In this document: positions 1-42,866 of the stretch, in pieces
Position numbering within the stretch: the first letter of the stretch is position 1
Layout: every line of letters begins with the position of its first letter
IMG/VR virus record: IMGVR_UViG_3300046492_000163
Span: 64,001-106,866 of that record
Source of the DNA: a virus
Lineage: Duplodnaviria > Heunggongvirae > Uroviricota > Caudoviricetes
Strand: one strand, 5' to 3'
Length of the DNA: 42,866 nucleotides
Position numbers and translations under genes: made by a program
Notes under the pieces: model-generated
The model's database searches: none
What the model was told of the DNA's origin: nothing
Seen by the model: the letters and a program-made list of their open reading frames with translations, nothing else

Positions 1-214
1 TGGCTGCATTACGCTGCTCTTCGTACACGTTGCGTGCGTAGATCACAGCGGCTTTGCCAACGAGAGGGACCACTTCTTTAGGCAGGCCATCCAGATTGGT
101 CTTCTTGTTGTATTTGAAATCTTTCTTGAGCTGCTTGATGTCTTCGGAGATGACCAGCTTCTGGCCTTCTAGATCCTTCAGACGATCAAACAACGCTTGC
201 TCGGTATACTGCAT
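1..214 (-). CDS. Small coiled-coil protein, 3'-truncated by the window edge; possibly a GapR/DsbA-like dsDNA-binding protein
   Basis: Manual translation from ATG at 214: MQYTEQALFDRLKDLEGQKLVISEDIKQLKKDFKY..., open to the edge; starts 1 nt after the vWA gene stop. Family call is a weak resemblance only. Confidence 0.55.
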   Translation of the reverse strand, partial: MQYTEQALFDRLKDLEGQKLVISEDIKQLKKDFKYNKKTNLDGLPKEVVPLVGKAAVIYARNVYEEQRNAA

Positions 215-215
215 A

Positions 216-803
216 TTATTGACCCTGCTGTGGTGCGGATGGTTCGCTACGGTAGTTTGTAACCAGAGATGAAACACTTGAGAACGCACTTGCTACGCCA
301 TGGGCATCAGCAGAGAACGAAAGGGTGCTACTTGCCTTGATACCAAGACTCCCACCAGCGGCGAAGGCGTCGATGTTTGCTGCCAAGAAGACAACTTTCC
401 AGCCTCGATCTTCAGCAGCTTGGATCTTCGCTTTGACCTGGGCAGAACTGAACTCTTTACTGGCGTTCTCGGCACCATCGGTAAGAATGGTGATGATCGC
501 CCGTGTAGGGTTCTTTGCTTCCAGCGTGGTAAGCGCCTTACCAATTGCATCGTTCATCGCGGTCCAGCCCAGAGGGCGGTATGTATCCCGGTCCAACGGC
601 TGTACTTCTTGAATCGGTGTATCTTTGATCGGGACCAGGTAACGGTCATCGAAGAGCACCAGAGTCAGGTTAGCATTGCCGCCCTGTGCCTTCTGGTCTG
701 CCAAGAAGGTGTTAAAACCCCCAATAGCGTCATCGCGTACAATATCCATCGAACCGCTTTGATCCACAATTGCGAGGATTTCTACTACTTCATTATTAAT
801 CAT
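216..803 (-). CDS. Stand-alone von Willebrand factor A (vWA) domain protein
   Basis: MIDAS motif IVDQSGSM, plus LTLVLFDD, TAMNDAIG and ILTDGAENAS. Confidence 0.85.
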   Translation of the reverse strand: MINNEVVEILAIVDQSGSMDIVRDDAIGGFNTFLADQKAQGGNANLTLVLFDDRYLVPIKDTPIQEVQPLDRDTYRPLGWTAMNDAIGKALTTLEAKNPTRAIITILTDGAENASKEFSSAQVKAKIQAAEDRGWKVVFLAANIDAFAAGGSLGIKASSTLSFSADAHGVASAFSSVSSLVTNYRSEPSAPQQGQ

Positions 804-976
804 TTTTTACCTATCAAGCCCGCATACGCGAGAAACGTCAATGCTGCAAACACAGCGGCTAATACAACCGGACCATATAGCGGGAGAGTTACCAACCACC
901 AACTGATTGTGGTCAGTCCAGCTATCTTCAAGCCAAACATAATCGCGAACATCAGGCCTAGAATGCCGATCTTCAT
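800..976 (-). CDS. Small membrane protein (about 58 aa)
   Basis: Hydrophobic MKIGILGLMFAIMFGLKIAGLTTISWWLVTLPLYGPVVL... Start placed at ATG 976 rather than 1036, which overlaps the upstream gene. Confidence 0.7.
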   Translation of the reverse strand: MKIGILGLMFAIMFGLKIAGLTTISWWLVTLPLYGPVVLAAVFAALTFLAYAGLIGKK

Positions 977-1029
977 AATCCAAAACTCCAAATCGTTAGA
1001 ATGGGGCGGTGTTACCCGCCCCGACTTAC

Positions 1030-2058
1030 TTACCAAGGGGTATCGTCGTCAAACTTCTGAGCTTCTTCCTTCACCGCAGGTTTAGTAGCCTTGCGGCCAG
1101 TAACTTTTGGTGCAGGCTTTTGCTCTTCTTGTTCTTCTTCACGATCAGAATCATCCGCAGCATCATCTGCCTTGGCTGCCTTAGCCGGACGCAGTTTTTC
1201 AATCTGCTTCTGGATAGCCGAACCCTTATAGTTCTCAGCCTGCTTGATGGTGTTGATGACGTGCGAGCGAAGATGTTCAATCGACTCATCGCTGTTCTCT
1301 TCATCAAACTCAACTACCACTGGGGTAGTTTCCAAGTCTGCGATGTTCTGACCACGGCCCAGAGCAGCGGAAAACTTCAGATACTCTGTGAAGTATTCCT
1401 TCGATCCAGATTTCTTCATGTAAACTTGTGCATCGAACTGGAAGGCTTTACCCAGCAGTTCATCGATACGCTGTGGCAGGAAAACTTCATCTGGTTTGAT
1501 GAGCTTTGCGGCTACGGCCATCTTGTGCAGCATGTTGTTCTGAGCCAGCGACCACTTCTTGGTCTTCCGCGACTTATCCAGGTTCACAACTCGCAACGGA
1601 GTTGGACGTGCGACAACCATCCCTTGTGTTGGGATGTAGAACTGACCACCCGTGTACAGACGTAGAGGCAGCGGATTCGACTCTTTGCCGTGCGCCTTCG
1701 CCATGTCAACAATGATGTCTGGGAAGTCGATCCCGAAAACAACACACTGTTGCGGTTTCTGCGGCCAGCACTTCAGGCGAACATCGGCCTTGGTGTCTGG
1801 ATTCTTGCCATCTTTGAAGTACGTGTCAGGCATCTCTGCCATGATCGCCTCTTCCTCTTCTACAGTGCCGACGAACTCGACTTCAGCGTCTTGTTGTTTC
1901 TGGATGCCGAGGTCAACAATAACCGCAACATAACCTGGAACAGTTTCACGCTCTTGCAGACCAGCAGCTTCAACGCGATAACGGTTGATTGCATCAAAAT
2001 CTACAGACGAATCGGTACTGCCACCCGAACTTTGGGTGCCTACTACTTTAAATGCCAT
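1030..2058 (-). CDS. Putative single-stranded DNA-binding / replication accessory protein
   Basis: 342-aa ORF in the replication module with a highly acidic, disordered C-terminus ending DDDTPW, typical of phage SSBs. Function inferred. Confidence 0.55.
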   Translation of the reverse strand: MAFKVVGTQSSGGSTDSSVDFDAINRYRVEAAGLQERETVPGYVAVIVDLGIQKQQDAEVEFVGTVEEEEAIMAEMPDTYFKDGKNPDTKADVRLKCWPQKPQQCVVFGIDFPDIIVDMAKAHGKESNPLPLRLYTGGQFYIPTQGMVVARPTPLRVVNLDKSRKTKKWSLAQNNMLHKMAVAAKLIKPDEVFLPQRIDELLGKAFQFDAQVYMKKSGSKEYFTEYLKFSAALGRGQNIADLETTPVVVEFDEENSDESIEHLRSHVINTIKQAENYKGSAIQKQIEKLRPAKAAKADDAADDSDREEEQEEQKPAPKVTGRKATKPAVKEEAQKFDDDTPW

Positions 2059-2111
2059 ACTTATACTTTCTCTTTTACTTTCTTAATTGACTTGCTAGTT
2101 TTCTAGCTTGC

Positions 2112-2276
2112 TTATTTTTTAACAGTGAACTCGCGTCCACTGATGGTGCACCGCACCACTACATGGCCATCTCCGGCCTTCTTACTGGTCGGGTTTGCAG
2201 CACGCATCCCCTGACCATAAAGTTCGTCTTGAAACTTACTTACCGCCGTTGGGTTGTAAACGAAATAACCGCCCAT
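2112..2276 (-). CDS. Small conserved-type phage hypothetical protein (54 aa)
   Basis: Manual translation MGGYFVYNPTAVSKFQDELYGQGMRAANPTSKKAGDGHVVVRCTISGREFTVKK*; TAATG coupling to the upstream gene. Below the ORF-track length cutoff. Confidence 0.7.
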   Translation of the reverse strand: MGGYFVYNPTAVSKFQDELYGQGMRAANPTSKKAGDGHVVVRCTISGREFTVKK

Positions 2277-2677
2277 TAACGAATTTCCTTCCCTGCTTGC
2301 AGGACTACAATAGTGACGCCCTGCTGTTTGCCCCCCAGTTCTGCCTTGATGTAGCGAGCCAGATCACGGTCATCCACGCTGGTGTATAGCGAGCCATCTT
2401 TTTCGATGACGCCGTATGCCAGGACTTTCTCTGGCGACTTACGGCGTGGCTTCACCGCCAGTTTGGCAACTACTTCCATCTCGGAAGGCTCTGCACACCA
2501 ATTCTTTTGCGAGGGGAAGTCCACCATCAGTACGCCGTCATCGCGGTAGCCGGTAACTTTCCCAACTTCGTCGTGACGGACATAGCCCCAACCATGTTCA
2601 GGCATCGATACACCAGATTTAACACGAACTTTATCACCAGCCATCAAACTTGCTTGCTTCACTACACTAACTTCCAT
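2276..2677 (-). CDS. Protein with an SH3-like domain resembling the HERC2/Mind-bomb/KEG SH3 repeat
   Basis: GDKVRVKSGVSMPEHGWGYVRHDEVGKV...VDFPSQKNWCAEPSEMEVV matches my recollection of that eukaryotic repeat pattern. Confidence 0.6.
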   Translation of the reverse strand: MEVSVVKQASLMAGDKVRVKSGVSMPEHGWGYVRHDEVGKVTGYRDDGVLMVDFPSQKNWCAEPSEMEVVAKLAVKPRRKSPEKVLAYGVIEKDGSLYTSVDDRDLARYIKAELGGKQQGVTIVVLQAGKEIR

Positions 2678-2952
2678 TCTAGTTTTTTAAATTCAACTTG
2701 CTTTACTTCGCACAAACTATCGCCGTAGTAATACTCGTAGTCGGACCAATAGGATCCCGACTTAGAACAAGACTGTAGGAAGAATTTGTCGTCGTTGCGT
2801 TTATAGATGCGATCCCAATGAACATACTTGTGTTCGTTGATCTCGTCGGACTCTTCATACAGGGTGTATGTGAATCCGTTTAGCTCTAGGGGGTCGTCTT
2901 CGTACAACTCACCTAGATCCTGAACCTGTGCGTTTGTTAACTCTATTAGCAC
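2662..2952 (-). CDS. Hypothetical protein
   Basis: 96-aa acidic ORF; GTG start with GGAGGT Shine-Dalgarno upstream. Confidence 0.75.
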   Translation of the reverse strand: MLIELTNAQVQDLGELYEDDPLELNGFTYTLYEESDEINEHKYVHWDRIYKRNDDKFFLQSCSKSGSYWSDYEYYYGDSLCEVKQVEFKKLEWKLV

Positions 2953-2986
2953 AGTATTACCTCCGCTTCTGCGAGGTAGGGTTGCA

Positions 2987-3014
2987 ATCTTACAACAGTT
3001 ACGTTGGTCGTCAA
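2987..3014 (-). promoter_or_regulatory. Sigma70-type promoter
   Basis: Minus strand TTGACG-16 nt-TAAGAT in the gap between the polymerase stop and the next gene. Confidence 0.65.
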
Positions 3015-3050
3015 CAACTTACCCCTTAATTAGTTAAAAATAAATTTATG

Positions 3051-5696
3051 TTAGTGGCAGTCCTTCCAAGAACGGCCTAGGACGTACCCGGCATCGAGCG
3101 GAACATTCAACTTGAAGTCCATGTTGACCCGTTGAACGGCCTCGGAGATGAGTTCGCCTTGGCGGCAGTACGCAACAAACCATGCTGTATCTGTGTGCTG
3201 TACGTCGCTCCAGGTGCCTTCTTGTTCAGACTTCCAATCAGCAACTACTTTTTCGCATCGCGCATCTTCTGCCTTCTGCAAGTCTTTGCGGATCTTGGAA
3301 TCTTCGTGCTCGATCTTCTGCCAGCCCAACATCTGCTTGGTGAAGACTTTGAACTTGACCGATTCTTTATTAACTTCGCCTTGGGCTTCGTCGTGCATGG
3401 CAATCATCTGCTGCCACCAGTTCTGTACTTCGTCCAGAGACTGGGTGAAGAAGTCCACAATCATGCCTTCAGCGGCTGCCAGGCGGTCGTGGTAAACCAT
3501 TACCTTCTTCGCACATACAACCCCACCACCTTGAAACAAACTGTTCAGGATCGCGTGTGCAGAGCGTGTAGGGATGAGGCGACCATCGATACCGATAATC
3601 CGTTTCTTCTGGAACTGTTTCTCCCACTCCCGTTTCAGTGCATCCTTCAACTTTGCAAGTGGGTCCGCTGCTTCCCAGAACGCATCAAAGACCATCTGTC
3701 CAACAGCCAAGGCAGCACCAATAGTCTTGGCAACTTTCGCGGCCTGGGCACCGTAGGTCGTACCGTACTTAACCGCTTTGGCATCTGTACGTGAGAAATC
3801 ACTCCCGATAATCGCGCTGATCGACTTCGCCATCATGGTGTGAACGTCGAATGGCTTTTCTTGAATCAGCGAGTTGCAATAGGGTTTCCCGCTAGCCTTC
3901 TCGTGGATCCAGCAGTAATGCCCCTCAATGCGTGCCTCAAGCGAACTAAAGTCGTACCCGAGCTGCCATGCCACACGGCTGTCTGCCATGAACAAGGCCC
4001 GCATGTTCTCCCCGTACAGGCTTGTGGAGCGTGGCACATTGACTACCAACCTATGGCGCATTCTCGACGTGGCCGCATCGCATGTACCCGCAGGCGTTGG
4101 GATACGCCCATCCTCGCGAATGTTCGGCAAGTACCCCTTGGAAGTTTGTTCATCTTCCTCATCTTCGAAGTCTTCGAAAGTCTGTCCACCACCCAAGATT
4201 GAGTTACGGCGGTGACGATACGTCAGGTACTCCGTGATGTCGGTAATACATGCCAGCTCTTCAGAACTGTCAGCAATAGCCTGCAAGTTCTTGCAGATTT
4301 CCTTTTCTTGCCCGGTAGTGAAACTTGGGTTGGTCTGAACTTTTAAACCACCACCGCGTTGCTTACGCTTAGCAAAGAAGTTTTCCAGTCGAGCCCGTAC
4401 CTGCCGCTCATTACCAGCAGGCGAGAGTTCCAGAAACTCCATCCGGTCTTTGCGGAACTCGGTATACAGCGTCTGCTCGATGTACCGCGCAATTGCAGCG
4501 TCAAGTTTCTCTGGAGAAAGTTTGATCTTCTTTGAGTCAACCGTGAGGTCTTTCTCTTTGTATTCCAGCGGAACCCAGCCCAGCGATACAAGCCACTCTT
4601 TAATGTGGGTCGTGTCGTTGATTGTGGCCGTCATCGTGGTTTTAAGCGGCACACCCTCTGGCAGAGGGAGCATGTGGCGCTTCCCCTCCCACCAGAATTC
4701 ATAGCCGTCTTCGGTTTCCTTGATTTCAGCACCCAACTTCTCCGCGAACTTCACCAGGTTGGCACTTGGCTCCCCGGTGGACTTCTTGAACTGAAGTTTC
4801 GGCGGGGTATAGTCCTTCATGAACCCCTTAGTTGCTGGACGTGGCGGGATGATCGCTTCAATCTTGATCTTCCGTTCTTCCATCATTGCATCCAACTCAG
4901 CCAGGCACTCTTCAGCCAAGGCTTTATCGAACGCAAATCCCCGGTGCTCCTGACGGGTGATCAGCTCGATAGTTTGCTTCTCCAGCTTGATCGCTGGGTG
5001 CCACTTCTCGTTCCAATCCCACAGGGTCATCTCTGCATCGAGCTTCTTCGCTACAAGCTTGTTCGCCTTCACGTCGAGGATGTTGTAATAGACCATATCG
5101 GCCCCAGATACCAAGAATCGGAAGTCCCGTGGTACGTGCGGTCGGAAGTCCATCTTCTCATCGGTGGACCCGGTAGCCAGGTTCTCCAGGCTGTGCCCAC
5201 CAAATCGATCCGGGTTCAGCGTCTTAGAGCGAACCATTGTGTCGTCAAACACAACCGGTTTACCGTTCCAAGTGTCATCACCCAGCGGCGTATCCATGCC
5301 AATCTCAACTTTATAATCAATACCGAAGTAGAGTTTGATTACCAGCAAGTCGAAGTTGATTTGGTTGTGCGCGATGATCCGGCTTCCTTCCGGAATCCAT
5401 GCCAGAAACTTTGTGAACTCGCTCAGTGGACGATGAACATAGTCTAACGGTTCGTAGCCTTCGAACGTGTACGTGTAAGCGTCATTGACTGCACTGAAGT
5501 CCACGTTGAATGGGCGACCATCAAAGACAAACTTGGGGCCATCGTGGAAGGCAACAATCTTGTCATCGAACTCTACAACGATGCAGTGAATCTTAAAGCC
5601 TTCTTTCAGCTTGTACGGGACCTGGGAGTAATCAATGGAACTACTGTTTAGCAGCCCCGTCGATTCCAAGTCCCAAGTTATATCCTTGGGGGTCAC
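3051..5696 (-). CDS. polA: DNA polymerase, family A, with 3'-5' exonuclease
   Basis: Exo I WDLEST; motif A GYDFSSLEARI; motif B RTDAKAVKYGTTYG; motif C MHDE. Confidence 0.95.
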   Translation of the reverse strand: MTPKDITWDLESTGLLNSSSIDYSQVPYKLKEGFKIHCIVVEFDDKIVAFHDGPKFVFDGRPFNVDFSAVNDAYTYTFEGYEPLDYVHRPLSEFTKFLAWIPEGSRIIAHNQINFDLLVIKLYFGIDYKVEIGMDTPLGDDTWNGKPVVFDDTMVRSKTLNPDRFGGHSLENLATGSTDEKMDFRPHVPRDFRFLVSGADMVYYNILDVKANKLVAKKLDAEMTLWDWNEKWHPAIKLEKQTIELITRQEHRGFAFDKALAEECLAELDAMMEERKIKIEAIIPPRPATKGFMKDYTPPKLQFKKSTGEPSANLVKFAEKLGAEIKETEDGYEFWWEGKRHMLPLPEGVPLKTTMTATINDTTHIKEWLVSLGWVPLEYKEKDLTVDSKKIKLSPEKLDAAIARYIEQTLYTEFRKDRMEFLELSPAGNERQVRARLENFFAKRKQRGGGLKVQTNPSFTTGQEKEICKNLQAIADSSEELACITDITEYLTYRHRRNSILGGGQTFEDFEDEEDEQTSKGYLPNIREDGRIPTPAGTCDAATSRMRHRLVVNVPRSTSLYGENMRALFMADSRVAWQLGYDFSSLEARIEGHYCWIHEKASGKPYCNSLIQEKPFDVHTMMAKSISAIIGSDFSRTDAKAVKYGTTYGAQAAKVAKTIGAALAVGQMVFDAFWEAADPLAKLKDALKREWEKQFQKKRIIGIDGRLIPTRSAHAILNSLFQGGGVVCAKKVMVYHDRLAAAEGMIVDFFTQSLDEVQNWWQQMIAMHDEAQGEVNKESVKFKVFTKQMLGWQKIEHEDSKIRKDLQKAEDARCEKVVADWKSEQEGTWSDVQHTDTAWFVAYCRQGELISEAVQRVNMDFKLNVPLDAGYVLGRSWKDCH

Positions 5697-5705
5697 ATTT
5701 CTTCC

Positions 5706-7520
5706 TTACTGTTCTTCTTCTTCCAGCATTGCAGCCAAGTGCGGGTTATCTGCAATGTATTTATCAAAATCGTACAAGCGTGCAGAAGGAATGTCGTAGA
5801 ACATGCCACCCGCTGGGCCAGTTTCACTAAAGTCCCTGTTCTTCAGGATGTTTACCGAAGTCTTATTACGCAAGATAGGGCTTGGGCTTTGTTTATCACG
5901 CTCCAGGGACAGAGTAAGACCAGATGCTTTAACCAAGAACGAGCTTCCTTGTGCATCATCTTCTGTCAACGGCGAGTCTTTACCGCCGTTCGTTGTTTTC
6001 CGAACGTGGGAAACAATAATCAGCGTGATACCGTACTCCTTGATAATCTTTTTGAACCAGGTGGCAACTTCCTCTTGCTCGCTAACACTCATGCCCGACA
6101 GCAAGTCGGAGTAAGGGTCAACAATAAGAAGAGTGACGCTCTGCCCGATAATCATTTCAAGGATCTTCTCCTTGATTTGCTCCCACGAAGCTCCCCGGTC
6201 GTCACATACATAGAGCGTCGGTGAACCATCAGGACGGACATACAATTTATCGATTTGAGCATCATGTGCAGTTAAGAAGGCACGCCGCTCTTCCTTTTCC
6301 ATCCGGTGCAAGGCTTTGCCCAAGTGGTACGAAAGCAAGTTCAATGAGAACTTAGCGTGGGCCTGCTCAAGCGAGAGAACACCTACTCGCTCATTCGGCT
6401 CATAAAGCGCCATATGCTCAGTCAGGGCACTCATTGCCGTAGTTTTACCAATGCTGGTTTTAGCCAGCAGTAGGAAGATTTCCTGCTTTACAATGCCGCC
6501 GCCACTTTTAGCCGACACGCCATCGAAACACGCTGGCAAACTAATAATCGGCAAATCGGCTTGATCCATCGCGGCTTGTTTAAGTGCCGTAGATGCGTAG
6601 ATGCCTGCCGGTGTATATGGCTGTGCTCCCCAGAAGTCGTTAATGAAATCTTGTTCAGCACCAACCCGGCGACCAGTTGCGTTATCGTAGATATAAGCGT
6701 TGGGGTCTTTCTTCCGCATCTTCATTACGAAGACTTTGCCACGGGGAAGAACTTTTACGATCTTCTCTACGGCCTTGTTGCCAACTTCATCGTTGTCCAT
6801 GCAGATAACGATTTTCTTGAACTTGTTGAAGAACTCATACTGTGCCTGGACTTGCTTGTGAACGCTGCCCTCCCCGCTCGTGCCTGATACAACAGCAACT
6901 GGGTCGAACGCTTTGTTCTTCTGTGCATCACTCAGCATCTGATATGCGGCTAGAGCATCGTGCTCCCCACCGGTAATCAACACCGTGCCATTGAACGTCT
7001 TGAACCACATCTGGCCGAACAGATCACAACTCAGGCCAGTTTCACCAAATGGGTTAGCGAACTCCTTGGGGTGTTTCCTGATCTTGTAGCCAGTGAGCTT
7101 GTAGCTCTTCGTACACGGGTAGTAGATTTCATCTACGCTGCCGTCTTCTTCGTTATAGCGGTAACGCACCATGAACTTCTTGGAAGTTTCATCACGGATA
7201 CCGCGATATCCCTTGGTTTTATCTCCAGTCTCTTCCTTGAGCTGGTTGTGAATCTCTTCGTTAAACGGCTTGCCCACTACGTTCAGTTCCTGCTCTCTTT
7301 CTTCATATCCACCATTCGCTTCCATCCATTCAACGCTTGGATAACTCCACTCGCAGGAAAAACAACGGCATCCCTTGTGTCTACCCGATGAGTCCAGGCC
7401 GTAGATCACCAGGTTATCCCCGGCGTTGTCTTGGCCCTTCTTCCGGCAGACGGGGCACGCGAAGTGCCCAGTTTGCGACAAATCTAATACTTGCCCAAAC
7501 TTCGTTATTTCGTGACTCAC
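5706..7520 (-). CDS. DNA primase-helicase (T7 gp4-like)
   Basis: N-terminal Zn finger CPVC...CFSC; TOPRIM ITGGEHDAL and CMDND; DnaB-type helicase AKTSIGKTT, LIVDPY, IVSHVRK. Confidence 0.93.
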   Translation of the reverse strand: MSHEITKFGQVLDLSQTGHFACPVCRKKGQDNAGDNLVIYGLDSSGRHKGCRCFSCEWSYPSVEWMEANGGYEEREQELNVVGKPFNEEIHNQLKEETGDKTKGYRGIRDETSKKFMVRYRYNEEDGSVDEIYYPCTKSYKLTGYKIRKHPKEFANPFGETGLSCDLFGQMWFKTFNGTVLITGGEHDALAAYQMLSDAQKNKAFDPVAVVSGTSGEGSVHKQVQAQYEFFNKFKKIVICMDNDEVGNKAVEKIVKVLPRGKVFVMKMRKKDPNAYIYDNATGRRVGAEQDFINDFWGAQPYTPAGIYASTALKQAAMDQADLPIISLPACFDGVSAKSGGGIVKQEIFLLLAKTSIGKTTAMSALTEHMALYEPNERVGVLSLEQAHAKFSLNLLSYHLGKALHRMEKEERRAFLTAHDAQIDKLYVRPDGSPTLYVCDDRGASWEQIKEKILEMIIGQSVTLLIVDPYSDLLSGMSVSEQEEVATWFKKIIKEYGITLIIVSHVRKTTNGGKDSPLTEDDAQGSSFLVKASGLTLSLERDKQSPSPILRNKTSVNILKNRDFSETGPAGGMFYDIPSARLYDFDKYIADNPHLAAMLEEEEQ

Positions 7521-7526
7521 TACAAC

Positions 7527-7751
7527 TCAATGCTCCGGATCAATAACTACTTCAGCGAAGTATTCAGACGACTTCCAATGGTCGTTCCCATATCGGTTAG
7601 AGTTGGACGGCAGCTCCATCCAGTGCTCCCAACCTCTATCGTCATAGATATAGCCGTCGCAATCTCCGAATTTTGGGTCGAAGTGAAACGGGTATTCATT
7701 ACGAAGGGTTACGTGGTCTAGTTCTTTCTTACATACCAGATGAACTTGCAT
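7527..7751 (-). CDS. Hypothetical protein
   Basis: 74-aa ORF tightly packed in the minus-strand operon. Confidence 0.7.
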   Translation of the reverse strand: MQVHLVCKKELDHVTLRNEYPFHFDPKFGDCDGYIYDDRGWEHWMELPSNSNRYGNDHWKSSEYFAEVVIDPEH

Positions 7752-7763
7752 ACAACCCCTTAC

Positions 7764-7961
7764 TTAGTGGAACTTCTTTTTCCAGTTGTCGTGCGACATC
7801 CGCATGGTCTTTGCCAGAGCTTCAACGGCAAACAAGCTGTTGATAAAGCCCTCATCCGTCTGACTTACACTCAACAGAGCTTCCTCCAAATAGCCGTAGA
7901 GGCGTTTCTGAGTTTCGGTTAGATGTGCGGTTTCTTCTATATATCGGCCAGTCTCAGTCAT
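7764..7961 (-). CDS. Hypothetical protein
   Basis: 65-aa ORF; TAATG overlap with the Nampt-like stop. Confidence 0.7.
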   Translation of the reverse strand: MTETGRYIEETAHLTETQKRLYGYLEEALLSVSQTDEGFINSLFAVEALAKTMRMSHDNWKKKFH

Positions 7962-9613
7962 TACAGACGCTCACGAATTTCAGTTAAAGTGGTTTTACGG
8001 AGGAACATGCCATTCAGGAACAGCAACTTCAGCAAGTTCTCTTCAGAGGCTTCTTCTAGTGGTGTTACATCGTCATCCAAGAAATAACCGGCTTCAGAGT
8101 TACGGCCTACAAACAACAGGCCCTTCGCAGATTTCTTCTTGCTGTCGGTCTTCGGATCTTTGTAAATCGAGATTGCTTGTCCGTTAACCATCGTCCAAGT
8201 CGCCTTGACTGCGAACCCGAATGTATCCCTTGAACTTACTTGGTATGTATATGACCCGACCCCAAATACGACGTTGCCAGAGGCAAAACCCTTCGCTTCC
8301 AGGCGTTCCAGAATCTCCAGGCAACGCTGTGTCGTAATCGAGTCGCCGTAGATCAGCCCAATGTGCTCATCGAGCAACTTGAAACCTTTGTTAGTTATCG
8401 TGCCGCCGAACTCTTCCCAGAGAACTTGAACTGCACCTTTAACTTCAGCTTCGGAGAGTTCCTTACCAACTCGTTCCATGATTCCATCATAGGAATACTC
8501 ATAGAACTTACCGTCACGAGCCAAGATTTCACTCGGCTTATAACCGCAGATCACTTTCACGGGATCGCCAGAATCTGGACGAACTACCAACTTGCCGGGA
8601 GTAATGCCATTGCTCTCACGAGCCATGATTACTTCTTTCAAGTAAGGCAGACCCTTAGTCAACATACCGTAGAAGTCGAAAGAATCGAGGACGTTGGAAA
8701 GGATGCCTTTCGGGAACTTCCGATTCAGCTCATAAAGGAACATCACTTCCGCAATCAGACGAACTTCCATGTCGTCACGACGCATTGCGTTATTGATGTC
8801 CATTTGCTGACGACTGAGGAACTTGTAGCTCCCGTTCTGCAACTCCTGCTCGATCCGTAGGATATTGCTAGTTGTTACAGCGTGCTCAGTTGCCGGTACA
8901 GACGCGGCGACAAAGCCGGTTTCGCCGTAATACTTCATTGCGTACAGCACGCTACCGAGGGTGTCAGTGCCCAAGAAGTTCGCAATGTGGCCGAAGCCGC
9001 TCCGTGCTGCATCCTCTGGTCCGCTCATGCCACGGGCCGAGAAGTCGTGAGCCTGGAAAGCAACGCCTTCAATAGGGCTTCCCGTGCGTTCTGCGAAGTC
9101 AAACAGCATCGCCTTGTATTCAGCGGCGATAGTTGCGTTGGTCATCGTCTTCCAGGTCAGGTCACTGATCGTGGTTTCGAGGAAGTTCACCAGCCAGTAA
9201 GCGTGATCCACGGTGTTGCGGATCGTCAGGACCGGGACACCCATTGGCACTTTCCGGCCTTCTTGGATCGTCTTAATCTCCAGAGGCAAAGCGCCCAAGT
9301 CGTGCAACTTCGACAGGCCTTCAACGCTGACGACATCCGGACCAAGCATGTAGTCGCAAAGAAGTTTAAATTGAGCCAGAGCGACAGCCTTATCCATGTC
9401 AAAGAACTGCTGCCAGTTCTCGACAATCTCCATGACAGCGCCTTGCAGGCCAATTACAACCAACTTGCCGTCGTAATAACGGGTAGCTTTTTGGCGGTAG
9501 ATGCGGTCAGAGCGGGGAGTTAAGTTGCTGTAAACAGCTTGTGTTCCATCGGCGTACATTGCGGCGTGGCCGAGCTTATAGCAATCGCTATTAAACGGTG
9601 CAAATAGATTCAA
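7961..9613 (-). CDS. nadV: Nicotinamide phosphoribosyltransferase-like protein (Nampt/Namat family)
   Basis: SDCYKLGHAAMY, AHDFSARGM, SVPATEH, VVRPDSGDP, LIYGDSIT, KDPKTD..KKSAKG motifs. Confidence 0.93.
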   Translation of the reverse strand: MNLFAPFNSDCYKLGHAAMYADGTQAVYSNLTPRSDRIYRQKATRYYDGKLVVIGLQGAVMEIVENWQQFFDMDKAVALAQFKLLCDYMLGPDVVSVEGLSKLHDLGALPLEIKTIQEGRKVPMGVPVLTIRNTVDHAYWLVNFLETTISDLTWKTMTNATIAAEYKAMLFDFAERTGSPIEGVAFQAHDFSARGMSGPEDAARSGFGHIANFLGTDTLGSVLYAMKYYGETGFVAASVPATEHAVTTSNILRIEQELQNGSYKFLSRQQMDINNAMRRDDMEVRLIAEVMFLYELNRKFPKGILSNVLDSFDFYGMLTKGLPYLKEVIMARESNGITPGKLVVRPDSGDPVKVICGYKPSEILARDGKFYEYSYDGIMERVGKELSEAEVKGAVQVLWEEFGGTITNKGFKLLDEHIGLIYGDSITTQRCLEILERLEAKGFASGNVVFGVGSYTYQVSSRDTFGFAVKATWTMVNGQAISIYKDPKTDSKKKSAKGLLFVGRNSEAGYFLDDDVTPLEEASEENLLKLLFLNGMFLRKTTLTEIRERL

Positions 9614-9632
9614 TTATGTCTTCCTGACTTTC

Positions 9633-10517
9633 TTATACAACTTTGATCCACTGAACTTTCTCGTTGTCGATAAGATCGACCTCCGCAGAAGGCACGCTGT
9701 GATATGAATTGGTGGTGTAAACCTTGTCGTACATGCCCTGAGAAGTCAGGACATCTATTCCTTTAGTGAACAGGCCGTGCGTAACTACCAAGCGGAGAGA
9801 TGCACACTTGCCCCGGCGAAGAACTTCTGCCAGCTCCGTGAACGTGCGTCCACCATCGCAGATGTCATCCGCAACAAGAAGGTTCAGGCCTTCAACACTC
9901 TCTGAGACGCTGACACCCTCGATCCGACCGGTTGCTACATCCCGTACTTTGTTTGCACAGATAACACCCTTGGCTTCGATCTTTTTGGCGAGGTGGTGAG
10001 CTTTCTTATAAGCCCCTGCATCTGGTGCAACAACATAGAAATCCGCGAACGTGTCGGAGATTTCATGGAAGATCACACTTTGCGGGTGGTTCTTACAATT
10101 GCGTAGCAGAGCTGGTGCAACATCACTGTGAGAATCGATTACTTCAACAGAGGTAAAGCCACAGAGGTTAATCAAGTTCGCCATCACTGCGACACTCAAC
10201 GCCTCCCCTTCTACACACGGGCGATCCTGGCGGGCATACGGCATGTACGGCATGTTCAGGTGCAAGTCTGCCCGTGGGTAATGGCGACGAAGTGCGTCAG
10301 TCGCCAGAAGCAATGCAATGATGTCATCGCTAGTCTGCAACGATGCGGACACCCAAACACGCTCTACGGTGTAAGAAACAGCTCCGCTGCCGATATTGAT
10401 GTTCACCTTTACTTCACCACCGGGGAACTTGCTGACTTCTACATGGGTGGTGATGCTCGCTACACGGTACTTGATCACGCGGTTATTCCTTGTCGTATAC
10501 GTGGACTTTGAATCCAC
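9633..10517 (-). CDS. prs: Ribose-phosphate pyrophosphokinase-like protein (Prs/Adps family)
   Basis: FPGGE, MPYMPYARQDR, VAPDAGA, LLVADDICDGGRTF PRT-fold motifs. Confidence 0.92.
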   Translation of the reverse strand: MDSKSTYTTRNNRVIKYRVASITTHVEVSKFPGGEVKVNINIGSGAVSYTVERVWVSASLQTSDDIIALLLATDALRRHYPRADLHLNMPYMPYARQDRPCVEGEALSVAVMANLINLCGFTSVEVIDSHSDVAPALLRNCKNHPQSVIFHEISDTFADFYVVAPDAGAYKKAHHLAKKIEAKGVICANKVRDVATGRIEGVSVSESVEGLNLLVADDICDGGRTFTELAEVLRRGKCASLRLVVTHGLFTKGIDVLTSQGMYDKVYTTNSYHSVPSAEVDLIDNEKVQWIKVV

Positions 10518-10968
10518 GACTAATTAGTTGTCGTTCAATCATCGGGACCAGCTCTGTATCCCAGTCAGCACCACCCAAGCCACAGCCAAGGCGTGGAAGG
10601 CAAACCTTCAGGCCCAACTCACCCGATACCTTGAAACGCTCTGCAAATCGCTCCAGAGCCTTTTCCAGGTTGATCGGCTGGGTGTACTTCTTGCCGTCCT
10701 TGCCGTAGTTGTATTGCCCGTACAAGTTGACGACGAATCCACCCAAGTCTGCGAATGCGGCGTAGCTGAACGTGCCCAACTTCGTGACATCGCCCTTCAC
10801 GGTCATGCAATCAGCATCGTAAGCCCGTGTAAGTTCCTCGCGAATCTTCTTGGCAACGCCACTGTTCATCGTGTTGAAACAGTTCGCCTGGTGAAGCAGA
10901 GCGATATACTTACCGCTCATGAACGCTTCAACCACACAGCCTTTCTTGTACTTAATCATTCTGCTCAA
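10483..10968 (-). CDS. Macro domain (ADP-ribose binding/processing) protein
   Basis: LLHQANCFNTMNSGVAKKI, VVNLYGQY and PRLGCGLGGADW are macrodomain signatures. Confidence 0.85.
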   Translation of the reverse strand: MSRMIKYKKGCVVEAFMSGKYIALLHQANCFNTMNSGVAKKIREELTRAYDADCMTVKGDVTKLGTFSYAAFADLGGFVVNLYGQYNYGKDGKKYTQPINLEKALERFAERFKVSGELGLKVCLPRLGCGLGGADWDTELVPMIERQLISRGFKVHVYDKE

Positions 10969-12010
10969 TCCCGATCAGCAACCACACACCGTGCTCTTTT
11001 TCGAAGTTCCAGAACTGGTTAATTACAACCTCGCCAGTGCCGTCGTTCAGAGTGGCGTGATACAGGACTGATCCACGGACCTTGCCCTGCTCGACCGCAC
11101 AGTCAACCGTCTTGTGTTCATAACGCAGAACTTTGGACGGTGGAGCCAAGCAATCATCGATTGGCAGGTACTTGGTATTAGCCTCGATCCATTCCGCGTT
11201 ATCGCTGTTCTTCTGGAAGTTGTAGAAGATGTCCATTGCCTTACTGTCCAGTTCACCGAACTGAGAGCGTGTACTTGGATTCAATTCCAGTTCCTTACGG
11301 ATCTTCTCTTGCACGCTAGTTTTGCCGACCATCAAATACAACTTGTAAACTCCGAACGCGATGGCACCTACAACACTCAGGAAGAAGGCCAGTTTAATAA
11401 TGAACCACAACATGCCCCACAGAGCGCCAAAGAAGGTGATGCCCTCTTTCGGTTGCTGTACAACTACAACTTGCGGCTGTTGGTATTGCTGCTGCGGTTG
11501 TGCGTAGCCTTGTTCCGGCAAATACTCTTGCGGTGCGGCTTGACGTTGTGGAACTGGAGCTGCTACCGGCTGGCCTTGCTGGTTAAAGTATTGGCCTGGG
11601 TACTGCGGGTGCGTGTACATCCCGGCATGACCTGGGCTGCTGATCAGTGCAGTAATCGCACTGGCTGCCAAGATGCCGCCACCAACACCTGCGGCTGTTA
11701 CGCCGATGTCCCGCATGGTGGAACTTTGTCGCGGTGCTTCGTTGTACGAGTTGCTACGGTAGCCGTTATTGCTGTAACCGCTGTTGTAGTTGCTCTTGTA
11801 GCCACTGTTGTAACTGTTGCTTGAGCTTTGGCTACTAGAAGAATACGAAGGCGTTTTGTAAGTGGTAGCCGGTTTACTATAGGTAGGAGTAGACGGGCGA
11901 CTGTAAGAGCGGGAAACGCCGCTGCTAGAACGCGCACCAAACGCCGCATAAGAAACATCAGCAAATACGACCAGACCCATCGCCAAAAGCGGTACAAATA
12001 ACTTCCTCAT
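10952..12010 (-). CDS. Membrane-anchored protein with a Ser/Tyr/Gln-rich linker and a putative Tim44-like C-terminal domain
   Basis: Signal peptide (VSYA/A), low-complexity region, two hydrophobic segments, C-terminus INQFWNFEKEHGVWLLIGIEQ. Confidence 0.6.
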   Translation of the reverse strand: MRKLFVPLLAMGLVVFADVSYAAFGARSSSGVSRSYSRPSTPTYSKPATTYKTPSYSSSSQSSSNSYNSGYKSNYNSGYSNNGYRSNSYNEAPRQSSTMRDIGVTAAGVGGGILAASAITALISSPGHAGMYTHPQYPGQYFNQQGQPVAAPVPQRQAAPQEYLPEQGYAQPQQQYQQPQVVVVQQPKEGITFFGALWGMLWFIIKLAFFLSVVGAIAFGVYKLYLMVGKTSVQEKIRKELELNPSTRSQFGELDSKAMDIFYNFQKNSDNAEWIEANTKYLPIDDCLAPPSKVLRYEHKTVDCAVEQGKVRGSVLYHATLNDGTGEVVINQFWNFEKEHGVWLLIGIEQND

Positions 12011-12022
12011 TTATTAATCCTG

Positions 12023-12568
12023 TTAGTGGTGCGAGATGATTTCTTTCTTATCAAGAATTGCTTTAACTTCTTCCCACGACCAAGGCGACATATCCGCGTT
12101 CGGTCGATTGTCGATCCCCACGTTCAAACTTCTACCGCGAACACTTCCGTAGGTATTGTGAACGTGGCCGAACAGATGGAACGCGCCTCGATGACACTGG
12201 TGCCACTCGTGAATCGGGAAGTGGAACAAGATCACTTTCTGTTGATCGATCCGGATTTCTTTGTAGTCCTGACGGGAGCTGAAGTGCCCAGCAAGTTTCG
12301 GAGTACGAAGAACCTCATCGTGATTTCCGTAGATCAGGTGGATATCACCCCTCAAGCGGCGAAGTACGTTTTCGGTGTAATTCACACTGCCAAACGAGAA
12401 GTCGCCCAAGTGGTAAATTCGATCCCCACGCTTTACAAGACGGTTCCAATTTTCAATCAGAAGTTCATCGTGTTCTTCCAGCGTGCCGTGTGGCCTAGTG
12501 TCTGGGCAGAACGTTTGGATCCGGTTGTGAAAAAAATGTGTGTCCGAGGTAAACCAAATATTACTCAT
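12023..12568 (-). CDS. Calcineurin-like metallophosphoesterase
   Basis: FTSDTHF, HLGDF, GNHD, FHFP and GHVH motifs; start placed at ATG 12568. Confidence 0.9.
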   Translation of the reverse strand: MSNIWFTSDTHFFHNRIQTFCPDTRPHGTLEEHDELLIENWNRLVKRGDRIYHLGDFSFGSVNYTENVLRRLRGDIHLIYGNHDEVLRTPKLAGHFSSRQDYKEIRIDQQKVILFHFPIHEWHQCHRGAFHLFGHVHNTYGSVRGRSLNVGIDNRPNADMSPWSWEEVKAILDKKEIISHH

Positions 12569-12582
12569 GTTGAAATTTCCAT

Positions 12583-13419
12583 TTAGAGCACGCACTCGCA
12601 AGGCTTGTTTGCGTCATCCGGCTTAGTCTTTATCCCTAGTTTTCGAACGGCAGCCCAGAACGTGACACCAAGTGTGTGCTCAGTCGTAGATACCCCACTC
12701 TCTTTCATCAGCTTAAAAATTGGCTCAAGTTGGATTAGTGAGGACTCTTTAAGGATCGTGTACCCGATCTCTTCTTCTGCCCACTTTGCTTTTTCCCAAA
12801 CATCTGGCCGATTGCAATAAACGATGTACCAGTGCTGCTTTCCAGCCTTTAGGCAACCAATGCAGTTAGCATGTTTGAATGTGCCGTATTGCATTGGGGG
12901 GTTAATACCGACTTCAATAGTCTGCGAAATCGTGCGGTCTACCCAAGTAGCAATTGGGAAGTCTGCCTTATATCCCTGAGCCCCCAGGATCTGTGCCCTT
13001 CGTTGAATTCGTCTCGGTTCGTTTGCATCAAACCCGTAGTAGATGATTGCTAACTTGCCCTGGACGTTGGCCTTTAACCACTTCATGAACGGTTCCGTTT
13101 TGAGGCGGCTAGTACAGAGTTCAGTGCCTGAACCAACTTTGAACGCAGAGGCTTTTACAACAACGTCGAACTGATCAGGCAATAAGTCCGGATCTTCAAT
13201 CCCTTCAATGTTTGCGTAGGTGATGCTGAGCCCCAAGTAATCCGCAACTTCCGTCTTGAAGCGCTTAACGTCAGCATCCTCCACATTGGAATTGATGTCG
13301 TGATTCAGAAGGACCACATCCTCTTTTCCGAACTTTCGGACAACCTCGATGGCGACAATTGCCGAAGAGTGGCCTCCTGAGTAGCAGACGATGTGCTTGA
13401 TATTACTCATCGTGTTCAA
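12583..13419 (-). CDS. PAPS-reductase-like (adenine nucleotide alpha hydrolase) protein with Cys clusters
   Basis: PP-loop CYSGGHSS; CTSRLK, NCIGC and C-terminal CEC. Confidence 0.8.
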   Translation of the reverse strand: MNTMSNIKHIVCYSGGHSSAIVAIEVVRKFGKEDVVLLNHDINSNVEDADVKRFKTEVADYLGLSITYANIEGIEDPDLLPDQFDVVVKASAFKVGSGTELCTSRLKTEPFMKWLKANVQGKLAIIYYGFDANEPRRIQRRAQILGAQGYKADFPIATWVDRTISQTIEVGINPPMQYGTFKHANCIGCLKAGKQHWYIVYCNRPDVWEKAKWAEEEIGYTILKESSLIQLEPIFKLMKESGVSTTEHTLGVTFWAAVRKLGIKTKPDDANKPCECVL

Positions 13420-14116
13420 ACTTCCTTGTTAGCCATTCAGCCCACTGTTCCATTGCAGCGGCGATACCTGGGTAAGTCTCTGATCGTTCCAGCCAGCGGT
13501 TCGGACCAGGTGATAGCCTGTTCTGCCCGGTGTCGGTTTGATTCGCCCAACGCGGGAGTAACTTCCCACTTGGCTGAAGGCACATCCGAGGCTCCACATA
13601 CTTGCTGGGATCGAGCACGAGTTTGGGCGTGCCCTTGGTCAGCCAGAACCCTGTGCCCTTGCTTGCGTCATCGCCAAACTGATACGGGTGAACAACCTGG
13701 TCCGGCCTGCGGATCGCTGTATTGATGGCCGATGTACCAGGGTTCTCAATCGCTACCGGGAACGGTAGATCGAGCAGCTTGCGGAAGTTGTCAAGTTCCT
13801 GTGCCTGTGCCTCCCTGCGGCTAGCTCCGTATTTCTTTGAAGGATCAATCTTCTGGTGGTAGCCAATATCTGGATACTTCTCAAAGTTTGGATCTTGTAG
13901 AGCCCAAGCGCCTGAAGTTGTCAGGTAAGTACACATCGGGTGGAGTACAGCGAAATCCCAATCCTGATCTAAGAAGTTCCAGATATCCCCTTGTAAATGT
14001 TTGCTTCCATCTCCGCGTGCTGGCAGTAGATCGCACGTCCAAACATCGTGCCCGTATTTCTCAAAGGCTTGTCGTGACAGCGGGCATGCGGAGTATCCAA
14101 TTAGAACTCTTGCCAA
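13403..14116 (-). CDS. DNA cytosine-5 methyltransferase-like protein with divergent motifs
   Basis: VWTCDL, HLQGDI, WDFAVLHPMCTYL (PC motif appears as PMC), IENPG, HPYQFG...GFWL pattern of the small phage C5-MTase-like family. Confidence 0.7.
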   Translation of the reverse strand: MARVLIGYSACPLSRQAFEKYGHDVWTCDLLPARGDGSKHLQGDIWNFLDQDWDFAVLHPMCTYLTTSGAWALQDPNFEKYPDIGYHQKIDPSKKYGASRREAQAQELDNFRKLLDLPFPVAIENPGTSAINTAIRRPDQVVHPYQFGDDASKGTGFWLTKGTPKLVLDPSKYVEPRMCLQPSGKLLPRWANQTDTGQNRLSPGPNRWLERSETYPGIAAAMEQWAEWLTRKFEHDE

Positions 14117-14368
14117 CTAGACCGACTCCACCCACTCATAACCTGGGAGGTACAACTCAGGGATTGCGGTATACAGCAGTTGCTCCACCTCATCCGTAAA
14201 TTCGTAGTTGTGATCCAAGCTGCTGCAAACAACTGAGCCGATAAGTTCACGGGGCTCCAGCTCCAAATTGTCGAGAAACTTCAGAACTGCCTCTTTCGGA
14301 GTGTTAGCTTCAATAACATCATTAAGCAGGCTAGTGGTCGTAACGATTGCGATAGAAACAATGGTCAT
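14117..14368 (-). CDS. Hypothetical protein
   Basis: 83-aa ORF abutting both neighbours. Confidence 0.65.
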   Translation of the reverse strand: MTIVSIAIVTTTSLLNDVIEANTPKEAVLKFLDNLELEPRELIGSVVCSSLDHNYEFTDEVEQLLYTAIPELYLPGYEWVESV

Positions 14369-14961
14369 TCTTTATCCTTGTAGAATTTGTGGCTTCCGAC
14401 CGTGGCGATATACCGCATCTTCTTTGCCCACTTCGGTTTAGCTTTTAATGTGTGATAGTGATCCGACTGTCCAATGGGGTTCTTAACTTCCCCATGGAGG
14501 ATCTGGTAACTTGCGATGTAGGCTCTTTCCCAATCCTCTGGCTTAGGTCGTGTCTTCTGACGACGGCTCATGTAAGAGAACTGGTTCTTCTGTGCAACAA
14601 CTCCGCGTACAGTCTTGGGCCATCGTTCAGGGTTCTTAGTCCGCTCAACGATTACATAGCCAACTGCGATAGAGCCCATTAGGGATTCGCTTCTAGTTTC
14701 GTAGGCCAAGGCCTCTGCCATCTTCGAACACTCACCACTCCGCTTACAGCGCTTTAGCCTGGTAGCATCGGTAAGTTCTTCGATAACCTCGACGGGAATC
14801 CCTATTTGTTCGTGTTTCATCTCAACCGGGGCTACATCAATGCGGTCGAACTTATCTGCCCAGCTCTCAAAAGCCTGGGTAACTGCCCAATCACAAGTGT
14901 GCATCACTACTGCAAAGACGAACGCCGTTGCGTAGAACTGAAAATCAGCCCGGTGGAACAT
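14365..14961 (-). CDS. sleB: SleB-like cell wall hydrolase (Hydrolase_2)
   Basis: MAEALAYETRSES, AVGYVIVER, VVAQKNQFS, HYH motifs; N-terminal hydrophobic anchor; GAGG SD before ATG 14961. Confidence 0.88.
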   Translation of the reverse strand: MFHRADFQFYATAFVFAVVMHTCDWAVTQAFESWADKFDRIDVAPVEMKHEQIGIPVEVIEELTDATRLKRCKRSGECSKMAEALAYETRSESLMGSIAVGYVIVERTKNPERWPKTVRGVVAQKNQFSYMSRRQKTRPKPEDWERAYIASYQILHGEVKNPIGQSDHYHTLKAKPKWAKKMRYIATVGSHKFYKDKE

Positions 14962-14971
14962 GGCCCACCTC

Positions 14972-15322
14972 TTACAAGAACGACACCCAGTGCTGTGTAA
15001 CAATGACTGGTTTACGCAGACTGCGACCAGCGAGGTAGACTTTCTTGATGAACGCTTGGCCTTTCAACGACTCGCCCATATAACGCATCGTGTTGTTGTA
15101 CAACGAACGCATGTTATCCAGGGTGAGGATGCGGGCTGACGGGTTATCGATTACAAACAAACCGCCTTCAATCCGATAGCCTTGGAAGTTCGCAAACTTC
15201 TCTAAGCACATCAGTTGGAGTTGGCTGGTGTCGTATGCCTGCGTGTTACCGGCAGGGAGGGCCATTAGTTGTGCTTGGGTAGATAGAATGTATTTATCTA
15301 GCGGATGTTCATTTTGCTTCAT
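14972..15322 (-). CDS. Hypothetical protein
   Basis: 116-aa ORF in the operon. Confidence 0.7.
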   Translation of the reverse strand: MKQNEHPLDKYILSTQAQLMALPAGNTQAYDTSQLQLMCLEKFANFQGYRIEGGLFVIDNPSARILTLDNMRSLYNNTMRYMGESLKGQAFIKKVYLAGRSLRKPVIVTQHWVSFL

Positions 15323-15337
15323 ACTTGCCTTACTTGG

Positions 15338-15784
15338 TTAATTAAAATCGTCCAGCGTTAGTCGCGTGAACTCATTGCCATGTTGTAGGAAAACTTCTAC
15401 ACCAGCTTTAAGTAGATGAATTAGCCCCTCATCTGAGCGGTAGAAGTTGCGGAAGATGAATCGCTCGATCCCTGCGTCCACAATGTCAACCGAACACAAG
15501 TAGCAACAAGAGTGAGTACAGAACATCGTAGCTCCCACCGCACTTTCAGAAGAGCGTACAAGGCCCATCAGAGCGTTCTTTTCGCTATGCCGTACCTCTG
15601 GCTTCGTATTGTTGTGTTCGTCCTCCAGGGCACCGTGTAGGTGCTCAGGGAGTGCGTTGTAACCGCAGGAGATGATACGGTTGCCTTTTACAACGACGGC
15701 ACCAACTTTTAAACGTATTCCAACACTGCAACGAGCAAATGCGTGGGCACAATCCATGTATGCCAACATGTGTTTCGTCTTCAT
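15338..15784 (-). CDS. dCMP/deoxycytidylate deaminase
   Basis: VGAVVVKGNRIISCGYN, HSEKNAL (HxE) and CYLC (CxxC). Confidence 0.9.
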   Translation of the reverse strand: MKTKHMLAYMDCAHAFARCSVGIRLKVGAVVVKGNRIISCGYNALPEHLHGALEDEHNNTKPEVRHSEKNALMGLVRSSESAVGATMFCTHSCCYLCSVDIVDAGIERFIFRNFYRSDEGLIHLLKAGVEVFLQHGNEFTRLTLDDFN

Positions 15785-16020
15785 GGGTAAATCACGATCA
15801 CCAAGGTGGGATCTTCTTCCCCATTCTCTAGCGCTTCCTCTAGGGAGTCGTACGTATGCTCCAAGTCCTTTGACACATACGTCAGTTCTGCGCCTTCCGC
15901 ATACTCGTAAGAGTTTCCCTCACCGTCTGCTTGGAGCAAGATGTTGCAGTTACCGCCCTTGCTAGTTAGAGCTGCAAGTTTTGACACTAATTTATTAGCT
16001 GTGATCATTCCATGTACCAC
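15781..16020 (-). CDS. Hypothetical protein
   Basis: 79-aa ORF with 4-nt overlap; LQADGEGNSY. Confidence 0.65.
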   Translation of the reverse strand: MVHGMITANKLVSKLAALTSKGGNCNILLQADGEGNSYEYAEGAELTYVSKDLEHTYDSLEEALENGEEDPTLVIVIYP

Positions 16021-16373
16021 TCTGCATAACTTGAAATATGCTTCACGCGGTGTGAAACACGGTTGGCTTTAACTTGCCACTTTGGAGCATAGAACTGGAC
16101 GGCAAGTTCTTCTTCAGTCAATCGCAACACATTACCGAAGTCGGTAAAGATCGTGTACAAGTCAACTAGTTTGTCACCCCACTTCACAGTATCAACCGCC
16201 AATATGACCGCGTTACCCATCTTGCGACCATCCCTAGTTGCAAGTTGAGCAAACTGCACCCACTCGCCTTCCAGACTGGCACTTGCCCAGTGCGGGAGGT
16301 AGTACCGTTGAATCATCTGCTGTATTACATCGAACAAAATTTCGTCGTCTACAGTTTGTTTTATTTCAGGCAT
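16005..16373 (-). CDS. Hypothetical protein
   Basis: 122-aa ORF; QLATRDGRKMGNAVI. Confidence 0.7.
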   Translation of the reverse strand: MPEIKQTVDDEILFDVIQQMIQRYYLPHWASASLEGEWVQFAQLATRDGRKMGNAVILAVDTVKWGDKLVDLYTIFTDFGNVLRLTEEELAVQFYAPKWQVKANRVSHRVKHISSYAEWYME

Positions 16374-16555
16374 TTGATTTGCTCAACGTCGTCTTCCTCT
16401 AATATGACCTCTCCAACGGACTCGAATCTTACAAAGATGGCGTCATCGTATACACCAACAACTTCACCATCTAATCCAAGTAGCCGGAAACAGCCTTTTT
16501 GGTTGTACCAGTTACACTCTTCAATAACTCGGACTTTATCGCCAATACTAAGCAT
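16361..16555 (-). CDS. Small SH3/KOW-like hypothetical protein
   Basis: IGDKVRV...LGLDGEVV..FVRF pattern. Confidence 0.6.
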   Translation of the reverse strand: MLSIGDKVRVIEECNWYNQKGCFRLLGLDGEVVGVYDDAIFVRFESVGEVILEEDDVEQIKCLK

Positions 16556-16703
16556 CCCGTCCCTCTAGCTTTCGCCAAGCGGCATCAGTTTCTTTTAGAA
16601 GTGCTTCCAGCTCTTTCCACTTCTTTTCTTTGTACAGCTCTAGGGCTTTACTGCCGGGGGCAAGATAATGCCCCGGCTTGTATTCAACGGCATCGCGGTA
16701 CAT
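16548..16703 (-). CDS. Small hypothetical protein (51 aa)
   Basis: Manual translation MYRDAVEYKPGHYLAPGSKALELYKEKKWKELEALLKETDAAWRKLEGRDA*; fills an operon gap. Confidence 0.6.
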   Translation of the reverse strand: MYRDAVEYKPGHYLAPGSKALELYKEKKWKELEALLKETDAAWRKLEGRDA

Positions 16704-16724
16704 GGATTTCCCGTCTTGTTATAA

Positions 16725-16871
16725 TCAAGGCCAGCGCTTCTTCTTCTTTGCCTTCCTGGTCTTCTTGTTGTTAGTGTCGTCCAGGATACCCATCAGGCTC
16801 GCCTTAATAATGGCTTGATCAATAGTCTTCTGCATATGTCCGAAAGAGCGAAGGCTTGTGGCTTTACTCAT
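16725..16871 (-). CDS. Small basic hypothetical protein (48 aa)
   Basis: Manual translation MSKATSLRSFGHMQKTIDQAIIKASLMGILDDTNNKKTRKAKKKKRWP*; ATGA overlap with the antirepressor stop. Confidence 0.5.
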   Translation of the reverse strand: MSKATSLRSFGHMQKTIDQAIIKASLMGILDDTNNKKTRKAKKKKRWP

Positions 16872-17602
16872 TCACCGCTCCCTACAAGCCCTGCTTTACG
16901 CAGCAGCTTACCGATATAAATCTCACCCTTACCAGTAACCTTGGTCTGGGTGTAGTGAACGAACTTGCCCTTCTCCTTGTAGAACTTAGGATCTACTTCG
17001 AAGTGACCGGAATCAATGTAGCGTTGGTATGGTGGGTTATGTTCATCGTTCCGAATAACTCCATAGTCTTTCAGGAATTTAAACAGCTTAGTCCGACCAA
17101 TCCCGTACTTGTTTGCAACTTGCAGCATGGTCAAAGACTCAACCGAGGCTTTAACCGCGTCGTGGTATTCCACTTTCGGCTTGTCTGCTGCAACTTTCTG
17201 TTCCAGCTTCAATACTTGTTCGGTGTAACCCAGCAGCAGACCACGGAGGGATGATGCGTCTGCCAAGTTGACAGCAGGAGCACCGAACGTGCCTGTCTTG
17301 CGGATGCTAGGAAGAACCTCGCCTGTTACCCACTTCTTGAAGCGCTTGGCCGATTCCTTGCGGCTCTTCAGGACAGCCGAGTACAGACCGGACTCGTTGA
17401 TGATGGTCACTTTCTGATCGCCACCAAGGGTACACAGAATGTGTGCCCCCTTTTCCTCATCGTCCAGATTACGGGTCATTGTCTCAGCCCCACGATACTC
17501 AAGGGCTTGAGCCACATCATTAGCCACCCACCACGGCTCACCATCCTGCATAACTACACGTACAGAGATGTCTCCAAAATTAAACGGAACTACGTTACTC
17601 AA
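16868..17602 (-). CDS. ant: BRO-N / ANT (KilA-C) antirepressor-like protein
   Basis: EPWWVANDVAQALEY...INESGLYSAVLKSRKESAKRFKKWVTGEVLPSIRKTG; ADKPKVEYHD; TKVTGKGEIYI. Confidence 0.92.
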   Translation of the reverse strand: MSNVVPFNFGDISVRVVMQDGEPWWVANDVAQALEYRGAETMTRNLDDEEKGAHILCTLGGDQKVTIINESGLYSAVLKSRKESAKRFKKWVTGEVLPSIRKTGTFGAPAVNLADASSLRGLLLGYTEQVLKLEQKVAADKPKVEYHDAVKASVESLTMLQVANKYGIGRTKLFKFLKDYGVIRNDEHNPPYQRYIDSGHFEVDPKFYKEKGKFVHYTQTKVTGKGEIYIGKLLRKAGLVGSGE

Positions 17603-17656
17603 TTCTTGTGCCCTCCATGGGCGATTAAAGGCGCCCGCCTTGCAGGCGCCAAGTTA

Positions 17657-18334
17657 TTACTCTTCGTCGTTTTCCAGTGCAGCCAAGTATTTCTGCATAC
17701 CTGCTTCGTACTCAGCCAATTCCTTCTCTTCCTGCTCAGCCCGGTAAGCCGCGTACTTCGGCAGACGCTCCAACAAATCATCTGCGTAGAAGTACAAGTC
17801 TTTGCCGTTATCCAAGATGGCTACAAACTCTTCGTCCGTCAGGAAGCCCCGGTAAGTGCTATATACCCACTCACGGTTAACACGCTCCGTGAACGCCACA
17901 CTTGTACGGATTACCGACTCTGGACCGTAGCCTGGAGAGTAGGAACATGCGTGGATCATCATCGTACTGCTCTTGTGGATAATCCAATCATCCGCGTGGA
18001 GTGCGATAGCTGATGCAGCACTTGCACAAGTAAAACCAATCTCCGCGATGATTTCGGCTTCACATTCATCCATGCGACGGCACAAGAAGTCGCATGTTTC
18101 CATGCTGCCACCAGGTGAGCTGATCTGCATGATCACTTTGTCGTCAGGACCAGCCGATGCCAGAATCTCAACTTCCTCACCGAACTCATCAATCTCCCCA
18201 ATCGGGACAACAATAGGAACTACAAACTTGTTAGTTACCTTCTGCTGGACGGTGATGTGTTTCTGCCGCTGACCCATAATCGGCATCAGCATGTCTGGGA
18301 AGCCGTCAACTTTCTTGTCGTCAGTCTGCTTCAT
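17657..18334 (-). CDS. clpP: ClpP-like serine protease subunit
   Basis: ISSPGGS, CASAAS (catalytic Ser), MMIHA (catalytic His). Confidence 0.82.
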   Translation of the reverse strand: MKQTDDKKVDGFPDMLMPIMGQRQKHITVQQKVTNKFVVPIVVPIGEIDEFGEEVEILASAGPDDKVIMQISSPGGSMETCDFLCRRMDECEAEIIAEIGFTCASAASAIALHADDWIIHKSSTMMIHACSYSPGYGPESVIRTSVAFTERVNREWVYSTYRGFLTDEEFVAILDNGKDLYFYADDLLERLPKYAAYRAEQEEKELAEYEAGMQKYLAALENDEE

Positions 18335-19137
18335 GCTGCTGCCTTCAATGCACGGTCTTTCATCATGCCGATGGCGATGTCTTTAACCAGGCCACCCCGT
18401 ACAATGTCGTCCGGACTGTCGAAGTCCACGATGCCAACTCCCTTCAGACCGTGACGCTTGACGAAAGACAAGAACCATTCCAGGCCACACTGACCTTGGA
18501 TGTCTTTCTGAAGGATGTCACCGCAGAGAACCAACTTGCAGTTGTCCGACACCCGAGTAACGATACTTTGCATCTCTTCCGGGGTGGTCTGCTGTGCTTC
18601 ATCGATAATCAGGAAACTGTGTTGGTCGAAACTCCGACCGCGAATACTTTCAACTTCCTGAACTTCGATTTCCCCGGACTCCCCATCTTTCAAAGCCACC
18701 TCATAGGCGCCTGCACCGATGCGGAACTTGATGGTATCGAGCACGTTGCGAACATAGGGATAGAGTTTCTGAAGACTTGAACCTGGCTTGTACCCGGATG
18801 TGTTCCCCGTTTGTACGTAAGCCCGAGCTACGATGATTTTCTCTATTTCATTACGGCGGAACTTATCTGCTGCGACTGCTGCTGCACAGAATGTCTTACC
18901 AGTACCGTGGTAGCCCAATACTACAAGGGCTTGAATATCTGGATCATTCAATAGCCGGAAATACTCAAGCTGCTTCTCAGTCTTCGCTACAACAACTGGT
19001 GGCTCCCGCTCCGCTTTGAACTTCTCTTTTACCTCCGGCTTTACTCCACCGTTCCTTGTACTCTTGGTACGCTTGCGAGGAACTTTCACTTCCTGCCCGT
19101 CTACCACCATTACAAACTCTCGTTCTTTAGCACCCAA
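18331..19137 (-). CDS. phoH: PhoH-family ATPase
   Basis: GYHGTGKT, IRGRSF, IIDEAQQ, LCGDILQKD, IVRGGLV. Confidence 0.93.
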   Translation of the reverse strand: MGAKEREFVMVVDGQEVKVPRKRTKSTRNGGVKPEVKEKFKAEREPPVVVAKTEKQLEYFRLLNDPDIQALVVLGYHGTGKTFCAAAVAADKFRRNEIEKIIVARAYVQTGNTSGYKPGSSLQKLYPYVRNVLDTIKFRIGAGAYEVALKDGESGEIEVQEVESIRGRSFDQHSFLIIDEAQQTTPEEMQSIVTRVSDNCKLVLCGDILQKDIQGQCGLEWFLSFVKRHGLKGVGIVDFDSPDDIVRGGLVKDIAIGMMKDRALKAAA

Positions 19138-19139
19138 AT

Positions 19140-19268
19140 TTACCGCTCCATTAACTCAAACTCGGCAAGACGTAAATCTTGCCTATAATCACGCCGATCA
19201 TTAGCACGAGTGCCAAACCACCAACGCCCGAACTGATATCTTTTACGCATTAACTTGCTTCTAAACAT
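19140..19268 (-). CDS. Small basic hypothetical protein
   Basis: MFRSKLMRKRYQFGRWWFGTRANDRRDYRQDLRLAEFELMER; start uncertain (19268 or 19250). Confidence 0.5.
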   Translation of the reverse strand: MFRSKLMRKRYQFGRWWFGTRANDRRDYRQDLRLAEFELMER

Positions 19269-19810
19269 CGACACACCCGCTTTTTCCGACGCTCTTTGCG
19301 ATAGTCGTGTACGCCTTGCACAGTTGCCCACACCAAGTTGTCTTTATGGTTGTTTAGTGTGTTGCCGTCTCTATGCCAGATCCACGGCAAGTTACTTGGG
19401 TTCTCCAACCAGGCTTCAGCCACAACGGTTTGCACATAGCGTTGAACACCGGCAATGCGAACCCGAGCGTACTGTTTGTGGGGTTTACCTGGATTAGGCG
19501 TGTGAGCTGAGATTTTTAGCCAACGCTTGTGCTCGTGGTTCCAAACCCGGCCATCCTCTGTCACGTAGTAGCCGGGGGTATTGGCAATCGGTTGCAGGGG
19601 TACATCTGGTAGCGGCATGGCCTTCTTGGCAGCCCTTGCACGCTCTACGGCGCTTCCTTTGCGTCCACCTTGGCGGATGGCGTCCTCGATGGTGCATCCC
19701 TGTCGGATACGCTGACTGATAAGGGCGGAAGTGATACCAAGATACTCACACCATTCAGTGCGTGTCCTTGTTACACCATCTACGGTTACAACGCTGGAAA
19801 CCCTTGTCAT
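19250..19810 (-). CDS. NUMOD4/HNH homing-endonuclease-like protein
   Basis: PGYYVTEDGRVW (NUMOD4), VVAEAWLENP...HRDGNTLNNHKDNLVW (HNH), N-terminal HTH-like segment EWCEYLGITSALISQRIRQG. Confidence 0.8.
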   Translation of the reverse strand: MTRVSSVVTVDGVTRTRTEWCEYLGITSALISQRIRQGCTIEDAIRQGGRKGSAVERARAAKKAMPLPDVPLQPIANTPGYYVTEDGRVWNHEHKRWLKISAHTPNPGKPHKQYARVRIAGVQRYVQTVVAEAWLENPSNLPWIWHRDGNTLNNHKDNLVWATVQGVHDYRKERRKKRVCRCLEAS

Positions 19811-20133
19811 GGCCGCTGCCCCTTCCTTGTTTGCGTACCGGTGCAGGTCAATCCGCCCTTGCCTTTTTGTATCTTGCTGGCATTCACGGTGTAGCGGCCT
19901 TTACCGAAAACTTCGTCGCATGCCGCCTGGGCCAAGGCCCTGTCGCGGGAGTGGTAGAAGTAGTAGTCCCCCATGGCAGACCGCGTGAAGAACGTGGCTG
20001 GAGGCTCAAAGTCGAAGTCTGCGAACTCGTCGTAGGGCACGACGGTGATGCGGATGCCTGCTGCAATAACACTGTCTAACTGCACTTCTGTAGAACCGGT
20101 AACACTTTCTCTTACACTATCCTGACTAGCCAT
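19807..20133 (-). CDS. Hypothetical protein; first gene of the leftward operon
   Basis: 108-aa ORF with AAGGA SD, downstream of the promoter at 20165-20192. Confidence 0.75.
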   Translation of the reverse strand: MASQDSVRESVTGSTEVQLDSVIAAGIRITVVPYDEFADFDFEPPATFFTRSAMGDYYFYHSRDRALAQAACDEVFGKGRYTVNASKIQKGKGGLTCTGTQTRKGQRP

Positions 20134-20164
20134 ACTGCGTCCTTACTGTCTTGCTGTGGGAGCC

Positions 20165-20192
20165 ATCCTAACAGCCGAGAGGCACGAGTCAA
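20165..20192 (-). promoter_or_regulatory. Sigma70-type promoter driving the leftward arm
   Basis: Minus strand TTGACT-16 nt-TAGGAT. Confidence 0.7.
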
Positions 20193-20262
20193 GGAATCTC
20201 GCACACTAAATAATGGGTAAAGTGTACGAGAAAACTAAACGAAAAATACTTGGAGAGGGGGC

Positions 20263-20290
20263 TTGACAGCACAACGAAGTGTGGTATTTT
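20263..20290 (+). promoter_or_regulatory. Sigma70-type promoter, divergent from the one at 20165-20192
   Basis: TTGACA-16 nt-TATTTT. Confidence 0.6.
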
Positions 20291-20480
20291 CTACTTACAA
20301 TAATTTATAGAGTATAATGCTTTTAATTCTATTACTTATAAATACTCTATATCTTATCTATTCTATTACTTCTCTTCTTCTATACTCTATTACTCTATAT
20401 ATATTAACTCTTAGATATAATAACTCTATTATATCTTCTCTATACATTACTCTATATATAACAACTCTATGATATAGAGT
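20290..20480. repeat. AT-rich, G-poor tract with (T/A)ACTCTAT repeats; candidate replication origin
   Basis: (T/A)ACTCTAT at 20343, 20383, 20391, 20422, 20448 and 20463; inverted copy ATAGAGT at 20474-20480. Origin function is inference. Confidence 0.6.
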
Positions 20481-20559
20481 GCGGAGCTGGGCCAGAGCCC
20501 ACCCCTAGAGTAATGCCAGGCGACACGCTGTCGCACATCCCTTTACCCTGGAGTCCGCT

Positions 20560-20757
20560 ATGGATGACCTCCCCGTGTGCGAGAAGCACTTGTATGCCGA
20601 CGTGATGCCCCACAGTGGCCGTTGTCGCGTTTGTATCGAAGAGAGCAATGCAGACGCACGCCCCTATTTGGAAACAGCCCATATACTTGCAGAGGGCTGC
20701 CGAGAAGTTTTGAAGTATCTTCGCTCAATACAGAAAGATGAAGACGTTATCGATTGA
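20560..20757 (+). CDS. Small Cys/His-containing hypothetical protein
   Basis: GGAG SD; CEKH...CRVC possible Zn-binding motif. Confidence 0.5.
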   Translation: MDDLPVCEKHLYADVMPHSGRCRVCIEESNADARPYLETAHILAEGCREVLKYLRSIQKDEDVID

Positions 20758-20876
20758 TGCAAATCGATAGAAATCTACTATTGGTAAAAAATCGTACACT
20801 TTTGTAGTATGGGAGCGAACAAGGGCTTGGGCACTCCCAAGACTCTAAGAAAGTTGATTAAAGAGGTTGACGACAA

Positions 20877-21323
20877 ATGACACAGACATCTAGTAATCAA
20901 GTTAAGCCGGTCATCAAGTTTGTAAACGATAGTTCGGAGATTAGAGTCTGCTTTAAATCGAGTCGCGCAGTCAGCACCATACAGAAGATGCCCAATGGCA
21001 GGTACGTTGTTGTAAAAGTCTACGAAGAAGAAGTCACTGAGTGCGACAAATACTCAGAGGCCAAGCAGGAGGCTGAAAGTGCAGCGATGCTCCCAGCCAC
21101 CACCCACTCCACCCACCACTCAAAAGAGAACCCTGATTTAAAGGTTTGCTACAAGGCTGGCCGTGCTATCAGCACGATCCACAGGATGCCAGACGGCAAG
21201 TTCCAAGTGATCAAGCTGTACGAAGAGAAGGCAACCGCGCACTACGCCTTCGCCATAGCCGAGGAAGTCGCTACAAATGCTGAAATGAAGCAAGCACCTC
21301 GCACTAAGAAGGACGCCGCATAG
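20877..21323 (+). CDS. Hypothetical protein with a tandemly duplicated ~50-aa domain
   Basis: RVCFKSSRAVSTIQKMPNGRYVVVKVYEE versus KVCYKAGRAISTIHRMPDGKFQVIKLYEE. Confidence 0.75.
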   Translation: MTQTSSNQVKPVIKFVNDSSEIRVCFKSSRAVSTIQKMPNGRYVVVKVYEEEVTECDKYSEAKQEAESAAMLPATTHSTHHSKENPDLKVCYKAGRAISTIHRMPDGKFQVIKLYEEKATAHYAFAIAEEVATNAEMKQAPRTKKDAA

Positions 21324-21378
21324 GAAGGTCTGGAGTTGTGCCGAGCATCGAAAACATCGGAGTCAGTTTGGGGAAAGT

Positions 21379-21660
21379 ATGCGTTCGGCACATAGAGATA
21401 GAGAGTCGGTTAGGGATTTCGCGATGGCAGATATTGATACACGTAATGCAATAGCGGAGCAGATAGTCAGTAGTAGGAAAGAGCTAGGGTATACAGCCGC
21501 ACAGCTAGCAGAATCAGCAAACATCGCAGAGACGAACCTGATCCTGGTAGAAGGCGGCTTTGGTTTCGAAGGGAGTCATGAGGTTGCGGTAGCAGCCCTG
21601 ACGGCAATCCACCGACTGGAGACTTTGAGAGCCGGAACGGCCCACCTCCGAATAGTTTAA
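21379..21660 (+). CDS. XRE/Cro-like helix-turn-helix protein
   Basis: SRKELGYTAAQLAESANIAETNLILVEGG; alternative start at ATG 21424. Confidence 0.7.
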   Translation: MRSAHRDRESVRDFAMADIDTRNAIAEQIVSSRKELGYTAAQLAESANIAETNLILVEGGFGFEGSHEVAVAALTAIHRLETLRAGTAHLRIV

Positions 21661-21788
21661 GTATAGAAATTATGTCCACGAATTGACGAACCGGACGGGC
21701 CGTGACCCACTTGGTGCCTGATCCGGTTTTGTCTAGCCTGCCCCCACTCGCCCCTGAAAAATATTTTCTCTTACACTTCGATTGCCTC

Positions 21789-21816
21789 TTGACAAGTAGC
21801 AGAAGTGTCGTAGAAT
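21789..21816 (+). promoter_or_regulatory. Sigma70-type promoter for the RNA island
   Basis: TTGACA-16 nt-TAGAAT with an AT-rich upstream tract. Confidence 0.8.
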
Positions 21817-21830
21817 CCGTAGCTCAAGTC

Positions 21831-21896
21831 AGCCGCAAGGCTACTCCCCCGCTGTCGCCGCAAGGCAAGTATTCGCTTTAAGCCGCAAGGCTACTC
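21831..21896 (+). repeat. Three GCC-GCAA-GGC (GNRA tetraloop) hairpins in the 5' leader
   Basis: AGCCGCAAGGCTACTC at 21831 and 21881; GCCGCAAGGC at 21857. Confidence 0.8.
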
Positions 21897-21902
21897 AGTT
21901 TA

Positions 21903-22027
21903 AGAATCGTTCCAGCAACCCAATTTCATATCCCGCTAAGATCGAGGTCACAGGTTCGAATCCTGTCGCGTGCCCAGTAGGCTCGTGTAGCTCAGTTGGT
22001 AGAGCGCGTAGAAAACCCAACGATTCT
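21903..22027 (+). ncRNA. CAGCAA-family element A: circularly permuted tRNA-like RNA (YrlA-like topology)
   Basis: 9-bp closing stem AGAATCGTT/AACGATTCT; T-arm ACAGG-TTCGAAT-CCTGT precedes D-arm GCTC-AGTTGGTA-GAGC; acceptor halves CGCGTGCC and GGCTCGTG joined by a short loop. Confidence 0.8.
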
Positions 22028-22066
22028 GTTAACACAAAAATAAGACTATTTAAGGGACTAAACTAT

Positions 22067-23449
22067 TTGACCAGTTTCGCGACTGCGTTTAACAACGCCA
22101 CTACAACAACTAACGGCGACTTCGCCTATAAATCCACTCTGGACGCGAACGTAGACTTGTTCTACCAGGCCGGTGCCAGCCGTGGTAAAGAAATTGGAAC
22201 ACTCTTCGACCGGGCAGTTAGTACCAACGAAGAAGTGGCCGTCCGCACCCTACTCTGGTTGCGTGATGCACGAGAAGGTGCCGGTGAACGGCAACAGTTC
22301 AAGAACCTAGTTCTGCGACTGAAGCCTGAAGTTGTACAGAAGTTGATCCCGCTGATTCCAGAACTTGGCCGTTGGGATGATCTACTGGTCTTCTTGGACA
22401 CTCCGTTCGAACGTCAGGCCATGGGCGTAGTTGCCGCAGGCTTGAACATGGGCAACGGCCTGTGTGCGAAGTGGATGCCACGCAAGGGAATTGTGGCCGC
22501 GAAGATCCGCAAAGTCTTGGGCATCAAGAGCCCGAAGTTGTGGCGCCAGTACCTGGTGTCGCTGACTGACGTAGTTGAACAGAAGATGTGTTCCAAGGAC
22601 TGGAGCAGCATTGAGTTCGGCAAAGTTCCATCCGTAGCCGCTGGCCGCTACATCCAGGCTTTCCTCCGCAACGCACCCGATGCGTACAACGAGTACAAAG
22701 AGCGCCTGGTAAAAGGCGAAGCAAAGATTAATGCCGCTGCTGTTTATCCGTACGATGTAGTGAAGGCTCTTCGTAATGGTGATCCAGTTGTAGCAACAGC
22801 CCAATGGAACGCACTTCCGAATTACATGGAAGGAGTTGATGAACGCATTCTGCCGATGATTGATACATCCGGCTCGATGGGTTGTCCAGCGGGTGGTTAC
22901 AGCAGTAACTCCGGTACAACTTGCATGGATGTCGCTGTTTCCCTAGGGATCTATGTCGCACATCGCAACGTAGGCGCCTTCAAGAACATCATGTTGAGCT
23001 TCCACGCACAACCCAAGCTGTTCCAGTTCTCTGGCAACTTCGCTGAAGCGGTGCGACAAGTTGATAGTGCTCCATGGGGCATGAACACCGACATCGAGAA
23101 GGCCTTCATTGAAGTCCTGGCTCGTGCAAGATCACACAATGTCGCTCCGGACCAGATGCCAACCAAGGTATTGATCCTCAGTGATATGCAGTTCGACTTC
23201 TGTGTAAAAGGTATGGGTGCGTACGACAGCATCAAACGCCAGTACGCAGCATCGGGTTACGAACTACCGCAGATTGTCTTCTGGAACATCAATAGTTCCG
23301 CTGGCACTTCCCCGGTAACTATCGGAACTAAGGGAACTGCACTAGTTAGCGGGTTCTCGCCATCGATCCTCAAGGGGGTTGTAAGCGGTGAACTTGAACC
23401 AGCGAAAGTTATGCTCGCGACTGTAATGTCAGAGCGTTACGATTACTGA
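22067..23449 (+). CDS. Ro60/TROVE-like RNA-binding protein (DUF2828-type helical domain + C-terminal vWA)
   Basis: TTNGD...STLDANVDLF, LLWLRDAREGAGER, ELGRWDDL, AKWMPR, VPSVA, MIDAS motif MIDTSGSM, LILSDMQFD, IVFWN, ALVSGFSP. TTG start with AAGGG upstream. Confidence 0.8.
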   Translation: MTSFATAFNNATTTTNGDFAYKSTLDANVDLFYQAGASRGKEIGTLFDRAVSTNEEVAVRTLLWLRDAREGAGERQQFKNLVLRLKPEVVQKLIPLIPELGRWDDLLVFLDTPFERQAMGVVAAGLNMGNGLCAKWMPRKGIVAAKIRKVLGIKSPKLWRQYLVSLTDVVEQKMCSKDWSSIEFGKVPSVAAGRYIQAFLRNAPDAYNEYKERLVKGEAKINAAAVYPYDVVKALRNGDPVVATAQWNALPNYMEGVDERILPMIDTSGSMGCPAGGYSSNSGTTCMDVAVSLGIYVAHRNVGAFKNIMLSFHAQPKLFQFSGNFAEAVRQVDSAPWGMNTDIEKAFIEVLARARSHNVAPDQMPTKVLILSDMQFDFCVKGMGAYDSIKRQYAASGYELPQIVFWNINSSAGTSPVTIGTKGTALVSGFSPSILKGVVSGELEPAKVMLATVMSERYDY

Positions 23450-23473
23450 GTAAGAATTCCCCTCGGGGATATA

Positions 23474-23527
23474 AGGATGGTTACAGCAACCCAACTACTT
23501 TTATTGGAAAAAGAAAACTCCATCCTG
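23474..23527 (+). ncRNA. CAGCAA-family element B
   Basis: AGGATGG/CCATCCT stem, TTACAGCAA, internal CTTTT-ATTGGA-AAAAG hairpin. Confidence 0.7.
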
Positions 23528-23537
23528 TTTTGAATAT

Positions 23538-23613
23538 AGACGATTGGCGAAGTGAGAACGCAACCGGCTTTGAACCGGCTACGAGTATGGTTTGATTCCA
23601 TCATCGTCTACCA
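23538..23613 (+). tRNA. trnQ: tRNA-Gln (TTG)
   Basis: AGACGAT/ATCGTCT acceptor; CCGG-CTTTGAA-CCGG; encoded CCA. Confidence 0.88.
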
Positions 23614-23615
23614 AA

Positions 23616-23907
23616 TTCGAAGGTCAGTGACAAACTATCGGGAATAAGTATCCTGCGGAATAACCCGACCTTCGAACCCAACATACCTGGGAACTCAAGC
23701 GCCTTGGATATGTAACTCCACCTGTCAAACCAACTGACAGTGTGTAGATCGTACAGACGGCTGCGATTGATAAATCGCCGTCACCTAATACAGGTAACAC
23801 TGTTGTACATCGGCAACCTGGTAGGAAGAGTATTTGGCCCTCCTGCCCCTTCGCTAGGTTGTTTGACAGTATCGCAGTGGGCAGCAGGACATTACTCAAC
23901 CTGCTGC
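23616..23907 (+). ncRNA. Candidate structured RNA between tRNA-Gln and tRNA-Trp
   Basis: Several strong helices, e.g. TTCGAAGGTC/GACCTTCGAA and GCAGCAGG/CCTGCTGC; no convincing ORF. Confidence 0.45.
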
Positions 23908-23920
23908 TCCTTTAAATTCT

Positions 23921-23996
<76 letters not shown>

Positions 23997-24015
23997 AACT
24001 ATCACAAGGATGTGT

Positions 24016-24297
24016 ATGCGAGACTTGCAACAACAGTTTGACGATTACCATAGTTCAAATCCAGAAGTATACGAGTTATTTAAGAAGTTTACCTTCTCAG
24101 CGATTGCCGCTGGTAGACAAGTATTCTCTGTAGCTACAATCATCGAGCGTATACGCTGGGAAGCCGATGTAATCATTGACCGTACAGATGAATTCAAGAT
24201 AAATAACAATCACAAGCCGTTTTATGCTCGAAAGTTCATGGATGACTATCCAGAACATGCTGGGTTCTTTCGAACTAGATCGCAACACTACCATTAG
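24016..24297 (+). CDS. Phage hypothetical protein (93 aa)
   Basis: AAGGA SD then MRDLQQQFDDYHSSNPEVY...ERIRWE...KINNNHKPFYAR; the longer track ORF overlaps tRNA-Trp. Confidence 0.8.
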   Translation: MRDLQQQFDDYHSSNPEVYELFKKFTFSAIAAGRQVFSVATIIERIRWEADVIIDRTDEFKINNNHKPFYARKFMDDYPEHAGFFRTRSQHYH

Positions 24298-24314
24298 AGT
24301 AAAGGAATACACGC

Positions 24315-24458
24315 ATGGCAAATAAGCCTTACGATGCAACCAAGGAACACGCCCCATTCGACCGCACCAGGAAAACCGATGGCAAAGGCCGTCACCCGAA
24401 TAAAGGGTTGAGTTCGAAACACCCCGTCTCTGGAAAGATCAGCCGATACTTCCAGTGA
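24315..24458 (+). CDS. Small basic protein (47 aa)
   Basis: AAAGGA SD; MANKPYDATKEHAPFDRTRKTDGKGRHPNKGLSSKHPVSGKISRYFQ*. Confidence 0.55.
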   Translation: MANKPYDATKEHAPFDRTRKTDGKGRHPNKGLSSKHPVSGKISRYFQ

Positions 24459-24594
24459 TGTTGTTAGAGGGGCTACAGGAGCCACCAGGCTGCCCTCCGT
24501 TACTGGCTCGCCAGTTGATCGATGATCAGGTAACAACGCCCTGCCCCACTTGCATAGTGGCTGAGGCATTATCCTTGAGATAGTGCCGAACTCT

Positions 24595-24669
24595 GTATCC
24601 AAAGCTGACTCGGAGTAGCACTGGCTTGAAACCCCAGAGGACTTGGTTCGACTCCAAGTGGATGCACCA
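24595..24669 (+). tRNA. trnF: tRNA-Phe (GAA)
   Basis: GTATCCA/TGGATGC acceptor; loop TTGAAAC; CTTGG-TTCGACT-CCAAG; CCA. Confidence 0.82.
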
Positions 24670-24863
24670 AACAATAAGAACTCAGGTACTGGTTGAGTAC
24701 CCAACCTAGGATAAGGCGAAAAGCGCTTGGCCTGAGTTTTAGCTTGTACTGTCCTCACTGATCCGGGGACTTCGCGTTAGCGGGTAGAGGTCGATGATAT
24801 AAACCCGTAATTAATTCCAAGTAACTACTGTAAAATAAGTGTAAGACATTTACAGTTAGGGGC

Positions 24864-24891
24864 TTGACAAATAGAAAAAGTATGTTCTAAT
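24864..24891 (+). promoter_or_regulatory. Sigma70-type promoter upstream of tRNA-Asp
   Basis: TTGACA-16 nt-TCTAAT in an AT-rich gap. Confidence 0.7.
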
Positions 24892-24913
24892 ACCAAAACT
24901 TAGAAACAACTAA

Positions 24914-24989
24914 GCCGTATAGTTCCTCTGGGAAGGAAGACAGACTGTCGATCTGTTAGCTGAGGGTTCAAATCCCTTATATGGCGCCA
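24914..24989 (+). tRNA. trnD: tRNA-Asp (GTC)
   Basis: ACAGA-CTGTCGA-TCTGT; TTCAAAT T-loop; CCA. Confidence 0.9.
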
Positions 24990-25099
24990 AACACGTCAAT
25001 GTTGCCCAAGACTACTAACGCTGAAAAGTATTGTGTCGGATAACAGCGCTGTATCCTCTGTCCGGGGCTTGTCTCCGGTTACGTTACAGCCTTCTATAT

Positions 25100-25174
25100 A
25101 GTCGGGTAGCTCAGTGGTAGAGCAACTGCTTGATAAGCGGTTGGTCAAGTGTTCGAATCACTTTCCGACTACCA
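25100..25174 (+). tRNA. trnI: tRNA-Ile (GAT)
   Basis: ACTGC-TTGATAA-GCGGT; canonical D and T arms; CCA. Confidence 0.93.
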
Positions 25175-25182
25175 AGTTCTAA

Positions 25183-25251
25183 AGAGTGCTTACAGCAACC
25201 CAAACTGGAAAGCCTTAAAAGCTGCGGTTTCAATACCGCAAATGCACTCTG
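25183..25251 (+). ncRNA. CAGCAA-family element C
   Basis: AGAGTGC/GCACTCT stem, TTACAGCAA, AGC-CTTAAAA-GCT hairpin, GCGGT-TTCAAT-ACCGC T-like hairpin. Confidence 0.72.
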
Positions 25252-25263
25252 CGATCAAGTTCT

Positions 25264-25375
25264 AGGATGAATACAGCAAACAACTGTCCCGCCAAAATCT
25301 GGGAACGTAGTGTAAAGGCGCACGCCGAAGTTTACTTCGGAAGTCAGGGTTCGAATCCCGCGAAAAATCATCCTG
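25264..25375 (+). ncRNA. CAGCAA-family element D with an embedded tRNA core
   Basis: AGGATGA/TCATCCT stem, ATACAGCAA, D-like arm, CCGAAG-TTTA-CTTCGG, GGG-TTCGAAT-CCC; no acceptor stem or CCA. Confidence 0.72.
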
Positions 25376-25393
25376 ATAACTTCACTGAATCTC

Positions 25394-25467
25394 GGGCTGT
25401 AAGAATTACGACAGTTCGCCTGCCTTGCACGCAGGAAGCCAGGGTTTGACTCCCTGACGGTCCACCA
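25394..25467 (+). tRNA. trnA: tRNA-Ala (TGC)
   Basis: CCTGC-CTTGCAC-GCAGG; G3:U70 pair; CCA. Confidence 0.9.
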
Positions 25468-25571
25468 ATTGAAAGAAAAGACTTCCGGCCTAGCTGGTTC
25501 AAGTCGAACGGGGTTCGCCCCCTTTATTACGCAAGATACTCTTGCACAGAATTATCCCTCGGGATGATATA

Positions 25572-25632
25572 AGGCTGCTTACAGCAAACCATACTATTTG
25601 ACTCGTAAATCAAACCAAAGAATGGCAGCCTG
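25572..25632 (+). ncRNA. CAGCAA-family element E
   Basis: AGGCTGC/GCAGCCT stem, TTACAGCAA, TTTGA-CTCGTAAA-TCAAA hairpin. Confidence 0.7.
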
Positions 25633-25643
25633 TTTATATTTAT

Positions 25644-25725
25644 AGCGAGTTAGCTAAGACTGTCCGGTGATGTCAGACGGCTCATAACCCTCCGCTTTCG
25701 TGTTCAACTCACGGACTCGCTTCCA
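25644..25725 (+). tRNA. tRNA with CAT anticodon (Met or Ile2), atypical extended D region
   Basis: AGCGAGT/ACTCGCT acceptor; CTCATAA loop; CGTG-TTCAACT-CACG; CCA. Confidence 0.75.
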
Positions 25726-25792
25726 GAACGCTTGCTCCCCAAGCAGCTACAGTCGCCACGGACTGTATAAACAAGCGTGGCACAATTTCTAT

Positions 25793-25869
25793 TGGCTTCG
25801 TGCAGTCTAGGCGATTGCGGTCGGCTGTTAACCGACAGGTGCCCGGTTCGAATCCGGGGTGGCCAGCCA
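25793..25869 (+). tRNA. trnN: tRNA-Asn (GTT)
   Basis: GTCGG-CTGTTAA-CCGAC; CCCGG-TTCGAAT-CCGGG; CCA. Confidence 0.92.
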
Positions 25870-26121
25870 ACTTTGCGACGTGAGGTCTTCTGCCCACGAC
25901 CCTTCCGGGGATTACCTGGTAGCGGTGAGAGTCGCGTATTACAGGGAAGTTTGAATGACGATCACAAAGTTATATATGGACGACCACACCCGCGTGTTCC
26001 GCATTGGTGCTGGAAAACACGATGGTATCTGGTTTATCCGAGTTGATCTGTGGTCTATTGGATTCAGACTTCATTGGTAATCTGTCTGCTAGGCCCGGAC
26101 ATTAAATGGGCGACGAATTCA

Positions 26122-26206
26122 GGTTGTTTGCCCCGAGCGGCGAAGGGAACCGGCTGTAACCCGGCACAACGATACGTCCTAGGTTCGAGTCCTAGAACAA
26201 CCACCA
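26122..26206 (+). tRNA. trnY: tRNA-Tyr (GTA)
   Basis: CCGG-CTGTAAC-CCGG; long variable arm; CTAGG-TTCGAGT-CCTAG; CCA. Confidence 0.92.
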
Positions 26207-26210
26207 ATTT

Positions 26211-26293
26211 GCCGTATAGGTGCCACCCGAAAGCATTCTCCAATCAGGGGGTGTGCAGTGAGGGCAGGTTATCGTCCCCTTCCCAGGGCGGCA
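26211..26293 (+). pseudogene. Degenerate tRNA-like element
   Basis: Begins GCCGTATAG like tRNA-Asp; D-like GTGC/GCAT stem; CTCC-AATCA-GGGG; GAGGG/CCCTT stem with an enlarged loop; ends GCGGCA; no CCA. Confidence 0.35.
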
Positions 26294-26303
26294 GACGCGA
26301 TAT

Positions 26304-26392
26304 AGTAGATTGACCGAGCTGGACGAAGGTAGCGGTTTGCTAAACCGTAGGGTATAACAGCCCCGTGCGTTCGAATCGCACATCTACTGCCA
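26304..26392 (+). tRNA. trnS: tRNA-Ser (GCT)
   Basis: GCGGT-TTGCTAA-ACCGT; long variable arm; G73; CCA. Confidence 0.92.
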
Positions 26393-26408
26393 GATACAAG
26401 AGAGCATT

Positions 26409-26714
26409 ATGTGGACGAAGGGAAGACAAGGTACTGGGTATGCGAAGTTAACGCTTCTGGCAGCCTCCAGGCTTGATTGCCACGTTCTACGTTACATGCC
26501 TGGGGATTGCATCCCACCCCACACAGATAAGCTGGTGGATGGCAGGAAACACTTCAGGATGAATATCCGGCTAACCGGGGAAGATTCTTTCCAGTGTTGC
26601 AAGGTATTGTTCAAGTGGTGGCGGGTTACGATCTTCCGACCGGACCTCTATGAGCACTCAGTGCCCGCAGTTAAACGAACACGATACATGCTCAGCATTG
26701 GCTGGGTAATTTGA
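26409..26714 (+). CDS. Minimal 2-oxoglutarate/Fe(II)-dependent dioxygenase-fold protein
   Basis: LRYMPGDCIPPHTD (HxD), EHSV (distal His), RYMLSIGW (2OG-binding Arg). Confidence 0.75.
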   Translation: MWTKGRQGTGYAKLTLLAASRLDCHVLRYMPGDCIPPHTDKLVDGRKHFRMNIRLTGEDSFQCCKVLFKWWRVTIFRPDLYEHSVPAVKRTRYMLSIGWVI

Positions 26715-26719
26715 TACAA

Positions 26720-26804
26720 CGGCTTGTGGCGGAATTGGCAGACGCACCGGATTTAGGTTCCGGCGCCTTATGGCGTGAGAGTTCGACCCTCTCCGAGCCG
26801 ACCA
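26720..26804 (+). tRNA. trnL: tRNA-Leu (TAG)
   Basis: CCGGA-TTTAGGT-TCCGG; variable arm CGCC-TTAT-GGCG; CCA. Confidence 0.92.
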
Positions 26805-26856
26805 TTTAAAACGATTGACGGTTGAGCCCCTGCTCCCTCTCGTTAATAAGAAACAC

Positions 26857-26944
26857 GGCGTGTAGGCCCGATGGCGGGAAGCAGTCTTGAGAACTGTCCT
26901 ATTGCAGAGATGTGGTAAGAGTTCGATTCCCTTATGCGCCTCCA
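26857..26944 (+). tRNA. tRNA with TGA anticodon (nominally Ser), atypical identity elements
   Basis: GCAGT-CTTGAGA-ACTGT; long variable arm; G37 and U73; CCA. Confidence 0.7.
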
Positions 26945-27006
26945 CAACGTTTCCGGGTCAGTCCCGTATAAGAAAGACTTGCCCTTGCGGTAAGCGAACG
27001 CACAAA

Positions 27007-27038
27007 CAAAAACACCGGCCTAAGCCGGTGTCTTTATT
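27007..27038. terminator. Bidirectional intrinsic terminator between the tRNA transcript and mvaT
   Basis: A-run, ACACCGGC-CTAA-GCCGGTGT, then CTTTATT. Confidence 0.75.
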
Positions 27039-27049
27039 GCTAGGGACAA

Positions 27050-27436
27050 TCAGTCCAGCAGAGTTACCCACGATTCAACCATCTCGCCGCCGTACTTCTC
27101 TTTCCACTCTTTCAGAACCTTGTGATTACCGCCTTTGGTTTCAATCACTTCGCCGTTGTGCGGGTTCTTGTACTGCTTGACGCTACGCTGGCGGCGAGCC
27201 TTACCGGTAGCGTTAGTTGTAGCGGCCTTCTGAGGCTTAGACAGCTTTGCGTCTGGGTCCATGATGGACATCACATCACGAAGAGACTTGCTGTATTCGC
27301 CCATCAGGCTACGCAGTTTACCTTCGAACTCAAGCTCAGCTTGCAGGTTGCCGTCTTGCTGAAGATTAGCCAGGCGAGCTTGCAGTTCTTTGATTGCTTC
27401 TTCCGTGGCACGGAATTCATTGATCAACGAAGTCAT
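27050..27436 (-). CDS. mvaT: MvaT/MvaU (TurA-like) H-NS-family xenogeneic silencer
   Basis: SLINEFRATEEAIKELQARL...ELEFEGKLRSLMGEY and YKNPHNGEVIETKGGNHKVLKEWK match the Pseudomonas MvaT signature. Confidence 0.93.
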   Translation of the reverse strand: MTSLINEFRATEEAIKELQARLANLQQDGNLQAELEFEGKLRSLMGEYSKSLRDVMSIMDPDAKLSKPQKAATTNATGKARRQRSVKQYKNPHNGEVIETKGGNHKVLKEWKEKYGGEMVESWVTLLD

Positions 27437-27545
27437 GAGAATTTCCTATCAGTGCGTGTCGAGGTATTTGTTTGTTATGGGCCGAGAATATACAGCCGTT
27501 TAACTCGTGTCTAGTCCCTAGTGTAAAAGATTTTGAAAAATTTAT

Positions 27546-27621
27546 CTCGGTGTAGCTCAGATGGTGGAGCGCCTGATTTGGGATCAGGAGGTCGGAGGTT
27601 CGATCCCTCCCATCGTGACCA
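27546..27621 (+). tRNA. trnP: tRNA-Pro (TGG)
   Basis: CCTGA-TTTGGGA-TCAGG; CCA. Confidence 0.92.
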
Positions 27622-27628
27622 TATAAAT

Positions 27629-27704
27629 GGTGGGGTTGTACTGCCTGGATGCAGTCTTCCGGCTGTGACCCGGTTGATGCGGATCGAAACCGCGCCTCAC
27701 ACCA
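27629..27704 (+). tRNA. trnH: tRNA-His (GTG), atypical T-loop
   Basis: CCGG-CTGTGAC-CCGG; T-loop ATCGAAA; CCA. Confidence 0.75.
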
Positions 27705-27708
27705 ATTT

Positions 27709-27784
27709 GCCGCTATAGCTCCAACGGTAGAGCGCCTGACTTGTAATCAGGATGTTCGGGGTTCAAGTCCTCGTGGCGGCACCA
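27709..27784 (+). tRNA. trnT: tRNA-Thr (TGT)
   Basis: CCTGA-CTTGTAA-TCAGG; CCA. Confidence 0.93.
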
Positions 27785-27791
27785 ACTTTCT

Positions 27792-27864
27792 GCGGGTACG
27801 TACAAGGCGTATCACCGGCCTTCCAAGCCGTGTAGCTAGGGTTCGATTCCCTATATCCGCTCCA
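27792..27864 (+). tRNA. trnG: tRNA-Gly (TCC)
   Basis: CGGC-CTTCCAA-GCCG; U73; CCA. Confidence 0.9.
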
Positions 27865-27866
27865 AT

Positions 27867-27940
27867 CCTCAGTTAGCTCAATGGGAGAGCGGCGCCCTTA
27901 CAAGGCGTTTACGGTGGTTCGATTCCATCACCGAGGACCA
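27867..27940 (+). tRNA. trnV: tRNA-Val (TAC)
   Basis: GCGCC-CTTACAA-GGCGT; CCA. Confidence 0.9.
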
Positions 27941-27947
27941 ATCCTAT

Positions 27948-27971
27948 AACCCAGCCCTTGCTGGGTTTATT
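27948..27971 (+). terminator. Intrinsic terminator closing the tRNA array
   Basis: AACCCAGC-CCTT-GCTGGGTT-TATT. Confidence 0.7.
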
Positions 27972-27990
27972 CGTTTCAAGGAGATTCCGC

Positions 27991-28314
27991 ATGTCGGCAC
28001 ATAAGCGTGGGGACAGTTTCGACCGCCTCATTAATATCCCATCAGCGTTTGCAGACGGCTACTTCGTAGGGTGGACTGTATCCGCCCAGGTTCGAACCGC
28101 CCAGTACGGTGCAGCAATTGATGATCTTGTCTGTACCTGGATCGACCCCGTAAAGACCCGCATTCTTTCTATCAAACGCCTTGACACTAAGTTGTGGCCT
28201 ATCGGCCTGGCTGAGATGGACGTTCAATTCACTCGTGATTCAGACGGCTACACCACCAGCACTTCAACTCTCCAGTTCGAAGTCGTGCGTGATGTTACAC
28301 AGGGGATTACTTAA
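27991..28314 (+). CDS. Putative Ig-like/BppU-type virion appendage protein
   Basis: AAGGAG SD, ATG 27991; beta-rich pattern (AEMDVQFTR...STSTLQFEV); heads the fibre cluster. Confidence 0.6.
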   Translation: MSAHKRGDSFDRLINIPSAFADGYFVGWTVSAQVRTAQYGAAIDDLVCTWIDPVKTRILSIKRLDTKLWPIGLAEMDVQFTRDSDGYTTSTSTLQFEVVRDVTQGIT

Positions 28315-28529
28315 TGGCCTCCGGCAACTTCACGGTTACAAGTGCGCAACCCAATATGGTGCTCCTATCTGTTGGCCCTGAAGACGCTCCTGCCGAATTC
28401 GCAAGCGTACTTATCGGCCCCAAGGGTGATAAAGGCGACACCGGGGATATCGGAGATATTGGTGCTACTGACGATCTTGGTGGATTCACCACAAACCCTA
28501 CCGTCTATTACATTTTAGCGAGTACCTAA
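28314..28529 (+). CDS. Small collagen-like (G-X-Y) structural protein
   Basis: GPKGDKGDTGDIGDIG. Confidence 0.7.
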   Translation: MASGNFTVTSAQPNMVLLSVGPEDAPAEFASVLIGPKGDKGDTGDIGDIGATDDLGGFTTNPTVYYILAST

Positions 28530-28532
28530 TTT

Positions 28533-29024
28533 ATGCTCTTGCAAGAACAGATTGTTTCGTTGGCCCAAGCTATTGGCGCTGACATTAAAGCCCTTAAAGC
28601 GGCTGATGGCTCCCTCTCCCTTCTATCAACTACCGACAAGTCTTCCCTTGTTGCAGCTATCAACGAGCTGTTTACAAGCGGTGGTGGCGGTGGTGTATCG
28701 ATCAACGATGCAAGTACAACAAGTACCACGCAAACTTGGTCAGCTAATAAAAGCACAGCGGCAATTTCCGCAGCTATCACGGCCCTGCAAAACAGCCTGG
28801 TTAACGGTGCTGGCTCTGCCCTAGACACTTTCAAAGAGCTTCAGGACGCCCTAGGCGGTGATGCCAACTTCGCTACCACTGTAGCTACAGCACTGGGCAA
28901 CCGTGTCCGCTACGACGCAGTACAGAGCCTCACAGCTCCACAACAACTGCAAGCGTGTACGAACCTTGGCGTAGGCGATCCTACGCACAATTACGTGACC
29001 GATTATAACACTGCGAAGGCTTAA
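28533..29024 (+). CDS. Virion fibre-like structural protein
   Basis: IVSLAQAIGADIK, TDKSSLVAAINEL, ALDTFKELQDALGGDANFATTV fibre-type motifs. Confidence 0.75.
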   Translation: MLLQEQIVSLAQAIGADIKALKAADGSLSLLSTTDKSSLVAAINELFTSGGGGGVSINDASTTSTTQTWSANKSTAAISAAITALQNSLVNGAGSALDTFKELQDALGGDANFATTVATALGNRVRYDAVQSLTAPQQLQACTNLGVGDPTHNYVTDYNTAKA

Positions 29025-29026
29025 TT

Positions 29027-29443
29027 ATGAGCGTAGAGTCAGGAGTCATCGCACTGGCTCAGGCAGTCGGTGCAGACATCAAAACAATCAATACCAAAGT
29101 GGCAAAAACTCGTGCCGCTGGGTATGACGATCTAGTCGTCAATGCTACAGCAACAGGATCAATTACACTGGACCTCAATGCGGCCACTGTCTTTGACCTC
29201 ACGCTGACTGGCAACACCTCAATTAACTTCTCAAACCTGCCGACACCAACTAACCAGATTTTCTCTTGGGTAGTTAAGGTGACAATGGGCGGAACTCTCC
29301 GCACGCTGACCTGGCCTACCACTACTTGGTACACATCAGGTGGAACTGAACCAGCAGCCCCGGCTGTTGGTAAAGTTGTCGAATACATCTTCAGCACACA
29401 GAACGGTACGAACATTGTTGGCCGTAAGGGCTCAGCCACATGA
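29027..29443 (+). CDS. Virion fibre-associated protein
   Basis: Shares the N-terminal IALAQAVGADIK with the preceding gene; beta-sandwich-like C-terminus. Confidence 0.7.
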   Translation: MSVESGVIALAQAVGADIKTINTKVAKTRAAGYDDLVVNATATGSITLDLNAATVFDLTLTGNTSINFSNLPTPTNQIFSWVVKVTMGGTLRTLTWPTTTWYTSGGTEPAAPAVGKVVEYIFSTQNGTNIVGRKGSAT

Positions 29444-30798
29444 GCAACTTAGCCAGATTGTTATGGTCGGTTCCAGCAGGGGATGTAGCACCAACGACTG
29501 TTAACTTCACGGCTGCCGAGTTTGCTCCAGGTTTCGCCGGTCCAACTAGTACCACAAAGACTGCTGGACGGATTTACTTCCGTGTGCAGTTGACTGTTTG
29601 GTCTGGTTGGATCACTGGTTCTGAAGCCAAGTGGACGATGACCAGTAACTATGGCGACTATGACGGCGCTGTACAAGTTGCAGTTGACGGCGGGGCCTTC
29701 AGTAACGCTCCCCGAGCTGGACAAATCTTCACGCTGTTTACCGGTCTTCCAAGCGTTGCTCACTACGTTGAAATCCGCATTACGGATGGCTTGGGTGATG
29801 AAGCGTACATGCTTGCCACTGGCAACGTGCTGACCGTCACTGGAGCACCACCTGCCCTGCAAGTGCTGCCCAACATCGTTACAGTCGGTTCCGACTCTGC
29901 CAATGGTATTTACAGCGGCAGCATGATAGCCACAACGGCTACATTCGCCCCTCCTACTCAGGCCCCAAGCGGCCAGGTCTACGGATCCAACGTAGGCTCA
30001 GTCAAGATCAAAGGCGCCTTCACCAAACTCATCGTGTCCCTCAACGGAGCCCGGAAAGTTGGTGTAAGCAAGAATGGTGGAGTTCCATCGTTCTACTCAA
30101 TCGCTGACGAATCTGGTGGACCTTCCCGAAGCCTGGTTATTCCATGCGACGGCTCCACATCGGTTTACAACGTCTGGGATAGTGGTAACGGTCGTGCCGC
30201 AGGCGGCATCTTCGCTGTTGCCGGTGACGCTACGTTCCTTGATATCGGCACACGTCGTCGCCTGGATCAGTACGGTGACTCGATTACCTACGGTTCTGGT
30301 CCGAACGCAACATCGTGCGACACAGAGACAATGCACGTAGCTGCGAAACTCGGCTTCGTGGGAAGTACAACGGGTGTTAGCGGGCAGACCATCAGCATTG
30401 ATGGTAAGAACATGATCGACGCATCCCTAGCCGGACGCAACGTTAGTTCAGGCGATATCGCGATTCTCGCTCTTGGTGGCAACTCTGCTGCTGACGGGAT
30501 CAGCTCTACTGAGCAAGCCGACTACAACATCATGATCGACAAGTTGCTAACTAAAGGATACGGCAAAGTATTCTGCCGTGGCATCCTACCTGTTGCAAAC
30601 ACCGATGCGAACAATATCGTTATTACAGCGAACGCTGTACTCAAGTCTCTTGTTGATGCTCGCGCCAATCCTAATGTTATCTGGATTGATCCAGTCACCT
30701 GGACTGGCGTTTCTTCGCTAGATGGTGTTCACCCAGATGCAGCCGGTTACTTGACTCTCGCGAACTACGCATACCCCGCATACTTGCCACACATCTAA
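29440..30798 (+). CDS. SGNH/GDSL hydrolase-domain protein (putative virion-associated esterase)
   Basis: Block I YGDSIT, block III LGGN, block V DGVHP, after a long beta-rich N-terminus. Confidence 0.85.
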   Translation: MSNLARLLWSVPAGDVAPTTVNFTAAEFAPGFAGPTSTTKTAGRIYFRVQLTVWSGWITGSEAKWTMTSNYGDYDGAVQVAVDGGAFSNAPRAGQIFTLFTGLPSVAHYVEIRITDGLGDEAYMLATGNVLTVTGAPPALQVLPNIVTVGSDSANGIYSGSMIATTATFAPPTQAPSGQVYGSNVGSVKIKGAFTKLIVSLNGARKVGVSKNGGVPSFYSIADESGGPSRSLVIPCDGSTSVYNVWDSGNGRAAGGIFAVAGDATFLDIGTRRRLDQYGDSITYGSGPNATSCDTETMHVAAKLGFVGSTTGVSGQTISIDGKNMIDASLAGRNVSSGDIAILALGGNSAADGISSTEQADYNIMIDKLLTKGYGKVFCRGILPVANTDANNIVITANAVLKSLVDARANPNVIWIDPVTWTGVSSLDGVHPDAAGYLTLANYAYPAYLPHI

Positions 30799-30807
30799 GG
30801 AACTCCT

Positions 30808-31227
30808 ATGACCAAGCCAGTTGGCAATCCCAACTTGAAGAAGGGGGGTGCCTCGCTGAACCCGAACGGGCGGCCAAAGGAAACCCCAGAACAAAAAGCT
30901 GCGAAGTTGAAGACTAGTAAACTTCGCAAAACTGAAGCCGCACTTGTCAAACTTAATCCTGCTGCCCTGGAGAATATCCGCAAAAGTGTAGAGGGTGAAG
31001 AAATTGATAAGGAAGTGATCGCCACATCGAAGTGGGTTGTAACGACCACAGTAACCGTTTCTAAGGCCGCAATGACCGAAGAGATGGAACTAAATGGACT
31101 GAAGGATAAAGAAGGCCGTGAAGCCCTTACAGCAGCTCAGGCTGATGATGAGGACGACTATGGCCCACTTGCTGAATTCAGTGTCTTGCAACTGCCCACA
31201 CAGTCACAACTGAAGAGCATTAAATGA
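30808..31227 (+). CDS. terS: Terminase small subunit (probable)
   Basis: GNPNLKKGGASLNPNGRPK motif; upstream of terL. Confidence 0.7.
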   Translation: MTKPVGNPNLKKGGASLNPNGRPKETPEQKAAKLKTSKLRKTEAALVKLNPAALENIRKSVEGEEIDKEVIATSKWVVTTTVTVSKAAMTEEMELNGLKDKEGREALTAAQADDEDDYGPLAEFSVLQLPTQSQLKSIK

Positions 31228-31655
31228 CCGAAGAAGCCACCGCTGAAGTTGTAACTACTTCCGTAGTTAAACCAACCAAGCCAGCGAAGAAAACAAAACT
31301 AGTTAAGCAGAAGATCACACTGTTCTCTGCTGACCCGATGACTCTGATCGCCAAGCTTGAGGAATACATCCTCGCAGGCGCCAAAGTTGATCCTACCGAA
31401 TTCACTCACCTCCGTACACTTCCAATGCGAATTGGCCTGTATGTAGAAGGCCCGGCTGATAAAGCCGACTGGCTATGGGAGAACGATCCCTATTTGAACT
31501 GCTACGGCATCGATGTCGCTGAGTTCACTTATGACGCTGCTGGACTAGAGGCCCTTGAATGGGACGACTTCCGCAAAGTCTGTGCCGGGGTTGGAGTGAA
31601 GGGTAAAGAGCGAGCCAAGATGACTAAAGAGTATCTTGCCGCTATCGCTGAATGA
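31224..31655 (+). CDS. Hypothetical protein between terS and terL
   Basis: 143-aa ORF with 4-nt overlap. Confidence 0.75.
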   Translation: MTEEATAEVVTTSVVKPTKPAKKTKLVKQKITLFSADPMTLIAKLEEYILAGAKVDPTEFTHLRTLPMRIGLYVEGPADKADWLWENDPYLNCYGIDVAEFTYDAAGLEALEWDDFRKVCAGVGVKGKERAKMTKEYLAAIAE

Positions 31656-31663
31656 GGTAGCTA

Positions 31664-33199
31664 ATGGCAGCCCCATTCAAATCGAAAGCTGAAGTTGGTG
31701 CAACGCCACCTTCGCGTAAGAAAGAAATGATCGGGCCTGCCAGCGAAAAGCAGATGATGATGTTACAGGCCTCCGCTTCTACCGCTGTGATTGGTGGTGC
31801 TGCGGGTTCTGGCAAAAGCCATATGGCCCTACTCTTTCCGCTCAAGTATATGCACGACCCTTACTTTAAGGGCGTGATCTTCCGTAAGACCACAAGCGAA
31901 CTGCAAGACTTGTGGGACCGTGCCTGTGAAATGTATCCCAAGTTCTTCCCAAGAGATGAACGCGGGAGAAGCCCCGTTAGAATCCACCAACAGAAAATGC
32001 GGATTACCTTTCCGTCTGGAGCCACTGTTCTTTTCTCGTACCTAGACCACGAGAAAGACCGGTTGAAGCACCAGGGTAAGGAATACAATTTCGTTCTTTT
32101 CGATGAAGCAACGCACTTCAGCCAAACGCAGATTGAATATCTACGCGGTCGTCTGCGTAGTTCTCGGTCGAAGAACGCTATACAAATGGTGTTAACTTGT
32201 AATCCGGACCCCGATTCAATAATTTTTGATTGGATAGAATGGTACTTACTTGAAGACGGCCTTCCAGATCCAACTAAGGATGGGGTCGTTAGATACTACC
32301 TAGTTCAAGCTGGGGAGTATGAGTGGGGGGACACTCGTGAAGAGCTGGCTGAGCGGTTTCCGGATGAAGATCCTGATGATATTCAATCGTTTACGTTCAT
32401 CTCTGCAACCTGTTTCGATAATCCAATTTTGTTGGAAAACGATCCTGGGTATGTCGGGCGACTTAAAGCCAACAACGAAGTAGACGTGCAACGGTTGCTC
32501 TACGGCAACTGGAAAGTTCGTCCCTCTAATGCGGGTGTCATGAAGCGTGAGTGGTTCCGCGTAGTTGATCAAGAGCCCGCCTGGACAGACATCGTTAAAA
32601 CGGTACGTGCGTTCGATTTCGCAGGTACGTTAAAGACAGATGCTAATCCCAGCCCCGATTACACTGCTTGCGTGAAGATGTCGAAACTTAGAGACGGTAC
32701 TTACTTTATCCATGAAGTGCGGCGCTGCCGTATTCGCTTCGGAGAGTGGGTCGATTGGATTCTCCAGTGCTCTATAGACGACGGCAGCAAGTGCGACGTA
32801 ATTATCCCCATCGATCCTAACCCCGCAGCCGCAGCAGCCTCTCAGATGCTTGCACGCACTCTTAGCGAGCGGGGCTTATATGTCCGTCGATTTAAAACCA
32901 CGGGCAAGAAGATTGATCGAGCCAGGCCCTTCGCCTCGATGCTGCTTAATGGCGGCGTATCAATTCTCAGGGATTGTGCAGTTGATGAAGAAAACAACAT
33001 CAACTACGACAACAACTTCTTCTTTAAAGAGTGTGAAGCCTTTGATGGTGAACGGCGTAAAGGCGAGAACGGCCATGACGACATGGTGGACGCCGCTGCT
33101 GATTCATTTATGGCACTCGCACAGAAGATTGTCATCCCGAACATCTCACACGGTTTGAAGCAATTCAATACCTCATTCCAAAACCCATTCTCACAATAA
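31664..33199 (+). CDS. terL: Terminase large subunit
   Basis: Walker A GGAAGSGKS, Walker B VLFDEATHF, LTCNPDP, nuclease AFDFAGT and HDDMVDA. Confidence 0.95.
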   Translation: MAAPFKSKAEVGATPPSRKKEMIGPASEKQMMMLQASASTAVIGGAAGSGKSHMALLFPLKYMHDPYFKGVIFRKTTSELQDLWDRACEMYPKFFPRDERGRSPVRIHQQKMRITFPSGATVLFSYLDHEKDRLKHQGKEYNFVLFDEATHFSQTQIEYLRGRLRSSRSKNAIQMVLTCNPDPDSIIFDWIEWYLLEDGLPDPTKDGVVRYYLVQAGEYEWGDTREELAERFPDEDPDDIQSFTFISATCFDNPILLENDPGYVGRLKANNEVDVQRLLYGNWKVRPSNAGVMKREWFRVVDQEPAWTDIVKTVRAFDFAGTLKTDANPSPDYTACVKMSKLRDGTYFIHEVRRCRIRFGEWVDWILQCSIDDGSKCDVIIPIDPNPAAAAASQMLARTLSERGLYVRRFKTTGKKIDRARPFASMLLNGGVSILRDCAVDEENNINYDNNFFFKECEAFDGERRKGENGHDDMVDAAADSFMALAQKIVIPNISHGLKQFNTSFQNPFSQ

Positions 33200-33212
33200 G
33201 TAGGGAGCCTGA

Positions 33213-34706
33213 ATGGACGAAGATAACATCTCCCTTGCAACTGGGGACAATGAAGTTCCTACGATCACTATGGGAGAGATTGGCCGTTCAGGCTTAATCG
33301 TTCTGGGTGGTAACATTTTCGAAGAGTGCCAAGAAGAACTACGGTGGCCCCAAGCCGCTGATACTTACAAAGAGATGTCGAAAGACGCCTCTATTGCCGC
33401 TGCACTCGATTATGTAGACAACAAAGTTGCAACAGCCCTTTGGGATGTAAAGATCCCTGAAGGCTATGACGATAAGCTCAAGACGCATGCAATCTTCCTG
33501 AAGCAATGCATGAACGACATGGAGCACACCTGGACCGACTTCATTAAGCAAGCCGCTTCTTTTGGTCGCTTCGGTTTTGCCCCTGTCGAGAAAGTATACC
33601 GCTACAGAGAGAAAGCCAAAGGCAGCAAGTACAACGACCTGCTGATTGCACCCCGCAAGTTAGTTCTTCGCTCTCAGGACTCTATTGATAGATTCCGCTG
33701 GGGAGCAACTGGCAAAGACTTAGCCGGTTTCTACCAGAACATCTGGAGCATGAACAACAACCTTCAGAACGCTGAAGGCTGGGGTTACTTTGATTCTCCC
33801 CGTGAACTCTCCCAGAAGTTTATCCCGCGTAAAAAGTTTCTCCTGTTCCGGCACAACCCGCAGAAGGATTCCCCAACCGGGACCAGTCCTCTCGCCTCCG
33901 TGTGGCAAGCCTGGAAGATGAAGACAGCGTACCAAGAGGCAGAAGCCCTCGGTGCTGCTCAAGACGCTAACGCATTCAAGATCCTGTTCCTGCCGCCAGA
34001 GTACCTGGTGCAAGACGCAGACGACGATAAGAAAGAGTCGTTGAAGATGTTCCAGAAGGCTCTGATCAATGCCCACCAGGCACGAGAGTCCGGAATCATC
34101 TTGCCCTTCGTTACAGATGAAAAGGGCAACAAGATGTTCGACTTCGATATTAAGAATATCGGGGGCACATCGCGTTATGACACTGACAAGATTATCGCTC
34201 GTTACAACCAAGAGATTCTAGTTGGTCTATTCGCTGACGTACTTGCCCTCGGGTCAGGTGGCGGTGGTGGTAGTTACTCCCTCTCAGAATCAAAACTTTC
34301 AGTGATCGATCTTGCCGTGACAGCCCGTCTCGATGAGATTCGTAATCAAATCAACCACGATCTAGTTCGCCAAATCTTCGAACTTAATGGTTGGGACACT
34401 GAAGTCATGCCGTACTTCGAGTACCGGCTACCAGAAGCTGTAGACCTAGAAGAACTTGGCAAGTTTATCCAACGTGTAAAAGCGGTTGGCATGCTGCCTG
34501 TTACTCCGAAAGTTGTGAACTGGGTACTGAAACTTGCAGACATCCCTTACCAAGTTGATGAGAACGCTACGACTGAAGAACTTCTGAAGTTGATGGGCGA
34601 TCCTGAAACACGGGCAGGCGATGGCATGAAAGAAGGCCTAAGTAACGGTACTGGATCTGGAACTGGTGGTGGCGATAAGAGCACTGGAAATAAGGAAAAC
34701 GCTTAG
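33213..34706 (+). CDS. Portal protein
   Basis: 497 aa directly after terL; GFAPVEKVY, HNPQKDSPTG...L, IRNQINHDLVRQIFELNGW. Confidence 0.88.
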   Translation: MDEDNISLATGDNEVPTITMGEIGRSGLIVLGGNIFEECQEELRWPQAADTYKEMSKDASIAAALDYVDNKVATALWDVKIPEGYDDKLKTHAIFLKQCMNDMEHTWTDFIKQAASFGRFGFAPVEKVYRYREKAKGSKYNDLLIAPRKLVLRSQDSIDRFRWGATGKDLAGFYQNIWSMNNNLQNAEGWGYFDSPRELSQKFIPRKKFLLFRHNPQKDSPTGTSPLASVWQAWKMKTAYQEAEALGAAQDANAFKILFLPPEYLVQDADDDKKESLKMFQKALINAHQARESGIILPFVTDEKGNKMFDFDIKNIGGTSRYDTDKIIARYNQEILVGLFADVLALGSGGGGGSYSLSESKLSVIDLAVTARLDEIRNQINHDLVRQIFELNGWDTEVMPYFEYRLPEAVDLEELGKFIQRVKAVGMLPVTPKVVNWVLKLADIPYQVDENATTEELLKLMGDPETRAGDGMKEGLSNGTGSGTGGGDKSTGNKENA

Positions 34707-36098
34707 ATGGCTCACACCCTATTTAGACTCAGGGAGAAGTTGGTAAATACTCCCCTGCTGGTAGACACAGAGACATTCAGCTCTGTTGTGTCCTACCTGA
34801 ATACTCGCAACGACGGTGATGTAACAGTCACCCCAGTTGCACGTAGTGGAGATGACGACGGCGGTTATTCCCGCGTCCTCTACAACGAAGATACCCAGAC
34901 CGCCGTTATGCACATTGAAGGCCCGCTGACTTATCGTCCGGTAACTTTCATGGGCTTTGACTGTGGCGGAACAAACTACACCCAACTTAAAGAAGACGTT
35001 GAGTCTGCCATTGAGATGGGTGCCAAGACAATCGCCTGGATGGTTGATAGTGGCGGCGGTGAAGCTCACCAGATGTCTGACTCAGCGAAGTACATTCGCA
35101 AGTTACTAGACGACAACGGAGTTCGCCTGCTGGCTTATGTAGATGGCCGCTCGGCCTCTGCCGCATATGGCCTTACCGCTATCGCTGACGAAGTAATCGG
35201 CTCACGAGATTCAGAGTTCGGAAGTATTGGTGTGCTGGTTCAGCTAATCAATGATTCAGAAGCCCTGAAGAAAGATGGCTATGAACGCACTTTCATTACT
35301 GCCGGGGAAGACAAGATTCCCTTTGCGGAAGATGGCTCGTGGCGTGAGGGCTTCCTGGCTGATCTACAAAAGAAAGTCGATGTTTGCTATGCAGACTTTA
35401 CTGAGCATGTTGCCGCAAGTCGGGGCATCTCAGTTGAAGCAGTTAGATCCACTCAAGCCCGAATGTTCTTTGCATCAGAAGCTGTTGAGTTGGGACTTGC
35501 TGACCAAGTAATGACTCCTGAACAGTTCTATTCCTATCTGGCTGATACAGCCCAAACCAACATGAGTGGAGACACTGTGTCGAAATCTCGCATCTTTAAA
35601 TTCCTGTCCTCTGAGGATGACTCTATGCAACTTGCTGAACTACAAGCTCAACTAACTGAGCTTACAACCAAACTTACCGCTTCAGAAGAAAGCTACACAT
35701 CAGCCATGCGTAACTTAGTAGAAGTTAATGAACTTCTTACTGCTGAACTAGCAAAGAATGACACCCTGGCTGAAGCCCTTGCATCTGTAGAAGGCGAACT
35801 AACTTCGCTGAAAGCAGAGAAAGCTGAAGCTGCTCTGGCTGCTCGTAAAACTTCACTGTCGGCTGTAGTAGCTGCTGATCGTGTTGACGGCCTGATGACT
35901 AACCTTGCTGCCCTCGATGACGCAACTTTCCAAGCTGTAGTTGATGGCTTCGCACAAACCAAACTAACCGTAGAACAGTCCGCACTGATGACTGAACTTG
36001 GTCAAGACGCAGAAGACCTCTCTGTGACAACCGATGCTGACGCTGATGCGGCAGACACTGCAACTCGTGCCGCCATCGCTCGCATGGCCCGCAAGTAA
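34707..36098 (+). CDS. Prohead protease (S49) fused to a coiled-coil scaffold
   Basis: VDSGGGE, SASAAYGL, FGSIGV; C-terminal heptad repeats. Confidence 0.9.
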   Translation: MAHTLFRLREKLVNTPLLVDTETFSSVVSYLNTRNDGDVTVTPVARSGDDDGGYSRVLYNEDTQTAVMHIEGPLTYRPVTFMGFDCGGTNYTQLKEDVESAIEMGAKTIAWMVDSGGGEAHQMSDSAKYIRKLLDDNGVRLLAYVDGRSASAAYGLTAIADEVIGSRDSEFGSIGVLVQLINDSEALKKDGYERTFITAGEDKIPFAEDGSWREGFLADLQKKVDVCYADFTEHVAASRGISVEAVRSTQARMFFASEAVELGLADQVMTPEQFYSYLADTAQTNMSGDTVSKSRIFKFLSSEDDSMQLAELQAQLTELTTKLTASEESYTSAMRNLVEVNELLTAELAKNDTLAEALASVEGELTSLKAEKAEAALAARKTSLSAVVAADRVDGLMTNLAALDDATFQAVVDGFAQTKLTVEQSALMTELGQDAEDLSVTTDADADAADTATRAAIARMARK

Positions 36099-36123
36099 TT
36101 AACCCAAACTCAAGGAAATAATA

Positions 36124-36576
36124 ATGCCTTTCCAAGCTATGCCTGTGCGTGACAAACGCCTTTCCGACCTAGTTGTATTCGAAGGTTTCGAACCAACAGT
36201 TGGTTATAACCGCCGCGACCTGAACGTTGTTCCACCAGCCGCTTCTGCTCCAGTCAAACTGGGGACTATCGTTTTCCGTGCTAAGTCAACTGACGAAACT
36301 GCACCGTTCACCGTAGTTGCTGCTGTAGGTGACATCGCTCTCACTAATGAATACGCAGTAATCATTGGCGATCACTTCGGCTACCAAACTTCGTTCGTTC
36401 CTGCCGCTGTTGTTGCTGGCAAGTACAACGCTATTGGTTACACAAGTGGTCCGATGAAAATCAAAGACTACCTGCCAAAACAAATCCACTCCGCTCTGAA
36501 CGCTACTCAGTTTGCTGCTCTGGCACAAGCTCTAGAGAAGCAGGGCATCGTTGTAGTTGATCACGTAATCGTTTGA
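36124..36576 (+). CDS. Head decoration protein
   Basis: Position between protease and capsid; RLSDLVVFE...ALEKQGIVV. Confidence 0.75.
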   Translation: MPFQAMPVRDKRLSDLVVFEGFEPTVGYNRRDLNVVPPAASAPVKLGTIVFRAKSTDETAPFTVVAAVGDIALTNEYAVIIGDHFGYQTSFVPAAVVAGKYNAIGYTSGPMKIKDYLPKQIHSALNATQFAALAQALEKQGIVVVDHVIV

Positions 36577-36625
36577 TTACGTGTTTCATCCAACTAACTA
36601 ACACTTTAAGGATCAAGAGATTACT

Positions 36626-37711
36626 ATGGGTATTACTCTAAACCGCAACAACTTGGGTAAAGTTGTTGATCGTACAGACGTACTTATCGACGTACCGTAC
36701 ACAGCAGACATTACCGAAGCGCTGGGTATCTTCAGCGACTACTACAGCACTCAAAAGACTGTAGAAATCGTTCGTAAAACCAGCAACCAACAAATCATTG
36801 GCGATAGCAACTGGGAAAGTGGCCGTGGGCAAACCCTGACCGTTGAACCAGGCCGTGAGTACGTACAGGCTAAAATTCCGCACTTCGCAAGTTCGGATGG
36901 TATCTACCCGCACGATATCGACGGCGTTGTTGAAATCAACGACAGCGTTGAAATCATGAACCTGGCTCAGGTTGCTGATATCCGTGCAGAGAAGATGGTT
37001 ACTCTGAAAGACGCTCACAACCTAACTCAGGTTGCTGCTCGCTTCCAACTGCTGCGTGACGGTACAGTTTACGCTCCAAACAAAACCCTGCGTACTAGCT
37101 ACGGCGATACCATTAACTGGTACACCGAGTTCGGTGTAACTCGCCAGTCCATCGCAATGGACTTCGGGAACACTGTTGACCCGCGTGCTCAATCCCGCAC
37201 AGTTCTGAAGAACCTGCGTGCTGACCTGCGTGGTACTACTGGTGCTCTGCGTGGCGTAGTTGCTCTTTGCGGCAGCGAGTTCTTTACTAAGGTAATTATG
37301 AACCCGTATGTAACAGAGATGCTTAAATCGCTGCCAACTTCGCAGTCGCTGGCAACTCTGCTGGGTGTTAACGCTGATGATCCGCGCTTTGCTGGTCTGA
37401 ACGAACGCTTCCCAAGCATCAGCCTGTTCGGCATCACCTACGTTGACGTGGGTGTATCTGGTTACGACGTGGGCAACTCGTTTGTTCCATTCGTTGCTGA
37501 CGCCGAGGCGATTCTTCTGCCAGTTGGTCTGACTAACCTGGCTAAGACTTACTACGCACCAGCTAACCGCTTCAGCTCGGTTAACAAGAAGTCGCAAGGC
37601 TCTTACTGGTTCGAAACAGCTTCCGATCAGAAGATTGCCATCGATACAGAACAGAACTTCATGAACGCACTGCTGTGGCCTGCGGCTGTGAAGACGCTGA
37701 CTCTGGCGTAA
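36626..37711 (+). CDS. Major capsid protein (lambda E-like)
   Basis: 361 aa; KIPHFASSDGI, VALCGSEFF, TYYAPAN; followed by a terminator. Confidence 0.88.
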   Translation: MGITLNRNNLGKVVDRTDVLIDVPYTADITEALGIFSDYYSTQKTVEIVRKTSNQQIIGDSNWESGRGQTLTVEPGREYVQAKIPHFASSDGIYPHDIDGVVEINDSVEIMNLAQVADIRAEKMVTLKDAHNLTQVAARFQLLRDGTVYAPNKTLRTSYGDTINWYTEFGVTRQSIAMDFGNTVDPRAQSRTVLKNLRADLRGTTGALRGVVALCGSEFFTKVIMNPYVTEMLKSLPTSQSLATLLGVNADDPRFAGLNERFPSISLFGITYVDVGVSGYDVGNSFVPFVADAEAILLPVGLTNLAKTYYAPANRFSSVNKKSQGSYWFETASDQKIAIDTEQNFMNALLWPAAVKTLTLA

Positions 37712-37718
37712 TTGAACT

Positions 37719-37744
37719 GGGGCGGCTTGTCCGCCCCTTTCTTC
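37719..37744 (+). terminator. Intrinsic terminator after the capsid gene
   Basis: GGGGCGG-CTTGT-CCGCCCC-TTTCTT. Confidence 0.8.
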
Positions 37745-37760
37745 CTTCTAGGAGACGTAA

Positions 37761-37967
37761 ATGAATATTGCAAACCTGCCGATCAAGAATGGTTGGATCT
37801 TCGCACTTCGCGAACTTGCCAAACAACTTCCGGACCCTGTGACTGTTGCTGCACTGACGCCTGTTACTGCACCTAACGCAACAGACGCGACAACTGCCGC
37901 AACCCTCGCTAACGCAAACAAAGTTGCTATCAACGCAATTATCGCTGCTCTGAAAGATTTGACGTAA
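37761..37967 (+). CDS. Small Ala/Thr-rich structural protein (head-fibre-like)
   Basis: AGGAG SD; APNATDATTAATLANANKVAINAIIAALK. Confidence 0.7.
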   Translation: MNIANLPIKNGWIFALRELAKQLPDPVTVAALTPVTAPNATDATTAATLANANKVAINAIIAALKDLT

Positions 37968-37976
37968 GGAAAAACT

Positions 37977-38615
37977 ATGGCGTATCAACTCCCGAACGGA
38001 TCTACCTTCGATTTTGCGAGTGTGTATACGCCGTACTACACCATTACGGCGATCACTCGGGCTGCAAACGCAGTATGTACAGCCGCTGGTCACACACTAA
38101 CAGTCAACCAAATCGTCATGATTAAGTCTGGCTGGTGGGACCTGGATGGCCGTGCCTTCAGAGTGTCCGCAGTTTCCGGCAGTACATTCACACTGTCCGG
38201 TGCTGACACGACAGATACAAAGCGGAACGCTGGCACAGCCTACGGCACAGTCCGTGGCGTGACCACCTGGGTACAAGTGCCCCAGATACTCAGCCTCAAC
38301 CTCTCCGGTGGAGAGCAGCAGTACACCACATTCAGCCCCTCCCGTTCTGGGAAAGAAGTTAGTCGCCCCACTACAAAGAGTGCAGCGACCATGACTATCG
38401 AAGTGGCGGATGACAAATCTCTTCCCCTGTTTTCCACAATTGAACTTGCTGCGGAAACAGAGGACATCCAGGTGCAACGCCTGACACTGATTAACCAAGA
38501 CTTCATCTTGTACGCAAGTCTGGCCTCTATGACTAAGACGCCGAAGATGCAGCGTGATCAGTTAATGACAAGAACAATTACCCTGGCTCTCCAGGGCGAC
38601 AACACTCGCTACTAA
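37977..38615 (+). CDS. Tail-tube-protein paralogue 1
   Basis: MAYQLPNGSTFDFA...WVQVPQILSLNLSGGEQQY...RDQLMTRTITLALQ, clearly homologous to 40297-40938. Confidence 0.8.
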   Translation: MAYQLPNGSTFDFASVYTPYYTITAITRAANAVCTAAGHTLTVNQIVMIKSGWWDLDGRAFRVSAVSGSTFTLSGADTTDTKRNAGTAYGTVRGVTTWVQVPQILSLNLSGGEQQYTTFSPSRSGKEVSRPTTKSAATMTIEVADDKSLPLFSTIELAAETEDIQVQRLTLINQDFILYASLASMTKTPKMQRDQLMTRTITLALQGDNTRY

Positions 38616-38621
38616 GGATGC

Positions 38622-39059
38622 ATGATGGCTTTAACTACTCAAGCAAAAATCGCCTTCATCAAACTTCGTATTGGTGATGTCCCAACTAACCCAATCTACC
38701 CAATGTTCTCTGAAGAAGATTACGCAATGGTGCTCGACACTGTTAGTGGGGATGTCGATAAAGCAACTCGCATTATGGCTATTAGTGCCACGATGACTAT
38801 TGGCTCTATTGCCACTCGGGAAGTGATTGGTGACTTAACGATTGAAAACACTTTCGCTCCGAACTATCTCAAAGCGATGGACTACCTGATCAATGATCCG
38901 GTGGCCCGTATTCCAGCGAACCTGATGCCATGGGTAGCAGGCCTGGATAGCAAGCCTACGAAGTTGGAACAAGCCGCAGACCTCTCATGTGAACGCTGTA
39001 GCGGAGACACATTTAGTAGTTATCTCGGCTCCACCTTCCGCTGTTCCTGCGGGAGCTGA
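38622..39059 (+). CDS. Head-tail adaptor (probable)
   Basis: Position; IKLRIGDV...MFSEEDY pattern. Confidence 0.65.
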   Translation: MMALTTQAKIAFIKLRIGDVPTNPIYPMFSEEDYAMVLDTVSGDVDKATRIMAISATMTIGSIATREVIGDLTIENTFAPNYLKAMDYLINDPVARIPANLMPWVAGLDSKPTKLEQAADLSCERCSGDTFSSYLGSTFRCSCGS

Positions 39060-39061
39060 CT

Positions 39062-39451
39062 ATGGCAGATATGTTCGACCGCCTGCGTGCGATGACTATC
39101 CGGCAACTTCAGCCCCGCTCTAGCGGTGGTAAAGGCCAAGCTGGTGTGTTGGTGCGGAAAGAGTACCGATACAACCCTGACACCGATATGAACGATGTTA
39201 TCAACTCCAGCTACGACATCTCAGGACTACGAGCCACCTATGCCCTTCGGCATTTAGACGGTGAGCTTATCCGGATGAGCGATGTGAAGTTCTATCTCTG
39301 CCCGGTGTTGCTCAATGGCAACGATTGCCCCACGCCTCTAACTACTGACCAGATTCAGATCGATGGAAAGACGTACACCGTCTTGAACGTCACCACCTGG
39401 AACAACTCAGGGGTTGATTGCGGCTGGCAACTCCAGTTGAGGACAGGGTAA
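39062..39451 (+). CDS. Head closure/stopper protein (probable)
   Basis: Position; LIRMSDVKFYL, DQIQIDGKTYTV, WQLQLR. Confidence 0.7.
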   Translation: MADMFDRLRAMTIRQLQPRSSGGKGQAGVLVRKEYRYNPDTDMNDVINSSYDISGLRATYALRHLDGELIRMSDVKFYLCPVLLNGNDCPTPLTTDQIQIDGKTYTVLNVTTWNNSGVDCGWQLQLRTG

Positions 39452-39870
39452 TGAAGACAGACTTAAAGAGCTTCAGCTTGCAACTTGAAGGCTTCGCAAA
39501 GGCCGCAGAAGACGCTATGACAAACACAATGCGAGAGATCGTAGTGGAAGTAGGGTCTTGCCTCATCAAGTTCTCTCCGGTGCTCACAGGCCGCTTCAAA
39601 GGCAACTGGCAAATGACTGTTGGGGTTCCATCAGCACAGAGTCTCGTTACTCCTGATGAAGATGGTGCCGAAACACTCGCTCGCTTGAAGGCTATAGCGG
39701 CAACGCTGAGTCCCGGCGAAGTTGGCTGGATTGTTAACAACCTAACTTACGGTAAGAACGTCGAGTTCACCGGGTGGAATAAGACTCCTGCGTATCAGCC
39801 TGTTAAGCGTGCTCTATCCGAGTTCGATGTGCTTGCTGCGGAAGCTATTGCAAGGAACAGGGTGGGTTAA
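39451..39870 (+). CDS. HK97 gp10-like tail completion protein
   Basis: SPVLTGRFKGNWQ, IVNNLTYGKNVE; TAATG coupling places the start at 39451. Confidence 0.8.
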   Translation: MKTDLKSFSLQLEGFAKAAEDAMTNTMREIVVEVGSCLIKFSPVLTGRFKGNWQMTVGVPSAQSLVTPDEDGAETLARLKAIAATLSPGEVGWIVNNLTYGKNVEFTGWNKTPAYQPVKRALSEFDVLAAEAIARNRVG

Positions 39871-40283
39871 TGAGTGACAGTAAGATTCGCAAAGCATTTA
39901 ACGACATTGTTCGTGGGTATGGCACTTCTAAGGGGTTGCAAGTAATTCTGGAAAACGGAGTTGCTACACCAGCACTTAATCAACCGTATCTAAAAACAAC
40001 TCTCGGCCCAGCTACTCCACGGGCCAGCACTTTAGCAGGCGACGGCAAGACATACCTGGGGGTTTTTCAGATCCTCGTAGTTGTCCCGGCTGGAGAAGGA
40101 ACTGGGCGAGTTACAACCATCATTGATGAGTTGCAAGAACTCTTCCCACTCTTCGGGCGAGTAAGTTACGACACAAATAAGAAAGTCGTGATCATGACCC
40201 CAGTACAAACATTTATGGGTGACACGGAAGGCGGTGCCTATTCCACCCCAATCTCCTTTAACTACCGCTCAGATATAAACTAA
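39870..40283 (+). CDS. Tail terminator protein (probable)
   Basis: YLGVFQILVVVPAGEG...ELQELFP, PISFNYR; directly before the tail tube gene. Confidence 0.75.
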   Translation: MSDSKIRKAFNDIVRGYGTSKGLQVILENGVATPALNQPYLKTTLGPATPRASTLAGDGKTYLGVFQILVVVPAGEGTGRVTTIIDELQELFPLFGRVSYDTNKKVVIMTPVQTFMGDTEGGAYSTPISFNYRSDIN

Positions 40284-40296
40284 GAGGAAATACCCC

Positions 40297-40938
40297 ATGG
40301 CATACGCTTTGCCTAACGGAAGCACATTCGAAATCGCAAGTGCTCTCGCTGCTTCAAAAACCGTTACCGTTGCTACTAACGCTAGCCCACCGCTTTTGAC
40401 TTCCACTGCTCACGGCCTAGTTACTGGCGACTATATCGTCCTGACTTCCGGTTGGGGCAAACTGAACAACCGTGTTTTCCGTATCACAATCGGTACTGCG
40501 AACGACTTCACCCTACAAGGTGTTGATACTACTTCGACCACTGTATACCCAGCAGGCCAGGGTATTGGTAGTTTCAAGAAAATCACTACTTGGGTTCCAA
40601 TCTCTCAGATTACCGAAGTATCGTTCTCTGGTGGTGAGCAACAGTTCCTTACCTTCGCCTTCCTGGAAGACGCGGATGAGAAACAAATGCCAACTTCCAA
40701 GTCGGCTATCTCGATGACACTGACTGTGGCGGATGACCCATCTCTACCATACGTGACAGTAGTTGAAGCGGCTGACGTTGATCTACAACCACGCCCACTG
40801 AAGTTGAACCTCGCTACCGGCGCTGTAATGGCCTACAACGCGATTGTAAGTATCACCTCAACTCCAACTGTTACTCGTGACGAACTGATGACTCGCTCTA
40901 TTAGCCTGTCGCTGCAATCACGTCCAACACGCATCTAA
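40297..40938 (+). CDS. Major tail tube protein (paralogue 2, canonical position)
   Basis: MAYALPNGSTFEIA...WVPISQITEVSFSGGEQQF; between the terminator and chaperone genes. Confidence 0.88.
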   Translation: MAYALPNGSTFEIASALAASKTVTVATNASPPLLTSTAHGLVTGDYIVLTSGWGKLNNRVFRITIGTANDFTLQGVDTTSTTVYPAGQGIGSFKKITTWVPISQITEVSFSGGEQQFLTFAFLEDADEKQMPTSKSAISMTLTVADDPSLPYVTVVEAADVDLQPRPLKLNLATGAVMAYNAIVSITSTPTVTRDELMTRSISLSLQSRPTRI

Positions 40939-40945
40939 CGATGTA

Positions 40946-40970
40946 GCCGCCCTTCGGGGCGGCATTCTAT
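40946..40970 (+). terminator. Intrinsic terminator-like hairpin after the tail tube gene
   Basis: GCCGCCC-TTCG-GGGCGGC-ATTCTAT. Confidence 0.7.
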
Positions 40971-40988
40971 TAAGCAAGGAGCTATACA

Positions 40989-41366
40989 ATGGCGAAGTTT
41001 CAAATCGCACAGAATCCAACTTTCACTGCTGATGTAAGCATTCCGCGTATCGGTGGTGATCCAATTGATGTGAAGTTCACTTATCGCATTCTTTCTCGTA
41101 AACAGCTCGCTGCTATGTACGATAAATGGAGCGATGCGGCTAGATCGTTTGACCTAGACGCCGAGACAATCACATTCAGTTCTCTGGCTGAAGCGGATAT
41201 CGAATCCCAGCGTCAGCAGATCAAAGATATTGTAATTGGTTGGGGCTTCGAAGATGAGTTCAATGATGAAAACATTGATGCTCTCTGCGATACATGCACC
41301 CAAGCAGCACAGGCAATTGTTGAAGCGTACCGTAAAGAGTATGCTGAGGCTCGCCTAAAAAACTAA
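40989..41366 (+). CDS. Tail assembly chaperone (G-like)
   Basis: NPTFTADVSIP, IVIGWGFEDEFNDENI, ends ARLKN*. Confidence 0.85.
   Translation: MAKFQIAQNPTFTADVSIPRIGGDPIDVKFTYRILSRKQLAAMYDKWSDAARSFDLDAETITFSSLAEADIESQRQQIKDIVIGWGFEDEFNDENIDALCDTCTQAAQAIVEAYRKEYAEARLKN
41357..41363 (+). other. -1 programmed ribosomal frameshift slippery site A AAA AAC
   Basis: CTA AAA AAC TAA; the -1 frame is open through to the 41414 ORF (LKKLKSAARALYDSAPDASKMAAW). Confidence 0.8.
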
Positions 41367-41413
41367 AAAGCGCCGCCCGTGCGCTTTATGACTCGGCCCC
41401 AGACGCTTCTAAG

Positions 41414-41683
41414 ATGGCGGCCTGGGGCTTTTCTTTTGGGGATCTATTAGAGGAAGAGATTGAGATTTGGCCTGATGTATGGCCGGGGTTCAGTCTGTTT
41501 GAGGCTATATCCACCCAATGGAGAGTCGGCACTGGCGGCGCTATCGGCCTGGACTACAACACTCTGCCAATCGTGGCGAAGTATATGGAGATGCCAGATG
41601 AATACATGCCCTTGGCGTTCAACGACGTTCGAACTATGGAGTCCGAAGTATTGAGGAAGATGGCTGAGGGAAGAGAGAAGTAA
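41414..41683 (+). CDS. Tail assembly chaperone C-terminal part (T-like, DUF1799-type)
   Basis: IEIWPDVWPGFSLFEAISTQWRVG..GAIGLDY, VRTMESEVL. Confidence 0.82.
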   Translation: MAAWGFSFGDLLEEEIEIWPDVWPGFSLFEAISTQWRVGTGGAIGLDYNTLPIVAKYMEMPDEYMPLAFNDVRTMESEVLRKMAEGREK

Positions 41684-41695
41684 CCTGGAGACGCG

Positions 41696-42866
41696 ATGTC
41701 GTATATTGCCGATTTAAAAATCAAGGTTGACTCTGCGGAAGTTGAGACAGCCACAGATAAACTACGGGAGTTTGTCCGCGTCTCAGAAGAGGCCGGTAAA
41801 CTTCCACCACCCGTGTCACCTAAGCCTCCACCTCCACCTAAGTTGCCACCTCCACCACCGCCACCTAAGCCGCCGAAAGAGACAGACCCGGCTAAGAGCG
41901 CTGCCCAAGAGCAAGCCAGATCAGACAAGGTGGCTTACCAGGCGTGGCTACAACAGGCTGATTTGCGAGCTAAGCGTGAGCAACAGGATGCTGCTAATCG
42001 TCTAGCGATAATTGCCAACGAATCTAAAGTGCGGACAACAGCGCTTCAGGGAATTGAGAATGATGCAAAGGCGGCTGCCAAGGCAGAAAAAGACTCTCTA
42101 ACGCTTGCACATACCGAAGCGCTACGTCTTGATAAAGAACGAACAACAGCTCTCAAAGATGCTGCGACGAAGAAAGCCAAAGAAGAGAAAGACGCACTAA
42201 CTTCTCTACATAGCGAAGCTCTACGCCTAGATCAAGAAAGAACAGCCGGTCTACAGAAAGTCTCCGATGCCGCGAAGAAGACTGCCAAAGAAGAGAAAGA
42301 TGCACTAAATGCTGCACACGCGGAAGCTCTACGTCTCGACAAAGACAGAACGAAGTCAATTGCAGATGCTGCGAAGAAGAAGGCTGACCTCGAAAAAGCG
42401 CAACTAAACGGTATACACGCTGAAGCGCTAAAAATTGATAAAGACAGAACAAAGTCTATTGCGGATAACGCGAAGAAAAGCGCGAACACCGAAAAGGCCC
42501 AACTGAACTCTATCCATGCTGAAGCACTGCGGATTGATAAAGCTAGAACACAGTCCATTGCGGATAGTGTGAAGAAAAGAGCCGATGTCGAAAAAGCTCA
42601 ACTGAATGCGCTACATTCTGAAGCTCTACGTCTTGACAAAGAACGAACTGCCAGTATACTTCGGGAAGCTAAAGCGCAAAAGAGCGGAGTCGCCAGTCTT
42701 TCTGGTGAATTCGACCCATCTAGTAGTGAACTAAAACGCCTCGATAACAAGCAAGCCTTCCTCAAGCAGAATCAGAATTCCTTCACTGCCGCCGAATACG
42801 ACCGCATCAATAAGAGCATTGATGCTGCCCGTGAGAAAGTTAATCGGTATGGTGGTGTTCTAGGTC
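41696..42866 (+). CDS. Tape measure protein (5' part, runs off the window)
   Basis: GGAG SD, ATG 41696 MSYIADLKIKVDSAEV...; open to the end; Ala/Lys/Glu-rich helical repeats. Confidence 0.9.
   Translation, partial: MSYIADLKIKVDSAEVETATDKLREFVRVSEEAGKLPPPVSPKPPPPPKLPPPPPPPKPPKETDPAKSAAQEQARSDKVAYQAWLQQADLRAKREQQDAANRLAIIANESKVRTTALQGIENDAKAAAKAEKDSLTLAHTEALRLDKERTTALKDAATKKAKEEKDALTSLHSEALRLDQERTAGLQKVSDAAKKTAKEEKDALNAAHAEALRLDKDRTKSIADAAKKKADLEKAQLNGIHAEALKIDKDRTKSIADNAKKSANTEKAQLNSIHAEALRIDKARTQSIADSVKKRADVEKAQLNALHSEALRLDKERTASILREAKAQKSGVASLSGEFDPSSSELKRLDNKQAFLKQNQNSFTAAEYDRINKSIDAAREKVNRYGGVLG

What the first reader, a model, noticed from the sequence alone, without database searches (positions are those of the whole stretch)
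21903..22027. Circularly permuted tRNA directly upstream of the Ro60-like gene (YrlA topology)
Seen, 5' to 3': closing stem; CCAGCAA; anticodon-like ATC-CCGCTAA-GAT (GCU, Ser-like); variable GAGGTC; perfect T-arm ACAGG-TTCGAAT-CCTGT; acceptor 3' strand CGCGTGC-CCA; linker GTA; acceptor 5' strand GGCTCGTG; TA; canonical D-arm GCTC-AGTTGGTA-GAGC; closing strand. The tRNA 3' half precedes the 5' half, so the acceptor stem is capped by a loop and cannot be charged unless processed. Established: YrlA RNAs have T-arm-before-D-arm order attached to a Ro-binding stem. A retained CCA and an anticodon-like loop within the permuted unit are extra features. Inference: either a Y-RNA-like elbow mimic or a permuted tRNA precursor.
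Basis: partly seen in the sequence, partly recalled or inferred. Interest (0 to 1): 0.85.

Follow-up and report, generated by a model that had tools for sequence, protein, structure and literature searches.

The report
Inside-out tRNA mimic beside phage Ro60-like gene
A 107-kb phage encodes, just ahead of a Ro60-like ring-protein gene, a small RNA shaped like a complete tRNA turned inside out and mounted on a conserved "handle"; it is most likely the protein's partner RNA, a new variant of the bacterial Y RNAs that mimic tRNA.

Summary

- **Structure:** 14 related sequences support all six helices: 97.5% of cells paired, 19 of 29 pairs with compensatory changes, and slid controls at 32-46%.
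- **Topology:** the unit is a full class-I tRNA cloverleaf. Its acceptor stem is capped by a loop. The chain is opened between anticodon-stem positions 28 and 29, where an 8-bp terminal helix with an unpaired CAGCAA motif (the "handle") is attached.
- **Anticodon-like hairpin:** it is conserved and covaries within this clade. The loop is N-U-GCU-A-A; the window has C at position 33.
- **CCA:** it is not conserved.
- **Downstream gene:** it is Pfam DUF2828+DUF7788, not TROVE, but its predicted fold matches Ro60 structures best.
- **Family membership:** Rfam YrlA matches only the tRNA-like core (32.5 bits, threshold 69). The YrlA Ro-binding motif is replaced by the CAGCAA handle. That handle recurs beside DUF2828 genes in 90 of 98 loci examined, including Felix O1, RSP15 and mycobacteriophage Lumos.
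- **Reading:** a Y-RNA-like partner RNA with a tRNA-mimic head. A working permuted tRNA gene is unlikely.

This scan has found the same RNA family before on other DNA (Felix O1-type and other phages). Protein binding, RNA processing and function are all inferred, not shown.

The parts
21789..21816 (+). Sigma-70-type promoter-like site (TTGACA, 16 nt, TAGAAT) that would drive the leader, element A and the Ro60-like gene
   Evidence: 11 of 12 consensus matches. The same TTGACA-N16-TAnAAT is present upstream of element A in 7 relatives. Two more carry TTTACA...TAGAAT, seen by eye in the printed upstream sequence. Transcription itself is inferred.
21831..21892 (+). Leader with three short GCAA-tetraloop hairpins (21831-21842, 21857-21866, 21881-21892)
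   Evidence: Read. One to three similar GCCGCAAGGC-type hairpins occur in the relatives' leaders. Their role is unknown.
21903..21910 (+). 5' strand of the terminal helix P1 (AGAATCGT) of the handle
   Evidence: Pairs with 22020-22027. All 8 pairs are paired in 100% of cells and 4 show compensatory changes.
21913..21918 (+). Unpaired CAGCAA motif of the handle, the presumed protein-binding site
   Evidence: G16, C17 and A18 of the motif are invariant in 14 sequences. The same YACAGCAA follows the 5' stem strand in about 150 elements beside DUF2828 genes. Binding is inferred.
21930..21942 (+). Anticodon-like hairpin: 3-bp stem (positions 29-31:39-41) with the 7-nt loop CCGCTAA (anticodon position GCU)
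   Evidence: The stem covaries as ATC/GAT, ACT/AGT and ACA/TGT. All 3 pairs show changes on both sides. The loop is NTGCTAA in 8 relatives and ATGTTAA in one.
21943..21949 (+). CG (positions 42-43, pairing with 22007-22008), then the 5-nt variable loop AGGTC
   Evidence: The CG:CG pairs are kept in 12 of 14 sequences and replaced by UA pairs in one. GGTC is invariant.
21950..21966 (+). T-arm (ACAGG / TTCGAAT / CCTGT)
   Evidence: Rfam YrlA alignment. 5 pairs, 100% paired, 3 with compensatory changes.
21967..21987 (+). Capped acceptor-like hairpin: 3' strand CGCGTGC, C73, loop CAGTA, G-1, 5' strand GCTCGTG
   Evidence: All 7 pairs show compensatory changes and 94.9% of cells are paired. The loop is 4-12 nt and not conserved, and the CCA is not conserved.
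21988..22008 (+). U8 A9, D-arm (GCTC / AGTTGGTA / GAGC), G26, and C27 G28
   Evidence: Rfam YrlA alignment. The D-arm is nearly invariant, including G18 and G19.
22009..22031 (+). A-rich 3' linker (TAGAAAACCCA), 3' strand of P1 (ACGATTCT, 22020-22027) and the GTTA tail
   Evidence: P1 covariation. The same A-rich linker, stem and (C)TGT tail occur in the other handles.
22067..23449 (+). Ro60-like protein gene (460 aa; Pfam DUF2828 + DUF7788)
   Evidence: Pfam hits at 5.7e-22 and 1.4e-41. AlphaFold2 model with pLDDT 83. The top 13 PDB matches are all Ro60 structures, TM 0.42-0.64.
23474..23526 (+). Sister element B: the same handle carrying only a small hairpin, 25 nt after the gene's stop codon
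   Evidence: R1 hit at 31.6 bits. Motif scan. Full-length sub-threshold match to the Rfam Dictyostelium Class I RNA model.
25183..25630 (+). Sister elements C (25183-25250), D (25264-25374, with a tRNA-like core in the normal D-then-T order) and E (25573-25630)
   Evidence: Motif scan, folds, and R1 hit for D.

Best explanation
Element A (about 21900-22031) is a structured non-coding RNA, the phage counterpart of a bacterial Y RNA.

**Proposed steps (all inferred):**
1. It is transcribed from the conserved promoter at 21789-21816, as the leader of the Ro60-like gene's transcript.
2. It is then cut out.
3. Its handle (an 8-bp terminal helix, an unpaired CAGCAA, an A-rich 3' linker and a GUUA tail) docks on the phage's Ro60-like DUF2828 ring protein.
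4. Its head is displayed to tRNA-recognising host factors such as modification enzymes, RNase P, nucleases or defence proteins. The RNP is thereby tethered to them, or acts as a decoy for them. This is analogous to YrlA and Y RNAs, which gate Ro60 and tether it to PNPase.

**The head:** it is a complete class-I tRNA cloverleaf. The acceptor end is closed by a loop and the chain is opened at anticodon-stem position 28/29.

**Shown here:** the fold, by covariation; the Ro60-like fold of the protein, by prediction; and the tight genomic coupling of handle RNAs to DUF2828 genes across distant phages.

**Inferred:** transcription and processing, protein binding, and the identity of the host factors engaged.
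For: **The fold**
- All six helices are supported by covariation in 14 sequences.
- The residues that build the tRNA elbow and core are invariant.
- Rfam YrlA aligns the T-arm, acceptor and D-arm core.
- ARAGORN calls a tRNA after the halves are rejoined in silico.

**Conservation**
- Element A sits 20-35 nt upstream of the gene's start codon in 11 of 12 relatives, which share 55-92% protein identity.
- Model R2, trained only on this clade plus two metagenomic contigs, finds full-length matches in mycobacteriophage Lumos (79.7 bits), Ralstonia phage RSP15 (54.3) and Felix O1 (43).

**Handle and gene coupling**
- 188 handle matches lie on the gene strand against 41 on the opposite strand. 90 of 98 loci have at least one.
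- In the whole 107-kb genome, model R1 matches only inside this RNA island.

**The protein**
- Its best structural matches are Xenopus, human, Deinococcus and Thermus-phage Ro60.

**Precedent**
- Thermus phage phiLo Ro60 binds two phage Y-like RNAs and the host PNPase (PMC12135203).
- Gp130 of the phage Bas63 has a Ro60-like structure and counters the ppl defence system. The authors guessed that some neighbouring 'tRNA genes' are Y RNAs (PMC11482910). I did not check that gp130 belongs to the DUF2828 family.
Against: - There is no direct evidence that the RNA is made, cut out or bound.
- The YrlA Ro-binding motif (GNCGAAN0-1G) is absent, so protein binding rests on co-occurrence alone.
- One relative (L092) has only a mini handle, without a tRNA head, at this position. 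Most handles elsewhere carry no tRNA-like part: 119 of 188 scan matches are 'mini'. The head is therefore not essential to the family.
- The position between promoter and start codon would also fit a cis-regulatory role.
- No handle was found within 3 kb of the KVP40 homologue.
Confidence: 0.65

Rival explanations
1. Cis-acting leader. The handle in the 5' untranslated region is an operator through which the DUF2828 protein represses or times its own translation. The tRNA-like head only stabilises the leader.
For: Element A lies between a conserved promoter and the start codon, 20-35 nt from the start, in 11 of 12 relatives. No terminator-like site separates it from the ORF.
Against: The same handle occurs downstream of the gene and between tRNA genes, not ahead of any ORF. 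This holds in this window (elements B-E) and in Felix O1, RSP15 and Lumos. A highly conserved full tRNA core with a covarying anticodon hairpin is more than a stabiliser needs. The two roles do not exclude each other.
Confidence: 0.12
2. A divergent but true YrlA. It would be the same family as Rfam RF02553, bound by a Ro60 orthologue in the same way, with the sequence drifted below the model's threshold.
For: The tRNA-like core aligns to YrlA model positions 24-84 at E = 2.6e-5. Lumos aligns over the full model at 39.3 bits. The neighbouring protein has a Ro60 fold.
Against: The scores are far below the 69-bit gathering threshold. The terminal part of the YrlA model, including the GNCGAA motif, does not align and is replaced by a different, strongly conserved CAGCAA handle. 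The protein has no Pfam TROVE match and shows only 11-17% identity to Ro60 structures. The anticodon hairpin has no counterpart in YrlA.
Confidence: 0.1
3. A permuted tRNA gene. The transcript is cut in the acceptor loop, and perhaps circularised and re-opened, to give a working, chargeable tRNA that reads AGY codons.
For: The cloverleaf is complete with canonical tertiary nucleotides. After rejoining, ARAGORN calls tRNA(GCU). M. smegmatis YrlA is cut by RNase P and receives CCA in vivo (PMC4201824). A few relatives encode an exact N73-CCA after the acceptor 3' strand (L090, L031, L042, L010).
Against: - The acceptor stem has a U.U mismatch here and two in L084. Its loop and the CCA are not conserved.
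- All 13 genuine tRNA genes of this window end in purine73-CCA.
- The anticodon is GCU but the variable loop has only 5 nt, whereas bacterial tRNA-Ser needs a long variable arm (established knowledge).
- The phage already has a normal tRNA-Ser(GCU) at 26304-26392.
- The anticodon stem stays interrupted by the handle at position 28/29.
- No RtcB ligase and no CCA-adding enzyme is encoded in the genome.
Confidence: 0.04
4. Inert relic. The element is a scrambled tRNA pseudogene or an attachment-site remnant (phage attP sites often contain a tRNA 3' half) with no function of its own.
For: Phage tRNA clusters do contain degenerate tRNAs. GenBank annotates a neighbouring unit in Citrobacter phage Ci1 as a tRNA pseudogene.
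Against: Compensatory changes keep every helix paired. The same design is conserved from Pseudomonas-type elements to a mycobacteriophage. It also occurs in Felix O1, which I know as a lytic phage (my own knowledge).
Confidence: 0.03

Closest known systems
YrlA, the tRNA-mimicking bacterial and phage Y RNA bound by Rsr/Ro60 (Rfam RF02553; Chen et al. 2014, PMC4201824)
   Same: The module order is T-arm, capped acceptor-like stem, then D-arm. It is closed by a helix formed from the RNA's 5' and 3' ends and is encoded next to a Ro60-type ring protein. The tRNA elbow nucleotides are conserved.
   Different: It scores 32.5 bits against a 69-bit threshold, and only the core aligns. The GNCGAAN0-1G Ro-binding motif is replaced by a CAGCAA handle. 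The partner gene is DUF2828/DUF7788 rather than TROVE. This clade adds a separate anticodon-like hairpin, so all four tRNA arms are present, whereas in YrlA the anticodon-stem position simply runs on into the Ro-binding stem.
Thermus phage phiLo Ro60 with Yrl1 and Yrl2 (PMC12135203; PDB 9KOP, 9L5Y)
   Same: A phage-encoded Ro60-fold protein with partner RNAs encoded just upstream of its gene. 9KOP is the second-best structural match to the protein model.
   Different: The phiLo RNAs were identified by the CGAA motif and a stem-bulge-stem shape. The passages I read do not describe a tRNA-like domain or a CAGCAA handle.
Dictyostelium Class I RNAs (Rfam RF01414; Kjellin et al. 2021, PMC7919456)
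   Same: The handle is the same. Both have a short terminal stem starting with G, an adjacent unpaired UUACAGCAA, an A-rich 3' side and a CUG(U) 3' end. Sister elements B and E align to the whole model.
   Different: The matches are sub-threshold (23.7 and 22.9 bits against 41.5). Element A itself is not matched. It is twice as long and carries a tRNA-like head. Class I RNAs are reported only from dictyostelids and bind an RRM protein.
Circularly permuted tRNA genes of Cyanidioschyzon merolae, and two-piece tmRNA from permuted ssrA genes (my own knowledge, not checked here)
   Same: In the gene, the 3' half (T-arm plus acceptor 3' strand) precedes the 5' half (acceptor 5' strand plus D-arm).
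   Different: Those genes yield functional, chargeable molecules with a conserved CCA end. Here the CCA and the acceptor loop are not conserved, the chain is opened inside the anticodon stem and the handle is attached there.
Handle-bearing tRNA in Citrobacter phage Ci1 and in an uncultivated-phage contig with the same tandem arrangement (L001, L010)
   Same: The same two modules are present: a tRNA body and a CAGCAA handle, next to a DUF2828 gene.
   Different: The topology is the circular permutation of element A. The acceptor end is open and ends in N73-CCA. The handle's terminal helix is closed by a small loop and sits where the anticodon loop should be (Rfam tRNA, 55.4 bits, with a 50-nt insert; folds).

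Membership tests
YrlA (Rfam RF02553) | Covariance-model score at or above the curated gathering score of 69 bits | tested here: not met
   32.5 bits, covering model positions 24-84 of 114 only. There is no match at the gathering threshold anywhere in the window.
YrlA (Rfam RF02553) | tRNA-like module in the order T-arm, capped acceptor-like stem-loop, D-arm | tested here: met
   Alignment to the model's core, plus covariation in all three helices.
YrlA (Rfam RF02553) | Terminal helix carrying the Ro60-binding GNCGAAN0-1G motif on its 5' strand (PMC4201824) | tested here: not met
   The 5' strand and adjacent loop read AGAATCGTT-CCAGCAA. The only CGAA in the element is in the T-loop. The YrlA model's terminal positions do not align.
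YrlA (Rfam RF02553) | Encoded next to a Ro60/TROVE orthologue | tested here: inconclusive
   The adjacent gene hits Pfam DUF2828 + DUF7788 and not TROVE, and phmmer finds no Ro60 in the PDB. Its predicted fold nevertheless matches Ro60 structures best, at TM 0.42-0.64.
YrlA (Rfam RF02553) | Bound by the Ro60 protein; modified by TruB and DusA | not testable with these tools
   This needs immunoprecipitation and modification mapping.
CAGCAA-handle RNAs beside DUF2828 genes (no Rfam family matched at gathering score; no description found in the papers searched) | Terminal helix of 7-9 bp whose structure, not sequence, is conserved | tested here: met
   8 pairs, 100% paired, 4 with compensatory changes. 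Different stem sequences occur in the five copies of this window.
CAGCAA-handle RNAs beside DUF2828 genes (no Rfam family matched at gathering score; no description found in the papers searched) | Unpaired (U)YACAGCAA 1-3 nt after the 5' stem strand, an A-rich 3' linker, and G/UGU after the 3' stem strand | tested here: met
   CCAGCAA at 21912-21918, TAGAAAACCCA at 22009-22019 and GTTA at 22028-22031. The same layout occurs in the other elements.
CAGCAA-handle RNAs beside DUF2828 genes (no Rfam family matched at gathering score; no description found in the papers searched) | Lies within a few kb of a DUF2828 gene and on the same strand | tested here: met
   The element ends 35 nt before the gene's start codon. 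Family-wide, 188 matches lie on the gene strand against 41 opposite, and 90 of 98 loci have at least one.
Dictyostelium Class I RNA (Rfam RF01414) | Score at or above the 41.5-bit gathering score; length 42-65 nt | tested here: not met
   Element A is not matched at all. Sister elements B and E reach only 23.7 and 22.9 bits.
Functional (permuted) tRNA gene | Cloverleaf with the conserved tertiary-interaction nucleotides | tested here: met
   U8, A14, G15:C48, G18, G19, A21, G26, G46, U54-U55-C56, A58 and G53:C61 are all present. ARAGORN calls a tRNA after in-silico rejoining.
Functional (permuted) tRNA gene | Well-paired 7-bp acceptor stem followed by N73-CCA, as in this phage's real tRNA genes | tested here: not met
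   There is a U3.U70 mismatch, and the 3' strand is followed by C-C-A-G. The CCA is absent in 9 of the 13 other aligned sequences. All 13 genuine tRNAs end in R73-CCA.
Functional (permuted) tRNA gene | Anticodon and body consistent with one amino-acid identity | tested here: not met
   The anticodon is GCU (Ser) but the variable loop has 5 nt, whereas bacterial tRNA-Ser has a long variable arm (established knowledge). The anticodon position differs among relatives: GCU, GUU and UUG.

The most novel reading that the evidence does not exclude
The capped acceptor loop is cut by host RNase P and the 3' end is trimmed and rebuilt to CCA, as happens to M. smegmatis YrlA. This would give a two-piece, handle-bearing tRNA with a real anticodon loop, riding on the Ro60-like ring. 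That particle would engage tRNA-directed host machinery, for example by soaking up an anticodon nuclease or another tRNA-targeting defence, or by entering the ribosome. In this reading the permuted form (this window) and the unpermuted form (Ci1-type) are two solutions for the same chimeric tRNA-handle RNP. Its handle is homologous to that of the Dictyostelium Class I RNAs.
Probability: 0.12. Interest if true: 0.9.

Novelty: new variant of a known kind. Interest (0 to 1): 0.7.

Why it matters
Ro60 with Y RNA is a classic RNA-surveillance particle, and its bacterial Y RNAs are the best-known tRNA mimics.

- **A second, larger branch.** A Ro60-fold protein family is found in at least 710 sequenced phage genomes. 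It is paired with its own family of handle RNAs, and no Rfam family matches them at gathering score.
- **A more complete mimic.** In this clade the RNA copies a complete tRNA, anticodon arm included, in an inside-out topology. That goes beyond YrlA and points to a factor that reads the anticodon loop.
- **A possible role in defence.** A Ro60-like protein of the phage Bas63 has been reported to counter a bacterial defence system (PMC11482910). These RNAs may therefore be the missing half of an anti-defence or tRNA-quality-control device.
- **Direct tests are possible.** The design suggests binding, RNase P cleavage and decoy assays.
- **A lead on an old puzzle.** The shared handle with the Dictyostelium Class I RNAs, whose function is unknown, makes that question approachable in phage systems.

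Tried and rejected
- **Megablast against the phage collection:** the locus gave no match.
- **phmmer against PDB sequences:** the protein found no Ro60. Only the fold comparison did.
- **Sequencing runs:** no RNA holder was listed for the locus. Expression and RNA ends could not be examined, and no reads were laid.
- **RtcB and CCA-adding enzyme families:** neither was found in the 107-kb genome.
- **Parent tRNA:** I looked for one among 236 tRNAs of the window and the fetched loci. No close match was found.
- **Reverse complement of the anticodon-like loop:** no occurrence lies inside the element or its leader. The few elsewhere in the window were not examined, so I propose no internal pairing partner.
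- **Possible short helix P2 (TTTC/GAAA) between handle and head:** only one compensatory change was seen, and it is not alignable in distant relatives. I leave it as possible only.
- **Coding potential:** the 46-codon ORF on the minus strand (21895-22035) is rejected because no frame is conserved in the orthologues.
- **Protein-atlas search:** it gave no information on eukaryotic relatives.
- **Supplementary tables of Chen et al. 2014:** they are not held. I could not check which phages that study listed.

Full report
**1. What is in the sequence**

The window is the last 42.9 kb of a complete 106,866-bp virus record with direct terminal repeats. Earlier notes of this scan call it a probable Pseudomonas phage-plasmid; I did not test that.

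- AGAATCGT (21903-21910), which pairs with ACGATTCT (22020-22027).
- An unpaired CCAGCAA.
- A 3-bp hairpin, ATC / CCGCTAA / GAT (21930-21942).
- CG, then AGGTC.
- A T-arm, ACAGG / TTCGAAT / CCTGT.
- A hairpin made of the acceptor 3' strand CGCGTGC, C73, loop CAGTA, G-1 and the acceptor 5' strand GCTCGTG.
- TA.
- A D-arm, GCTC / AGTTGGTA / GAGC.
- G, CG, and an A-rich linker.

Numbered as a tRNA, nearly every invariant position is canonical: U8, A14, G15:C48, G18, G19, A21, G26, G46, U54, U55, C56, A58 and G53:C61. The exception is C at position 33.

The two CG dinucleotides form anticodon-stem pairs 27-28:42-43. The small hairpin supplies pairs 29-31:39-41. The 3' strand of a 5-bp anticodon stem is therefore continuous. 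The chain is opened only between positions 28 and 29, and the terminal helix joins there. So this is a complete cloverleaf with a capped acceptor, mounted on a stem through a three-way junction.

**2. Is it more than chance?**

- ARAGORN and the Rfam tRNA model do not call the element.
- Rfam YrlA aligns the T-arm, acceptor and D-arm core at 32.5 bits, E = 2.6e-5. That is below the 69-bit threshold and covers only model positions 24-84.
- The neighbouring protein has close relatives in metagenomes and in a Pseudomonas isolate. I fetched 12 of their loci.
- A covariance model found the element immediately upstream of the gene in 11 of those 12.
- I aligned 14 sequences. On that alignment the six-helix structure is paired in 97.5% of cells. 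Shuffled columns give 81% and partners slid by 1-3 columns give 32-46%.
- 19 of 29 pairs carry changes on both sides, and 0 of 500 shuffles reach the observed values.
- All 7 pairs of the acceptor-like stem change on both sides.
- The 3-bp anticodon-like stem changes as ATC/GAT, ACT/AGT and ACA/TGT.
- No reading frame is conserved.

The element is a real, selected RNA structure.

**3. The two 'extra features'**

*Anticodon-like hairpin.* It is conserved in the window's clade.
- The loop is CUGCUAA or AUGCUAA in eight relatives, AUGUUAA in one and CCGCUAA here. That is Y/A32-U33-NNN-A37-A38, a canonical anticodon-loop signature.
- After the halves are rejoined in silico, ARAGORN reads GCU in nine sequences. 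It reads GUU in L091 and UUG in L090.
- More distant elements (L093, L007, Lumos) have instead a plain 5-bp helix at this place that runs on towards the handle, as in YrlA.

*CCA.* It is not conserved.
- The window and L084 have C73-C-A.
- L090 has a true C73-CCA.
- Of the other clade members, only L090 keeps a CCA; the rest have unrelated capping loops of 4-12 nt.
- All 13 genuine tRNA genes of the window end in purine73-CCA.

**4. The gene next door**

- ORF 22067-23449 (460 aa) hits Pfam DUF2828 and DUF7788, not TROVE.
- An AlphaFold2 model built on 54 homologues has pLDDT 83 and pTM 0.80.
- Its 13 best PDB matches are Ro60 structures aligned over their whole length, at TM 0.42-0.64. They include Xenopus Ro, human Ro60, Deinococcus Rsr and Thermus phage phiLo Ro60. 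Isolated vWA domains follow.

'Ro60-like' is therefore justified at the level of fold. Homologues occur in at least 710 phage records. Submitters annotate them as RNA-binding protein, Ro-like RNA binding protein or vWFA protein.

**5. The handle and the wider family**

Searching 80 metagenomic phage loci that encode homologues turned up many short matches. They keep only the ends of the model: a covarying 7-9-bp terminal helix, an unpaired (U)YACAGCAA, an A-rich 3' linker and a (C)UGU tail. The inserts between these ends vary.

- The window has five such elements. A is the finding, and B-E lie at 23474-23526, 25183-25250, 25264-25374 and 25573-25630.
- A motif scan finds 188 handles on the gene strand and 41 on the opposite strand. 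90 of 98 loci have at least one.
- Of those on the gene strand, 119 are 'mini' and 22 carry a T-arm followed by a D-arm.
- In the whole 107-kb genome, model R1 matches only in this island.
- Model R2 found full-length matches in sequences it had not been trained on: mycobacteriophage Lumos (79.7 bits), L031 and L042 (73 and 70), Ralstonia phage RSP15 (54.3) and Felix O1 (43).
- Rfam YrlA reaches only 39.3 bits on the Lumos element. Its terminal motif does not align.

The permuted tRNA head on a CAGCAA handle is thus a recurrent design beside DUF2828 genes, from proteobacterial phages to an actinobacterial one. No Rfam family matched the window's five elements (A-E) at gathering score.

**6. 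Context and expression signals**

- A near-consensus promoter-like site lies at 21789-21816 (11 of 12 matches). It is conserved in the relatives.
- Three GCAA-tetraloop hairpins follow it, then element A.
- A Shine-Dalgarno-like AAGGGA, read by eye, lies 8 nt before the TTG start codon.
- No terminator-like site intervenes.

Co-transcription and later excision are inferred. No RNA data set was available.

**7. How it most likely works**

I take the handle to be the docking site for the Ro60-like ring. I take the tRNA-shaped head to be the part shown to tRNA-recognising factors, as established for YrlA:
- Rsr binding.
- Modification by TruB and DusA.

Thermus phage phiLo shows that a phage Ro60 can bind its own Y-like RNAs and the host PNPase (PMC12135203). 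A preprint reports that gp130 of phage Bas63, a protein with a Ro60-like structure, counters the ppl defence system. Its authors guessed that neighbouring 'tRNA genes' might be Y RNAs (PMC11482910). I did not check that gp130 is a DUF2828 homologue.

The conserved, covarying anticodon arm of this clade suggests that the engaged factor reads the anticodon loop. A decoy for a tRNA-directed nuclease is one possibility, but it is speculation.

**8. Rivals**

- *Autoregulatory leader.* This fits the position, but it does not explain the copies that lie away from any ORF.
- *Working permuted tRNA.* This is unlikely for five reasons: the acceptor is mismatched and variable; the CCA is not conserved; a GCU anticodon sits on a short-variable-loop body; the anticodon stem is interrupted; and the phage has its own tRNA-Ser(GCU) but no RNA ligase or CCA-adding enzyme.
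- *Inert relic.* The covariation excludes this.

**9. Comparison with what is known**

- The element works like a YrlA-type Y RNA, but it fails two defining tests of that family: the score threshold and the GNCGAA motif.
- Its handle instead matches the Rfam model of the Dictyostelium Class I RNAs over its full length in sister elements B and E, at 23.7 and 22.9 bits (threshold 41.5). The match covers the UUACAGCAA motif, the A-rich 3' side and the CUG end.
- The published description of Class I RNAs fits: a short terminal stem, an adjacent 11-nt motif and a CUGU 3' end (PMC7919456).
- Earlier follow-ups of this scan gave me this lead. I confirm the resemblance, not homology.

**10. Verdict**

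- I class the element as a new variant of a known kind: a Y-RNA-like tRNA mimic of the DUF2828 branch. It is distinguished by a different protein handle and, in this clade, by a complete anticodon arm.
- The same RNA family has been reported by this scan on other phage genomes.
- I found no published description of it in the papers I could search.

Noticed in passing
window 23474-23526 and 25573-25630: Sister elements B and E align over the whole Rfam Dictyostelium Class I RNA model (RF01414) at 23.7 and 22.9 bits, below the 41.5-bit threshold. They share the UUACAGCAA motif, the A-rich 3' side and the CUG end.
   Followed up: partly
L001 4891-5062 (Citrobacter phage Ci1) and L010 4396-4575: A tRNA in normal topology, with an open acceptor ending in N73-CCA, carries a roughly 50-nt insert in place of the anticodon loop. 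The insert is the CAGCAA handle closed by a small loop. This is the circular permutation of element A. The units are tandem, so each acceptor 3' strand can pair either with the upstream or with the downstream 5' strand.
   Followed up: partly
L031 4049-4180, L042 4095-4228, L010 4444-4569, L090 357-486: Some permuted heads keep an exact N73-CCA straight after the acceptor 3' strand. L031 and L010 also have a G3:U70 wobble with A73, the alanine identity signature shared with tmRNA.
   Followed up: no
window 25264-25374: Element D carries a tRNA-like core in the normal D-arm, anticodon-like arm, T-arm order. The handle's terminal helix stands where the acceptor stem would be. This is a third way of joining handle and tRNA body.
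   Followed up: partly
window 21831-21892: Three near-identical GCAA-tetraloop hairpins (GCCGCAAGGC type) lie between the promoter and element A. One to three similar hairpins occur in the relatives' leaders. Their role is unknown.
   Followed up: partly
L092 3700-4000: In this relative (55% protein identity) the position of element A is taken by a mini handle without a tRNA-like head. Three further mini handles precede it.
   Followed up: partly
L031 5008-5083: ARAGORN calls a tRNA with anticodon CTA, an amber-suppressor type labelled tRNA-Pyl, in an uncultivated phage contig that also carries the handle RNAs.
   Followed up: no
L096 (Vibrio phage KVP40, 3 kb either side of the gene): The simple motif scan found no CAGCAA handle within 3 kb of the KVP40 homologue. 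Its partner RNAs, if any, lie elsewhere or have diverged.
   Followed up: no

What the first reader, a model, noticed from the sequence alone, without database searches (positions are those of the whole stretch)
22067..23449. DUF2828-type Ro60/TROVE-like protein bracketed by its putative RNA ligands
Seen: a helical N-terminal region plus C-terminal vWA MIDAS (DTSGS). It is the only large CDS in the RNA island, follows promoter 21789 and element A, and element B starts 25 nt after its stop. Established: Ro60 has HEAT-ring + vWA architecture, and in bacteria it often occurs with RNA repair (RtcB) genes. Inference: this gene context assigns an RNA-binding role to a domain of unknown function. No RtcB is visible in this window.
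Basis: partly seen in the sequence, partly recalled or inferred. Interest (0 to 1): 0.78.

Follow-up and report, generated by a model that had tools for sequence, protein, structure and literature searches.

The report
Phage Ro60-like protein with partner RNAs
A 107-kb phage encodes a distant relative of the ring-shaped RNA-binding protein Ro60 at the head of its tRNA gene cluster, next to small RNAs that share one conserved "handle" and are probably its partners; relatives of the protein were already labelled Ro-like, but these partner RNAs were not found described in the papers searched.

Summary
ORF 22067-23449 (+, TTG start, 460 aa) matches Pfam DUF2828 + DUF7788, has a complete MIDAS motif, follows an 11/12 sigma-70-like promoter, and is the only large CDS in the RNA island.

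- The AlphaFold model matches only Ro60/TROVE structures over its full length (Z 20.5, 407 residues against Xenopus Ro60).
- A profile-profile comparison with bacterial TROVE proteins gives 96.8% probability.
- Pfam's TROVE model does not match, so this is a sister family, not a TROVE member.

Element A is a YrlA-like permuted tRNA mimic. Element B and three more RNAs (C-E) among the tRNAs share a covarying 7-bp stem + (U/A)C-AGCAA + CUGUU handle.
- The handle sits on the gene strand in 73 of 80 viral DUF2828 loci, against 11 of 80 on the opposite strand.
- It is absent from the T4 and T5 tRNA clusters and from TROVE-type loci, which carry the canonical GNCGAA handle instead.

The Ro-like identity is not new. 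It appears as PHROG 850 "RNA-binding protein", as the "Ro-like RNA binding protein" label on phage records, and in the PhageMaP preprint, where Bas63 gp130 (41% identical) counters the Ppl defence. The new part is the cognate RNA class. Earlier notes of this scan had already flagged these RNAs. RNA binding itself is inferred, not shown.

The parts
21789..21816 (+). sigma-70-like promoter TTGACA-16-TAGAAT, the likely start of the RNA-island transcript
   Evidence: 11 of 12 matches, best site in 20200-28600. The overall number of sites is not above the shuffled expectation, so function is inferred from position.
21826..21898 (+). leader with three GCCGCAAGGC hairpins (GCAA loops) spaced exactly 25 nt apart
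   Evidence: copies at 21832, 21857, 21882. Role unknown.
21899..22032 (+). element A: YrlA-like permuted tRNA mimic (T-arm, acceptor-like stem, D-arm) mounted on the stem + CCAGCAA + CUGUU handle; P1 is 21903-21909 paired with 22021-22027
   Evidence: Rfam YrlA 32.5 bits, below the gathering score of 69, tRNA-like core only. R1 110.7 bits. 16 of 24 pairs show compensatory changes in 12 homologues.
22052..22057 (+). Shine-Dalgarno-like AAGGGA, 9 nt before the TTG start
   Evidence: read directly from the sequence
22067..23449 (+). CDS, 460 aa: DUF2828 + DUF7788 protein, a Ro60-like helical domain plus vWA domain
22067..22831 (+). N-terminal all-helical TROVE-like domain (residues about 1-255), holding all 10 invariant Arg/Lys
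   Evidence: 10 of 47 invariant columns are K/R here against 0 of 33 in the vWA half, Fisher p = 0.004
22847..23401 (+). vWA domain (Pfam DUF7788, residues 264-439) with MIDAS D266-x-S268-x-S270 (nt 22862-22876), T341 and D373
   Evidence: aligned to the DVSGSM / T / D positions of TROVE proteins
23470..23531 (+). element B: mini Y-like RNA with the handle only (AGGAUGG-UUA-CAGCAA ... CCAUCCU-GUU) and no tRNA-like insert
   Evidence: (R1 30.2 bits)
23538..27940 (+). tRNA island: 13 ARAGORN tRNAs plus 2 further Rfam tRNA-like matches, all on the gene strand
25179..25255 (+). element C: handle RNA (AGAGUGC-UUA-CAGCAA ... GCACUCU-G)
25260..25379 (+). element D: handle RNA with a different insert that contains a T-arm-like hairpin
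25568..25636 (+). element E: handle RNA (AGGCUGC-UUA-CAGCAA ... GCAGCCU-GUU)
   Evidence: (28.7 bits)
27948..27967 (+). terminator-like hairpin after the last tRNA; possible end of the island transcript
   Evidence: consensus match only

Best explanation
The gene encodes a phage Ro60-type protein of the DUF2828/DUF7788 lineage: a helical, Arg/Lys-rich TROVE-like domain followed by a vWA domain with an intact MIDAS site. It appears to be transcribed from the promoter at 21789 together with a YrlA-like tRNA mimic (A), a mini RNA (B), three further handle RNAs (C-E) and the phage tRNAs. All five small RNAs carry the same module: a covarying 7-bp closing stem, then (U/A)C-AGCAA on the 5' strand, and G-U-U after the 3' strand. 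I propose that this handle docks onto the protein, as the conserved stem/GNCGAA region of Y RNAs docks onto canonical Ro60. The variable inserts (permuted tRNA mimic, T-arm hairpin, or nothing) would then present different baits or tethers. By analogy with Rsr-Y RNA-PNPase and with the phage phiLo Ro60-Yrl-PNPase complex, the particle most likely engages host RNA-decay, tRNA-processing or defence enzymes during infection. The Bas63 orthologue is needed to overcome the Ppl defence. Shown here: the fold, the homology, the RNA structure and the co-occurrence. Inferred: binding, co-transcription and the cellular target.
For: Protein. Pfam DUF2828 + DUF7788 above cut-off. PHROG 850 'RNA-binding protein', E 1.6e-142. 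AlphaFold model pLDDT 81.8, pTM 0.78. Foldseek: the 13 best matches are all Ro60/TROVE, E 1.7e-9 to 1.4e-5. VIA-align: Z 20.5, rmsd 4.0 A, 407 residues against 1yvp_A; the top 10 are all Ro60/TROVE, including phage phiLo Ro60; the next matches are vWA only at Z <= 10. hhalign against 8 TROVE proteins: 96.8% probability, E 2.4e-10, 414 columns, MIDAS aligned. Invariant K/R residues lie only in the helical half.

RNA. The YrlA core is matched. RNAalifold finds 16 of 24 pairs with compensatory changes. Over 144 distinct sequences P1 is 98.5% paired and all 7 of its pairs covary, with no shuffle and no slid register coming close.

Linkage.
- All 176 + 36 R1 matches near DUF2828 genes are on the gene strand.
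- A handle sits on the gene strand in 73/80 viral and 68/80 genomic DUF2828 loci, against 11/80 and 27/80 on the opposite strand.
- Loci without any tRNA still have a handle RNA 19-105 nt from the gene.
- In the reverse direction, an IMG/VR scan for the handle gave 97 of 103 elements with all four unconstrained P1 positions paired. The gene is present in 46 of 76 contigs and in all 6 of the contigs looked up (those whose locus lacked the gene) that are >= 45% complete. The contigs without it are 2-32% complete fragments. For comparison, 710 of 50,697 phage records carry the gene.
- In the complete own genome R1 matches only inside the island.

Specificity. T4 and T5, which have tRNA clusters but no DUF2828 gene, have no handle. 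TROVE-type loci carry the canonical GGCGAAUGC handle instead. The two types stay distinct in phages of the same host, M. smegmatis: Ghost is TROVE-type and Moostard is DUF2828-type.

Function. Bas63 gp130, 41% identical (E 1.2e-95) and in the same position ahead of the tRNAs, counters Ppl (PMC11482910).
Against: No experiment or computation here shows that the protein binds any RNA. Pfam's TROVE model does not match. The handle lacks the GNCGAA motif thought to contact canonical Ro60. Many handle RNAs lie kilobases from the gene among tRNAs, which also fits a role in transcript processing. Bas63 gp130 alone, expressed from a plasmid or from T7, restores growth on Ppl hosts without its own RNAs, so at least that activity may not need them. 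I could not examine ring closure or channel charge because no model coordinates were available. Z-scores for helical repeat proteins run high, although here the match also spans the vWA domain. The DUF2828 loci were chosen through the gene, and related phages share ancestry, so the counts are not independent events.
Confidence: 0.68

Rival explanations
1. The protein is Ro60-like, but the handle elements are not its ligands. They are cis-acting punctuation of long tRNA-island transcripts (sites for host RNases, or stabilising hairpins), or independent small RNAs, and they co-occur with the gene only because both belong to the same tRNA-rich module. The protein would act alone or on host RNAs.
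For: Handle RNAs are interspersed between tRNAs up to several kilobases from the gene. Their conserved UUUUAGG and CCUGUU edges could be cleavage sites. gp130 alone counters Ppl in T7, which lacks these RNAs.
Against: Handle RNAs sit next to the gene in loci that have no tRNA within 3 kb. T4 and T5 tRNA clusters, in the same host as the Felix O1-like phages, have none. Two phages of M. smegmatis use different handles according to which Ro-type protein they encode, which does not fit a host-RNase signal. One member of the class is a full YrlA-type tRNA mimic, the known Ro60 partner.
Confidence: 0.17
2. The protein and the RNAs do form a particle, but its job is housekeeping for the phage: quality control or maturation of the phage's own tRNA cluster transcripts (capturing misfolded pre-tRNAs and handing them to host exonucleases), not counter-defence.
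For: 43 of 80 viral loci have tRNA genes within 3 kb, all on the gene strand. Canonical Ro60 binds misfolded non-coding RNA ends and works with PNPase (PMC4201824). gp130 improved T7 plating even beyond the no-defence control.
Against: 37 of 80 loci have no tRNA within 3 kb. gp130 is dispensable on ordinary hosts but needed on Ppl hosts. Nothing here tests tRNA maturation.
Confidence: 0.1
3. The Ro60-like shape is vestigial. The protein works as a vWA/MIDAS protein-protein adaptor or inhibitor with no RNA role.
For: The MIDAS residues are invariant. Some records label the protein only 'vWFA protein'.
Against: The helical half is as conserved as the vWA half and holds all the invariant Arg/Lys. 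There is tight same-strand linkage to a structured RNA family.
Confidence: 0.05

Closest known systems
Bacterial Ro60 (Rsr) with YrlA/YrlB Y RNAs (Salmonella, M. smegmatis, D. radiodurans; Chen et al. 2014, PMC4201824; Rfam RF02553)
   Same: Helical ring-type domain plus vWA/MIDAS. Full-length structural match and profile-level homology. The gene is flanked on the same strand by a permuted tRNA-mimic RNA and by a smaller RNA without the mimic (like YrlB). There are several partner RNAs per genome.
   Different: Pfam TROVE and vWA_Ro60 do not match; the protein belongs to DUF2828 + DUF7788 and its helical domain is about 100 residues shorter. The RNA handle is stem + (U/A)C-AGCAA + CUGUU rather than GNCGAA(N)G in a long bulged stem. 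Element A scores 32.5 bits against a gathering score of 69. There is no RtcB/RtcA context; the gene heads a phage tRNA island.
Thermus phage phiLo Ro60 with Yrl1/Yrl2 (PMC12135203; PDB 9kop, 9l5y)
   Same: A phage-encoded Ro60 of about 460-500 aa with two adjacent Y-like RNAs. It is among the top structural matches (Z 15.9-17.1). It was shown to bind its RNAs and host PNPase.
   Different: phiLo Ro60 is TROVE-type and its RNAs carry the CGAA motif. At sequence-profile level the only similarity is at the MIDAS site (E 0.018). Nothing comparable has been measured for the DUF2828 type.
Escherichia phage Bas63 (JohannRWettstein) gp130, counter of the Ppl defence (PhageMaP preprint, PMC11482910)
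   Same: Same family (41% identity over residues 6-458, E 1.2e-95). Same position directly upstream of the tRNA cluster. Its genome also holds handle RNAs, including an unannotated YrlA-like one at MZ501086:82777-82911.
   Different: A different phage lineage and host. The authors guessed that some annotated tRNAs might be Y RNAs and did not identify the handle RNAs. Whether the window's protein counters Ppl is untested.
'Ro-like RNA binding protein' of actinobacteriophage records and PHROG 850 'RNA-binding protein'
   Same: The window's protein is a member of PHROG 850. Mycobacteriophage Moostard gp54 (DUF2828 + DUF7788) bears the Ro-like label and is followed by three handle RNAs.
   Different: The same label is also given to true TROVE-type proteins such as Ghost gp232, so the label hides two families with two different RNA handles.

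Membership tests
Pfam DUF2828 (PF11443) + DUF7788 (PF25043) | Both profile HMMs matched above their gathering scores | tested here: met
   78.6 bits (cut-off 29) and 142.6 bits (cut-off 27.1); the same two domains are recorded for every listed homologue
PHROG 850 (phage 'RNA-binding protein') | Full-length match to the family profile | tested here: met
   E 1.6e-142, residues 6-459 on profile positions 11-475 of 476
Ro60 / TROVE (Pfam PF05731 + vWA_Ro60 PF25045) | Match to the TROVE profile HMM | tested here: not met
   No match at E <= 1 for the protein or at E <= 10 in the whole genome. The positive control, Ghost gp232, matches at 170.5 bits.
Ro60 / TROVE (Pfam PF05731 + vWA_Ro60 PF25045) | Architecture: alpha-helical repeat domain followed by a vWA domain, superposable over the full length | tested here: met
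   Z 20.5, rmsd 4.0 A, 407 of 460 residues on 1yvp_A; the 10 best chains are all Ro60/TROVE; Foldseek E 1.7e-9
Ro60 / TROVE (Pfam PF05731 + vWA_Ro60 PF25045) | Detectable common ancestry at profile level | tested here: met
   hhalign 96.8% probability, E 2.4e-10, 414 columns against 8 proteobacterial TROVE proteins
Ro60 / TROVE (Pfam PF05731 + vWA_Ro60 PF25045) | MIDAS motif (DxSxS ... T ... D) in the vWA domain | tested here: met
   D266, S268, S270, T341 and D373 are invariant and align to the same motif in TROVE proteins
Ro60 / TROVE (Pfam PF05731 + vWA_Ro60 PF25045) | Closed ring with a basic central cavity | not testable with these tools
   Model coordinates are not exposed. The only indirect evidence is that conserved K/R residues are confined to the helical half.
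Ro60 / TROVE (Pfam PF05731 + vWA_Ro60 PF25045) | Binds Y RNA and misfolded RNA ends | not testable with these tools
Ro60-Y RNA system | Partner RNA encoded next to the gene on the same strand, with a closing stem, a large internal loop and (YrlA class) a tRNA-like domain | tested here: met
   Element A ends about 35 nt upstream of the gene; T-arm, acceptor-like stem and D-arm in YrlA order
Ro60-Y RNA system | Conserved GNCGAA(N)G Ro-binding motif near the RNA 5' end | tested here: not met
   The motif is replaced by (U/A)C-AGCAA in 113 of the 150 best matches. TROVE-type loci do show GGCGAAUGC.
Rfam YrlA (RF02553), for element A | Score at or above the gathering threshold of 69 bits | tested here: not met
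   32.5 bits, model positions 24-84 only. Moostard's RNA scores 37.9 bits over the full length. Canonical loci score 60-76 bits.
Ppl-countering gp130 group (Bas63) | Orthology by sequence and position | tested here: met
   41% identity, E 1.2e-95; both genes sit directly upstream of the tRNA cluster
Ppl-countering gp130 group (Bas63) | Relieves Ppl-mediated restriction | not tested
   Needs a plaque assay; known only for Bas63 gp130 (PMC11482910)

The most novel reading that the evidence does not exclude
DUF2828-type proteins with their CAGCAA-handle RNAs form a second, phage-centred Ro-Y ribonucleoprotein lineage, commoner in phages than the canonical type. In this reading one protein is loaded with a set of interchangeable RNA 'cartridges' (permuted tRNA mimic, linear tRNA-like core, bare handle). 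These act as decoys or tethers for host tRNA-directed nucleases, PNPase or defence proteins such as Ppl, so the RNAs, not the protein alone, set which host factor is neutralised.
Probability: 0.3. Interest if true: 0.8.

Novelty: new variant of a known kind. Interest (0 to 1): 0.55.

Why it matters
The protein family is widespread. It is present in 710 of 50,697 phage records, including Felix O1-like coliphages, Listeria, Staphylococcus and Enterococcus myoviruses, Campylobacter phages, KVP40 and mycobacteriophages. That is about twice as many records as carry canonical Ro60, yet Pfam still lists it as two domains of unknown function. One member has a measured anti-defence phenotype with no known mechanism. 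Identifying a specific, easily recognised RNA handle that travels with the gene gives that problem concrete reagents. The RNAs can be transcribed, mutated in the handle, and tested for binding and for their effect on Ppl or on RNA decay. It also shows that many 'intergenic' stretches, and some tiny opposite-strand ORFs, in phage tRNA clusters are really structured RNA genes.

Tried and rejected
- phmmer of the protein against PDB sequences found nothing meaningful (best E 0.42).
- The A1 profile against PDB sequences matched the phiLo TROVE protein only at the MIDAS site (E 0.018).
- NCBIfam and PADLOC gave no match.
- Megablast of the region against phage records matched only tRNA-Trp.
- RtcB, Rnl2-type RNA ligase and CCA-adding enzyme were sought in the complete genome and not found. 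The RNA-repair context known from bacteria is therefore absent.
- The R1 matches in T4 and T5 looked at first like counter-examples. Their alignments show tandem tRNAs (the T-arm of one plus the D-arm of the next) with no P1 stem, and the model-free handle finder finds none there.
- MFE folding of A and B alone is not better than shuffles (z -1.2 and -0.9). Support for the structures comes from covariation, not from energy.
- Supplementary tables of Chen et al. 2014 are not held, so I could not check which 22 phages they listed.
- Complex prediction was not used because it takes no RNA.

Full report
**What is there**

The window is the right-hand 42.9 kb of a complete 106,866-bp virus record with direct terminal repeats. 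ORF 22067-23449 (+) is real: 460 aa, TTG start, an AAGGGA ribosome-binding site 9 nt upstream, and homologues that align from the first residue. It follows the best sigma-70-like site of the region (21789-21816, 11 of 12 matches). It heads an island of 13-15 tRNA genes, all on the same strand. The other ORFs with family support in the island are 94 and 101 aa, so it is the only large CDS there. The genes upstream, on the opposite strand, are a PhoH-like ATPase and an HNH endonuclease.

**The protein**

- Pfam gives DUF7788 (142.6 bits) and DUF2828 (78.6 bits). PHROGs gives family 850, 'RNA-binding protein', E 1.6e-142.
- Pfam's TROVE model does not match, either in the protein or anywhere in the genome. 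Plain sequence search of the PDB finds nothing.
- An AlphaFold model built on 33 homologues (pLDDT 81.8, pTM 0.78) is all-helical to about residue 255 and alpha/beta after that.
- Foldseek's 13 matches with E <= 0.001 are all Ro60/TROVE structures: Xenopus, human, Deinococcus Rsr and Thermus phage phiLo. They align over about 500 columns. The next matches are isolated vWA domains.
- VIA-align gives Z 20.5, rmsd 4.0 A over 407 residues to Xenopus Ro60. The ten best chains are all Ro60/TROVE, and then the score drops to Z <= 10 for vWA domains alone.
- I collected eight TROVE proteins from Pseudomonadota genomes. A profile-profile comparison with the DUF2828 alignment gives 96.8% probability, E 2.4e-10, over 414 columns, with the MIDAS residues in register.
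- D266, S268, S270, T341 and D373 are invariant. All ten invariant Arg/Lys lie in the helical half: 10 of 47 invariant columns there against 0 of 33 in the vWA half, p = 0.004.

The protein is therefore a remote homologue of Ro60 with the same two-domain plan. It belongs to a separate sequence family and has a helical domain about 100 residues shorter.

**The flanking RNAs**

- Element A (21899-22032) matches the tRNA-like core of Rfam YrlA: T-arm, acceptor-like stem and D-arm in permuted order. It scores 32.5 bits against a gathering score of 69. A stem AGAAUCG/CGAUUCU closes it.
- Eleven similar elements beside DUF2828 genes in IMG/VR contigs align with it. RNAalifold finds 24 pairs, 16 of them with compensatory changes.
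- A covariance model built from these sequences (R1) found 176 matches in 81 sources, every one on the gene strand.
- Over 144 distinct sequences the closing stem is 98.5% paired and all seven of its pairs covary. No shuffle and no slid register comes near this.
- Most matches are short (about 60-70 nt) and lack the tRNA-like insert. What they share is a handle: UUUUAGG-nnnn, then U(U/A)C-AGCAA, then a variable insert, then nnnn-CCU-GUU.
- Element B (23470-23531) is such a mini RNA. Its stem starts 25 nt after the stop codon.
- Three more lie between tRNAs: C 25179-25255, D 25260-25379 and E 25568-25636.
- In the whole genome R1 matches only inside this island.

**Is the handle tied to the gene?**

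- A model-free finder (7-bp stem, 2-3 nt spacer, core hexamer, G after the 3' stem) finds a handle on the gene strand in 73 of 80 viral DUF2828 loci, against 11 of 80 on the opposite strand (184 against 12 elements). In bacterial or MAG loci the figures are 68 against 27 of 80.
- Matches pile up within 250 nt of the gene: 48 upstream and 15 downstream. They are present in loci that have no tRNA within 3 kb.
- In the reverse direction, a pattern scan of IMG/VR for the handle returned at least 120 stretches. In 97 of 103 elements the four unconstrained stem positions all pair; about 2% would be expected by chance.
- 26 of 76 such loci contain the gene, always on the same strand. 20 more contigs have it elsewhere on the contig. 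All six of those looked-up contigs that are at least 45% complete have it. Those without it are 2-32% complete fragments.
- Only 710 of 50,697 phage records (1.4%) carry the gene.

**Controls**

- T4 and T5 have tRNA clusters but no DUF2828 gene. They give only tandem-tRNA artefacts without a stem.
- TROVE-type genes are followed by canonical YrlA (60-76 bits) with the GGCGAAUGC handle. R1 sees only their tRNA-like core.
- The most telling control uses two phages of the same host, M. smegmatis mc2 155. Ghost gp232 is TROVE + vWA_Ro60, and its RNA has a long stem and no CAGCAA. Moostard gp54 is DUF2828 + DUF7788 and is followed by three tandem handle RNAs and a terminator.
- The handle therefore tracks the protein family and not the host. 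This argues against a host-RNase signal.

**What is already known**

- Papers that mention DUF2828 or DUF7788 say nothing about function.
- The Ro-like reading nevertheless exists in practice. PHROG 850 is named 'RNA-binding protein', and many records call the protein 'Ro-like RNA binding protein', 'putative ribonucleoprotein' or 'vWFA protein'.
- The PhageMaP preprint reports that Bas63 gp130 is structurally similar to Ro60 and lies directly upstream of the tRNAs. It is required against the Ppl defence and suffices from a plasmid or from T7. The authors guessed that some annotated tRNAs are Y RNAs (PMC11482910).
- I verified that bas63_0130 is a homologue of the window's protein (41% identity, E 1.2e-95). 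Bas63 carries four handle RNAs, including an unannotated YrlA-like one at 82777-82911, under two tiny opposite-strand ORFs.
- Canonical phage Ro60 with Y-like RNAs and PNPase binding is documented for phiLo (PMC12135203). YrlA next to TROVE genes in 22 phages was reported in 2014 (PMC4201824).
- Earlier notes of this scan on the same genome had already flagged element A, the five CAGCAA RNAs and element D. My results agree with them and were obtained before I read them.

**Mechanism and verdict**

The most likely reading (0.68) is that the protein docks on the handle, so that one protein carries a small repertoire of RNAs whose inserts mimic tRNA in different ways. The particle would act on host RNA-decay, tRNA-processing or defence factors. 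The binding, the co-transcription and the target are all inferred. The main rival (0.17) is that the handle RNAs are processing or stability elements, or independent small RNAs, and that the protein works without them. The sufficiency of gp130 alone in T7 keeps that rival alive.

As a finding about the protein, this is a confirmed but largely anticipated annotation. Taken as a system (a second Ro-type family with its own RNA handle) it is a new variant of a known kind and is readily testable.

Noticed in passing
window 21826-21898 (+); a further copy on the - strand near 1097: Three GCCGCAAGGC hairpins (GCAA tetraloops) start exactly 25 nt apart (21832, 21857, 21882) between the promoter and element A. 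A fourth copy with the same GGCUACU tail lies on the opposite strand near position 1097. Their role is unknown; they could stabilise or process the leader.
   Followed up: partly
window 26857-26941 and 27792-27861 (+): Rfam's tRNA model matches two further stretches that ARAGORN did not call (28.0 bits, just under the gathering score of 29, and 32.6 bits). The island may therefore hold 14-15 tRNA-like genes rather than 13.
   Followed up: no
L304:3278-3412 (MZ501086:82777-82911); L084:6349-6483 (wV8): In the Felix O1-like phages Bas63 and wV8, the YrlA-like handle RNA is unannotated. It is overlapped by small hypothetical CDSs on the opposite strand (bas63_0137 and bas63_0138; wV8 gene 48), which are therefore probably not genes.
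   Followed up: partly
L083:4426-4684 (Mycobacterium phage Moostard): Three handle RNAs in tandem (mini, tRNA-like, mini) fill the gap after the Ro-like gene gp54 and are followed by a terminator-like hairpin. Here the stem begins GUGGAC and ends GUCCAG-U, so only GG...CC(U/A)GU and ACAGCAA are conserved across phyla.
   Followed up: partly
L047:5968-6044, L074:1368-1444, L074:725-1064: Two viral contigs with a DUF2828 gene also carry a tRNA with a CUA anticodon (called tRNA-Pyl by ARAGORN, a possible amber suppressor). One of them also has a tmRNA-like gene in the same cluster.
   Followed up: no
W03 (Vibrio phage KVP40) 175920-181165 (-): KVP40 has five full-length R1-type matches in its tRNA region (plus one partial, tandem-tRNA-type match), 7-12 kb from its DUF2828 gene (168.3-168.9 kb, same strand). 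Gene and RNAs are not always adjacent.
   Followed up: no
window 24013-24297 and 26409-26714 (+): Two small ORFs embedded among the tRNAs match PHROGs of unknown function (13625 and 13746). These are conserved small proteins of phage tRNA islands.
   Followed up: no
phage records: The label 'Ro-like RNA binding protein' is applied to two different Pfam architectures (TROVE + vWA_Ro60, and DUF2828 + DUF7788). These occur in 368 and 710 phage records respectively, and the DUF2828 type has a far wider host range.
   Followed up: yes
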